A stretch of DNA of 64,000 bases from Eledone cirrhosa. Taxonomy: Eukaryota. Positions within the stretch are counted from its first letter, which is position 1. Each line of letters begins with the position of its first letter. The DNA lies in contig OZ024746.1 of NCBI GenBank assembly GCA_964016885.1, forward strand, positions 88,102,001-88,166,000. The letters are read 5' to 3'. Under the pieces are notes generated by a model that was given only the letters and a program-made list of their open reading frames with translations, ran no database searches and was not told the DNA's origin. The position numbers and the translations under genes are program-made. Below are positions 1-64,000 of the stretch, one piece after another.

Positions 1-1363
1 GGGGTAAGTATATCTATCCACGTCTAAACATAAATGTGTCTGAATAGACCAATAACGTTCAAAAACCCAGTACAATGCAATAAAATCATTTAAGAGGTAA
101 CGGATGGCAAGTAAAACAAAGCAAATCATATTGTATCCAATATATTTCAACATGATATTTCAGGACTATAAACCCCACATCAAATGTGAAGCACAAAGAA
201 TACCGAACAAAAACATTACTTGGTGTTGTTTTATTTGTCATCATTTGCCCTTTATATATATTTAACACATTGTACCGCCCCCCTGGAAACTGATCAGACT
301 TTTATTACATAACTCACAACGCTTTGTGTTACTAATACGACTTTATAAATATGTGTATTTGTATGAGCGTGCGTTTGTGTGATTGTGTGTATACATAAAA
401 CGATTCATACTTTAATTCTAAAAGAAATACATCATCATTAACTATACGTCAGAAACCATGGAAGTAAATATGAAACAAAGGACAGCGACACGCTGAGACA
501 AAGAATACTTACTCAGACAATATATAATTTTAATTAAATGAGGTGTTGAGACATGGGATATTCGCTTTTAGTAAAACTGAATTATATGAAGAACTTAAGT
601 GATAAATATATTTGTATTTACACGTATATGGATATATAAAGAGTAGTCAGGTTTTTCTAAGAAACTTAGAATGAAATGAAATATAATTGAAGGAACAAGA
701 AATGACAAGATACTAATAATAAGGTAAAGGATGGAGAAGTTTTTACTTGGAAAAATTCTCCAGTGTCAATAATGAAATTTGAATACTAAATACAAAATGT
801 AGCACTCTTAACGGTGGTGGATTTTTTTTTGTATGGAATTTAGCAATAAAGTGACAGCTAACATTCGACTAAGACCCATAAAACCCTTAGCTGTCAAATA
901 TATATGTTTTTCATTCCAACGGAGAAATACACAATACAGTAGCTTAGGAAGAACATTAATTTATAATTTTAAATACGCTTGCAGTCGAATAACCAAAACT
1001 GCACACACTATTTAAAGTAAAGGATCTTCTCTTCTCATAGCGAGTGCATGTGTGTGTGTTATGTATCTATAGGTACGTTGGAATCTGTACAAATACGAGT
1101 GAATCGTGTCATTGAATAAACAGATGCTCCCCCACGCAGAGTATCACATGTGTACATGCATTTTCCTCTTCTATTTTCAAGCACCTGACCGTCGTCGGTC
1201 CTGCCTTCGTTCCGGTATAAAAATTCAAGGAGACCGACGCCTGATGAAAAGGATGAAGGTCAACCTTCGGAGTCCTGATTTCCTTTTCATATTACCCACT
1301 TCACTACACCAAGTATCGAGTAACATGGTGAGTAATGATATAATTCGATTTTACCCCCTACGA

Positions 1364-1403
<40 letters not shown>

Positions 1404-1429
1404 CAAAATGAGATACTGAGATTATATAT

Positions 1430-1868
<439 letters not shown>

Positions 1869-1870
1869 TA

Positions 1871-2307
1871 TACGATATTAATAAGTGGAAACTATATTTA
1901 TAAAACCATATTTATCCCATTATACATATTTCAAGGACACCAAGTTAAATTATGGTGTGCTTTCATCATATAAAATGTAATATAGAACAGTTTTATAAAT
2001 AAATATTGACATACCCTTAAAGAATGTAACCATTACTGTTGGAAGCTCCCGGATAATGGTTGCATTCTTTAAAGGTATGTTAATATTTATTTATAAAACT
2101 GTTCTATATTACATTTTATGTTATGAAAGCACACCATAATTTAACTTGGTGTCCTTGAAATATGTATAATGGGATAAATATTGTTTTATAAATATAGTTT
2201 CCATTTATTAATATCGTATTTTTACTCCAAATATTTGTTGAGTGCTTTATATCAGTTATAAAAAACATTTGCTTGTTGTATCTCAACAATTTAAATAGAA
2301 CTTTACA
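1871..2307. mobile_element. Foldback element (family A) with a decayed hammerhead core in each arm
   Basis: Near-perfect ~165 bp inverted arms at 1871-2036 and 2054-2218. Each arm, read outward, gives TTTTAT-(A/G)T(G/T)ATGA-AAGCACACCA..TGGTGTCCTT-GAAA-T-ATGT-ATA. Bounded by (TA)n. Confidence 0.8.
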
Positions 2308-2330
2308 TATATATATATATATATATTCAT

Positions 2331-2402
<72 letters not shown>

Positions 2403-2514
2403 CCCCACCCTCCCTCAGAGCTCCATTTATTGCTACCACTGTCCACTGGGTTATGGTGAAACACAGTTCTTCGTTTTTTCCTCTTGTATATTTATATATA
2501 TATATGATAATAAT

Positions 2515-2946
2515 GGAGCGGCGGCGTTGCAAATGGGTTACATATGAAAAAGTAAGTCCTTCATCAGTGGCCTTCCAACCGTCCTAGGCATTTCATCACT
2601 TTAAAGGGCATATACCTCAGTTTGGTGCGAACAACGGCAAAAAAAAGTCGTTAGACCTGTGCGAAATTCCTTCCTTGCTCACATTTCAACCAGGTTTGAT
2701 GGTCTTTAGTCTCTCGTTCACGATTTCACCGAGTTTATATTCATAGAAATCTGGGACTTGTCTCTTTCTTCTCACTTTCTGTTGCTTAAACCCTTTTGTT
2801 TGTTCACCCCAGCGTCCCCTTTATTTACGTGTCCCAACGACTTTTTTTAGCCGTTGTTCGCACCAACCTGAGGTATATGGCCTTTAAAGTGATGAAATGC
2901 CTAGGACGGTTGGAAGGCCACTGATGAAGGACTTACTTTTTCATAT
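2515..2946. mobile_element. Inverted-repeat element (family B) with CTGATGAAGG near both tips
   Basis: Arms ~2541-2640 and ~2849-2946 are reverse complements. The left arm plus interior matches 40480-40880. Related copies at 28905-29750 and 62852-63686. Confidence 0.75.
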
Positions 2947-2967
2947 ATATATATATATATGTATATA

Positions 2968-5340
2968 TAGGAACCCATCTAAGGAGCATCCCCACCTCAG
3001 GAAACTAGCCAATAGAATATCTGCACTAAAATACTCAGACGGAAATCTCGTTTATGCGGATAAAACTGGTAACCTCTATAACTTGGATGCAGCAACTTAT
3101 AGAAAACTAATACTGACGGAATAGAGAAATAATTACAGAAAAACTACACAGGCTAACATTGACGAAATTAACGAGCGAACTAATAGAATAGTGAATAAAC
3201 TCAGCATTGCGGATAGGACCAGACCATACCAACTAAAAGAACCCGGTATCTTGCTGAAGGATCACACACCGAACTTCGGAACGTAACCCTCATTCTGACT
3301 TATAGTACCATCAAATTCTCACATAGGATGTATTAGCAAAAGAATACTGGACAGAATCATACCAACACTTTAAAAAAAGATCAAATTACAGCAATGGTCC
3401 AGAACGGGGAGAAGTGATAGGGTGGTTTAACAGTCTGCAGTGCAAAGGTAGGACAATTTTATACAGCTGGATATGTGTAGCTATTATGAATCCATCCTCC
3501 CGCTAGTACGTAACAAGGCACTTATGTTTGCACGCAGGGATACTAATTTAACAAGGGATGAAATTAACAGCATTCATACAGCCAGGAAGTCACTGATAGG
3601 TTTCGAGGGTGAACTCTGTACTAGGAGAGAGTGGCCGCACAATTTTGACATCACGATGGGATCGAGCGACTCGGCGCAGGTTACTGACGTGCTGACCTCT
3701 ACATCTTCAGGGACTTGAAAAGCGAGATCCCATCGTTAGGTGGTGGAATATACCGAGTTTATGCGTTGTTTACGCTCCACGACCATAGCAACAGCATGAT
3801 AAATAGGACTAGAAAAAGATTAACTAGATTTCTCAAAAACCTAGGCCTCAGCATAACATAGAAAATAATGGAAACATAGTCAACTTCATGGATGTTACCC
3901 TCAATCTAGAATCCGACATCTTCTACCTGTACCAGAAGCCGAACGACTGCCTCAAGTACCTACATACCAACTCCAACCATCCCGCGTTAGTTAAGAGGGC
4001 CATAGTTAATAGCGTATCCTGTAGGATTTCTTTCAGCTAGCGATGAAACCTTCCATAGCGTAGCTGGCTATTATAATAATGCCCTTAATAATGCATGTTA
4101 CAAGGAAGAAATTAATTTTATACCCAGTCTAATGAATTACGTTACCGCTGACTGTAACACATCGGTAGCACACAACGACGGGTCCAACACGACTAGGACT
4201 TCATTACTCATCCCTGATACCAAACTACAAAATCATCCTGGAGGAACTGCTAACCACGGATTATCAAGAAGGGACCAGACCTCACCTACAATGTAAAACA
4301 AGGTACCCGATGTGACGGAATCGTAGAGGACATATGTGGGCTCTGGGGTGAGCGTAGAAGGTACGAACCGCTTCACTCGCTATGAAGGGGGACCAATCAG
4401 TTCCGGGTGCTCCGCTCGGCTTAACCAACACCATGGGCAACGACAAATTTGGGGCCATGGCTCTCCCCAGACGTCCGCAGCGAATACGTAACACATACTC
4501 TGACGGAACGGGTACAGGGACTGCTGACTTTAACAGGAAGCGAGCCCATACCCATAATGCTATTTGGATTAACTCCCCTTCTCCGCCGGTTTACGCAACA
4601 ACATAGCCGCCTCTTTCTTCAGGGCTTTGGATAATCACTTCCATAAGCAACACCGGTACCACGGCATTTTCAACAGGCACACAATTAAATTGTCCTACTC
4701 CACAACTAGAAACCTAGCGCAAAATATAGAAACCATAAACCCCAGTAGATTAAAAAAATCTACGCAACTCCAGGGGAAACAGCAACCCTGAGGAGACGCA
4801 CCACGCAAATTCCTCTTCGACTGTTAGGATCGGGGAATAATTAAAACGCTATCCGGAGATCCAGGCTGTAATTGTAGAAACCCAGTATCTACCCCCTGGA
4901 GGGTAGGTCCCTCGGCAGTGGCTTAGTATATGAATGTAGAGTGAATACCAACAACCAAACCATCACCTATATCGGAGCCACTACTAATAGATTTAAGGAA
5001 CGCTGGTCAATCATTGCCACACCTTTAGGAGAGTTGATAAGAAACACAGCACCACCCTCTCAGAACTGGTGTGGCGTCTCAAGCATGATAATTTAGAATA
5101 AACCTTGTCTTGGTCCAAGCTAGCCTCAGCCCAACACTACAGAGAGGGTGCACATGACTCGTGCGATTTGTGTGTCACAGAGATTATGGAAATAATCGAG
5201 AGGGAAGCTCGAGTTATCAATGAAAGAAGTAACCTCTTCATCACCTGCTTCCACGGATCATCTGGAATCTTCCTCAAACTGTACGGACTAAGAACATTGT
5301 TGTACTCGTTGAAGATTATTGCAAAGTTGACCGTGGAACC
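2968..5340 (+). pseudogene. Decayed Penelope-like retroelement, RT plus C-terminal GIY-YIG endonuclease (Nematis-like motif set)
   Basis: Motifs across frames: YADKTGNLY, LKDH, SKRILDRI, QLDMCSYYESI, RKSL, FDITMGSSDSAQ, GIYRVY (degenerate YRDD), VNFMDVTLNL, YQKPN..SNHP, IFNRHTIKLSYS, CNCR, VYEC..YIGATTNRFKER, LSELVWRLK, CDLC. Many stops and frameshifts. Confidence 0.9.
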
Positions 5341-5754
5341 CGGGCGTGGCCACACAACAATCCCAGCGTCAGCCGAACCTTGTATATCTTGTATGCACAC
5401 CTGGAGTCTCTGTGTGTACATGTTTCATTTCCCTTGTTCCTTATTCTGTTTATATACCTACTGTTGTTTTTTTATGCATTCTTGTCCCGTTCTTATATTA
5501 TTATGTTCCCTATATGTGTTCTCGAATTCTTATCTGCTTGTTCCAGTCCCTAATTTCACTTCCCGTAACTCACTTCCATAGCCTAACAACCCTTTTAATA
5601 GTACTGTTGCCACTGTAGTTAAGACTGAATGCTATTGTGGTTAACCGTTTTTTTTCTGCACTGTAATTATTGCTAGCCTTGTGCCTTAGAATGATAGACA
5701 GGACTGTATTAACTGTGCATGTATTTATTTATATATATATAAATATATATCTAT

Positions 5755-6365
5755 ATTCCTATCCCATTTTCTCTACCTTGTTTCAACGGACTACTATTGT
5801 GGATTAGTTTATTTTTCATGGAAGCGCGGACTTTTCCTGTTGCCGCCGTCATCGTGGTGGGATCATCACTGGTGTTGTTGTTATGGTTATTGGTGTTACC
5901 AATGGGCTTAATACTAATATAAATGATACCACCTCTACTACCACGAACGAGATAGGTGATGGGCGGTGTTGGTGTGTGTTGCCGTTACCATTGCTGTTGT
6001 TGCTATATATGGTCATGGTGATTGATACCACCAATTCTGTGTACCCACCTACCTCTGAACTCCTTTTTATTGCTTTGGCGTTATCGCCGTTATTGTCGAC
6101 AGGGTGATACCGTCACTACGATTGCTACGGCCTATGTAAACGAACGAAGCTGGTCTGTGTTTTTGCTGTTGTTGTCGTTGTTGATGTTGTTGTTGTAAGT
6201 GTTTACTGTAGCTGTTGCTTTAGTTGTTGTCAGTAGGGTGGTGGTAAAATTACGACTATGGCGGCCAGTGTGGACAATATTGGTCGGCGGTTTGCTGTTA
6301 TTGTCGTTAATGTTGTTGCGTTGGTGTTGTTGGTGTTGTTGTTGTTGTCCATAGGTGATTTTCAA
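5755..6365 (-). pseudogene. Probable 5' (Asn/Thr-rich N-terminal) part of a Penelope-like ORF
   Basis: On the minus strand it follows the pLTR-like repeat 6660-6370. Starts ATG GAC AAC AAC and ends with SMKN..NKVEK-like residues resembling the N-terminus of this PLE group. Confidence 0.45.
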
Positions 6366-6369
6366 CAAA

Positions 6370-6660
6370 ATATATACCCACCCTCCTTCCGAGCTTCATT
6401 TAGTGCTCCACTGTCAACTGGGCATTGAATACACACAGTTCTTCGTTTTTTTCGACTTTTTCGTTGATAGCTTTTTCTAACAAACACGACGGCTGGCAAA
6501 CTCATATGTCTGTTGGACACACAAGCTATAGGACTTATTAAACATATCGGTTTTTCATCTCAGGAAACCGTTCTCATAATCAACAACAAATGCATGAAGC
6601 ACATCTTGATTGCATGGAGAACAGTGGAAACAATTGTAATGATTAAACGAAATATGTAAC
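6370..6660 (-). repeat. Penelope pseudo-LTR-like repeat
   Basis: Inverted, diverged copy of 1430-1738; same orientation as 2396-2485. Confidence 0.75.
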
Positions 6661-6769
6661 CTCAGCATCCTATTTTGTTATTTTTATAAAATTCTCCATC
6701 GTAGCTAAACACACAGATTGTTGAGAGCTTTCTCCCGCTTACTCCTTTTACCAAAACAATATTTTCCGA

Positions 6770-6842
<73 letters not shown>

Positions 6843-9187
6843 TAACTATACCATAACGCTATATAACTGTTTTTGATAGATAAACATCTCATTGGAAGTA
6901 TAAGATATATTAATAAATTATCAAGCAAAAGAAGTACCAAAATATATAATAGAGTTAAGTCCAAATCCCTTTTTTGGGGATATAAGGAAAAGTCGGCTTT
7001 AAGTTATATAATATCCCTGCCGTGTTGTCCGGAAATCCAAATAGAACATCAGTAATACCAAGACATTTGATTGTCCAATATCGGAAGAATTTAAATTTCT
7101 TTAACTTGTGGTCTATTCTTAGAAATAATGGTACACGTTCAAAATATATCATATTTGGTTGCTAAAGCACATGTTAAACACGGAGTTATACCGATGAATT
7201 ACTATATTAATATATCCCACCACCCGGGGACGAGTTGATTATATATCATACGAACCATGCCGTTAGTTGACTGTATGGTGAAACATGTCGCAACGATGAA
7301 TTACTGTATGGCTATTTCCGATTTAATGTACAAAACGACAGGCTCATATTGATGCTGGGAATTGTATACCATATTTATATATGTATCTGGAGAAAATCAT
7401 TGGTCAATAAGGCCCATACAAACCATTTGGTATTTCACTAGAGATTACTTATTAGCTAGGCAACTAATCCATTGCACGGTCAGGTTATTAAATATATCGT
7501 TGTTTATTTGTTATACTTTAGTGGTGTAACATCTTTCTGCATATGATCTCTGACCTTTATAAGAATATCCATGCTATTTTGTCTCATATTAGTTCTGATT
7601 TTAATCATTCTCCTCTGTATTGTCCTTTTCTGGCGTGTAAAGTTTATACATATGTATGTTTATGTTTGTGTATGTAAGCTAGTGTACAGCTATGTAACAA
7701 GTTTGTATGCTCGGCATGTGTAACGATGTGTTCATGTGCGTCTGTATACCGTTTACTTTCTCCAAGTATTCGTGCTTCAATGTGTGTTTTATTCTGCGAC
7801 GGTGTAACTTGGTAGTTATTATTATATTCTTATATTCTATCGAGGGTTGTGTCCGTCTACCTATTATGCTATATATTGCATTTCTACAATTGCAATGTAT
7901 CTGGGCTATTGCCGTGTATACTATACAGTACCGATAGATAGGGTATATATTTTTTTTTAAATTACATTCTGCTGATCAAGGCGTTTCTGGAAATTTCTGG
8001 CATTACTACTATACTAATTTCAGTTTTATTTTATCTTCTAAATCCATGAAAAAGTTCGTTATTGCGGGTATGGTCGATGAAGAGCAAACACACGTATCTT
8101 GGGTTTTCATACACCGATTGACATAATTTGCGCATATATATGAGGCATTCTCCATAAAGCATATTTTATATAACTGCGGGTACATTTCCCCACTAGGATC
8201 ATGCCATATGTCTCTGTTAACTGAGATACCAAGATCTGAATATAACCCAGGCTCCTGGCCCATCCACCCATTTCATAACGTGGATCTTCAGAAAGCAAAC
8301 TCGAACGCAATTACTAATGATATTTCACATGTGTGTTCACTGGTATTCCTATACACCATCCTTTCCATCAACATAACAGCATCGGGGCAAATATTTGTGG
8401 ACACTGTTACAAATGTATGTGCAAATCATCAATATACTGGAACACAACTTAATGCAGAATTCATAAAAATACAAAAAGAAACTATTTTTAGAAAAATAAA
8501 ATGAATTAAGAAAAATTTCACCAAACTAAAAGACTGCCTTTAGAAAGATAACGATTCGACTGATAATAGACTGAGTGAATCAAACTATATAATTTCAAAT
8601 CGTGTATGATGACCATCATCAAGCATCAAATGATTTCTCAAGAAGAGTGAGCCACTGAGAATTGGCCAGCTGGTTGATGGAAATAACACTCTCCATGATG
8701 ATGCTATAGCCATGGCTGCTGAAAATAATACTGCTGTTTTCAGCAACCTTGATATGGTTGGTCTGGGGTATAGGTGATGTTAACCGCCAACACACAATAT
8801 ATGACGTGACGTTTGGCGCCTCTGATATGTTAGAAGCAATAAACAAATATAAATGTAATTTCACAATAGTGAAGCCCTCATGGAATCCATCCAAATGAGA
8901 GACAAATCAGAATAATTATTGATACTTAAAACTTTCCCGTCGAGGCATATCCACAACATCATCCTCCACTTCTCTATCTTTCCTCGGATCCAACTTGAAT
9001 ATTTTGGTCTCCTCACACGAAACAGAGTATTACTAAAAACGATACACCACACATGTCAATTACAAAAATGATAGAAGGCATTTACAGGCCTTTACTATAG
9101 AGGTCGAGTAGATAACAATCCATCTCTACCCTCTCCAAAGTAGCTGCGTGCCCTACATCATCTTTGATATGTAGCATATTCCATCAG

Positions 9188-9337
9188 CATTGCTAATATG
9201 ATAATGGCATCAACTTTGATATCCACCTAAGGCTTGGTCTTCACGCTATTAGTGAAGACCAAGCCTTTGGTGGATATCAAAGTTGATGCCATTATCATAT
9301 TAGCAATGATAATGGCATCAACTTTGATATCCACCAA
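9188..9337. repeat. Near-perfect 57-bp-arm hairpin followed by a third partial copy (micro inverted triplication)
   Basis: Arms 9188-9244 and 9252-9308 differ by one mismatch, with a 7-nt loop GCTATTA. 9306-9335 repeats 9198-9227. Confidence 0.9.
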
Positions 9338-11210
9338 TACATGAATAAAACTTACATCTCATAACAATATTAACACACAACTACTTCAAATCATCTTGTG
9401 ACGCTCTATTTAATATCCTATCTAAACGCCTGAACGTAGAGTTGTGTAGTAGTTTATGGCGAATGTTAATGATTTCTCTTCAAGGAATGTGCTGTGGGTT
9501 AGCCGCCCTGCCAACAATAGAGAATACTTGCACGATTGATTACGACTTCGATTGGAGTAGAGTGTTGAAACTCAAATCATTTCTACAGTACATATTAATT
9601 TTGTAATTATTTAAAAGTAAGCTAACGAAAGCATTCGTTGACATGTTGAATTTATGAGGATAGACATATCCTTTCTACCACATTCATATCTGGTGAAGGT
9701 ATATATATACATCCCACCCTATCATAAGTTTAAATGATATGATTCTTAGTCTGAGTAATCGACACGTTTTCTGCTACAGAACGTAAAGGCCCGGAACGGG
9801 TATCGCATAACATGCTGTCCGAATCCCTAAAAATTCATAACATGATTGAAAGCAATTGTTATTTCTGTTGAATTCTTAACTCTAAAAGCATAGAGCCTGT
9901 CCTTATACATATGACCATACCAACTGAACCTCTTTCAGCGGTTAATAAACAATAAAATATTTGGATATTATGAAATGTAAAATGTATGTTTAATGATCAA
10001 AAAATATTTTCTTAAATATGAAATGCAAATATTTGTATACACGCAATACTTAAATTTATTGCTTGTTGTCAAAGACAGCGATATATTATGAGAGTGTGTA
10101 AGTCATAAATTTTACCATATCTAGAACTTTAAACCACACCGTATTTTTATTACTGATTCTCTACATATAACTTTTAAATACTTAAAGTTTTCGTCTTCTG
10201 TTTGCTCTAGTATTAATGGATCCCAAATTGTCTAAAAATACAGAACAAAACTCAAAAAAGAAATCTAAAATAAATTTTAAAGTATAAACGAGGAAAACGT
10301 AATGTCATTATCAAACAGAAAACCCCTACCGACATCTAACAAATATACAAGTAATTTACATACTGCTTACTTAACAACATATACACACGTACAAATGAAT
10401 CAAAATATAATCTTAACATTAAATATTGAATAATGTTTAGCAAATAAAACTAAGAATGAAGCGATTATTCACCACGCCGAAGAGGTTAGAGGATTTGTGT
10501 GGTTATTATAAAGAAGTGTATGCTTGTTTCGTGAAACATGAAGAGACATTCAACTATGTTCAATGGGAATTATAATGGGTTATTGTGAAGGACCATACGA
10601 CTGCTAGTTAGTTTCTTGTTGCAATGAAGTCCTTATCAACAATACCCTCGTATCTTCCTAATATTTAAAACCCGAATTGACATGTCGGATGTGAGTTGGG
10701 TTCAATTGGAATGGATGTAACAGAATCATTTTCACACTTGGTGTAAAGTAGAGTTAAATGGATGAAAACTAGGGGTTGTACGGCTTTTCGATATACGACC
10801 TGCGCATCTTGTTTAAAAACTATTTTATCGAAATCCCTTCGGAGGTAGCCACAGGTTGGGAGTTTCTCTTGGCTATAGTATTATTTCTATCATTATATAT
10901 AATCCATGACTATATTTAGAGAGGGGTACGAAAAGCGAGTGTGGCCTTTGCACCCACATCGACTCTTCGATGCCCGAAAACCGTTACTCGTTGAAGATGT
11001 TGATTTTCAATTATTTGTTAGTCTCTAGACCAGCTATAATTCAGTTCATGATTATCACTAGTTGTTTGTCTTGATGAAGATATATAATTATTTCGATCAT
11101 AGCAGTGATGCAGACTGCGCTTGAGGTGACGATACATATACTATTGGAGTTAATGATAATTAGTGGGTTTTAGTATCCAGTCGCAACCACATATATTTAC
11201 ATACTGGAAC

Positions 11211-11255
<45 letters not shown>

Positions 11256-11339
11256 TATGTACACGCGGCCACCCACCACGCACACACATACACACACATA
11301 CAAACATACACACTCAAACACACACACAAACACATACAT

Positions 11340-11385
<46 letters not shown>

Positions 11386-11891
11386 AGTGTAATGAATTCT
11401 TTTACAATGGAATTAGCTCAAAGAAAGAAATATTTCTGAGCCGTGTATAAACTAATATATATGATGAAACACAAATACCAACATATCTGTATTTATATTG
11501 CAAAAGAGAATTTAGCCAGAATGAAGTATATTAATTATAACATTACAGTTTGTCCATATCGATTTAAAATAATAAATCAACAAAGACGAACTGTATTGCC
11601 AAATGTCCATGATGTTTAGACACATTTAAATTTCAAAATCAAACCTGTTCCGTAGATAAGTTTAAACTTTAAAATCCAAATATGTTTCGAGATGAAAAAT
11701 GTAAGGAATATCATGTCCTGCTCTCTTCTGTAAACATCCAGGGACAAATTGATATGCTTCACTTCTAAATAATTTAAAAGACTGTGTAACGCACATGGTT
11801 CCCAGTTTCTAGCTAGCCTCATAACCGTACTGCTAGAAATAACAGCCGTATATATGAGGCTACATTCAACTCGACCTAACGAGCAATTATA

Positions 11892-11962
<71 letters not shown>

Positions 11963-11964
<2 letters not shown>

Positions 11965-12569
11965 TGGCTGCCAATTCGTTTTCGAGTACGGCCACTACTT
12001 TATATCCATGTAGGAGAAACCCTACCGATGCGCTGAACGAGTGTGACTTTTTAGTCCAGCCAGTGACTTGAAAACTCTGGTACAAACACTACACTCGTGA
12101 CAATTATTGACACATAGTGCTGGGCCCATGGTACCATGTGACGACAATTGCAGAGAGATCTCCAAATACAAACCAATGCCTGTGCCGTGAAGCTTTTAGA
12201 GTGAGCAAAGGCACTGCACAAAGCCAGTCCCACTCTCTTAACCAAGATGATATTTACCAAAAAGAAGAACAAGTCAACATCATTGGATACCATCAGGGTT
12301 GCAGGTGTTATATCAGAATTTTCCATCTCCTAGAATTCTGCCTTGACAAAGGCTAAGGGGTCATCTCTCCTGGTGATTTTGGATGGCCATTGACTCTTAA
12401 GAGCTCCTTTGCCCTTTGACAGGTTTTGTTTTTAGTCCTGCAGGATGTCCAAAGTCACCCTCCTCACCAAACAACCTTGGTGGGGTTGCCAGTTTAGTCG
12501 CCAACGACGCGACCATGAGACAGGTTGTACTGGGATACATGTTACCAGTAGCACCAACTGTTGACCTGA
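11963..12569 (-). mobile_element. Probable 5' end of an RTE-type LINE
   Basis: GC-richer block directly downstream (minus strand) of an RTE tail and (TACA)n. The GGCAACCCC..AAAACCTG-type leader resembles RTE 5' UTRs. No decisive protein motif. Confidence 0.4.
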
Positions 12570-12655
12570 CATACATACATACATACATACATACATACAT
12601 ACATACATACATACATACATACATACATACATACATACATACATACATACATACA
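12570..12655. repeat. (TACA)n microsatellite
   Basis: Directly visible perfect tetranucleotide array. Confidence 0.98.
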
Positions 12656-12754
12656 TGATGATGGCTGCCCCCTCCTTATCGAGTATGGCCATTGCACGAG
12701 GAGGAAAACAAATATTAATAAATAAATAAAAAAATAAAATAAAATAAAAATAAA

Positions 12755-12788
<34 letters not shown>

Positions 12789-13635
12789 ATATACATATAT
12801 ACACACACATATATATACATACACACATATACATTAATAACAATAATAATAATAAAAATAATAACAATAATAATAACAACGACAACAACAACAATAATAA
12901 TATACATATACATATATATATACACACACACGCGCACACATAAACACATCTATACACACACGCACACACGATAGCAACTAACAGCGCTGCGATCGAATGT
13001 GGCTTTTTAGCCCAGCCAATGATCTAAAATGTCTTGCACAGAGCCGGCAATTAAAACATTCACTGGGAATAGCCGGCTGTGGTTGGAGTTCATGTACTTT
13101 TGCATGTCGCTTGAACCTTCCTACTGATTTAATTTCTCTACCACATGTTTGGCAAGCATGATGTGTATCATCTCCAACAGCAGCCTAGTAGTCAACCACT
13201 GGTCTTACTTTATGACTGCGAAGATTACTTTCGGATCCAGCTTTGCTTAGGCAGGGTCTCGCACAGACGCTGCATGTCAGCACCATAGGAGGACCCTCGC
13301 CATCTGGAATGGCAACAGCAATGCCCTTCCTCACATCCCGCTTTACTTTCTCATATGCGATTTGAGATGCCTCAAAGGCAACTTTTCCCTCATATACAGT
13401 CTTTCTCCATTTATTACGATCAGCAGCAATATTTTCCCATGTATCAGCAGAGATGTTAGCGTCTTTCAAAGAGGCTTTCAAGGAATCCTTATACCTCTTT
13501 TTTGGTTTATGTGGCGGTCGTTTCACTTTAACAAACTCTCCATAAAAGAGTTGTTTTGGTATGCGAGAATCCTTCATCCTGGCAAGGTGACCACTCCAAC
13601 GGACTCGTTGCTTAAGCACAAGAGCTTCTATACTA
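12655..13635 (-). pseudogene. 3' end of an RTE-clade LINE with C-terminal C2H2-like zinc fingers
   Basis: ORF 13185-13673 contains RWSGHLARMKDSRIPKQLFYGE..KRYKDSLK..WE..A.DR.KWR, then CSVC..H, CQTC..H and CRLC..H. The 3' tail GGCAGCCATCATCA at ~12655-12708 is separated from the body by simple repeats. Confidence 0.88.
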
Positions 13636-13717
13636 TATATATATATATGCATATATACAGAACGAAATATCATATATATGAACTTTCCTTTTGGTTAACA
13701 TGAATCAAATCCACTAT

Positions 13718-13803
<86 letters not shown>

Positions 13804-14113
13804 GTATACACTGGTGGAAACAAGCAGTACGTCTATTTGTAAGCATTGATGATATTTTATTTCGCGTTTGTCAGACAAAGCAACACGTACATTGAAAACT
13901 CTTCTAATTAATTCTACCGCTTAATTAATTTTCTGCGCTATATTTTACGTCTCAATTATTTTTCAGTTTACCATCATGTTTTTTGTAATTTATTTCTTTT
14001 AATATCTAACAATTTTGTTTTCCTACACACACAATTTCAACTTAAATCTAAACATGAATACTATTCTCTAGTTTTCTGTATTTACATTTGTGGTGTTGTA
14101 CATTTTTCAATAG

Positions 14114-14206
14114 CTGATATTGTTTTCGGGTTTTCGTGTTGATGGACATGTTGAATATCAGAGTTCAGCTAATTATTTCCAACCGTCAAGCAAACTGATT
14201 ATAAAG
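14114..14206 (+). CDS. Candidate internal exon of an unidentified host gene (LILFSGFRVDGHVEYQSSANYFQPSSKLIIK)
   Basis: tttttcaatag| acceptor, AAG|gtatgt donor, 93 nt, open in phase 0, unique-looking sequence. Confidence 0.4.
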
Positions 14207-14289
14207 GTATGTTGCACCATCCTATGAACTAATACACTTATACAGACACAGAGGCACGGGTGTATATTAGTGGCCATTAACGCCAGGGG

Positions 14290-14325
<36 letters not shown>

Positions 14326-14860
14326 AGATAGGAAGGCGTTAAATCATTTTAGTTAAATCATTTTAGTTAAATCATTTTAGAGAAACATTAAATATGTATT
14401 AATCTTTGTTGGTAATACACATTGATCGGTATGGATCCATTGGTAAAATTAGCTTATCGCTACAAAATAAAATAAATGTACTATAATAAACAATACAGAT
14501 TGCAGATAATCATCGGAAAGCAAATGAAATGAAATTAAATATTATTGATATAATATATAAATACATAACACGAAATACTTTTTGCGAAAATTAATATACA
14601 TACACTGCAATTAAATTATTGTCATGTAATTAGTGTTCATTTTCATAAAATCAGAATATCAAGTTTTCCTCCGGAGAAAAAGCATTGGTCCAGCATAATA
14701 TATAGGAAATGTGTACCCTCAGTAGTTGTAATGTTAAACCGGTGCATAGCTGTCTTCCTGTGTGAGCGGCAGTCTTTACACCTGTCGTTTAAAGAAATGG
14801 GAAACCAAGGCTATGGACACAGTTTTGTCACTCACACATACCCAACCCACACACAACACA

Positions 14861-14949
<89 letters not shown>

Positions 14950-14951
<2 letters not shown>

Positions 14952-15492
14952 TTTGTAGAAATATCAAGATGTTGTTTCTGCATGATGAATATAAGTCAAT
15001 TGAGTGCTCAACCGAGGGAGCCAAATAGTAATAATAGTAATTTTGAAGACAAAATCCAAAAAGGATAAACCTATATCAAATATATAAGAACCGTAGAGCA
15101 AATATTTATTAAAATAACAGATTAAAGTGTAAGCAAAGAATCGCTGCGATCACCCTTAATGGGTTCTTCTGAAATTAAAAAAATCAATCAGTGAACGAAG
15201 AAGTAAATATTTCGAAAAACGTTGCGACCGAAGGGAGACAGGAAGACGATAGGTAAGTTTTCCTGTTTGGTACGGGTATGTTCTTTGTAGAAATATTCAG
15301 ATGTTGTTTCTGCATGATGAATATAATTCAATAGAGCGCTCAACCGAGGGAGCCAAATAGTAATAATACTAATTTTGAAGACTAAAATCCAAAGAGGGCA
15401 CGATAAGTATAAATAGATATCAAATATATAAGATCCGTAGAGCAAATATTTCTTAAAATAACAGATTAAAGTTTAAGCAAAGAATCGCTGCT
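14950..15492 (+). repeat. Dispersed repeat family C, ~330 bp unit in partial tandem
   Basis: 14951-15150 recurs at 15283-15492. Other copies at 27610-27860 and 43798-44037 (inverted). Confidence 0.85.
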
Positions 15493-16297
15493 TGTGTGTG
15501 TGTAGGTTTCCAGCATCACCATCATCGTTCAAGTTGATTTTGCACTATATAAAATATAGATTATGATATTCACCGAAACTATATTATTGACATCTCACCA
15601 TAGCTCACAGGCTCAATGAACTAAAGAGAGTGAGGTTCATTTGTTCCATGTTACATTACATTACAGACACACAGTTAGTAAGTGAATGTTATCGTAGTGG
15701 TGTTGAGGTATTGGTTACACTGATAAGATCTTCCTGACTGAATTCAGTTTCATTATAACTCTCCGGCCCGTAAGAGCTATATATGCTATATGCAGATGAT
15801 TTCGTAATATCGCGAAATGTTACGCAATTTAGGTTACGCAATGTTACGCTTCAGCAGGGTTGGTCTTTAAAACGTCCATGCCTAGCGAGTGTGCAAGCTA
15901 ATCGATTCTGGCAGTTCCCTGCCGTGTAGGTCCGTAATTACTAGAATTCAAGGATAGCGATTTGAAAACAATATACTGACTCCTGCCTGATAAGCCAGAT
16001 TTTCATATCAGCTGATAGGCCAGTCTGTTTCGTGCATACGATCAGTGGATCTGGTGATATGCAGATATGACTGATCAGGCAGTCTTCTAATATGCATATC
16101 AGGCCGATCAGTCACTGTATATTTTAGAAAAATCATATATTTTCACTAGCTCTCACAGTTGGCAGGTATATTGTACAGTTGAAGGGTAATCACCCAGAAA
16201 CATTAGTGCCTGTAGTTCTGTTTACATGCCAACACAATAGCAAGAATGTCGGGATCATTCTACTGACATGGCTTACATCGAATACTATTATTAGTAT

Positions 16298-16359
<62 letters not shown>

Positions 16360-16371
16360 TTAATGTCTATC

Positions 16372-16596
16372 TTAAGCCAGAAGGTACATTTGGTCGGTGC
16401 TTATCCTGGTTTCACCATGCCATGAAGCGCGGAGAGTACAAGACTCCGCCCTGGGTAGGACGACAGTCCGTCGCAGGTTAACCCCCCACCCCCAGCTAAT
16501 GCTGGTACTCATTTTCAGCTGAGTATACTGGAGTAAACTAAAATGAAGTGATTTTTTTGCTCAAGAACAGAACACCGAACCCAGCAATCGACCCCA
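16372..16596 (-). mobile_element. tRNA-derived SINE with CORE-like and V-like domains
   Basis: Minus strand reads GGTCGATTGC (box B-like), TTCTTGAGCAA..CACTT (CORE-like), GCTGAAAATGAGTACCAGC, AACCTGCGACGGACTGTCGTCCTACCCAGGG (V-like). Confidence 0.7.
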
Positions 16597-16867
16597 TTTA
16601 GGCGTGTGCGTAAATGTGTCAGTGTACATTCGCCCATTTTGAGAAATTATGATTCACTTTGGATATGTTATTCTTTTTTTTATTTTAGCAGTTCGTCACA
16701 AGCGTGTTTAATGGACGATTCCTTTATTTTGTTGCACAGTATTTACTTTAATATTTGTTACCGTCACTATCAAGAATGAAACAAATATCGACCACTTACT
16801 GGTCATAAAAAAATGTTATTGATATTTAGCTGGGAATATTCTTCGATGACTTAGTATTATTAATTTC

Positions 16868-17075
16868 AGGCGGTGGATTGGCTGTATCAGTAGAGAGTCG
16901 GACGCCATGCCTCGCAGCATAGAGTTACGACCCTTAACAGTCTAACTTCAAATCCTGCCGAGGTTAATTTTGCATTTCATCCTTACGGGGGTCGATCAAA
17001 TAAAGCTCCAGTAATGCACTGCGATAACTACTGGCCTTGTTTATTTATTTTTACCCTACAGTAGAAACAATTATT
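16868..17075 (+). mobile_element. tRNA-derived SINE (MetaSINE-like core)
   Basis: Box A TGGCTGTATCAGTAG, box B TTCAAATCC, core TTTCATCCTTACGGGGGTCGAT..AATAAAG..CCAG, AT-rich tail. At least 7 copies in the window. Confidence 0.85.
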
Positions 17076-17437
17076 TATTTTTACCGTTGAAACCTAAATT
17101 CGTGTTTTCGATCACAAGAAAAAAGAGTAACAAACTATACAAAAGAAAATACGCAAATATATAACAGATATAACTGTTAAGTTCAGCAGTTGATAAAAAT
17201 ATATTCTTTCAATGAATGTGCACTATCAAGTGGTAGAATTATAGTAACAAATATTTCTACATCTTTATGACCATTCTATTAACAATCATCGTTAACTTAA
17301 ATCATAATTATCTCACATAACAATGCCCATAACTTCAATTACAATATAATCCGTGACAAATGTCTTACCCTGACGTGTAGCATGTAGATACGTACGAGTG
17401 TTGATTTTAATGATACATATACACACACACACATACC

Positions 17438-17469
<32 letters not shown>

Positions 17470-17477
17470 CGTACAAG

Positions 17478-17558
<81 letters not shown>

Positions 17559-17561
<3 letters not shown>

Positions 17562-18416
17562 TAAGTCCATAGAATCATTAGATAAAATATATACAGTATA
17601 TTTCTTCTCCCAATCAGCATAATCACCCATACACAAATCATTTAAACGAGGCTATAAGTTTAGAATATACCTATGAAGAAATAATAGATAAATAAATGAT
17701 ACCCTTTTATCAACGATTCACAGGCACAGAAAATGTACCTATTATGTCTGATAGCCTGATGAATTGACTAGACATATAGTTAATTAGGTACAAAATCAAA
17801 GTTAGAAGAAAAAGTGTACATAAACATACCAAAATTATCAAAATATATCTCTACCCCGGAGGTTTCATTCGATTTTTGGATATATCCAATCTTGGATAAA
17901 TCAACGAGTTTCGAAATCATCAGAACACAAACTCAATTGGACAAATATTTTTCTTAAATGATCCTCGCCAGAAACGGATTCAAAATGGCTAAGAATTGTC
18001 ACGTGGCCAGTGGTCAAGTCAGAAAGCTTATGATTAGTGCCTGTCGGCGAGTAGGCCGGTTGCTAGATAGCATAGCCGAACACTGCCTAAAGTTTTACTC
18101 AACATTACGGGAGTATATAAAATTGAGAAGTTTGCATACACATAAACTAGACAGAGCCATAGATATATGTTTTTGACACGGTGTGGCTCAATGACGAATT
18201 AATTATCAGACGAATTAATTAATATCAGAAATACTAGGTACATTTTCTGTGGCTGTTAATCGCGGATAAAAAGATATCATGTATTTATCTATTATTTCTT
18301 CATAGGTATATTTTAAACTTATAGCCTCGTTTAAATGATTTTTTGTATGATTGATTATGCTGATTGGGAGAAGAAATACTGTATATATTTTATCTAATGA
18401 TTTTATGGACTTACTT
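17559..18416. mobile_element. MITE/foldback-like element with ~190 bp terminal inverted repeats
   Basis: 17559-17745 is the reverse complement of ~18232-18416. The left end abuts (TA)n. Confidence 0.8.
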
Positions 18417-18510
18417 TCTTATATATTGCTCTGATTGTTGATTATTTAATTAATTAATTCCTCATTGAGCTACACAGTGAATGGTTTCCAAAAACATAAC
18501 TTCTAAATGT

Positions 18511-18564
<54 letters not shown>

Positions 18565-18926
18565 GAGAGAGAGAGAAGGGAAGATAGATAGATGTGTGTA
18601 TGTGTACGTATGTGTATGTGTGTGTTTGTGTGTGTAGATATACAGATTCTACCTGAGATAATATTCGACATTTCGCTTTCAAAGCAAATAAATGTCTGGA
18701 TTCTTCCTGTCTAAATCAATATATACTTGTACGTATTAAATGTCTACGCATTATTTAAATCCATCATATACGATGCAAATGTTCACTCTCGTAGTGATTA
18801 TTTATTCAAAATTCTGGCCAGGGCTGGTATTCTATAATTCTTTGAATCTGCACATTTTTGGACGAATGTTTTATAAAGTATACTAAACTAACTGAGTGTA
18901 AACTGAAACTAATAATTTGTGACTAG

Positions 18927-18998
18927 TGACGTTGAAAATGCTGAAGCTGCAAGACATTTCGCCACCAAACTTGTAGAAAAAATGGAAATGGTTGGTAG
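18927..18998 (+). CDS. Candidate internal exon (DVENAEAARHFATKLVEKMEMVG)
   Basis: ctaat..gactag| acceptor, strong AG|gtaagc donor, 72 nt, phase 2/2, protein-like helical composition. Confidence 0.45.
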
Positions 18999-19926
18999 GT
19001 AAGCTATGGTTATTTAGAACACACATGTCACAAACAATCATAATGTAGGGAAACTCTTAGCCTCATTATAGACGACACTATATTAAAGGATATGTGTGTA
19101 TGCACGCGTGTGGAATCAGATGTAGAAGACAATATTCTGAAACTGAAGAATATTACATATATAATGAATAACTTGTTGAGAGTTTTCCCTATTTTAGAGT
19201 TTTAAGTAGATTAGCACAGTTTCTATTTCCTTAGATACTTACAGCTAATCATAAACTCCTTAGACAATTCCTTTTTTTCACGAACTCGCATATGCAAAGA
19301 TCCAAGTACTTATCTAACTCACATTTCTCCATTCTGTGGACCTTACATAACCGTCCCTAGACGACTAATGTGAAGCCATATATGTATGTATATTACTGTA
19401 TATATGTATGTATATATTACTGTGTATATGTATGTCTATTACTGTATATATGTATATTACTATATATATGTATGTCAATTACTGTCTAGGAGATGTTCGC
19501 AACTCTAATCTTGATATAAAATCAAAACCATCTAATTATTTGTCTAAGAGCATCCAGCGACATCTAATCCTCAGTTAACATATTCTATCAGCAAGAACTC
19601 CTCCTCTATATCATTTTCAATATCTAGTACATAAACTGTAAATCTCCATTCGGGAATTCAACTGTTGCAAGCACACACACTGATCTGATAATACATATAT
19701 TCAAAGCATAAAAAACACCAATGGTGGTCTCCGCAAATCCAAACGCATTATTTACAATATATAAACCACCATGCAGTTATTGAATCAACCAACCGGAAAT
19801 GAGTAATGAATTGATGGGAAAACCAACAGATGCGTGTCGTTTTATTGACAGCATGAGCCTCCCGAAGTATAACAATATCGGTTGCAACTACTGTTTTCAG
19901 ATAAGTCTCTATTTATAAAACAAACT

Positions 19927-19996
19927 TTGTATTTTATCTGATGAAAGCGAACCAATGTTGCCTTGGTTGCCCTTGAAATATATATAATAACATAAA
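19927..19996 (+). ncRNA. Type I minimal hammerhead ribozyme motif in a family A arm (19890-20135)
   Basis: TTTTAT-CTGATGA(19938)-AAGCGAACCAA..TTGGTTGCCCTT-GAAA(19975)-T-ATAT-ATA^ATAACATA. Confidence 0.7.
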
Positions 19997-20254
19997 TATG
20001 GTTTTATAAACGTAGTCTCCATTCATTTAATATTATTGAATCTTTACTCCAGGTTAGAGTTGAGGGCTCTAAATCAATTATAAACATTTATGTTTGTCGT
20101 ACTTCCAACACATTAAATACAACTTCTACTTATTTATATATATATGAATTTATATATAGTGTATTTTGCAATACACTCTATGCTTAATTAAAAGTATTTC
20201 GAAGACCTTATGCTATTGTTTTAGAGTAGGGTCAGTCTCATTTACTTTAATTTG

Positions 20255-20339
20255 CAGCAAGCAGGGGAGATAAAGCTGACATAGCTCTGTTTCGCATTTT
20301 TTTATGCTTATCAAAGCTAACTACTCCTCCTGTTTGCTG
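20255..20339 (-). ncRNA. Extended type I hammerhead ribozyme with U3-A8 core variant
   Basis: Minus strand: CAGCAAACAGGAGGAGTAGTT-AGCT-TTGATAA-GCAT-A6-ATGC-GAA-ACA-GAGCTA-TGT-C^AGCT-TTATCTCCCCTGCTTGCTG. All three stems pair and the cleavage site is GUC. Confidence 0.8.
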
Positions 20340-20459
20340 AAAATCATGAATGTTTGATTCTTTATCTGAATGTGTCTATATGTATGTACACATATATCTT
20401 TTTCTATATTGCTAAATATTTTTATTTGTTATATATTATTTTTCTTACCCTTCTTTCCT

Positions 20460-21756
20460 TCTTTCCCGATACCTACCCGAAGTACAGCTGAACTTCTACA
20501 GGAAATCTTTCGTATCTTTGCTTCTTTCGTTTAAATATTCCACGACTCTCTACCACTTTTCTCCTACTACAATCTTCTTACACCACCTTCTTCTCACCCA
20601 TCTATGTTCCCCTCCCACCCTAATACCTTCAATATGCCCAATTCCAAATCATTTCTCCGCCAGCTCTATTCTACTCTCAAGCGCCCCCCTCTATATGCAT
20701 CCAATCCTCCCTGTATCTCTCCGACTTCCTCTTCACCAAAACATGATCCAACAGACACATCACCATTTTAAGTCGCTGTCTCCACCACCACCTTATTCCC
20801 CGCGGTTTCCGCATCAAGTTTCACCCCACTTCTTATTCTGCTCCCTCCACTGAGCCCTTCCTTACTACTCCTCTCTCCAGCTCATGCGGGCCACCATTCG
20901 ATCAACTCTAGCCGAAATCCGTTCTCTCGACCAAGATCTCCCCAAGGCCTATCTCGATCTCTCCTCCACTTGCCACCTTTACCTCGCTCAATCCCTTATC
21001 AAATTCATCCTTTACCTCAATCGCATACTTTTCAATTTCCTCACTTCCGTAAAAAAACACAAACTCGTCTCTCTCCGCTCCCCGCCTGCCGTCACCAATC
21101 TTACTCATATCACCTCCAACCCTAACCGCTCTATCCCGTCACCTACCACCCCCTTTTATCTCCCCATCACTGGATCTGCACACGCTTTTCCCAACCACCT
21201 TCACCCATCCGCATCCGCCTCTTTCACTCCCTCACGTCCCTGCACTGTAGTTACCATACCCTAGGACCTACCACTCTCCGAAGCTGAGCGCTCCCTCCTA
21301 GCCCGTGATTTGCATTTTGCACCAACCACATCTACCTGCGACGAGTTCCGTACACGTGTCGAGACTGAAAGGTTCTTCCGTCAATTAAAGTTGAAAGCTT
21401 TTTTTCACAACAGGCCACAGACGGATGACTTCACTCGTCTCACTCGCAGACAATCACACTGGACGCCGAGTTCTGGCCAATTCAGCACCCTCGACTCCTT
21501 CGTCGATACTTGCGGGCGTACTGTGAATCGGTTCCGTTTCCACCAGCATTCTCGTCGCTCTAACATAACGCGGACTGAGCTCTCCGCTCTTCGCAACTTT
21601 CGGCGACGAGATGACATTGTCATCAATCCAGCTGATAAAGGTGGCGCTGTGGTGGTTTGGGGCGTTGACCTCTATAGGACTGAGGCTCTCCGGCAGCTTC
21701 ACAATACCCTTTTTTACCACCTTTTATCCCCCAACCCCACTCTTGGCTACCAACAA
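20460..21756 (+). pseudogene. 5' half of a Neptune-like Penelope element
   Basis: LSEAERSLLA.DLHFAPT, FFRQLKLKAFF, WTP, NITRTELSAL, IVINPADKGGAVVVW, YRTEALRQL. Ends abruptly at NPTLGYQQ. Confidence 0.88.
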
Positions 21757-21886
21757 AGGAATCAAATAAATATTTTTTAAAAAGTCTCCAGTTGTAATTT
21801 TCGATTTCTTCATTTTACCTTATATTTTCACGCGTGTAGGGCATCTCATTTCTTTTCATTTTGTAAAAAAAAACTCCTTTTCTAAT
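21757..21886 (+). repeat. Fragment of hammerhead-bearing repeat family E
   Basis: Diverged reverse complement of 45778-45920. Confidence 0.7.
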
Positions 21887-21889
21887 ATA

Positions 21890-22057
<168 letters not shown>

Positions 22058-22059
22058 CA

Positions 22060-22123
<64 letters not shown>

Positions 22124-22234
22124 AATATATATGTATGTATATATATATGTATATATTTATGTATAAAAATAATAATAAAATGTGAAGAGAAAGCACACGA
22201 GTTAGGGTATATATATATGTATATATATATATAT

Positions 22235-22549
22235 ATATGAAAACAGGGAGAAAAAGACGATTATTAAGAATAAACAGATTGTTTTCCCTTTTTATTTATT
22301 TCTCTCTTTTATCTGGGATAGATAAAAATGCTGAACCCAGTAATAGACAATTATTAAATATATAAATAAATAAATAAATAAATGTCATTGTTAATTAATA
22401 AATAAATCAACTAATACCTTAACACTTCACACAAAGTAAAATATTTCGTTTTAATCATTTTCTAATACAGAAAAAAGAGACAAATAAATAAAAAGGGAAA
22501 AAAAAATATTTTTCTTCCTAATAATCGTCTTTTTTTCCCTGTTTTCATA
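22235..22549. mobile_element. Small foldback element between (TA)n tracts
   Basis: ATGAAAACAGGGAGAAAAAGACGATTATTA.. pairs with ..TAATAATCGTCTTTTTTTCCCTGTTTTCAT. Arms ~100 bp. Confidence 0.8.
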
Positions 22550-22564
22550 TATATATATATATAT

Positions 22565-22646
<82 letters not shown>

Positions 22647-22659
22647 TTATATATATATT

Positions 22660-23418
22660 TAAGAGTTAAACAGGTTCAATGAATACATCAAAGAATGAGT
22701 TTTACAGTAGATTGGAAGCACTCAACAGTTCACAAAAAATGTGTTGTCCAGAGTTATTAATATTAATTCAAAATATTAACAAAGTAGATATTCTTGTGAT
22801 GAATTATATTTGATTATACATATTTCAGAGGTACTGAGTTCAGTTCAAAGGTACGTTCTCATCAGATAAAATAAAATGATACATGACATACCCTGACATG
22901 GTAGATGGTTAAGATTCAATCAAGGTAGTAATTAACTTATGACAAAACTCTATATGTATACCCTAATATTGAGAACATGAGACAACGTAATACAAACAAT
23001 ATAGAGGGTGCGTGTAATAAAGTTTAAGAAATACAGTGCATCAATATAACAGTTATGATCTTTTTAATTTTTAAAATCTACTGGAGAAAGAGGATGGAAT
23101 AGTAAGCATAGAGTAAGAAATAGCTGATGTGATAATATATTTAGTATGTGGCTTGAGAAGACAGATGGAAGATGATTAAAGAGAGAGAGGGAGACAAAGG
23201 GGAGTAATTTATGTTCAAGTTTCTATACACACATATTTCTTTATAATATAGTTGGCGGTTAATTTTCAAAATACTTAATTTATGTTATTTCAGGGTAAAG
23301 AATCATTTCATTTTATCTGATAAGGACGTACAGTTGAACTTAACTCAGTACCTCTGAAATATGTATAATAAAATATAATTGATCACAAGAATATCTATCG
23401 TGTTAATATTTTGAATTA
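22660..23418. mobile_element. Family A-related foldback element with outward-facing hammerhead motifs
   Basis: Arms ~22757-22881 and ~23302-23418. Minus-strand core CTGATGA(22865-22859)..GAAA-T-ATGT-ATA; plus-strand core CTGATAA(23317)..GAAA(23356)-T-ATGT-ATA-ATAAAA. Confidence 0.78.
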
Positions 23419-23425
23419 ATATATA

Positions 23426-23515
<90 letters not shown>

Positions 23516-25129
23516 GTGTGGGTGTGTGTGTGTGGGGGGGGACTCTGTGTCTGTGTATATGTATATGTATATATATATATATATGTGGTGGGATATGTGT
23601 GTGTGTGTGAGTGTATGTGTGTCTGTTTGTATATATATATGAACATGTGTTGTCAAATGATTAAGACTATCTTTCAATCTTTAACAGAAAGAAACATAAT
23701 AACTTATAATAAAAATACAATACTCACAATGATAAATTATATGGGCAGCGCGCTATCTGACATCAGTTTCCCTAAAAAGTAGTATGTTCTATGACCACAT
23801 TTTCCCATAAAGACACCCTGATTACGATCGCCTATACTAGAGATAAGAGCTTGGCAATATTTTTGTTTAAAATAGTTTATTCTATACACCCGTAAACGAC
23901 ATTTGTGCTAAATAATTGTCAGGGATATTTTCAGGTCACTCCTGATGTAGTTATAACCTTTTATAAGTATTATTACACTAACTTTCTTTTGGCTGGTTGT
24001 ATGTCTCATTTTCTGTAATGTATATTTATCATCATATGTTTTTGCATGCTGTCGTAAAATTGTGGTCATACGGGTGTATGATTGTGTGTATGTGGTTTTA
24101 GGCGTATGGGAGGGAGACAGAGAGGGAGAGACATATATAGAGGGGGAGAGAGAGAGTTTGCGTGACTATATTTCTGGGTAGGATGTTTCTCATTTCATCA
24201 AATTTTTTAAATAAGAGCACAATTCAAACTCAACCTTGTGTCTCCTGGTAATCGAATTACTGTTGATTGAATTATTTGGGCCTCTATGAGTGTAGCAAAT
24301 GCCTACAAGAAATGTAGTTTTGTACATATTATTATTATATTTGCAATCATTATTCGGTTTCAGGATTTATCTGATTACGTTATATTTCATTGTGACTAAT
24401 TAATTATTATCTTAGTGAATGATTTATTAAACCTGATTCCGGTGTAAACTGTGATGACATTGAACACGTATAAAAGGGCATTAAGCAACGTATTATAGAG
24501 TAGTAAAAATTGCATTGTAAAACAGTTCTATAATAATTATCATGCCACTTCTAATACATACGTGCAATTGCCTGGCCCTTGTGTGTTGTAGCAGTGTAGT
24601 AGACATTTTACGGATTATTTCCATATTGTAACTGCTAAAAATTCTACAAGATAGCGCACATTTTGTTTTGAACTATAGATGATTAACCAAAGGTGGGTTC
24701 AGGCCAAATGAATCCAAGAAGAAAATATGTTCCCGAATTGATCAACAGTGACTATATTTTCCGATATACGATTTTCCAATTTAAGACATTAGAATAGTGC
24801 TTGACAAAAATTGGGAACATATTTGTTGCCACTAATTAGACAATCTCATTTTAGATTGTAGTATGCATGACTGTAAGACAAGAGGATGACATAATGGAAT
24901 TGATTAAGAAAATCATTACACGAAATACCGATGTAATCCGTCAGATTCAAGTTTTAATGCCCAAAATATGAATATACCCGTGTTTTACGATGCGTTAATA
25001 GTTACAAAATATGTTATTTTCTTCGAGATTTTAATTGTTACGGTCCTGTAGTCAAAACATTTAAACCCTTTTTTTACGCAAGGTGATGATGAATGCGTAT
25101 AATTAATTCCATTATAACATATAGCTTGT

Positions 25130-25690
25130 GTCGATTCTTCATTTTCTTCGAAGCATTCAAACTATGTTTTGCGGCTGGTCTGAGAGAATCCAAATGCGAG
25201 CGATCTCTGATCTTCAATGTTTTTTTCTCAATCACTCGCATTCACAGAATGGTGTAGGCACTTGTCGAATTGTGAGAATCAAAATGCCGTCTATTTGATT
25301 TTTGAGGTACTCATTTGTATTAATATCCGTGGTTGGCGTTCAAATCGCTAGGGGAGTAAAGTTTTCCTAAATTCCGATGAGTTTTGAGAGAAAGTTTGAG
25401 AGAAATATTGATATAGAAACTGCCAACTCCGTTTGAGAGTAGCTCTTCTGATGTTCCATAGTTCGATTTCAATTATCATCTAATTTTATAAGATGCCTGT
25501 AGGTGGTGGGCATTCCTAGGAGATGATATTGGCTAAATAACTGAAAATCGTTCAAAATAAGCCGAACATCTTAAGCGTTCGCTGTATTTCTTTAAACATT
25601 TACCACTTCGCTTTCAAAGACTAGTCGTTCTTTGCAATGAGCAGAGCAATTTCAACAATCAATGTTCAAGTTACAACAGGTTGAGACATG
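25130..25690 (-). pseudogene. Possible highly decayed Tc1/mariner-type transposase
   Basis: Weak fragments only (IVEIALLIAKN.SL; DKCLHHSVN..RIWILSDQP); many stops. Confidence 0.25.
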
Positions 25691-27527
25691 ATACTCAGTA
25701 TATGCAATGTGCGAGGCGTTTAGATTGCATTGGTCCAGCCACGCTTTAGCACGAGGGAGACAACCATCGACGTTACAGCAGGATTGAACGCCAGGCTATC
25801 TACTTCACACTAATCTAATCCCACTCCATTTCCAAATTCTAAAAATTCTTGATACGAGAGAGGAACAGGTACTAGTAAGTGCGAACACGCGGAGACCTGG
25901 ATTGGTAATATAAAATCATGTGACGCAATAACTAGAGTGGTTCCCCACTGACCAAGAAGCAATGGGGCCAGGCAGAAAACGCGCCATTGACAGACTGAAC
26001 TTCTTCAGTAGTACACGGGTCCCAAATTCATTCTAGTGAAGGGGCCAAAAAACTGACACGCATACAACCTATTTCACCACCTACCACACATGAATCGAAA
26101 TATACACACTTGTTTATGTACACAAGGAAATATTGATAAATGTTTTGCTAACAAATTCATTTGGGGCATCACTATCCGGTCTCAAAATACATATTTTTAT
26201 TCACAATGCACACATCGCCGATCCGAGCGAGCATCTGCGTTTGGCATTATTAATGGATTTTGCTATTTCCAGCAATAGAAAGTCTCTTACAGTAAAATAT
26301 CTATATCATATAAACGACGTAGAGGAGGAAAAAATGCAAATAAACCGAAAAGAAATGAAGACATGAAGTAAAAGCATAACCGCACGAAAATAAAACTGAA
26401 CGCACTGGAGAACTATAAAGCATGGCCAGATATGACTTTTGTTTAGTAATACGATTGTTCACTGATGCTCGAAGTTCTTTTCATATTTGCTCCTTTGCAC
26501 TTGTATGTACTTTTTGTATTATGCAAGTAAAATAATAGATATTCATAGACACGTTCATAGACGCAGAAAAGGCAGAGAGAGCCATATGTTAAGAACCTAG
26601 ATTGAAATATATGGGCATAAATACATGAATTCATTTATCTTCAGCGATGTCTTATTATTCTACACATTTATACAAAGGCTGACATCACCCATTCACATTT
26701 AACTCACACATTAGTTCTCACATGCGTAAACATACAGCCATGTGCACATATATAGGCATATACACATGCTTAACATACTAGTATATATACATATTTAAGT
26801 GAATATTGTCCTCTTCTTCAACTGCTCTTACTTTTTTTAAATATAGATATATGTATGCACTTGTTTGATTGAGTGTATACATAATTGCTATGAACCATAG
26901 GATATGTAGATGCATGCGCATATATAAAACTACAATACATGTGCATGCATATATGCGTATATTCCTACACTTAGAAGGCTGAACAAGATTCCAATAATTC
27001 ATATTGTATCAATAATCCAATAGGACAGGAATAAATGGAAAACTAATATTAGATAGAAGAATCAGTTTATTAAACATCTTCCCTACTATATTTCCCGAGG
27101 GAGAAAATACACTTATTACAATAAACCTATAAACTTAACATAGGTACAAGAAATCGCCTTTTATAAGAATACTTCTTACAATTTCCTATAAATGCTAATG
27201 ACTGCATCTCATTGTTCACATACTCATTTTTCCCTCGGTTTTGAATATTAAAGAAAACTCGATTCTCAAACAATGTAATCTGAAGAGAACGCAGGAAATT
27301 ATTATTTGATATTTATTTCATGAAACCAATTTCATTTTTTCAATATTTTCAGAATCTAAGAAGTATAAATAAAACAGCAACAGTCGACATTGGTTGGAAG
27401 ATTATTACACATATATTCCTGTAAAGATAGGTTTCTGAATCAGATACATACTTTCATATGAGTTCCAAAGTTTTGTCAATTTTTTTCGCTAAAACTATGT
27501 AATTGAATTGATGGTTTTGAAATATAT

Positions 27528-27609
<82 letters not shown>

Positions 27610-27613
<4 letters not shown>

Positions 27614-28125
27614 ATAATAATAAATTTGAAGACTAAAATCCAAAGAGGACTCGATAAGGATAAATATATATCAAATATATAAGAACCGTTGAGCAAATAT
27701 TTATTAAAATAACAGATTAAATTTTAAGCAAAGAATCGCTGCTTTCACCCTTAACGGGATGTTCTGAAACTAACAAAGACAATCTGTAAACGCTGAAGTG
27801 GATATTTCAAAAAACATTGCAACTGGAGGAAGAGAGGAAGACGATACTTTGGTTCGTAGAAACGTTCCCTGGCAAAGAACGGGAAAAAACGAATATAATA
27901 CGTCATAAATAGGAGCAGTGAAAAACAATTACGCGCAAAGACAGAACCACGTTTATGGTATAAAAGTAGTCGTAGACTAAGGTTCTCTTGGGTGGTTCAT
28001 AGAGACATTCTCTAGCAATGAACAGAAAAAACGAAGATAATACGTCGTATGTCGAGGGTGGAGAACAATTGCACGCAAAGACAAAACCACGTAAATGGTA
28101 TAGCTGAAGTCGTAGACTAAAATTC
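27610..28125 (+). repeat. Family C copy followed by a ~140 bp diverged tandem duplication
   Basis: 27610-27860 matches 15026-15250. 27884-27985 is repeated at 28026-28125. Confidence 0.75.
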
Positions 28126-28904
28126 TAACTAGGAAACCGAATGAATCTCCGATTCAGAGTTAAGACTAAAGTAAATAAAATACAATACAGAGGTAATAGA
28201 TATTAAATAAATACATACACGCATGCAAATACGTACATACACAAATATACGCGAAAACACTTGCCATAGGTATACAAAACCGCGCACATATAAATATTGT
28301 GTGTGTGTGTGTGCGTGTATACAAATAAATAAATAATTAAATAAACGTATATAAATAAATAAATCCGTATATAACAAACGCACACACATACCTACATGTA
28401 AATACACAAATGTTCGGAGACGTAAGTCAACCAAAATATGAAGTACACATATACACACACCCTGCATACTCACACAGACGCAAAATTCCCGTATACACAT
28501 ACCAAACCATATGTACCAGAATATATAAAAAAATTATACGCCATAACATATACAATCAAATATACGTACGAGAAAGTATATGTACCTTCACAAAACATAC
28601 AGGTAATCATTGAAATTTAGAAATTGATAATATTACATATTTGTATAAAGGTAACATTTACAATTGCGTTCCCAGGGACAGCGCAATTCATTTCTAAAGC
28701 TGGTAGAAGTAGAGCAACGTGAAAAAAGTGTATTGCTCAATGTCTAAACACATCATTCTGTCCGAGAAACGAACAACGAACCTCACCATTGCAAGCCGAT
28801 GTAAAATCCCAATCACGGTGCAATGTAACGGTTATATTTGCATGAGATACACAATACGAGCCACGGTCGGGAAATAACCTCTAACCTTCCTCTCTCTTTG
28901 TATA

Positions 28905-29750
28905 TTTGACCTGTGTGAAATCCTGTTCTCGCTCACATCTCACCCATGCCGGATAGTCTGTATCGCTCGTCCATGAATTAACCAAGCTTAAGCTTATAGA
29001 TATGTGCTTGTCTCTTCCAACTTTCCGTTGCAATACCCTCTTTATTTGTTTACATGTTTCGCTCGCTTCACTCTATTTTACTTGTCCCAATAACATTATT
29101 TAGTTATTGCTCGCACCAACCATAGGTATATGATTTTAAAGCGCTGAAATACCAATGAAAGTTGGAAATCACTGATGAAGGATTACTTTTATTCATATGT
29201 AACCCATGTGCAACCACGCAGCAATCCATTTTTCTTATATTTATATTTTTTCCTCAGCTGCGATTGCCTGTTTCTTTCTTACTGCTTCCCCTCTCATTGT
29301 ATCTCTCACCTTCTTTGTACCCCCTCTGCCAGTCACACTCTCTCTCGACTGGCCTCTTCCTCACACTTCCACTCACTCACTCTCTGCTTCTCCCCCTCTC
29401 CCACTTCCTCCTGTGTGACCTGTGTGAAACCCTTTTCTCGCTCACATCTCACCCATGTCGGATGGTCTGTATCTCCATTCCATGAATTCACCAAGCTTAA
29501 GCTTATAGATAGCATGTACTTGTCTCTTCCTATCTTTCCGTTGCAATACCATCTTTGTTTGTTTACATGTCTCGCTCGCTTCACCCTATTTTACTTGTCC
29601 CAATAACTTTATTTAGTTATTGCTCGCACCAACCAGATGTATATGATTTTGAAAGCGATAAAATACCAATGAAGGTTGGAAGATCACTGATGAAAGACTA
29701 AATTTATTCATAACCCATGTGCAACCACGCTGCACTCCATTTTTCTTATA
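28905..29750 (+). repeat. Family B-related repeat, ~510 bp unit in partial direct tandem
   Basis: 28907-29240 recurs at 29416-29750. Both copies contain TTGGAA(A/G)ATCACTGATGAA. Confidence 0.85.
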
Positions 29751-29907
29751 TATATATACATATATATATATATTTATATATATACATGCACATATATTTA
29801 TATATATATACATATATTTATTTATATATATACAAGCACATACATTTATATATATATACATATATTTATTTATATATATACAAGCACATACATTTACATA
29901 TATATAC

Positions 29908-30011
<104 letters not shown>

Positions 30012-30013
30012 GC

Positions 30014-30114
<101 letters not shown>

Positions 30115-30144
30115 TATATATATATATAGACATATATATATATG

Positions 30145-30195
<51 letters not shown>

Positions 30196-30234
30196 ATGTG
30201 CGTGTGCGTGTGTGTATATATGTATGTAAAAGGT

Positions 30235-32500
30235 AAACAGAAATAACAACAAGATCGGCGCAGTATATGGAAGGGATGTATTAAGTTAACGCTTGATATA
30301 GCAGGAAGAGGGTCTTAACATTTCTGACGCTAGTCCTTCATCAGAAGAAATAATGAGAAATAAGGTAGACTGAGGGGACGGGCGGGATGGAATAGGAAAA
30401 AATGTCTTTAGATAAAAATAACAGATCCATTCTCATGTTCACATCTCTTGCAAAACTGTTGGTGCTGGCGTTTTGTGTATGATTTATTTGTCATACACAA
30501 ACGAAATTTAAAAAAAAAACGTTTTGTAAGAAGAGCTATACTTGTACACGTGCGTAAGCATGTGTTAGTTTGTGTGTGTGTATGTGTGTATTACTATACG
30601 TCCTTATGAAGCTAAGAAGAAAAGTATGTGTCTATATATGTGAGTAAATGAGTGTGTCTGCATCTAGTACGACCTATGACCAAATGTATGTTAATATAAG
30701 GGTGTGTATGTGTGTATACTAAGCATTGAAGGGAAAAGTGGAGTGAGCATATATAGTCGTCATGTATTAGTTGTAAGAGAAGCTGCTAATGATCAAGAGA
30801 AAGCGATAGGAATCTAGGGTTGTGATAATGGACGTGGTATTATAGAAATTGGGGAGGTGAGTTGAGTCCAAGAAGGGATTAGGATCGGAGGCGGTGAATC
30901 AAACTTTGTTCAGTCCTGGTGCTCGAGACCTGTGATCCATGATGTAAAACGACGCAAAGGATTGAAACATGTAGGGAAGAATGACCAGGAGAACAGAAAT
31001 GACGGGCGACAGGAGTATCCAAACCGAGTAGTATGTCCCTCAAATGTTCGGCAAAACGGTCCGCCACATGGCGGCCCGTTTGTCCGATATATAAGAACCC
31101 GCAAAAGGAACACCAGATAGCATAGACAACGTGGGTGAATGTGCAGGTGAAGAAATGACTGATACGGAAAACCCGTTAGGGCCTGTAAGAGTGGTGAGGG
31201 TGGAAATCAAGGGACAAGTGTTGCAGCGGGAACGGGAACAAGGATGAGAGCCGGGTGGAGTCGGTGGAGAGGACGAAAAGGAATTGCAAACCAGGAGGTC
31301 GCGGGGGCTGTGAGCCCGCTTAAAAGCAGTAATGGGTTGGTTTGGAAAAAAGCGAGAAGTGACGGCGTCGGAAGAGAGGATACGGAAGGAACGGAGGATA
31401 CGTCGCCGGAGTGGTAGAGTGATGGGGTGGTAGGTGAGATGGAAAGGAACACAGGTCTTCGGAGGGCGGGGGTGAGGTGAGAGGGCTATGGTGCGGTCTG
31501 TTTCACGGGCGCGGGTGAGAGCAGCTTGGATCAGGGTGGGGGATATGCACGCTGGATGAAGCAGGAAGCTATGCGAAGCGAATGGGTTTCGAAATCGTCG
31601 TTCTCGCTACAGAGTCGATGAAGACAGAGGAATTGGGAATAGGGTATGGAGTGTTTGGTGTAGGTCGGATACGAGGAGGTGAAGACGAGGTAAGATTGGG
31701 AGTCTTTTGGTTTAATGAAGATGGAAGTAGAGAGGGTGTGGTGAGAGTGAATAATAGATATAGATATCTAGAAAAGCGACATAAGAATCGGAGACGGAGG
31801 CGGTAAAATTGAGAGCAGGATGGAAAGATTCGACACAAGAAAGAGGACAGTCGAGGTATTCTCGTGATAGAGAGGTGGTGCCGATACAGTCATCGATATA
31901 ACAACCCTATAGATCAGGAGTCGGTCCAGCGTACTGGGAGAAGATCTGGTCTTCGATGTAGCCAACAAACAAGTTTGCATAGTTTGGACCCATTCTGGTT
32001 CCCATCGCTAACCCAAAGACCTGTTGATGAAATTCACCCGAAATTGAAAATCCATTGAGGGGGAGAGCAAGCTCAGCCAGACGGAGAAGAGTGCTGGGGT
32101 AAGGGGTAGGAAGTAAATCTAAAAAATGTTGGAGAGCGCCGAGGCCGTCATCGTGAGGGATGACCGTATAGAGAGAGGTGATGTCCAGGTTAAAGAGTAG
32201 GCGGAAAGAGTAGGGGAAAGAGTAGGGGAAAGAGTTGAAGAGTCTAAGGGCATGATTTGTATCGTGTATGTGGGAGGGGAGATTGCCGACCAACGGAGCT
32301 GGGATGGTGTCTAAATATTCAGACATTATCTCATTTGGGCAGTTGCACGCAGAAACGATAGGACGACCAGGATTATTTTGTTTGTCTATTTTGGGGAGGA
32401 AGTAGATTGTTGATGTGCGAGGGGTGCGTACAATAAAGATGGTGGCTGCGGTGTGTAGGAGAGAGGAGGATGTGAGCTCGTGGATGGTGGAGGACACGAG
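30235..32500 (-). pseudogene. 3' half of a Neptune-like Penelope element (RT core, GIY-YIG, 3' pLTR)
   Basis: IYFLPKIDKQNNPGRPIVS, LDITSLYTVIPH, GLAMGTRMGPNYANLFVG, YIDD, HVVYAIWCSFCGFLYIGQT, RFAEH, PVARHF. Confidence 0.92.
30313..30347 (-). ncRNA. Degenerate minimal hammerhead in the Penelope 3' pLTR
   Basis: Minus strand CTT-CTGATGA-AG-GAC-TAGC-GTC-A-GAAA-TGTT-AAG, at the expected position downstream of the PLE ORF. Confidence 0.55.
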
Positions 32501-34129
32501 CACAAAAACCAGAAACCCTCCATCTCTCTTATGTAGGTCACAGAGGAAATATAACGCAAATAAAATAATAGATCACCAATGTTAAACAATGAATACATTA
32601 TTTAATTTACATCTTTCATTTTACTCCAAAATATGTTATTTCCAATATTTCATTGGTACTACAAAATATGACGTTCCATTTTAAAATTGTTTGAGAACTT
32701 TGCCCAGTCATCGTGATTACTATTAGAGATTAATATTATAAATGAAATTCCATTAGTTTTTCCACAGTAGTGTTTTGCAACGGTAGACATTGATATCAAC
32801 ACACTTTTTTCCTCACGTAAAATATCAAATATTGTTTTTTTTCTATACTTTGCACTCAAAAAGGCAAGTGGGTGTAGTGAAATATGTACATAATGAATCT
32901 GAGATAACTGCTTACTGAACCCGATCATCTTTTAGAAGAATCTTTTGACTTTTCTACAAAAAAAGGAAGTAAAAGATCGAGAATATCATGGAGAGAGAAG
33001 ATAAAATTAATGTTACTTTTGAATTGTTGAAGATTGTATAGTCAGGAAATCAAGAGGCCGATTGAGAATTCCATAGACGAGATTAGCGAGTTAGAAACAA
33101 AACAATCAGAATATAATTTGCGTTTGCATTTAGGATATTCAACTCTAAATGTAGGTAACCTCGGTGTCAATCTGGTGCAGCATTTGAACACGTGAAAATG
33201 GGGGAAAATAAGAAAGTTCATCCGTAGAATTCTCAGCAAAATATTTATAAAAAAATGAATGGCAAAAAGATGTTAGACATTGGCCGCGTGATTTTTATTG
33301 AAGGTGACACGAATAGTATTGAAGAATCTCCTTCGGAATGTATCTAGACTCTGAAAGTGCATAGCAGATACACCAGACAGAACGTTGCAAGAGTATATTA
33401 TATTACGCCGAACGGTAGGTTTATAAAGTATTTCAATGTATTCAAGCTACAAATATTTGTTGGCACGATAGTGCAAACCAACCTTCTGGGCAGCACACTT
33501 GGTAATTAATGTGATATTATCATTCCCGCTCAAAGCTTTGGAGAATATGATCAGCCATTATAATTGAAGGTAAAATTGTTTTTCTCTGGCGATTAAACTA
33601 TAGCCGTTTAGTTTTAGATGCATTAACATTAATAGGTAATTTATTGCCCTCTCAACAACAAATCGAATGTCATATTTGAAATCAGCTACTCATTAAACAT
33701 TATCTACTGTATTTCGGCAAAATAGAAAAGAATTGTTGGTATATGGCGAATATTTATATATTTCCGAACAATATCTATTCAATATCCACAACAAAATAAA
33801 CCAAATATTCAAAATCCTGTAGGAAAGGGGAGACTCTAACGTATGTGACTTCAAGTACCTAAACGTATTGTTATTAGGTATGTCTAGTTATATTTACAAT
33901 GAAGAATGAGAGACTACCGATAGGTTTACAACAGCAGCTATATATTTCTCCTTATATGTGATATAATAATGTTTTATGATGATCTTATAATTATCGTACG
34001 AGTAGAGTAACGATTCCTTCTTTAGGGATATACGGTACATATTTTTAATTTCTGGTCTGATCTGTTCCAATCCTCATTGTTGACGGGTCCGTACCTTGAA
34101 CATTTTTTAACAATGTTCTCCGTGATAAT

Positions 34130-35400
34130 TCTCCATTATAAACATCAGATATACCAGCGTTCTCCATGTACAATACTTCATATAATCAGAACAGCATCAC
34201 CTTCTGGTTCCTCTTCGTCTCTTACCATCGATGCATACCTCAAGGATGTGGCTCCAGACTCTTTGGATTCTGATGACCAGGTTAAATTCTCGCATCTTTT
34301 ACCACGAACTGATTTCAAGACTAGGATGTTTGTTCAGTGGTCCGCCAAGTTGTTGCACAGTATCCGTCTGTGGTATTTAAATACAAAAGGACATGTTTTT
34401 ATTAACAGTGATGATGTTAAGTGTCTAGTGTTCACAGTCATAAAGTGCCCCCTCTCACATTAGATTATTAATCCTGATGTAGTGATTACCATTCTTCGGT
34501 TCCTATATATTTGAATTCATCTAATTGTGTTAGCATAATACCTCGATATTGATAACTCAGCTACACCGAGTTACTTGTGCCTGTCATGCCGCAAATAACT
34601 TGTTGTTGATCTAAAGCTGATATTCACTCAATGCCTTTTCCAAATGGTTAAGTAATTTTGGTGTTACATTTAATATGTTACTATCCACACGGTATAATTG
34701 GCAAACCGTAGATTATCAAGATTTAGGATACTAATGTTTATTCCTATCCAATATAACTCGTCTGCTGAGTGTCACTTCATCTATTGATTGTAAAGGTGGA
34801 AACACGTGACATATACGAAGCAGTTTTGCTTCTATCTGATGGCAAACCCTTCCGGTGGATAACTCTCCATTTCACTCATTGCAAGCTATCCACTTTAATA
34901 GGTTGACACATTCCCGAGTATCGTCTACAGAGTTGAGTATCGAAATAGGTCAGATGATTTCTGGTAATCAACGAAGTTTATTGGCAGGGTACATTTTACT
35001 CATATGCCTTTCAATAACATTTCTGATGTTGCCGATCTGATCTCTCGCCCCAAGGTTTTTTGTGAGCAAGTCTGCACTTTGATGAACATTTTCCTTACTG
35101 CCTTCTATATTCTCTAATAGGTATTTGTTTGGTATGACTGAATAGTGTAATGCTGTGATGTTTTTATTGCTATTTGAAATAAGACGGAACGCTGACTTCA
35201 GGCTGTCCATAAGCAAGCCACTTGGTTCCATAATTTGTTTATCCAGTTTGCGTAGTACTTCGCTCATCATGCGGTTCACCTTCTTCAACAGCTCTGCTGG
35301 GATTTTAAACTACCTCTGGCTTTGGTCTTCATCATTCGTCTGCTGGTCTCCATCGCCCTATATTCCTGGATGAGTCGTCACGGTTATCATCGATGCGATA
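34130..35400 (-). pseudogene. Heavily decayed RTE-type LINE
   Basis: KIPAELLK (pre-RT motif) near 35300, RPISIL-like near 34945, ILEVCIDGKRRRG near 34220. Confidence 0.6.
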
Positions 35401-35973
35401 AAGACCCTCGCCGTAGGCATGTAGTTGTGAGTATTGATAAATCTCTCGCCATAATCATTCCTTCGTCATGATAAAGAATCGTGCCACTGTTCTCACATTT
35501 TTCAGATCTTTCTTTGACACTACTGAGGAAATGTAATCCAATACAACATGTCAGAAGTTTGGTTCGTCCCAGAGAAAATCGCAAACCGAACCAACGTTGC
35601 TTGGTGAGGGAGGTTTTGAAAAACTAATCTGTTCACGCTCATCAAGCAGTGTGTACATATGTATAAAATGTGTCTCAGTGGGTGTTATGTGGATGTGTAC
35701 AGACACACGGACTGCGTGTGTCTGTATAAGATTATATATATTTTACATTTATTATGTTTTTCTGCAAGATGGGGACAATCGCACGTCGTTTCAGCAATGT
35801 CAATAAAATGAAAAGAATGACATTCATCTAACGAATTTCGAAAAGAAATAATTTATCGCTGTTCTCACTGGTTTAAAATAAATGATACAACATTTAGTTA
35901 GGTTGCTGTACAAATTATAGATATAGGCGTAACAGGATTGTTTGGAAAGGAATATTCAATTATTCATTCTCAG

Positions 35974-36169
35974 GCGGGAATTAAAAGCAACTGAAATTAT
36001 CGCTGCTGTACCAGATATCACTGAGCTTTTTAATACATGTAACACCAGAGAACAAATTGACTTGCTTCGGGGTCTTTTAAATTTAGAATATCAATTTGCA
36101 TATGATGACAAACGTCACCCAGGCAGAACAGATAAATCTGAGACACAAGAAATAACGACAAATAAATAA
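35974..36169 (+). CDS. Candidate terminal exon (RELKATEIIAAVPDITELFNTCNTREQIDLLRGLLNLEYQFAYDDKRHPGRTDKSETQEITTNK*)
   Basis: tattcattctcag| acceptor, 64 open codons to TAA, AATAAA overlapping the stop. The phase matches the donor at 18998 (AG|G = Arg). Confidence 0.5.
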
Positions 36170-37146
36170 AGTTGCATTTAATAGACATTTTCAAAAAATA
36201 TTTTCAGCCAGGGAATCCTGATATGTACTTAAAGAATGCTGTGCAAATTCCAGTTACACAGATATATGAGATCCATTCTCATATATCATTTGCTTCAGGT
36301 GTAAGCGAAACGTGGCAAATATCTGATTGAAACACAACGCCAGCAATTTGTGGACGGAAGACAATCCATTCTATTGAATACCTTCTTGAATAGTAATTTA
36401 CTTTATTGACACCGACAGGATGATACTGTCGAATTACGCAGGATATGAGCGCAGAACATTGAAAGGTGAAATAAGTAACGCAAAATATTTTATCTATTTC
36501 TATAAATCACCATCATCTATAATATTTAAATTATATATATAATACAACCGAAAAATAATTAGAAATCATTCGTGGCTATCGTTGGAAATGAACCTCAAAC
36601 ATAGACAATACGTTCTTAGTCTCATGCTTTTGTTCACTCTTAGTTCCGAGATATCAAGAACTTTATCATCACAACGAACAATAAATTTGACAAAGCGAAA
36701 ACAATATCTTTTGTAGCTTGAAGCCACGTCACTTCGCAAAGATAATAACATAAAACAAATCGAAAGTGTCTTAATATGATATTGGGCAGGATGTTATAAC
36801 AGTTTCCAAACTATCTAAGAAAAAAAAACCAATCTAATACAAGTCGACTATAAAGTTAGCGACCCGTGTCAAGAGGGTCACCAACACGAGAATTTCGAGT
36901 AAAACTAATTTAAGATAAGATTCTTCTAGCAGATTTTTCAAGCAATATCTCACTCGGAAGCAAGTGAATTTATGCCAGTAATCAAACGGTGATATTTAAT
37001 TTACAAAAGCAGGCAAGTCAACAAAAATTGGAACAGCTATAAATCTAGTATTGGGTACCATAGAAAAATTGCATTACATACAAACACATACACACACAGC
37101 AGAACCTCACGCAGATATATATATATATATATTTGATATATATATA

Positions 37147-37222
<76 letters not shown>

Positions 37223-37287
37223 ATCTATGTATATATGTATATATATATATACATGTACTCATTCATATATATAAATATATAAACATA

Positions 37288-37352
<65 letters not shown>

Positions 37353-37693
37353 TGCATTTATACATGGATATACATTATATCCGCAGGTATAGAACATGTG
37401 AGTTCGTGTGACGTGTGGTTGTGTAGAAGTGGAAGGGTGTGGATGCGTGTACTAATATTTTTCTCACAAAAAGTAAAGTTTTCCTTTACTTCCACTTATC
37501 AATCTACTGTATCCTGTGATATCTTATTTTATCCCTTATTTTATCTTCCGATAAAAGAACGGCATCTAACACATCGCAACCCTTTTGGTACAGTATTAAG
37601 AGTTATTATTAAAATATATCCATATACACTGTTGTTTGATTTATAGTTATCAAATTACTTCTCATATATATATAAACGTATATATGACTTATC

Positions 37694-37737
<44 letters not shown>

Positions 37738-37743
37738 CTTATC

Positions 37744-37870
<127 letters not shown>

Positions 37871-38650
37871 TAAGCTGATAGGTTTTTATGTTTTGGTTCA
37901 TAGAAGGAACACGAGCAATACCTCAGACTTGTAGTTCCAATATCGACCATATCTCTAGATTTTAAGATTATTAAAGTTCAGGACATAATCACCAGGTGAT
38001 TATATATGTTTTTGGGATAGCGTTAAATGTAAAATGAGCTAGAATACAAGGTTACGAAAGAAGGTATTTTATCAATGGAAAACTAATAATTCAAGAACGA
38101 AATTGTTGTGGTTACTTCCATCTTAAAGCAAACGACTTGCCAACTGGAAATACTCAACACATTCAACTGGTTTTTCAACTACCATAATTTGATTTATCTG
38201 CCGTCTTACTATTTTTTCGTTTTCCTTCTTTTTCCACATTTCGATAAAAGTATACAACTTTTATAATTCTCTCTTCATAAATAATAAATATTACCATCTC
38301 TATATTACATACTGCGACAAAATAGCATACATCTGCTCTAGCGCACAGAAACTAGCACATGCTCGAATTATTTCGAAGTACATTTAGGAGTTATTTCCCT
38401 TTGTCAACTACGTGTACTGGATTGTTTAAATATCAGATAAACTAACACACCATCCCTACCTAGTCTAGACTCTGTATGTCGGCAACCACTGCCAACATCT
38501 AAGCCCAAGTAACTGTGAGTAACCCAGTATCATAAACAATATCTTACGAGATATATATCATAGGCTTTATAATATAATCTATAAGTCTATGACCACCATC
38601 ATCATTTTATTCTTCATTTTAGTTTAGTTTATAATACCCTATACAATGAT

Positions 38651-38832
38651 GGATTGGCAGTATAGGTAGAGGGTCGGGAACAATGCTTTCACGCAGAGTT
38701 ATGGCCCTTTATGGACAGAGTTCAAATCCCGCCGAGTTTATCCGCCTTTCATCCTTACGGGGTCGATAAAACACCAATAATGCACTGGGGTAATTGCTGG
38801 CCTTGTGCAAACAATAGAAAACATTATTATTC
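38651..38832 (+). mobile_element. tRNA-derived SINE (MetaSINE-like)
   Basis: GAGTTCAAATCCCGCCGAG, GCCTTTCATCCTTACGGGGTCGATAAA. Confidence 0.85.
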
Positions 38833-38999
38833 TCATTTATCAATTTTTTTTATTTTTAAATATTTAATTGTTATATTCAAACATTTTTTGATTTAAAAGA
38901 AATGTTTTTTTAATTATCTTTTCTAATTTTATTTTATTTACATCCATTCCATCAAAAACTTACGGGAGCGATTCCATAACAGTCTATCCACCACATACT

Positions 39000-40010
39000 T
39001 TTTCTTCTTCTTCTTCTTATTCTTCTTCTTCTTCTTCTTCTTCTTCTTCTTCTTCTGCTTCTTCTTCTTCTTCTTCTTCTTCGCCCACTTAATCATTGGC
39101 GTGGAGCAGAATGCTCTAACATTCCATCCGGTGGTTCTTGTCAGAAACAACCGTTTCCAACTGATCCGGCTTGGTTACCATTGCTCAGGGGAATCTTTCC
39201 AGCAAACATTTCCGGAGTCATTCTAATCATATGCCCAGAATATCGAAGGTATTATTTCTTACTTCGGAGACGTAGTTGCTCTACCTGGAGAGACGCTCTA
39301 ATCTCCGAGCGACAGACATGTAGCCTTTCTCCAAAGACCTTCGAAGGTAACACATTCCGGTCATGATCATAGGTAAGGGTTGCTACGAATATCGAGTTGA
39401 AATTTGCACGTTTTGCCTGTCGACCTACACCCCTTGATCACCGCATGCGGATCTGGCGCATCTCCAGAACTTCTTGCACGTAATTCAGCTTCCTGACTTT
39501 CATCACTCGTGAACATAGCACAGAGATGGTTAACCTCTCCACCTTCTTCATTGGAGTTTCATTTACATGTAGGGTGCACTGCGCAGGCTTCCTCGAGACG
39601 ACGTATCTTTCAGTTTCCGCACAACTGATTTTCATTTCAGCCTTTCAGCAATCGGTATCAAACTTATCAAGCGCAAGTCGGAGATCAGCATCTGTAGGGT
39701 TGAGCTTCACGGTGTCGTCGATAAATTCCAGCCGACATAATTTAAAGTCTCCAGTCCTGATACCACTTCAGACCCGGCTGCGCATGTCAATACTCTTCTT
39801 TCAAATGCTTTGATGGAACACCATTTATCCGAACATAAATACTCGAGCCTTCTTATAGAGATATATTATGGCAGCAGGAAGCTGACCTTCGAGCGTTTAC
39901 ACATGCAGAATCTTCCACAGCAGTTTTCGAAGAACGCTGACATATGACTTTTGAGGTTCACAAATCAAACGTCTACCTTCTGGCATTACTCCCACGGTTT
40001 CTCGTAGAAG
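39000..40010 (-). pseudogene. 3' part of an RTE-type LINE with a (GAA)n tail
   Basis: RT-like fragments (LLWKIL..AIISLY; LKIS.AET; KVE..YL..MFTSD) and a (CTT)n tract at 39003-39081. Homologous to 54985-55600. Confidence 0.75.
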
Positions 40011-40071
40011 GGTGAGATATTATTGTGTGCATTTGATTAGCTATATCCACCTATCTATCTATCTATCTATC

Positions 40072-40192
<121 letters not shown>

Positions 40193-40479
40193 TAAAGTAC
40201 AGCATATTCGAAGCTCGAGCCGCAGGTATACAGATGAATGCCTTCAGCAGTGCAGCCAAGCACTCGACAAGGTATAACACCTCAGAGTAATAACATACAG
40301 TTTAAAGGGATTTGCACATTGAAGATAGCGACTTTGCAAATTGAAGATAGGTAATTTAGCCGCGGGCTCCGTAGCAACGAACGAACTGACTCGCGTGAAA
40401 AATACATACATATATACATATATATATACACACACACACACACATACACACATATATATATATATATATATAAATATAT

Positions 40480-40880
40480 ATGAATAAAGTTAGTTCTTCA
40501 TCAGTGATCTTCCAACCATCATTGTTATTTCATCGCTTTAAAGACCATATACCACCGGTTGGTGCGAGCAACGGCTAAAAAAGTCGTTGGGACACGTAAA
40601 TAAAGGGGACACGAGAGTGTAAACAAACAAAGATGGTGAAGCAACGACAAGTGAGGAAGAAGGAGTCAAGTCCCAAATTTCCATGAATATAAGTTCGGAA
40701 TGTGAGCAAGGAAGGTTGGAATGTGAGCAAGGAAGGAATTCTGTACAGGTCTAACGGGAGGAAGAAGGAATCTAGTCTGTGAATTCGGTAAACAAAAGTT
40801 CTGTGAAATCGTAGACGAGAGAGAGGAAAAAAAGAAAACCTGCATGACCAAGGGTGCGAAAGAAAAGAATTATGCACAGG
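40480..40880 (-). repeat. Family B copy
   Basis: CTTCATCAGTGATCTTCCAACC..GGTGCGAGCAACGGCTAAAAAAGTCGTTGGGACACG is the reverse complement of ~2660-2945. Confidence 0.85.
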
Positions 40881-40910
40881 TCAAACGGGAAGAAGGAGGA
40901 GGAGAGGTAG

Positions 40911-40948
<38 letters not shown>

Positions 40949-40988
40949 TGTATGCATAGTATATTTGGCAATATACCGTATGTTTAAT

Positions 40989-41043
<55 letters not shown>

Positions 41044-41538
41044 CATTCTGTTGAGAACATAATACGTTTTGTGATATTTTGCAATTTTGTAATATTACAC
41101 ACTGAATTCTTCCGCCAAAAATAAGTGTTGTCTCCCTTGCCGAGCCCCTCGTTGCTATTGGTAACGGTCAATCCTTGGCCTGGTACTTGAACTAAAACCC
41201 GTTGAGAAAGGGACTTCCTTGTTGAATCATCTTACCAAAAGCTTAACATTATTCGTCTACGCGGAAAGTACTTGATTTAGGAGTCGCAGAATCCCAAATG
41301 CTGGATTTTATCCCCATCCAGGGGTCCGAGTATATTTTTCAATCACATTTTCTTATTTGTTTGACCCGAATTACTTGGTCGTGTCTATGGGTGTGCGGAT
41401 AATGGTTTAACAATCGTCTCAGTGTGTTTGGCCTTTTAACTCTGTTGTAGCTCTGGATCGTTAGAATCTATTGAGCGCTTGCCACACACCTCGGAAGTTG
41501 TTTTTCATTGATTTCCAATAGCCGAAATACGATTCTCG

Positions 41539-41612
<74 letters not shown>

Positions 41613-41636
41613 CTTATATATATATATATATATATA

Positions 41637-41703
<67 letters not shown>

Positions 41704-41768
41704 TTATATATATATATATATATATACTTATATATATATATATATATACTTATATATATATATATATA

Positions 41769-41884
<116 letters not shown>

Positions 41885-42552
41885 CTAATATAATTGTATA
41901 TATATGTATATTCCATTCACCACTTTATCCTGCCAATTCTTCGAAAATAATCAGAATCCTATATATAGCCACGTTCACATTCATCACTTGCCTATAGCTT
42001 TATCTATTACATGTAATACCTTCTTCTTTCACATAGCCCTATCCTCCTCCATTGCCACAACCACCAAGTCCACCATACCTTAAATGCCCCTTGTCAATTA
42101 AATACCCCTTCCCAACTGGTGTCTTCCATTATCTTGTGTATTCCCGGAAAATTTGAAAGTAGTTGTTTCATCGATTGTTAACATGAGTACGCCGCTTTCA
42201 AAATTACAAAACTGACGATGTTGTACATTACAATGCTTAATGCAATTTTGTTATATCTCACTTATTTCCCGCCTGCAATCGGATATATAATTCTATGACA
42301 GCATACAACCTGAAATACGTTTCAGATCTTCATATATAGTGAATTATTATCACGCCTGAATTGTCAGTTATCAGCGAGTGTTGAGAAGGATGCTGTGAAA
42401 TTGGCGAAACGAATGTGTTAAATAAGATTGTCTACTACACAAGCAAATTAATAGTAATGTAAGAAATCCTCAATGTATTGGTTATATTGTTATAATTGTA
42501 GCTATTCCACACCTCACGGGAGAAATATAATTTGTTCATTTATATATAATAA

Positions 42553-42905
42553 ACATCATTATCCGGCTGCCTCAGTCGGAATGGACTCAACAAATGATCT
42601 CCACGTAGGGCTGTCGTTCATTGCCATTGCCAAGATTTCAATATCAGGAACCCTGAATTTGATATCAGGATAGGAACGCTTGCCACCACCCACTGTTATT
42701 ATTGACTGCTTGTGGTTTCCAAATCACTAATGCGGACACATCCTCATAGGTGGCACGATGGCTATGGTCTGCAAATCTCACTCTCCTTTTACGTACAACG
42801 ACATATATGCGTGTGAGGCCGGCATATCTCTCTCTCAAAGTCAGATGTCGCCAGCTTATGTTCTGAATGCGTTGAAGCAGGCGAGGGTAAGTGACATCAA
42901 GGTGC
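42553..42905 (-). pseudogene. 3' fragment of an RTE/RTE-X LINE
   Basis: LDVTYPRLLQRIQNISW..RKRRVRFADHSHRA..LVIWKP, followed by a (GAT)n-like tail. Confidence 0.75.
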
Positions 42906-43757
42906 TTTTTTGGTTTGGATGAAATATATAGAACACATGTACACAAAGACAAAAATACAAATACGGAAATATATGTACATATAGAGAAACATATGTACAC
43001 ATACAGAAACACCCATACACATACACTCGAAGTGAAACAAAAATCGAAATATAGTTTAGCACGACCTTCTGTGTACTGTTGACAATAATCATGTTCTCCT
43101 TGAAACACAGGTTTGTCGGGATATTATACGGATGCCAAGGTTTAGTCCTCACAGTGGGGTCATCTACTATCAACAAAAATCCAACATGTATGTCACTTGC
43201 GGAGTAAATTCAAAGTGGGGCAGAACGTTCTCTCATTTACGGAGGTCATTTATTGCAAATATGCAGAGAAAGAAGAAAGGTGTACAAAGAAGTTCAATCA
43301 AGATGAATTCGCCCTCTTCATGGAGAGTTTGAAACAACACACCTGATAAGTGGACCTCCCAAAACAGACAAGTGAAACATGATATCAGGTTGCCCATCGC
43401 TGTGGAGGCTGCCCGACTATATCGAAGGTAACCTTCCTAACGGCTCGTGGCCGCATTGTTAGTCGACACATGCGACCCGTTCTCTAACAGAAGAGCTCCG
43501 CCGAGAAAGTTCCTGCTCTTTACCTATACGGGCTGTGATGTTCTTTGTTTCAATTGTCAACAATTGCTCCCTTCTGTAATATCTTTGGTGTGTCAGGATA
43601 TACAATATTTGTGCAGTCCATTTCACGCTTCCTAGGACAGGCCACAGGGTCGTTGCTGCGCTGGTTTTCCTACATGAAATGGAGATGTAGAAAAGATCTG
43701 AAGCTATTGATTAAAGATGAAGAAGAAATTATTTCCGTAATCATTTAAATTAGTGCC

Positions 43758-43797
<40 letters not shown>

Positions 43798-43802
<5 letters not shown>

Positions 43803-44037
43803 ACAGATTAAAGTTTAAGCAAAGAATCGGTGCTTTTAATTCTTCGTTCACAGATTGATTTGTTTGGTTTCAGAAGATCCCATAAAGGGTGAAAGCACCG
43901 ATTCTTTGCTTATACTTTAATCTGTTATTTTATAAATATTTCTTCTACGGTTCTTATATATTTGATATATATTTATTCTTATCGAGCTCTCTTTGGAATT
44001 TAGTCTTCCGATTTATTACTATTACTATTATTATTAT
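43798..44037 (-). repeat. Family C copy with a folded-back end
   Basis: 43801-43836 is the reverse complement of 43892-43927. The body is the reverse complement of 15030-15205. Confidence 0.8.
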
Positions 44038-44044
44038 AAAAATA

Positions 44045-44460
44045 GGGCGGTGTATTGGCTGTATCAGTGGAGAGTCGGACGCCATGCTTTCCAGCATAGT
44101 TACGTCCCTTTACGGTCTGAGTTCAAATCCCGCCGAGGTTAACTTTGCCTTTCATCCTTACGGGGTCGATAAAATAAAGTACCAGTAATGTATTGGGTAA
44201 TTGCTGGCCTTGTGCCAAAAGTAGAAACAATTATTATTATAAAAATAATGAAAAAAAGTCGAAGATGCGGTGAATTGGCAGTATCGGTAGAGGGTGGACG
44301 CCATACTTTGCAGCATAGTGTTACTCCCCTTTATTATCTGAGTTCAAATCCCTCCGAGATTAACTTTGCCTTTCATCCTTACGGTGTCGATAAAATAAAG
44401 TACCAGTAATGCAAACGCTGGCCTTGTGCCAAAAGTAGAAATAATTACTATTATTATTAT
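44045..44460 (+). mobile_element. Two tandem tRNA-derived SINEs
   Basis: Copies start at 44045 and ~44267. Each has box A, GTTCAAATCC, the core and an (ATT)n tail. Confidence 0.9.
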
Positions 44461-44488
44461 TACTATATATATATATATATATATATAC

Positions 44489-44612
44489 ATAGGAACGAGT
44501 AGGACCACGTCGGGGGTCCTACTCGTTCGTCTTACCCACTCTACTACACTAAGTATTGAGTACTTTGGTGCGTTATGGTCCACCTTGTTCCTTACCACAT
44601 TTCATTCGTTAT
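44489..44612 (+). repeat. Dispersed repeat family D with a terminal 14-bp hairpin
   Basis: GAACGAGTAGGACC-8nt-GGTCCTACTCGTTC. The body matches 46050-46152 and the reverse complement of 62565-62670. Confidence 0.8.
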
Positions 44613-44620
44613 ATATATAC

Positions 44621-44725
<105 letters not shown>

Positions 44726-44937
44726 TGTGTGAATTTGTTTATGAACGTGCAGGCGTAAATCTTTTGGTCGAAAAATATTTTACCCTAGTATATAAAGTTG
44801 GTAGGTTAATCTGATCTGGATTTGAACGCTAGATCATTGGAGAAATTGAAATTCAATTTATTCTCAAATATAATGAAATTAGATAAGAAAAATTCTAGGG
44901 ATAAATGATGGTGTATTCGAAGACACAAATATATTCA

Positions 44938-45370
44938 TAAATAATATTTTCTACTGTAGGCACAAGGGCAGTAATGTGGAAAAGGTTGGGATTGGGGGAT
45001 AATCAAATAAAATGACCCCAGTGCATTAGGGTGCTTTATCTTATCGATACCGTAAGGATGAAAGGCAAAGAAAACCTCGGGGAGATTTGAACTCAGATCG
45101 TAAATGGGCCCTAACTCTATGCCACAAATCATTGGTGTCCGACGCTCTACTGATACTGCCTAATATAATAAAGAAACATACATAATTGTTTCTCCTTTTG
45201 GCACAAGACCAGTAATTATCCAGTGCATTACTGGTAATTTATTTTATCGACAGCTTAAGGAAGACGGGCAAAGTTAAACTCGGCAGGATTTGAACTCAGA
45301 ATGGAAAAACCTGTAACTCCATGTGTCAAAGCATGGCTTCCGACGATCTAATGATACAGCAATCCACCGC
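44938..45370 (-). mobile_element. Two tandem tRNA-derived SINEs in opposite orientation to 44045-44460
   Basis: G(G/A)GATTTGAACTCAGA-type box B complement and TATCGA..TAAGGA core complement at ~45040-45100 and ~45245-45300. Confidence 0.85.
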
Positions 45371-45739
45371 GTACATAATGGCACTAAAACTTATAATAAC
45401 TATATATACGCATACACATACATATGCGCAAACACACACAAACACACGGACATACACGAATATATTCAATATTAGCCCATCATATACCATTCTGCATGAA
45501 CTATTTTGTTATCAGACTCTTAGGAAAGTTCTGATGAATATAGGTCATAATGAAAGATAGAGTCTGTCTTGATTTCGGCTATTACAATAAAGATAACTTG
45601 CATATTTACTTAAGAACTGTTATCACTTTGGTTTACAGACGCCACTCGCTCACAGAACTACCTACGATCTTATGCAAACTTGCACATAAGTAAACGCAAA
45701 ATCAGCACAGACACGCATACACACTCGCACACACATAAG

Positions 45740-45784
<45 letters not shown>

Positions 45785-45916
45785 GTGAGGTTTTTTTTTA
45801 CAAAATGAAAAATAACCGAGGTGTCCTACACGAGTGGAAGTATAAAGAAAAAGGGATGAAATCGAAAATGCAACTGAAGTCTTATTTTTTTAAAAAATAT
45901 ATATATTTATTTGGTT

Positions 45917-45954
45917 CCTTTACCGGTTTCGCAGTTCTTCTGCTTTTCAAAAGG
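45917..45954 (-). ncRNA. Minimal type I hammerhead, U3-A8 variant, palindromic stem III (family E, 45778-45995)
   Basis: Minus strand CCTT-TTGAAAA-GCAG-AAGAA-CTGC-GAA-ACCGGT-A^AAGG. A decayed paralogue lies at ~46512-46548. Confidence 0.75.
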
Positions 45955-46150
45955 TGAGTTGAGATGGAGGGTCTGTGGTTTTTCTCACATCTTAATATAT
46001 ATATATTTTGGACTGAATTAGCCGTCGAAACGGCTTGAGCTCAGCCGTCGGCGGGGTCCTACTCGTTCCTATTACCCATTCTACTACCCTAAGTATTGAG
46101 TACTTTAGTGCGTTATGGTCCCCCTGGTTCCTTACCACATTTCCTTCGTT

Positions 46151-46198
<48 letters not shown>

Positions 46199-46349
46199 AG
46201 AGAGAGAGAGAGAGATGGATAGATATATATATATATAATGTATATATAGTGAAATAAGATAACAAGTACTATTGGTTACTCCTTCATTACGTGTATTGGT
46301 TGGTCACGCGCGTTTCGCCACTGATCAGCTCATGGTTCAATCTGTATCC

Positions 46350-48003
46350 ATCTGACCAGACCCTGTAATACGCGGCTCGACATATATATATATATTAGTA
46401 AAAAGGAAAAGAAAAATTATGACAAATTGTTTCCAGTGAAAAATAGTTTAATTAGGAATAAGTATAAATTAGTAATAAGTATTAGTTAGTATTCAGTTTT
46501 AGTTTTAAGTCTTTTTACCGGTTGTGCATTTCTAATGCTTTTCAAAAATAAATTTGAGATAGAGCGCACGTGATTTTTGCTCTAATCTTATTAGTTTTGG
46601 AAATTATTCCTGTTTTCTGTGTAAAAAGTGGCTCCAGAGGTATTATAATTTGGTTGGTTGTTGAGTGTCACGTGAATAAGCATTATAAATTTTGCGCCAA
46701 TTCGTTGTAGTCAAAACAATTTTGATTTGTCGGTAGAAGTCACGTTAATGTTAAAATTGATTTTAGCGCTAACTAGTTTTGCGCTAAATGTAGATTTGTC
46801 GAGGATTGTCGTTTTCCGCTTGATTGAGTTGCAGTCATGTTGAAAAGTCACTGAAAAATATGTCTATTAAGACAAATATGTGTGTGTGTGTATGTGTGTG
46901 TAGTAAAGTGGTTCATTGTTATGATAATGGTCACAGGGATGTTTGTGTATACGTGTGTGAGTTTGGCAGCAGAAGCAGCATTAGTTTGGCGACTAAGTCG
47001 TGGTCTTTTTTAGGGTGGCCTGACCGTAGATTCAAAGAATGTGTTTGGTAGCGAAAATGTTCAAATGAACTTTGAATTAGTTGAAAGTGAGTACTATGTT
47101 GTAGCAGGACCGAACACGTAAATATTTATGCAGGTAATAGAGTATGAAAGGGGAGTAGCCAAACATTTCAATTGAATGGTAAGTGGAAAGTCAGTAGTAA
47201 GTAAGATCTATGAAGAATGCACGTCAAAAAATAGGTGAAACCTGTAAGCCAAGCCTGTCTGAGTAATAGCACAAAATAGCGTAAACAAGGGCATTATTTT
47301 GGAGCACACTGGAAAATAAATTATAGAAATCAGACGTTCTTGAAAAATGTTTTCTCATTAATTCTTTATCTCATATTGAGAAAAACAAAGAAAGAAAATT
47401 ACAAAAAGGACAACAATAAAATATAATGTCTTTGTTCAGAATCAAGCAAATAAATGCTTAAACGTCGTTATTGTTACGTTCGTTGTTTTATAAATTCATA
47501 TGTTGCTTTTGAATATTTGTTATTTGATGTAAAATGTAAGTGTGTAAAATGTAACGTTGTGAGAGAAATATGTATTTAGTGTTATCGGCTTTTTAAATTT
47601 TGATATTTGATGTATGAGGTGTTGCATAGTTATCAAAGTTTTTGTCGCGTTCCCGAACGAAGAGGGGGAATGATCTATTATAGAGAGAGAAAAGTTGTGT
47701 AGTTGTTCTAAATTATAATAGTCATAGGGTAGTATACGGAGGCATTAACCTTTTAAAAAGAGTTGCAGAGAAGATTGAGGATAGTGAGAGGAATGAAGCG
47801 TGTGAGAGAGAGGGTTACAGCATGTATTTAGTTTTATCGATTTTTTTTACATAGAAGCAAGACACTTTCGGCAAAAATAATTACACGTTGACCAGCCCTG
47901 GTAATTTTGGAGCACATTGTAAGAAACAAATCATCAAAATCGGTAGAGAGATGTGGAAATGTATACAATTATAAACGCACACACAGACAGACAACTACCG
48001 TTT

Positions 48004-48010
<7 letters not shown>
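46350..48010 (+). mobile_element. Non-autonomous Helitron-like element (left end uncertain)
   Basis: 3' region CATGTATTTAGTTTTATCGATT..CGTTGACC..CACACAGACAGACA..TTTTGTATATA is shared with 58398-58583, a Lep1/DINE-like architecture. Confidence 0.5.
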
Positions 48011-48044
<34 letters not shown>

Positions 48045-48705
48045 GGGGAGGGGGTATACGTGTGTTTGTGTTATATTATAGTATATTTGGTATGATTCGA
48101 AGTTGTAGCTGCCATATAGCATGTACTAATCGATTTGCTTTAAGCATATAGTCTCACCAGTCAAGTGATTGAAGCTCAGATGTAGTGCTGTGTTCTTATT
48201 ACGCCAATGTCATATGTTGCTCATTTTACTTTGTCTGTTGTTTCTTATAAAATACAAGAGATATACAATAATGAAAGTATTAAATAAATATAATAGAGAA
48301 ATCAATAAACTGAAAGAAAGTGTACTGAAAAGATATATATAATTAAGTTCATCAGTATATCTCATCTGCTCCCCAATGTCAGGATGGCGAATGCATTGCC
48401 ACAGAGAACAGGGAAGGACATACACTGCAATCACAGATTCTTTCTGACGAGGCTCTCTCATTGAAGAACACGTAGGGCTTCCGTTTTTGCGTAGTATATG
48501 GAAGGGGTCTGTCAAACAACGACGTTAATTTATCTGCTGCTTCTCTGCGTTATGATTAGTGGTTCCTGGGTTTGTAGTATCATAAGGAATAATATCACTA
48601 ATGTAATTCAATATTCATCCGCGCCTGCATATAATGTTATAAGTACGGAAAGGAAATCATGTTCTTCCTGGCCATGCATTTAACGCACATTTGCATTAAG
48701 CAACG

Positions 48706-49512
48706 CATGGTTGACCTATTCTTGAAGCTTGGTTAAATATACCATCTCGCAGTGAAATAGAAATGGTTACCAAAATCATTTTGGACTTTATTGCTGTCAA
48801 TTTTTGAAGCATCCTTTGTCTAGATACATAGACCTGGATTTCCATGGACACCAATTAGTTATTAATGCACGTATATTCAGCAAGGCATGGTGCGGTTTCA
48901 CATATTTGAAAGTTCATGGACCCTAATGTAAATGCATTCTCCTAAAAGATGTTGACTTCGTGGACGGTCTGACAATAATCCTCTATATAGACATGTCGGG
49001 CATGAAGAATGCCAAAATGACAATTAATCAGCTATAAGTTCAGTTGTATCAAAAAAGATATAGATATTGATCTTTTAGAATTATGTGACTCTCTCAAGAC
49101 AGCTGTGACATGCACTTAACGCACGTTTGGAATAAACAATACATGGCCAACATATTCTCGAATCTCAAAACTTGGTTAAATGTACCACCTCGTATTGCAC
49201 TAGGGATAGTTACCAAAATCATGTTGGACTACATTGGAGTCAATTCTTAGAATATTCCCTTGGCTAGATAAATAGACTTGGACAGCACGAATATTTAGCA
49301 AGGCATGGTGTGGTTTCACATATTTGAAATTTAATAGACATTAATCCTTTCTCCTAAAATATGTCGATTTCGTGGACAGTTCCGCAATAATCCTCTTTGT
49401 AGACACGAAGATCAGGACAAATGCGAAGACGACAATTAATGAGAGAAAATTTCAGTTGTATGGAAAAATATATAGATATTGATCTTGCAGCATGATGTCT
49501 CAAGGCAGCTGC
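48706..49512 (+). repeat. Old tandem duplication, ~400 bp x2
   Basis: CTTGGTTAAAT.TACCA.CTCG, GTTACCAAAATCAT, AGCAAGGCATGGTG.GGTTTCACATATTTGAAA and ATATAGATATTGATCTT each occur twice, collinearly. Confidence 0.85.
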
Positions 49513-50949
49513 GCATAAATTTCTGGATTGTACATAGATGATAATTTAGTAATCTCATAAAATATGCATGCTTCAACTATTACAGTATAAATACATAATC
49601 TTAAACTATCAGTTATTGCCATCTTTGTTTTTAAAGATTACAATAGAAACTTACTGGACAGATTCTAAGTATATATAAAACGTTCCAGCCACCCGTATAT
49701 CAGACTAATTTGGCACGGCTCTAATCTATCCTTATATGGGCACACCTTATATTAAGAAAAAAGATATTTCAATGTCGTGATATATAGGCGAAGTTTAGTG
49801 AACACAGCTTCTAATTATAAGTTTCAACTCAGAATACAGCGTAGTGGAACGGGTAATTTAGCAATGTGATTTAATTCACCACTTATTCCGGAAATCATAC
49901 ATTTCCTAAAAGACAGATGGCATCATTTACCATCCACATTAACTTCTATGGCTTTGGAATTAGTAGCCTATTAATTTCAGTTAATAATGGAAAAGAAATG
50001 TCCAGATAATATAAATATGTTCCCCCTCAAATTCGTCATTATAAACCCGAAAATCGACATCATCAATCTCTGTCATTGCCTACTTTAAACTCCCTATCAC
50101 TATCACCAGTCTCTCAGACAAGAATAATCCAATGTTTCAGCCACCAAACAAGAAAATACAGCTTTTGGTAGGGATACTATAACAGACACATTTGAAATGT
50201 CACTATTGTAATCATTATTATCTTAGAAACCATTAATATACATTTGAAGGATAACGTATGATAGAAAACCTATTTTGGATAGACTGGAACGGTCTCTAAA
50301 TCTCCGATGTACGAGCGCGGTTAATGATTTTAACGCCTGAAATGAATTTTACAGCTGCCTTGTAAACATATGTGTGAGTGATTTTGTCCAGTTATTTTTG
50401 TATCAATTACGTATATTACAAATCATTGATAAGGTACTATTCTTATTAATAGATTTGTCATATACCCCTTTATTTGTAGTGTTTTCCGAATTTTTTTTCT
50501 CGATGGAACATAAGCAGCATCATGAATAACGAACAATGGTACACAAATCATATTACTATTAACGGGCAATATTGTATGCAACACCATATAATATGACAGC
50601 AATGCTAGAGATTTGCTGAGAGAATGATATATTTGGAGTGCTAAACGTGTTAGTGTGAGTATGTTGTGGAAGTGAGAGAGAGTGAGAGAACGAAAGAGAA
50701 CGAATCATCTTGCGAACGGTATCTTAGAAATAATTGATTAATATTTATTTTTCCCTTTATTATAATGACTTGTCAAATGACCATTCGTTGCAATAGATTG
50801 ATAACCTTGTTTCTCCTATTCGCTGTCGAGATGAAAATAATATTCATTACCTACATTCATTCTTAAACGCATGTATTATTTTGGACAATGCTTTAAGCTT
50901 TTAATATACTATCATCCACTTAGTAGTAAGCTAGTGTATTTACGAGCAG

Positions 50950-50961
50950 GAGAGGGAGAGG

Positions 50962-51051
<90 letters not shown>

Positions 51052-51100
51052 TAAGATAGATAGATATGTATGTAGAGAGAGAGATAGAGAGAGGGAGAGA
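50950..51100. repeat. (GA)n microsatellite
   Basis: Directly visible. Confidence 0.98.
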
Positions 51101-52984
51101 AGGAGCCGAGTGAGAAGGAGAGTGGGGGAGAAAGAGCCGAGAGAGAAACGGATTGAAATGAGAAAATAATATAGATGGAGAAATATATAAATCAGGAAAT
51201 GAGTAATACCTTCAGACAAATCAATAACATAATCCACATAAGGTTCCACTGATAGGTAATGGCACTAAATAAAAGAAAGCAGATTCAAGTTTCACTATTG
51301 CACAGTATGGGGTAATCTTTCAAATGAACAAAAGAGAATACGTTAAAAAAAATAAAGATTTACTTCCTGAAAACATTGATTCTGTTAAGCAGAAGAATCT
51401 ATCAGAGCTTTCAATGTGCAAATTTAATTTCTTCTAACCGTCATCTTTTTGGCTGCTTTTGGAAATTCTAGAACCTCTGTGTTTTGTGTTAATCTACATT
51501 ATGTGTTATCGGATGTCACTCAGTAACATGTCATATTAGCAGGCATGTTAACGTGACAGATAAAGTAACAATATATTTCTACAGTACGTATCTAAATGTA
51601 GTCATTGCATGAAATCCTCAAAAAGGTAATTAAAGAAAAATGACTTGACAAGATATTCCGAAATAACCAACAGTTTATATGAAACATGCACGTATGCATG
51701 AAATGTATTGAAGCTTTGGGCACAAGACAGATTACGAAGATACCTTATCGTACACTGACGTAATCAATCTAATTAAAGACCATATCTTTATTCATACAAT
51801 GTATCACGTGCGTTTATAATCACAACTGATTTGCAAAGATAAATATTGGAAAAAAAAGGCTGTCTAATACATAGACCCCTGGAAATTCCACTTTTATATA
51901 ATATCCACTATATTTATGTTCATAGATAAATCTATATATCTTCGGAACATTGGCTAATTCTGATTCAATATTTTTTAAAAAGTTAATACGATAGACAAGG
52001 AAGATCGTGACATAGAATATAGTATGTGTCAATGTCTACGATTTTGTAGTTTTCAATTGAATCTTGTTCATCTTGTCACCTTATCAAAATATGAGACACA
52101 ATTCTTCCATTAACTTCTCTTCTTAGGTTAATTTGAGAAATAGGTAGCTGCTTTTCTCTGATGTTTTCTCGTCGTACCCATCTTGAAATCATGCCTCTTA
52201 TATTGTTTGGTGTTATTCCTTAATATTATTTCGTCGTTGCTGTTTATATATTTGTCAGAGTGTCTGACCATCCGTTCACCCTTCTATTCATCAAGCTATA
52301 TGTTTATATATATAAATCAACATATAGAGTGAAATACAATATCGAGATATGTGTTTAATCATCGTGTATCAGAACCACTACATTCATGAACATAATACCT
52401 ACGGAAGGAGTGGTGGGTACAGATAAATAAAAAGAATATATTAACATCCTATTATAACAATGCATCCGGACATGCTCAACTAAGTACATGTTTCGCTATA
52501 AAAAGTGAAGAATCCATAATGTAGATATAGCTCCTTAGTGGCGCCTAGCAATATGATCAACGCTTCTAAATAAATATAAAAGATAACTAAGAAAACACGT
52601 ATGATATAGAGGAAAAACGTGCGCGTTTTATAGTCAATGGTGGTGTGAATAGACCAAAGACCACTAACAACAGCAGCTCGGAATCATTCAACTTTAGAAC
52701 CTGTAGAACCTGTATTTACAAAAATGAATTTGGAGCCAAAATATCGAATTAAAACATTTAGTTAAAACTCACGTTAATCCACTATAATTTAACGAGCACA
52801 GGGGATAGAGCCGGAGCTCTTTATAAATCGACATATATAGAGAAGTACACATAAATATATGTCTTTAATTATAGGGCATCAAAAACCACCATAGTACCGA
52901 GGGATTAGCGAATACAAATCAATAAAATAAATATATTAAAGTGTACTAACCATCCGATTGCGAACTTATACTAGTACGTTTGCG

Positions 52985-53216
52985 CTAAGGTATGTTGATA
53001 TCTTAACATAAAATTTTATATTTTATGTGATGAAAGCACACTAAAACTTAGTGTCCTAGAAATACGTATGATTAAATAAAAATGGTATTATAGAGATATG
53101 TTACATATATTAATATTATTAATATTAATAAACACCAGTTCAATCATGGATAGTGCTTCAAATCTGTTATAACATTAACTATGTTGAATAATAAACAACA
53201 AACCATATAATTCATT

Positions 53217-53220
<4 letters not shown>
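52985..53220 (+). repeat. Family A single arm with a decayed hammerhead core
   Basis: TTTTAT-GTGATGA-AAGCACACTAAAACTTAGTGTCCTA-GAAA-T-ACGT-ATG. Confidence 0.7.
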
Positions 53221-53250
<30 letters not shown>

Positions 53251-53258
<8 letters not shown>

Positions 53259-54203
53259 ATACTTGGGGTGGGTCATATTTGTGTAATATTGCCAGAATTA
53301 ATAACAGAACACACTCACTATTTGGTTGGTTTTCCCTTTTCACTGCTGTGTCTTTTATATCGGTAATCTAATTTATTCGGTCCTCAATGTTGCCTTGACT
53401 GACCAACGGTCAAAAATAATACAGATACAATATAGACACAAACACATATATATAGTTTATCAAAGTTCTTTCGTTGCACATCTGCAACATCGTCAGTGGT
53501 GATATTGTTTCCTCCCGTTGCATTGTATTTTCTACGCCATCTTTATTTAGTCGGTTTATAAATTTATTTATTTGTTTATTTTATTTTGTCTTCTTTGCGC
53601 ATGCGTTTGCCTGTGTGTATAGTGTTTTGTTTGATATGTGGTGGTGATTGGGTGACTCTGTATTGGTTAATGTATTCTATCTTTACTAGTGTGTGTTTAT
53701 ATGTATAATATAAATAAATACATACACAAGCACCATAGCAACAAACAGATATAAACACACACTAGTAAAGATAGAATACACAGTCACCCAATACACAGTC
53801 ACCCAATCACGAACACACATCAAACAAAACACTATACACACACGCAAACGCATGCGAAAAGAAGACAAAATAAAATAAACAAATAAATAAATATATAAAC
53901 AGAGTAAAAAAAGATGGCGTAGAAAATACAATGCATTGGGAGGAAACAATAGCACCACTGACGATGTTGCAGATGTGCAACGAAAGAACTTTGACAAACT
54001 ATATATCTGTGTTTGAGTCTATATTGTATCTGTATTATTTTTGACCGTTGGTCAGTCAATGGCAACATTGAGGACCGAATAAATTAGATTATCCATATAA
54101 AAGACACAGAAGCGAAAAGCGAAAACCAACCAACAGTGAGTGTGTTCTGTTATTAATTCTGTCAATATTACACAAATATGACCCTCCCAAAGTATAACAA
54201 TAT
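53251..54203. mobile_element. ~950 bp foldback element with a hammerhead-like core in each arm
   Basis: Arms ~53251-53701 and ~53750-54203 with a ~48 nt spacer. CTGACGA-T-GTTGCA-GATG-TGCAAC-GAAA at 53958-53985 (+) and 53496-53469 (-). Confidence 0.88.
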
Positions 54204-54241
54204 TTGTTTCGACACACGATTTCATATAAAAAACCTCGCAA

Positions 54242-54342
<101 letters not shown>

Positions 54343-54683
54343 AGCAAAGAGATATTTAATTTGATGGTAATTCAGCAAATTTATCTATAACAGTTTCGAA
54401 GCACTCGCCAAGTTTCCTGGCGTATAATATTTAAGGATATTAATAAATGCAAACTATATTTATAAAACCATATTTATTTATTGTATATATTTCAATGGTA
54501 TAACAAAATTTGGTACGCTCTCATCAGATAAAATACAAAATGTGTTTTATAAATAGTGACATATCCGATAAACCAGAACTTACCGGTTTTATCTGATGAG
54601 TGTGTACCAACTTTGTTTGTACCTTTGAAATATATATAATAAAATAAATATGGTTTTATAAATATAGTTTCCATTTATTAATT
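54343..54683. mobile_element. Family A foldback with divergent hammerheads
   Basis: Arms ~54440-54533 and ~54587-54682. CTGATGA at 54527-54521 (-) and 54593-54599 (+). Confidence 0.82.
54587..54644 (+). ncRNA. Type I minimal hammerhead motif
   Basis: TTTTAT-CTGATGA-(imperfect stem II with GTAC/GTAC)-GAAA-T-ATAT-ATA^ATAAAA. Stem I is a perfect 6 bp. Confidence 0.65.
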
Positions 54684-54984
54684 CATTGATGTATATATAT
54701 ATATATATATATTTATATAACCTCTATTTATGCATATCATTGTATCGTAACGATCTAGTGGTGTTTCACTTCATACGGAATGTATCATATTCATTACAGA
54801 TCAATAATGTGACTATTGTTCGCGCTCATTCTGTCTTCTCTTTTCTCATATTTCTTTCGTTCTTTTATTACAATGGTTCTATCGACACATATGCTCCCTT
54901 GTGTCATTGACGTTGCTGAGGTTTTTCCAGAATATACGTTGCTTAACTTTGAAGGGAGAATAAAATTAACAGTGTCATCATGTG

Positions 54985-55600
54985 TAGTGAGAAAATATTT
55001 TTACTACAAAAAATATTTGCACGTTTATAAAAAGGAAACTAAATATAAGACGTTCAATTATCCCAGGGCAGTGTTCACGAGTGATGGAAGGCAGGAGGCT
55101 GAATTAAGTGCAAGAATTGTAGTCAGCATACGTCTGTATGAACGGAAGTAGGCGTGAAAGCTCTACTCATTACCTTCAATTCCGATTTTCGTGCCTACCT
55201 ACCCTTGCCTCTGGTCAAGAATCTTGAATAATCACCGCGAGATTACAATCACAAATGCAAGCGGCCGAAATGGGATTTCTCTGAAGGGTCGGGGATCAGT
55301 AATTCACTCCAGCTAGAGCCGCTACTTCTCCAAATTTGGAGATCACATCTCCGATGATATAGGCATGTGGTTAGAATGTCTCAGAAAAGAATCGATGTAC
55401 AGATTTTACAAGCCAAACCAACCGGAAAGAAAGCCAGAGGTAAAATGGTTGGATAGCATCCATGAGCTTGCTGCTCACGCTTGGGATCCAGCCGGATCAG
55501 TTGGAGGCGGTTGCGTTTGAGAGGACCCGCTGGAGGGAGGGTTTGAGTACTCTGCCCCACGAACTAACCCGGGAAGAAGTGTGCGAAGTAGAAGATGAAT
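54985..55600 (+). pseudogene. 3' fragment of an RTE-type LINE
   Basis: FNYPRAVFTSDGRQEAEL, HVVRMSQKR..QILQAKPTGK, KWLDSI. Same family as 39000-40010. Confidence 0.75.
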
Positions 55601-56795
55601 AAGTAGAGGAAATATAAAAAGGAACATAAATAAGTTGTAAGCTGTCTTAGATGGGGTTTAGCTTCACCCGAAAGCAGATCTTTTTTTATAATATTCTGAA
55701 TAATATTCTTGATACCGGTATTAGATAATATTTTTGAAATCTAATTATAGTGCATACTATTTTTATCACTGCATTTGTTTCATACGCATACGGTCAAGGC
55801 ATGTATTACAATGTATTTTCAAATATTATCGCACATACTTGTATGGTCGTATTTTCATGCCACCGCAACTTATTGGTGTGCAATAATTTCTCGCAATTCT
55901 GACCCTCTATATTTCGGAAATTCGGTGGATGTTGTCTGGTAACATTTAAAATATCGATGCCACAAATAATAAGTCTACATATTTTGATGGCAGTCTTCAA
56001 ACACTTCTCCGTTTCCCATTAAAACATACACTTCATACAAACGAATATTCTGGTTTGTCAGGGTACATTATAAATTTAAATTATGCCGGTAATTATATAT
56101 GACTCATACGGCGTGTATCCGCTGTGTCATAATCTTTGACGGATCTGCGAGAGGTCTTTACTACTGCACTACCTTACCTGAAAATTATGTTCCAGTATTT
56201 TTGCTTTCATCAAATAATGCGCATCAACTTACACATCGTTTGCGTTATAATTAAGCATCCAATCGTCAAATAACAATCTATTCAAGGAGTGAAAAAACAT
56301 ATAAACCAAGCACAGAAATCAAATAATAACACGCTTTTTTCTCGCTTTCCAATCAGTGCCAGCTGAAGAAAATTACGGAATATAAAACAAAATAAAAACA
56401 ATGCATGTATTTCCAGAAAAAGAAAAAAAGCATGAACATAATGAGTAATTGAAACCCTCGGGAATAGGAAAATCATATATTGTCAAACTATTCTTCTCAT
56501 TTGCGAAATGTTAATGAATAAGTATTTAGAAAGAATAATAGACGTCCAAAAATATTTAAAAACACTTAAAGAGGCCACTGATATTGAAAACTAATGGCTG
56601 AATAACACGTAATCATATAGTATGTAGAATGTTTGAAACTCTAACACAACATATTATTGTTGACACTCCAATATGTTTTCATATATTATTTCCAGTACAT
56701 TATATTATCCTGTTATTAATCTTCTGTTACTCAACTCTTAAATAATGTAGATGTGTGCACACATATATTTTAGCAGACAGATGCATGAATATTCT

Positions 56796-56868
<73 letters not shown>

Positions 56869-57437
56869 GAATATACAAGAGAGATAAACACAAATATAAA
56901 CATACATGTGTTCCAATAGTAAAGAACCAAGTTCCCTAAGGTGAAACAAATACTAACTATAACAATATCGTTTGCCAGACTCAATTTAAAGTAATAAATA
57001 AGGAAACAGAAGAACAAACCTATATTCGGCAACTGCCTGAAACACCTAGACAGCTATGTGAGCTGTTTCGCAAATTATTTAGCGAAGGAAATCACTAATT
57101 TTATGCAGTTCAGTGCGTTATCCATGTGCGTTATTTCATATTCGCACATACTTTTGATTTACTTAGAAGAGGAGGGATTACTAATTTTTACACCCATCAG
57201 AGATCAGAGAATTAGTCATTGGCGTCGCTAAATAATTTGCGTAACAGCTCTCAAAGCTGACTGGGTGTTTCAGGCAGTTGCCCAATATAGGGTTGTTCTT
57301 TTTCTTGATTTATTAATATAAATTGAGTCTGGCAAACCATATTGTTATAGTTAGTATTTTCTCACCCTAGTGAACTTGGTCCTTTACAATTCGAACACAT
57401 GTATGTTTATATTTGTGTTTATCTCTCTTGTATATTC
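56869..57437. mobile_element. Foldback element with ~230 bp arms
   Basis: GAATATACAAGAGAGATAAACACAAATATAAACATACATGTG.. pairs with ..CACATGTATGTTTATATTTGTGTTTATCTCTCTTGTATATTC. Confidence 0.88.
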
Positions 57438-57449
57438 AATTATATATGT

Positions 57450-58583
57450 ATATACCAACATTAAAGCCCGGCGTTGCTCGGGTCAGTAAGTTACCAAAGT
57501 TAGGTTGCAACACCCATTTTATGGCAGCACTTTTTTGTCTGCCAGGCACTGGGTGAATTAATTGCAGACCTGGACTGCCGAAGCAGGAGCTGCGCCAGCA
57601 GTGACAATTGTAGTTTCGCCTATGGATATTATCTCTGTGCAAAGAAGTGTTGAAATTTATTGTTTCACAGTACTGGCGTAACACGCGCATAGACGTTGCC
57701 AGCCGAACAACAGAGCTGCGATGGAGTTGTTCTGCATGGTTATCTAATGTGTGTTTTCTAAATTTAAGACAGTAGGGAGTGGTGTGATATGGGGGAGAGT
57801 TAGCTGCTGTTTCTAGCAGGTTTAGTGACCTCATATAGGAAATGTATTCTAAATTTAAGACAGTAGGGAGGGGTGTGATATGTGGGAGAGTTAGCTGCTG
57901 TTTCTAGCAGGTTGAGTGACCTCATAGAGGATATATGTTTTCTAAATTTAAGACAGTAGGGAGTGGTGTGATATGGGGGAGAGTTAACTTCTGTTTGTAG
58001 CAGGTTTAGTGACCGCATAGAGGATATTAGTGTGTATAGTAAATATGCTAATACTTCTTTCTTCCACGTTCGTTGAGAGGTTTTAAAAAAGATTTATCGC
58101 TATTTTTTTGTTGTTGAATAAATTTCTATGTTTCTTTTGAATACTTGTTGTTTCGTATGAAATGTAATAAGTTATCTTTGTCATTGAAGTAAATAAATGT
58201 GTGACCGTTCCACACTCAAAAACAAACGTTATCTCTCTCTCTCCCTCTCTCTCTTCCTCTCTCTCTATCTGTCTCTCACTCTCTCGCTCTCTCTCTTCGG
58301 CGTTTCTAAAGGGAGTTTGTACGCCTGTATGTAGTTTTATTGAATTGGAAGGGGAGTAGAGAGAGGTATTCAGATGGTATTAGGGGGGGTAAAGCGTCAT
58401 GTATTTAGTTTTATCGATTATTCCCGTAATTGTGGGTGCGTTTGAACGAAATAATGAGTCGTTGACCTGAGATATACTATTTACAACATTCGTACAGAGT
58501 TTCAGTTTGAAATTGTGCAAATGTATAAACATGGTACATGCACATACTCACACACACCAACAACAATCTGCCTTTTATAGATA
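57450..58583 (+). mobile_element. Non-autonomous Helitron-like element with an internal minisatellite
   Basis: 5' subterminal hairpin CCCGGCGTTGCTCGGG; 3' CA-rich tract then TCTGCCTTTTATAGATA. Confidence 0.6.
57750..58027 (+). repeat. Minisatellite, ~92 bp x3
   Basis: TTCTAAATTTAAGACAGTAGGGAG.GGTGTGATATG.GGGAGAGTTA occurs three times. Confidence 0.95.
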
Positions 58584-58777
58584 ATTGTTTCTACTTTAGG
58601 CACAAAGCCAGCAATTACCCAGTTCATTACTGGTACTTTATCTTATCGACCCCGTAAGGATGAAAGGCAAAGTCAACCTCGGCGGGATTTGAACTCAGAT
58701 CGTAGATCGTAAAGGGACGTAACTATGCTGGAAACCATGGCGTCCGACCCTCTACCGATACTGCCAATCCAGCGCCC
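58583..58777 (-). mobile_element. tRNA-derived SINE with a probable target-site duplication
   Basis: Full copy flanked by TTTATAGATAAT on both sides. Confidence 0.88.
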
Positions 58778-58817
58778 TTTATAGATAATACACTGCCTTT
58801 TATAGATAATGATAAAT

Positions 58818-58909
<92 letters not shown>

Positions 58910-59119
58910 AAATTAAATTAAGGGTTGTCATGTCTGAGAGAGACATGCGCCATATCCACTGCAGAATAAGCTCAAAGATTCCAATGAACAGATCCGAGCA
59001 ATTTATATCAACTAGAAATAGATTTACATATATATATATATAAAATAAACATATGAAACAATCACAGGGAATACCCACTTTACAAATTAATCTCTGTGAT
59101 TGTTTCCTATGTTTATTTT

Positions 59120-59177
<58 letters not shown>

Positions 59178-59449
59178 AGAATATTCATGCATCTGTCTGC
59201 TAAAACATATGTCTACACACGTCTACATTATTTAACAGTGGATGTGGTAACAGAAAATTTATAAAAGGATAATATAATGTACTGGAAATAATATATGAAA
59301 ACTTATTGGAGAGTCAACAACAACATGTTGCGTTAGAGCTTAAATATTCTAGATACTATATGAGTACGTGTCATTCAGCCGTTAGTTTGCAATATCAGTG
59401 ACCTGTTGAAGTGTTTTTAAATATCTTTTGACCTGAGTATACTCGGTGT

Positions 59450-60710
59450 CTTTGCCATATCTTAGGTATCTCTCTACGCGACCGAATATATAACAAGAAA
59501 TATTATAACAATGACAGTTGCAGGTGACCATTAACTATCAAATCCGGAAACAGAGGCTACAATTGTCTGGCCACATCTGTAGGAAGAGCATCGGAAAACT
59601 ACCATACCAACGTTTGTCATGATAGCAGTCCATACGATGCAGGATCCAGTGTAACGCACCGAAAGAATAGGCGAAACAATTGGAGGAGTATCTGGAATCA
59701 CAGCACCTAGTACTGCTAGTGTCCACCCCATTTATTTCCAGTGATCTGATGTGGTTGAGCAATTAGTCTTAATTCGTAGACAACACCAGGTCACCTGCAA
59801 CATTCGATGAAGCAGAGGTAAAATGAGGAGGATCATTTTCTTAAATCGTGTGAAGGAATGAAGGATAGTTGAACCATCGCATCACGCATGTGTGGGTACC
59901 GCCACACAAATATCTCTGTATAATAGATTTGGAAGTTATCACTCAGATATCGACAATTGCATCACGGATTATTTCTTCTATTCTCTCCATAATGATTATT
60001 TGTATATTTGTGGATAGTGCGATTTTCTGCGAGGGCTGTCTAATCGCTTCCTGTAATTGTGTTATTGGATTTTATGTGCTACAGTAGTTTACTTTTCTAG
60101 CATATATGACTGCGTGATTCGTGTGCTTTCTTTCCTGTTTGAGGGTTTGGCTTTGTTGTTGTTGCGTATGTGTGTTTGATTGCGTTAGATATTTTGTTGG
60201 TGTATATGTTGTCCATTGTGGTGCTGATCATGGTGGAGATGGTGTTAATTTAGGTGGTAGTAATGGTGGTGCTGGTGCGGCTGTTGGTGATTGTAATGTG
60301 TGCCTTACAACTTTAGGTTTCGTTCTGGGAGAAGTCAAAATAGATATTTTCTTTTTTCTTATTGATGGTTTTCCACTGGTTACCGTCCCCACAATTCATG
60401 TCCGATTGTGCCAAATCGGGAAGCGCACATCCACTTTTCGTGCTTTTGCTGTTGTTGATGCTGGAGTTGTGTTTATGTTGATTGGAAATTATTGCGGTGT
60501 TCCCCCACATGTTGTTGCTAATTTTGTTGTTCGCGATAGGATATTTCATATTGGAAAGAGAGGGGGCTCTTTCTTCCCTATTGCTCGTTGTGGGCAGGAT
60601 GTCCTTAGTTGGATTTTTGCGCGAAAACTAGCTTTCAAATTAAGCTCGTCCAGATAGGAGCGACCATTAATAATATTGAGTCAGAAGTCGTTTTCTGGAG
60701 ACATAACGCG
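59450..60710 (-). pseudogene. Decayed coding-like remnant, possibly retroelement gag/ORF1
   Basis: Minus strand has Pro/Thr-rich reading (SPTAAPAPPLLPPKLTPSPP) and LLNHIRSL..PPIVSPILSV, weakly gag-like. The + ORF 60121-60657 is its antisense shadow. Confidence 0.3.
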
Positions 60711-62094
60711 ATTTAAATAGCATAAAACTAAATTAGGGCTGTGGGGTCGTAGTCATGTGAGCGTGTATTTTGTCAGACATTCAGATGTTTTCAAGTTGTG
60801 TCGGGGCTGTTTCATTATGTACTGAATAATGATGTGTGGGGAGATTCCGAACATCTGGTTATGTGGTAAATATAACTCCTGAGCAAATATGTGCCCAGAA
60901 AATGTTTTCAATTCAGCACATTGCATGTTTCCCATTTGGAAATGTATCTTTCTTCATATTTAGAGAGCACAGCGAAGGAGGAGGTTGGATGTGCGGTCGT
61001 GCTTTTTATGTTGTTGTCAACATGTCTCTGATTCGGATAAATACTCATGCAACAGTTGCTGAGGGAAAAGTTTCACCATAATATCATTTTGCCATAACAG
61101 GAGAAGACACCATATACGAAATAAATCAGCCCTAAGCTAAAATAAATGTTGTACCGAACTGAAGATCAAGTCCGATGCCGATGAATGCCATGTAAAGAGG
61201 AATTTATCTTAATATGAAGATGAATTTAACCCACCATCAGAGAACTAACCAGGTATATTTGGGAAGATATTCAAGCTAATATTTCATTTATGTTAAATAG
61301 CTTCTCAGATATGCAAACATTCGGCGTTCTTCTAAGCCAGACAGTTCAATTTTGAAATTGAAAATGTTCAAGACGAATTGCGATGTCAAATGATAGGCTT
61401 TTAACATATCTGCATTCATGGGAATAATTCATGGAACAGCCAATTCGGGGTAAAACAGAATGCACAGATAGTTAGCAATCAAAACAGAAATATAAGAAGA
61501 AAACCTTATGCTAACAGCAGAATGATAAAGTCAGTTTACTTAAAATGTGCTCACCATAGACATTGGAAAATACCAACTTCATCAGTCTACCACAATTTAA
61601 AACATACACTGAACATTCATTCCACAAATCTAGTAAATGTGTTGGAAAGCAATACATTATTTTTGGTAGTAAAATATTTCTTTAGATAAACCTTCACAAA
61701 CTTCTTATATAACAGCAGGCAATGCCTTTATACCGATAATGTCATAGTTGATTGCTTCTCAAAACAACTGACAAGAGCTTCTTTCACTCAACATCTTGTT
61801 TCATACAAAGTTTATTTCACACAAAAGCCTCTTTCCCGAAAAACCATTACATGATATGAGCCTTTACTTTTTCAATTAACATATATCAATATCAGTATAT
61901 GCATGGCATCTGAGATAAAAAGAGAAATCCGATAACTAACAAATAACTAGTTAGAGATGGATACCACATAATATAAACGGCATAGTTCCACTAACGAATA
62001 AAGAAACACGGTGCCTCACGTCCACCGGCTAGCTTTCTCAACGTAAAATGTCATCATATCTTCATTGCATTTGAAATGTGTCGAGTATCAATTT

Positions 62095-62180
62095 GAATCA
62101 TCCTTATGGGGTCTATAAAATAAAGTATCAGTAATGCACTGGATAATTGCTGGCCTAGTGCCAAAAGTAGAAACAATATT
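62095..62180 (+). mobile_element. 5'-truncated SINE
   Basis: TCATCCTTATGGGGTCTATAAAATAAAGTATCAGTAATGCACTGG..GTGCCAAAAGTAGAAACAAT. Confidence 0.8.
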
Positions 62181-62564
62181 TATATGAATTAGGTATTGCA
62201 GGAACCTAACACCCAATGCAATCGAAGGCAGATAATTCTCAATATATTTTGAAAGAAATGAAGATATAAACACACACATGCCATTGTGCACATTACACTT
62301 TATATGACTCTGGAACATTAGACTGTAGCCACGCACATGTAGTAATCACTTATTTTCGACAAACAAACAAGTCACCCTTGCCAGCCCCTTAGCCACCAGC
62401 CTGGCCCCGCAGGCAGAAACTTTCACCCACCTCCCAATATGACCATTTATAAAAACTGTCTTCCCTAAACGTTCCACACCACGCTTACCTGTATCTGTTC
62501 CCTCTTCACCTGAACGTTCCCGAACAATGACTATGGTCGGAAACGTTGAAATCTCCTCCACTAT

Positions 62565-62750
62565 ATATAACAAAGGAATTATTGTAAGGAACCAGGTGGA
62601 CCACAACGCACCAGAGCACTCAAAATTGAGGGTAGTAGAGTGGGTAATAGGAAAATGTTCAATACCCCGACCGCAGAGCTCAAGCTGTTTCGACGGCTAT
62701 TTCGGGACTAGCGTCTAGAAATAGCTGTCGAGACGGCTTGAGCTCTGGTA
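62565..62750 (-). repeat. Family D copy ending in a ~30-bp-arm hairpin
   Basis: CAGAGCTCAAGCTGTTTCGACGGCTATTTC-14nt-GAAATAGCTGTCGAGACGGCTTGAGCTCTG. Confidence 0.8.
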
Positions 62751-62851
62751 TGTAGAAAGCAAGAGGTAAAGGAGAGAGAAAGGGGAGAGAAAGAGGATAG
62801 CAGTAAGGTGACAGAAAAAATACGAATCACAGCGAAGGGAAAACATATATA

Positions 62852-63686
62852 TGTGAATGAAAAACGGTGTGCTGCGTCATGGCGAATATGAACATATGAA
62901 TGAAAATAGACCGAGAAACAGGAATGTCATTCATCAGTAGCCTGCTGATTATCATTAGTATTTTACCGCATGAAAGACTAGATGCCTAAAATCAGTGCGA
63001 GCGATAACTAAATTAAGTTATCGGGACAGAGGAAAGTAAACAAACAACATGGTAGTAATGCAACGTAAAGAGAGGAAAAGAGAGACAAGTCAATGAATCT
63101 TGTGGGCTTAAGTCCGACAAATCAAATGACGAGAAGAGGCAGACACGTCCGAGCCACGCAATAAGTGAGAGAGGAAATAATTTCACGCAGGTCAGACGGG
63201 AGGAAGTGAGAGAGAAGGTGTAGGGGCCAGCCGCATGTGTGTGACCAGCAGAGGGCCGCTGCTGATCACACACTCTTGGCTTGCTCCTTCCTCACACTTT
63301 CACTCACTCACTCAATGCTACTCCTCCTCTCTCACTTCCTCCCGTCTGAAATGCGTGACATTCTTTCCTCTAACTTTTTGCGTGGCTCGGACGTGTCTGT
63401 GTCTTCTTGTCATTTGATTTGTCGGACTTAAGCCCACAACATTCATTGACTTGTCTCTCTTTTCCTCTCTTTACGTTGCATTACTACCATATTGTTTGTT
63501 TACGTTCCTCTGTCCCGATAACTTAATTTAGTCATCGCTCCCACTGATTTTAGGTATCTAGTCTTAAATGCGAATAAATACCAATGATAATCAGCAGACC
63601 ACTGATGATGGATATTCCTATGTCTCGGTCTATTTTCATTCATATGTTCATATTCGCAACAACGTAGCACGCCATTTTCCATTCAC
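62852..63686. mobile_element. ~830 bp foldback element related to family B
   Basis: Arms ~62852-63212 and ~63327-63686 are reverse complements. Each has an outward-reading ACTGATGA near its tip. Confidence 0.88.
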
Positions 63687-63727
63687 ACACACACACACAT
63701 ACACACCCACACACACACACACACATG

Positions 63728-63827
<100 letters not shown>

Positions 63828-64000
63828 AATCGCACAAATACGATTTTGATGTATTTTGTGCTATGTCTATCGAGATCATCTGTAATTTCATCCCTAAGCT
63901 CCCGTTAAAGTATCAATTGAGTATGTGAATCAAACTATTTTCTTTATCAGTTTCTCAGCATCACTTACATTTAAAGGTGAGAAGAGGCTGGAGAAATCTA

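What the first reader, a model, noticed from the sequence alone, without database searches (positions are those of the whole stretch)
20255..20339. Complete extended hammerhead with a compensatory U3-A8 catalytic core
Seen (minus strand): 4-bp proximal stem I (AGCT/AGCT), an internal loop, a long distal stem, core UUGAUAA instead of CUGANGA, stem II GCAU/AUGC with an A6 loop, GAAA, a 3-bp stem III and a GUC site (plus-strand 20278-20280). Established: positions 3 and 8 form a Watson-Crick pair in the active fold, so C3-G8 to U3-A8 is compensatory; an internal loop in stem I typically docks on loop II. A strict CUGANGA search would miss this motif. Inference: a potentially active ribozyme, antisense to the candidate host gene and just upstream of a Penelope ORF.
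Basis: partly seen in the sequence, partly recalled or inferred. Interest (0 to 1): 0.75.

Follow-up and report, generated by a model that had tools for sequence, protein, structure and literature searches.

The report
Decayed retrozyme copy, swapped hammerhead core
This is one worn copy of a 319-base non-coding repeat, found over 2,000 times in this genome, whose hammerhead fold carries an already known U-A core swap; the family likely spreads with Penelope-type enzymes and is predicted to cut itself mainly as a pair, so this lone copy is likely switched off.

Summary
The hammerhead is real (z -5.1) but not a lone ribozyme. It lies in a 227-bp arm (20362-20136, minus) of a 319-bp repeat: 2,019 exact U3-A8 core hits and a ~41-unit array. 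All three stems covary. A sister clade keeps C3-G8 (537 hits; 87 of 100 listed), so the swap is compensatory. Natural U3-A8 is already published (PMC3088659, PMC4209133). Insertions look Penelope-made: 183 of 211 arms end at two fixed sites, one per arm in 61 of 63 pairs. The neighbouring Penelope ORF is a different element with its own C3-G8 ribozyme. No host gene was found. New and predicted only: loop III mimics the 3' strand of stem I and folds monomers and circles inactive, while dimers fold as double hammerheads. This copy has a stem III mutation and no partner, so it is predicted inactive. The scan noted similar U3-A8 retrozymes before on other DNA.

The parts
20136..20362 (-). One arm of the 319-bp retrozyme family (monomer positions 1-227; 5'-truncated; ends at the family's short 3' end)
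   Evidence: 94.3% to the L009 monomer over 227 bp; 3'-end classes
20255..20339 (-). Extended type I hammerhead
20329..20339 (-). Distal stem I, 5' strand (pairs with 20265-20255)
20315..20318 (-). Proximal stem I, 5' strand (pairs with 20277-20274)
   Evidence: pair 2.1-1.1 is U-A in 114 and C-G in 32 of 150 copies
20308..20314 (-). Core UUGAUAA; U3 = 20314, A8 = 20309
   Evidence: U3-A8 in 97 of 100 distinct rows
20294..20307 (-). Stem-loop II
   Evidence: two pairs changed on both sides in 24 of 100 rows, one subfamily event
20279..20290 (-). Stem-loop III region; a 12-nt palindrome in the family, broken here at 20282
20277..20278 (-). Predicted cleavage site, after C17 (20278)
   Evidence: hammerhead numbering; not tested
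20282..20319 (-). Predicted inactive 'decoy' helix: 20319-20313 paired with 20288-20282
   Evidence: folding prediction; covariation counts
20363..20467 (.). AT-rich spacer, not part of the neighbouring Penelope family's upstream sequence
20468..21756 (+). Unrelated neighbour: broken 5' part of a ~3.6-kb Penelope-like element, lacking its own pLTR ribozyme
   Evidence: weak RVT_1 (E 0.0013) and GIY-YIG (E 0.031) hits in sister copies, both below Pfam cut-off

Best explanation
The motif is the type I hammerhead of one decayed, 5'-truncated copy of a 319-bp non-LTR retrozyme family with a fixed U3-A8 core, likely pasted in by a Penelope-like reverse transcriptase, and this solo copy is predicted to be largely inactive. 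Steps: (1) tandem units are transcribed (inferred; no RNA data). (2) Two successive hammerheads pair through the 12-nt palindrome of helix III and exchange stem I strands to form a double hammerhead that cuts after GUC (predicted fold; cleavage inferred from conservation and from published U3-A8 activity). (3) The released 319-nt monomer likely circularises; in monomer and circle, loop III pairs with the 5' strand of stem I plus U3/U4 and blocks re-cleavage (predicted). (4) A Penelope-like RT/endonuclease primes at (TA)n targets from two internal start sites ~26 nt apart, one per strand, and reads through the cleavage site, giving two-armed head-to-head insertions (pattern shown; enzyme inferred, partner not identified). 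(5) The window copy has one arm, no tandem partner and a change at 20282 that breaks the palindrome and lengthens the decoy (sequence shown; effect predicted).
For: Repeat family: 82+1,362+244+331 = 2,019 exact hits of four mutually exclusive U3-A8 patterns, 0 in reversed controls; 319-bp period, 32% GC, ~41-unit array at G000:C2:208,895,065-208,908,284. Structure: 94.6% of cells paired, 64 cells changed on both sides against 17.7 shuffled, slid controls 28-47% paired. Sister clade: 537 hits, 87 of the 100 listed C3-G8 and 0 U3-A8 (counted by hand); 72-88% identity to the monomer in arms that span the hammerhead, same 3' ends; split from the U3-A8 clade with 100/100 support (42 rows). Insertion pattern: 183 of 211 arms end at ~227 or ~253; 61 of 63 fully classed head-to-head pairs (84 pairs in all) have one of each; 130 of 183 are followed by (AT)4+; 43 of 211 span two or more cleavage sites; 1 of 211 starts at the cleavage site. 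This matches the tail and inversion signature in PMC8557442 and the two RT start sites in PMC11167929. Folding: across 101 rows the median gap to the hammerhead fold is 3.9 kcal/mol as monomer and 0.2 per core as homodimer; window copy 6.4 and 3.9. In 15 natural adjacent pairs the median P(inter-unit helix III) is 0.79; in their circular monomers median P(decoy) 0.93, P(stem I) 0.003. Natural loop III gives P(decoy) > 0.5 in 7 of 7 subfamily representatives, against 4-25 of 256 possible palindromes.
Against: No cleavage or expression data. Nearest-neighbour folding ignores the loop I-loop II contacts, which could offset a 2-4 kcal/mol gap. The decoy is weak in the C3-G8 sister clade (median P 0.41, P(stem I) 0.66, 20 copies), which still spread, so the decoy is not needed for spreading. 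Decoy covariation rests on 2-3 subfamily events and is broken at one pair in one subfamily (A2.4 opposite C in 26 of 150 copies). In natural tandem pairs the median P(inter-unit stem I) is only 0.39, and 5 of 15 pairs show almost no inter-unit helix III. Arms read through the cleavage site, which fits uncut multimers as well as circles; ribozyme cleavage was dispensable for insertion in vitro in PMC11167929. In the Li et al. preprint 8 of 9 predicted retrozyme dimers did not cleave. The tree is midpoint-rooted, so the direction of the 3-8 swap is not shown. Loci were chosen by similarity or by core patterns, not at random.
Confidence: 0.75

Rival explanations
1. The family is a retrozyme, but each hammerhead cleaves well as a monomer; the decoy helix is a by-product of three AGCU-like tetramers and is overcome by tertiary contacts. 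The window copy could then still cleave if transcribed.
For: Helix III has 4 bp, longer than in dimer-only newt and axolotl motifs (PMC7229834); internal loop and hexaloop are conserved; the sister clade spreads with a weak decoy; coral and mussel monomers cleave.
Against: The palindrome is kept through several changes; the decoy is kept in 7 of 7 representatives, and the ancestral-type loop would lose it in the two C2.1 backgrounds (P 0.01-0.02 against 0.92-0.94 with their own loop); the window copy has a 6.4 kcal/mol gap.
Confidence: 0.3
2. The hammerhead no longer needs to cut: the fold is kept as a binding or folding platform for the Penelope protein, and uncut multimers are the templates.
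For: Arms do not start at the cleavage site (1 of 211; 0 in the 29 loci picked without the core); cleavage was dispensable in vitro (PMC11167929); earlier AI notes mention families with mismatched 3-8 pairs (not tested here).
Against: In this family the catalytic residues and the 3-8 pair are held across clades 12-28% apart, with the only core changes at the free position 7 and the paired 3-8 swap.
Confidence: 0.12
3. One reading: the ribozyme belongs to the adjacent Penelope element (an inverted pLTR) or regulates a host gene in antisense.
For: It lies 105 bp from the ORF-bearing element, head to head, as inverted pLTRs do (PMC8557442).
Against: 0 of 29 other copies of that element carry it within 1.5 kb; no match to the hammerhead part in 20 loci of 10 kb; that element's terminal repeats hold a different, sense C3-G8 motif; none of the 29 other repeat loci match the ORF; no host-gene Pfam hit.
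Confidence: 0.04

Closest known systems
Metazoan non-LTR retrozymes (PMC7229834; bioRxiv 10.64898/2026.07.22.740005)
   Same: ~300-bp low-GC non-coding unit, canonical type I hammerhead, dimers to long arrays plus dispersed copies, proposed Penelope mobilisation.
   Different: U3-A8 core (0 occurrences of 'U3-A8' in the main text of PMC7229834; supplements not opened); 4-bp helix III in a 12-nt palindrome; predicted decoy; RNA not shown here.
Natural U3-A8 hammerheads (PMC3088659; Schistosoma Cercyon minimal motifs, PMC4209133)
   Same: Same compensatory core pair, reported in nature and active in vitro.
   Different: The Cercyon motifs are minimal ribozymes of Penelope repeats; here the motif is a full extended type I with a C3-G8 sister clade of the same element in the same genome.
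Double hammerheads of newt/axolotl satellites and ASBVd (PMC6155905, PMC6466107, PMC7229834)
   Same: Palindromic loop III, tandem arrangement, activity predicted to need two units.
   Different: There the monomer is weak because helix III is 1-2 bp; here helix III is long enough and the monomer is predicted to be shut by a competing helix.
Penelope-like element insertions (PMC8557442, PMC11167929)
   Same: Inverted 5'-truncated arm, tail at one end only, two start sites, AT-rich targets.
   Different: Tail ~26-29 nt rather than 30-40; no ORF; autonomous partner not found.

Membership tests
Type I hammerhead ribozyme | Conserved core with a Watson-Crick 3-8 pair, GAAA and NUH | tested here: met
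   complete core in 81 of 101 rows
Type I hammerhead ribozyme | Three helices with open stem I, supported by covariation | tested here: met
Type I hammerhead ribozyme | Loop I-loop II tertiary contact | tested here: inconclusive
   Internal loop and hexaloop conserved and aligned to HH9; contact not testable
Type I hammerhead ribozyme | Self-cleavage | not testable with these tools
   Folding predicts the window copy is off
Rfam Hammerhead_HH9 (RF02275) | Score at or above 52 bits | tested here: not met
   20.1 bits; 22.6 for L203
Non-LTR retrozyme | 150-450-bp tandem unit with one type I hammerhead per unit | tested here: met
   319 bp; array and dimers
Non-LTR retrozyme | Non-coding, low GC, dispersed multi-copy | tested here: met
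   32% GC; no ORF of 170 aa or more assignable to the unit; 2,019 hits
Non-LTR retrozyme | Expressed as circular and linear monomer RNA | not testable with these tools
   No RNA data available to test it
pLTR of the adjacent Penelope-like element | Same sequence repeated at both ends of the ORF in sense orientation | tested here: not met
Penelope-mobilised non-autonomous element | Two fixed 3' ends, inverted arms, (TA)n targets | tested here: met
Penelope-mobilised non-autonomous element | Homology to an identified autonomous partner | tested here: inconclusive
   None seen in the fetched loci; no genome-wide test

The most novel reading that the evidence does not exclude
This retrozyme lineage evolved a built-in off switch: loop III is both the dimer-forming palindrome and a decoy copy of the stem I 3' strand, so single units and circles are shut and only tandem units cut. 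The C3-G8 to U3-A8 swap sits on the same branch as the loop III change that created the strong decoy, and would tune its depth: predicted gaps are 0.5-1.9 kcal/mol for the sister combination, 2.2-4.7 for this clade's, 4.8-7.4 for C3-G8 with the new loop and 0 for U3-A8 with the old loop. That would give a mechanistic reason for a natural catalytic-core swap.
Probability: 0.3. Interest if true: 0.65.

Novelty: new variant of a known kind. Interest (0 to 1): 0.4.

Why it matters
The core variant and the element class are known, and this copy is probably a fossil. The value is in the family. It offers paired natural clades (C3-G8 and U3-A8) of one element, so the cost of the swap can be measured in a matched background. 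It predicts a simple way for circular retrozyme RNA to avoid cutting itself, an open point for retrozymes with stable helix III. Its insertion ends tie retrozyme spread to Penelope two-site priming. It also shows that strict CUGANGA descriptors would miss over 2,000 motifs of this family in this genome.

Tried and rejected
Rfam scan: only HH9, below threshold. First searches for a C3-G8 sister found 0 and 2 double variants, one of them C3-G8; I first read this as 'no sister clade'. That was wrong: those patterns fixed stem II and position 7, and overturned it. 5' ends piling at the cleavage site as fossil evidence of cutting: not seen. Link to the adjacent ORF: rejected. CpG decay as the source of U3-A8: rejected, neither position is in a CpG context (sequence) and the pair is fixed. 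Host gene: Pfam on 11 ORFs and on 100 of 298 low-repeat ORFs of 45 aa or more found only a GIY-YIG piece and weak unrelated hits. Sequencing runs: no RNA holder listed. Covariance model R1 was built but not used, so divergent relatives were reached by patterns only and counts are lower bounds. Autonomous partner: not found in fetched loci. Literature on a loop III decoy: searches (listings only) and passages showed none; this is not exhaustive. The primary kinetics paper on 3-8 exchanges that I recalled was not held. Pol III boxes: one A-like match, no B box, so the promoter is unknown.

Full report
Observation. The motif is present as described on the minus strand at 20255-20339. It folds far better than shuffles (z -5.07), and a hammerhead descriptor finds it once in the window and never in 100 random windows. 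Rfam HH9 aligns to it at 20.1 bits, below the curated 52.

It is a repeat copy. The sequence 20362-20136 matches positions 1-227 of a 319-bp unit at 94%. Four non-overlapping exact patterns with the U3-A8 core give 82, 1,362, 244 and 331 genome hits, with none in reversed controls. One locus holds about 41 tandem units over 13.2 kb. The unit is 32% GC. This fits the non-LTR retrozymes of PMC7229834 (passages; parts 2 and 3 of 6) and of the Li et al. preprint (parts 1-3 of 5).

The structure is under selection in the family. I aligned 101 of 154 copies found, leaving out the array units and rows with truncated or chimeric 5' parts. 94.6% of cells pair, and 64 change on both sides against 17.7 in shuffles. 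These cells reflect a few subfamily events: two pairs in stem II, pair 2.1-1.1 in stem I (twice on the tree) and the fourth pair of stem III. U3-A8 stands in 97 of 100 distinct rows. A loose end in a run of another organism led to a sister clade: 537 hits, 87 of the 100 listed with C3-G8 and none with U3-A8. It aligns along the monomer and has the same 3' ends. The two clades separate with 100/100 support (one decayed C3-A8 copy lies inside the U3-A8 clade). So the swap is compensatory and happened once in this sample; its direction is not rooted.

The core variant is known. Perreault et al. report natural U3-A8 hammerheads and earlier in vitro activity (PMC3088659, passages). Cervera and de la Pena report about 1,300 in Schistosoma Penelope repeats (PMC4209133, part 1 of 4). 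Supplements of these papers were not opened and may list further cases.

The neighbours are unrelated. The element at 20468-21756 is a broken copy of a ~3.6-kb Penelope-like family (weak RT and GIY-YIG hits in sister copies). None of 29 other copies carries this repeat within 1.5 kb, and the family has its own sense C3-G8 minimal hammerhead in its terminal repeats, which the window copy lacks. I found no host gene, but short exons would escape that test.

How it spreads. Among 211 arms from loci L001-030, L064-080, L112-140 and L191-267 (arms under 60 nt or at a locus edge dropped), 88 end near monomer position 227 and 95 near 253; 130 of these 183 run into (AT)n. Of 84 head-to-head pairs, 63 have both ends classed, and 61 of them have one of each. 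This is the tail-at-one-end and inversion pattern of Penelope-like elements (PMC8557442, passages) and fits the two internal start sites shown for one such enzyme (PMC11167929, parts 1-2 of 4). I had seen the two end classes earlier; the per-pair tally followed an earlier AI note. 5' ends are scattered: 1 of 211 at the cleavage site, and 43 arms span two or more sites. The template was therefore a circle or an uncut multimer (inference). The partner enzyme was not identified.

How it likely cuts. In the family, A15.1 to U16.1 is a 12-nt palindrome, kept through several changes. Its loop also resembles the 3' strand of stem I. Folding predicts that in a single unit the 5' strand of stem I plus U3 and U4 pairs with loop III and displaces the GUC strand (median gap to the hammerhead fold 3.9 kcal/mol), whereas in a homodimer the double hammerhead is at or near the minimum (0.2 per core; 72% of 101 rows within 2, against 9% as monomers). 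Natural tandem pairs and their circles show the same trend, with exceptions. The decoy forms in 7 of 7 subfamily representatives, against 4-25 of 256 possible palindromes. It would also form first during transcription, since loop III precedes the 3' strand of stem I (inference). Against: the events are few, one subfamily has a mismatch in the decoy, the C3-G8 sister clade has only a weak decoy yet spread, and the energy model ignores tertiary contacts. Dimer-dependent cleavage itself is established for newt, axolotl and ASBVd motifs (PMC6155905 and PMC6466107, passages). I saw no report of a loop III decoy in the listings or the passages.

The window copy. It is a single arm with no tandem partner. 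The change at 20282 breaks the palindrome and extends the decoy: gap 6.4 kcal/mol as monomer and 3.9 per core as homodimer, P(decoy) 1.00 in context. It is most likely a fossil.

Verdict. A real hammerhead in a decayed copy of a retrozyme family with a known core variant. The family-level C3-G8/U3-A8 pair of clades and the predicted monomer-off, dimer-on switch are the parts worth testing. Interest 0.4. The organism was not identified by any search.

Noticed in passing
window 45880-46006 (-), core at 45950: A second, unrelated hammerhead repeat family with a U3-A8 core and a short palindromic stem III; 58 of 58 cores matched in fetched loci are U3-A8.
   Followed up: partly
window 21757-21885 (+): A piece of that second family starts within 1 nt of its predicted cleavage site and is fused in sense to the broken Penelope ORF; possibly a template switch from a cleaved RNA, but none of the 29 other loci starts there. 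The whole 20136-21885 stretch may be one mixed two-armed insertion.
   Followed up: partly
window 1969(-), 19938(+), 22865(-), 23317(+), 53027(+), 54527(-), 54593(+): Minimal hammerhead-like cores of other repeats, most with C3-G8, one C3-A8.
   Followed up: no
window 30882-31175 (-): GIY-YIG piece (E 0.00015), probably another Penelope-like element around 30.9-32.6 kb.
   Followed up: no
window 40936-40990 (-): 55-bp fragment of the same 319-bp family, ending at monomer position 227.
   Followed up: no
L012:2048-2980 (-): Three identical C3-G8 type I hammerheads at a 466-bp period, likely a young retrozyme.
   Followed up: no
G000:C2:208,895,065-208,908,284 (L062-L063): About 41-unit array of the window's subfamily, units 86-96% to the L009 monomer, many with damaged stems.
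   Followed up: partly
run X5 (organism B), laid on L009:1501-2040: Relatives of the family in a second organism, with a two-sided stem II change and a loose end of the C3 clade type.
   Followed up: partly
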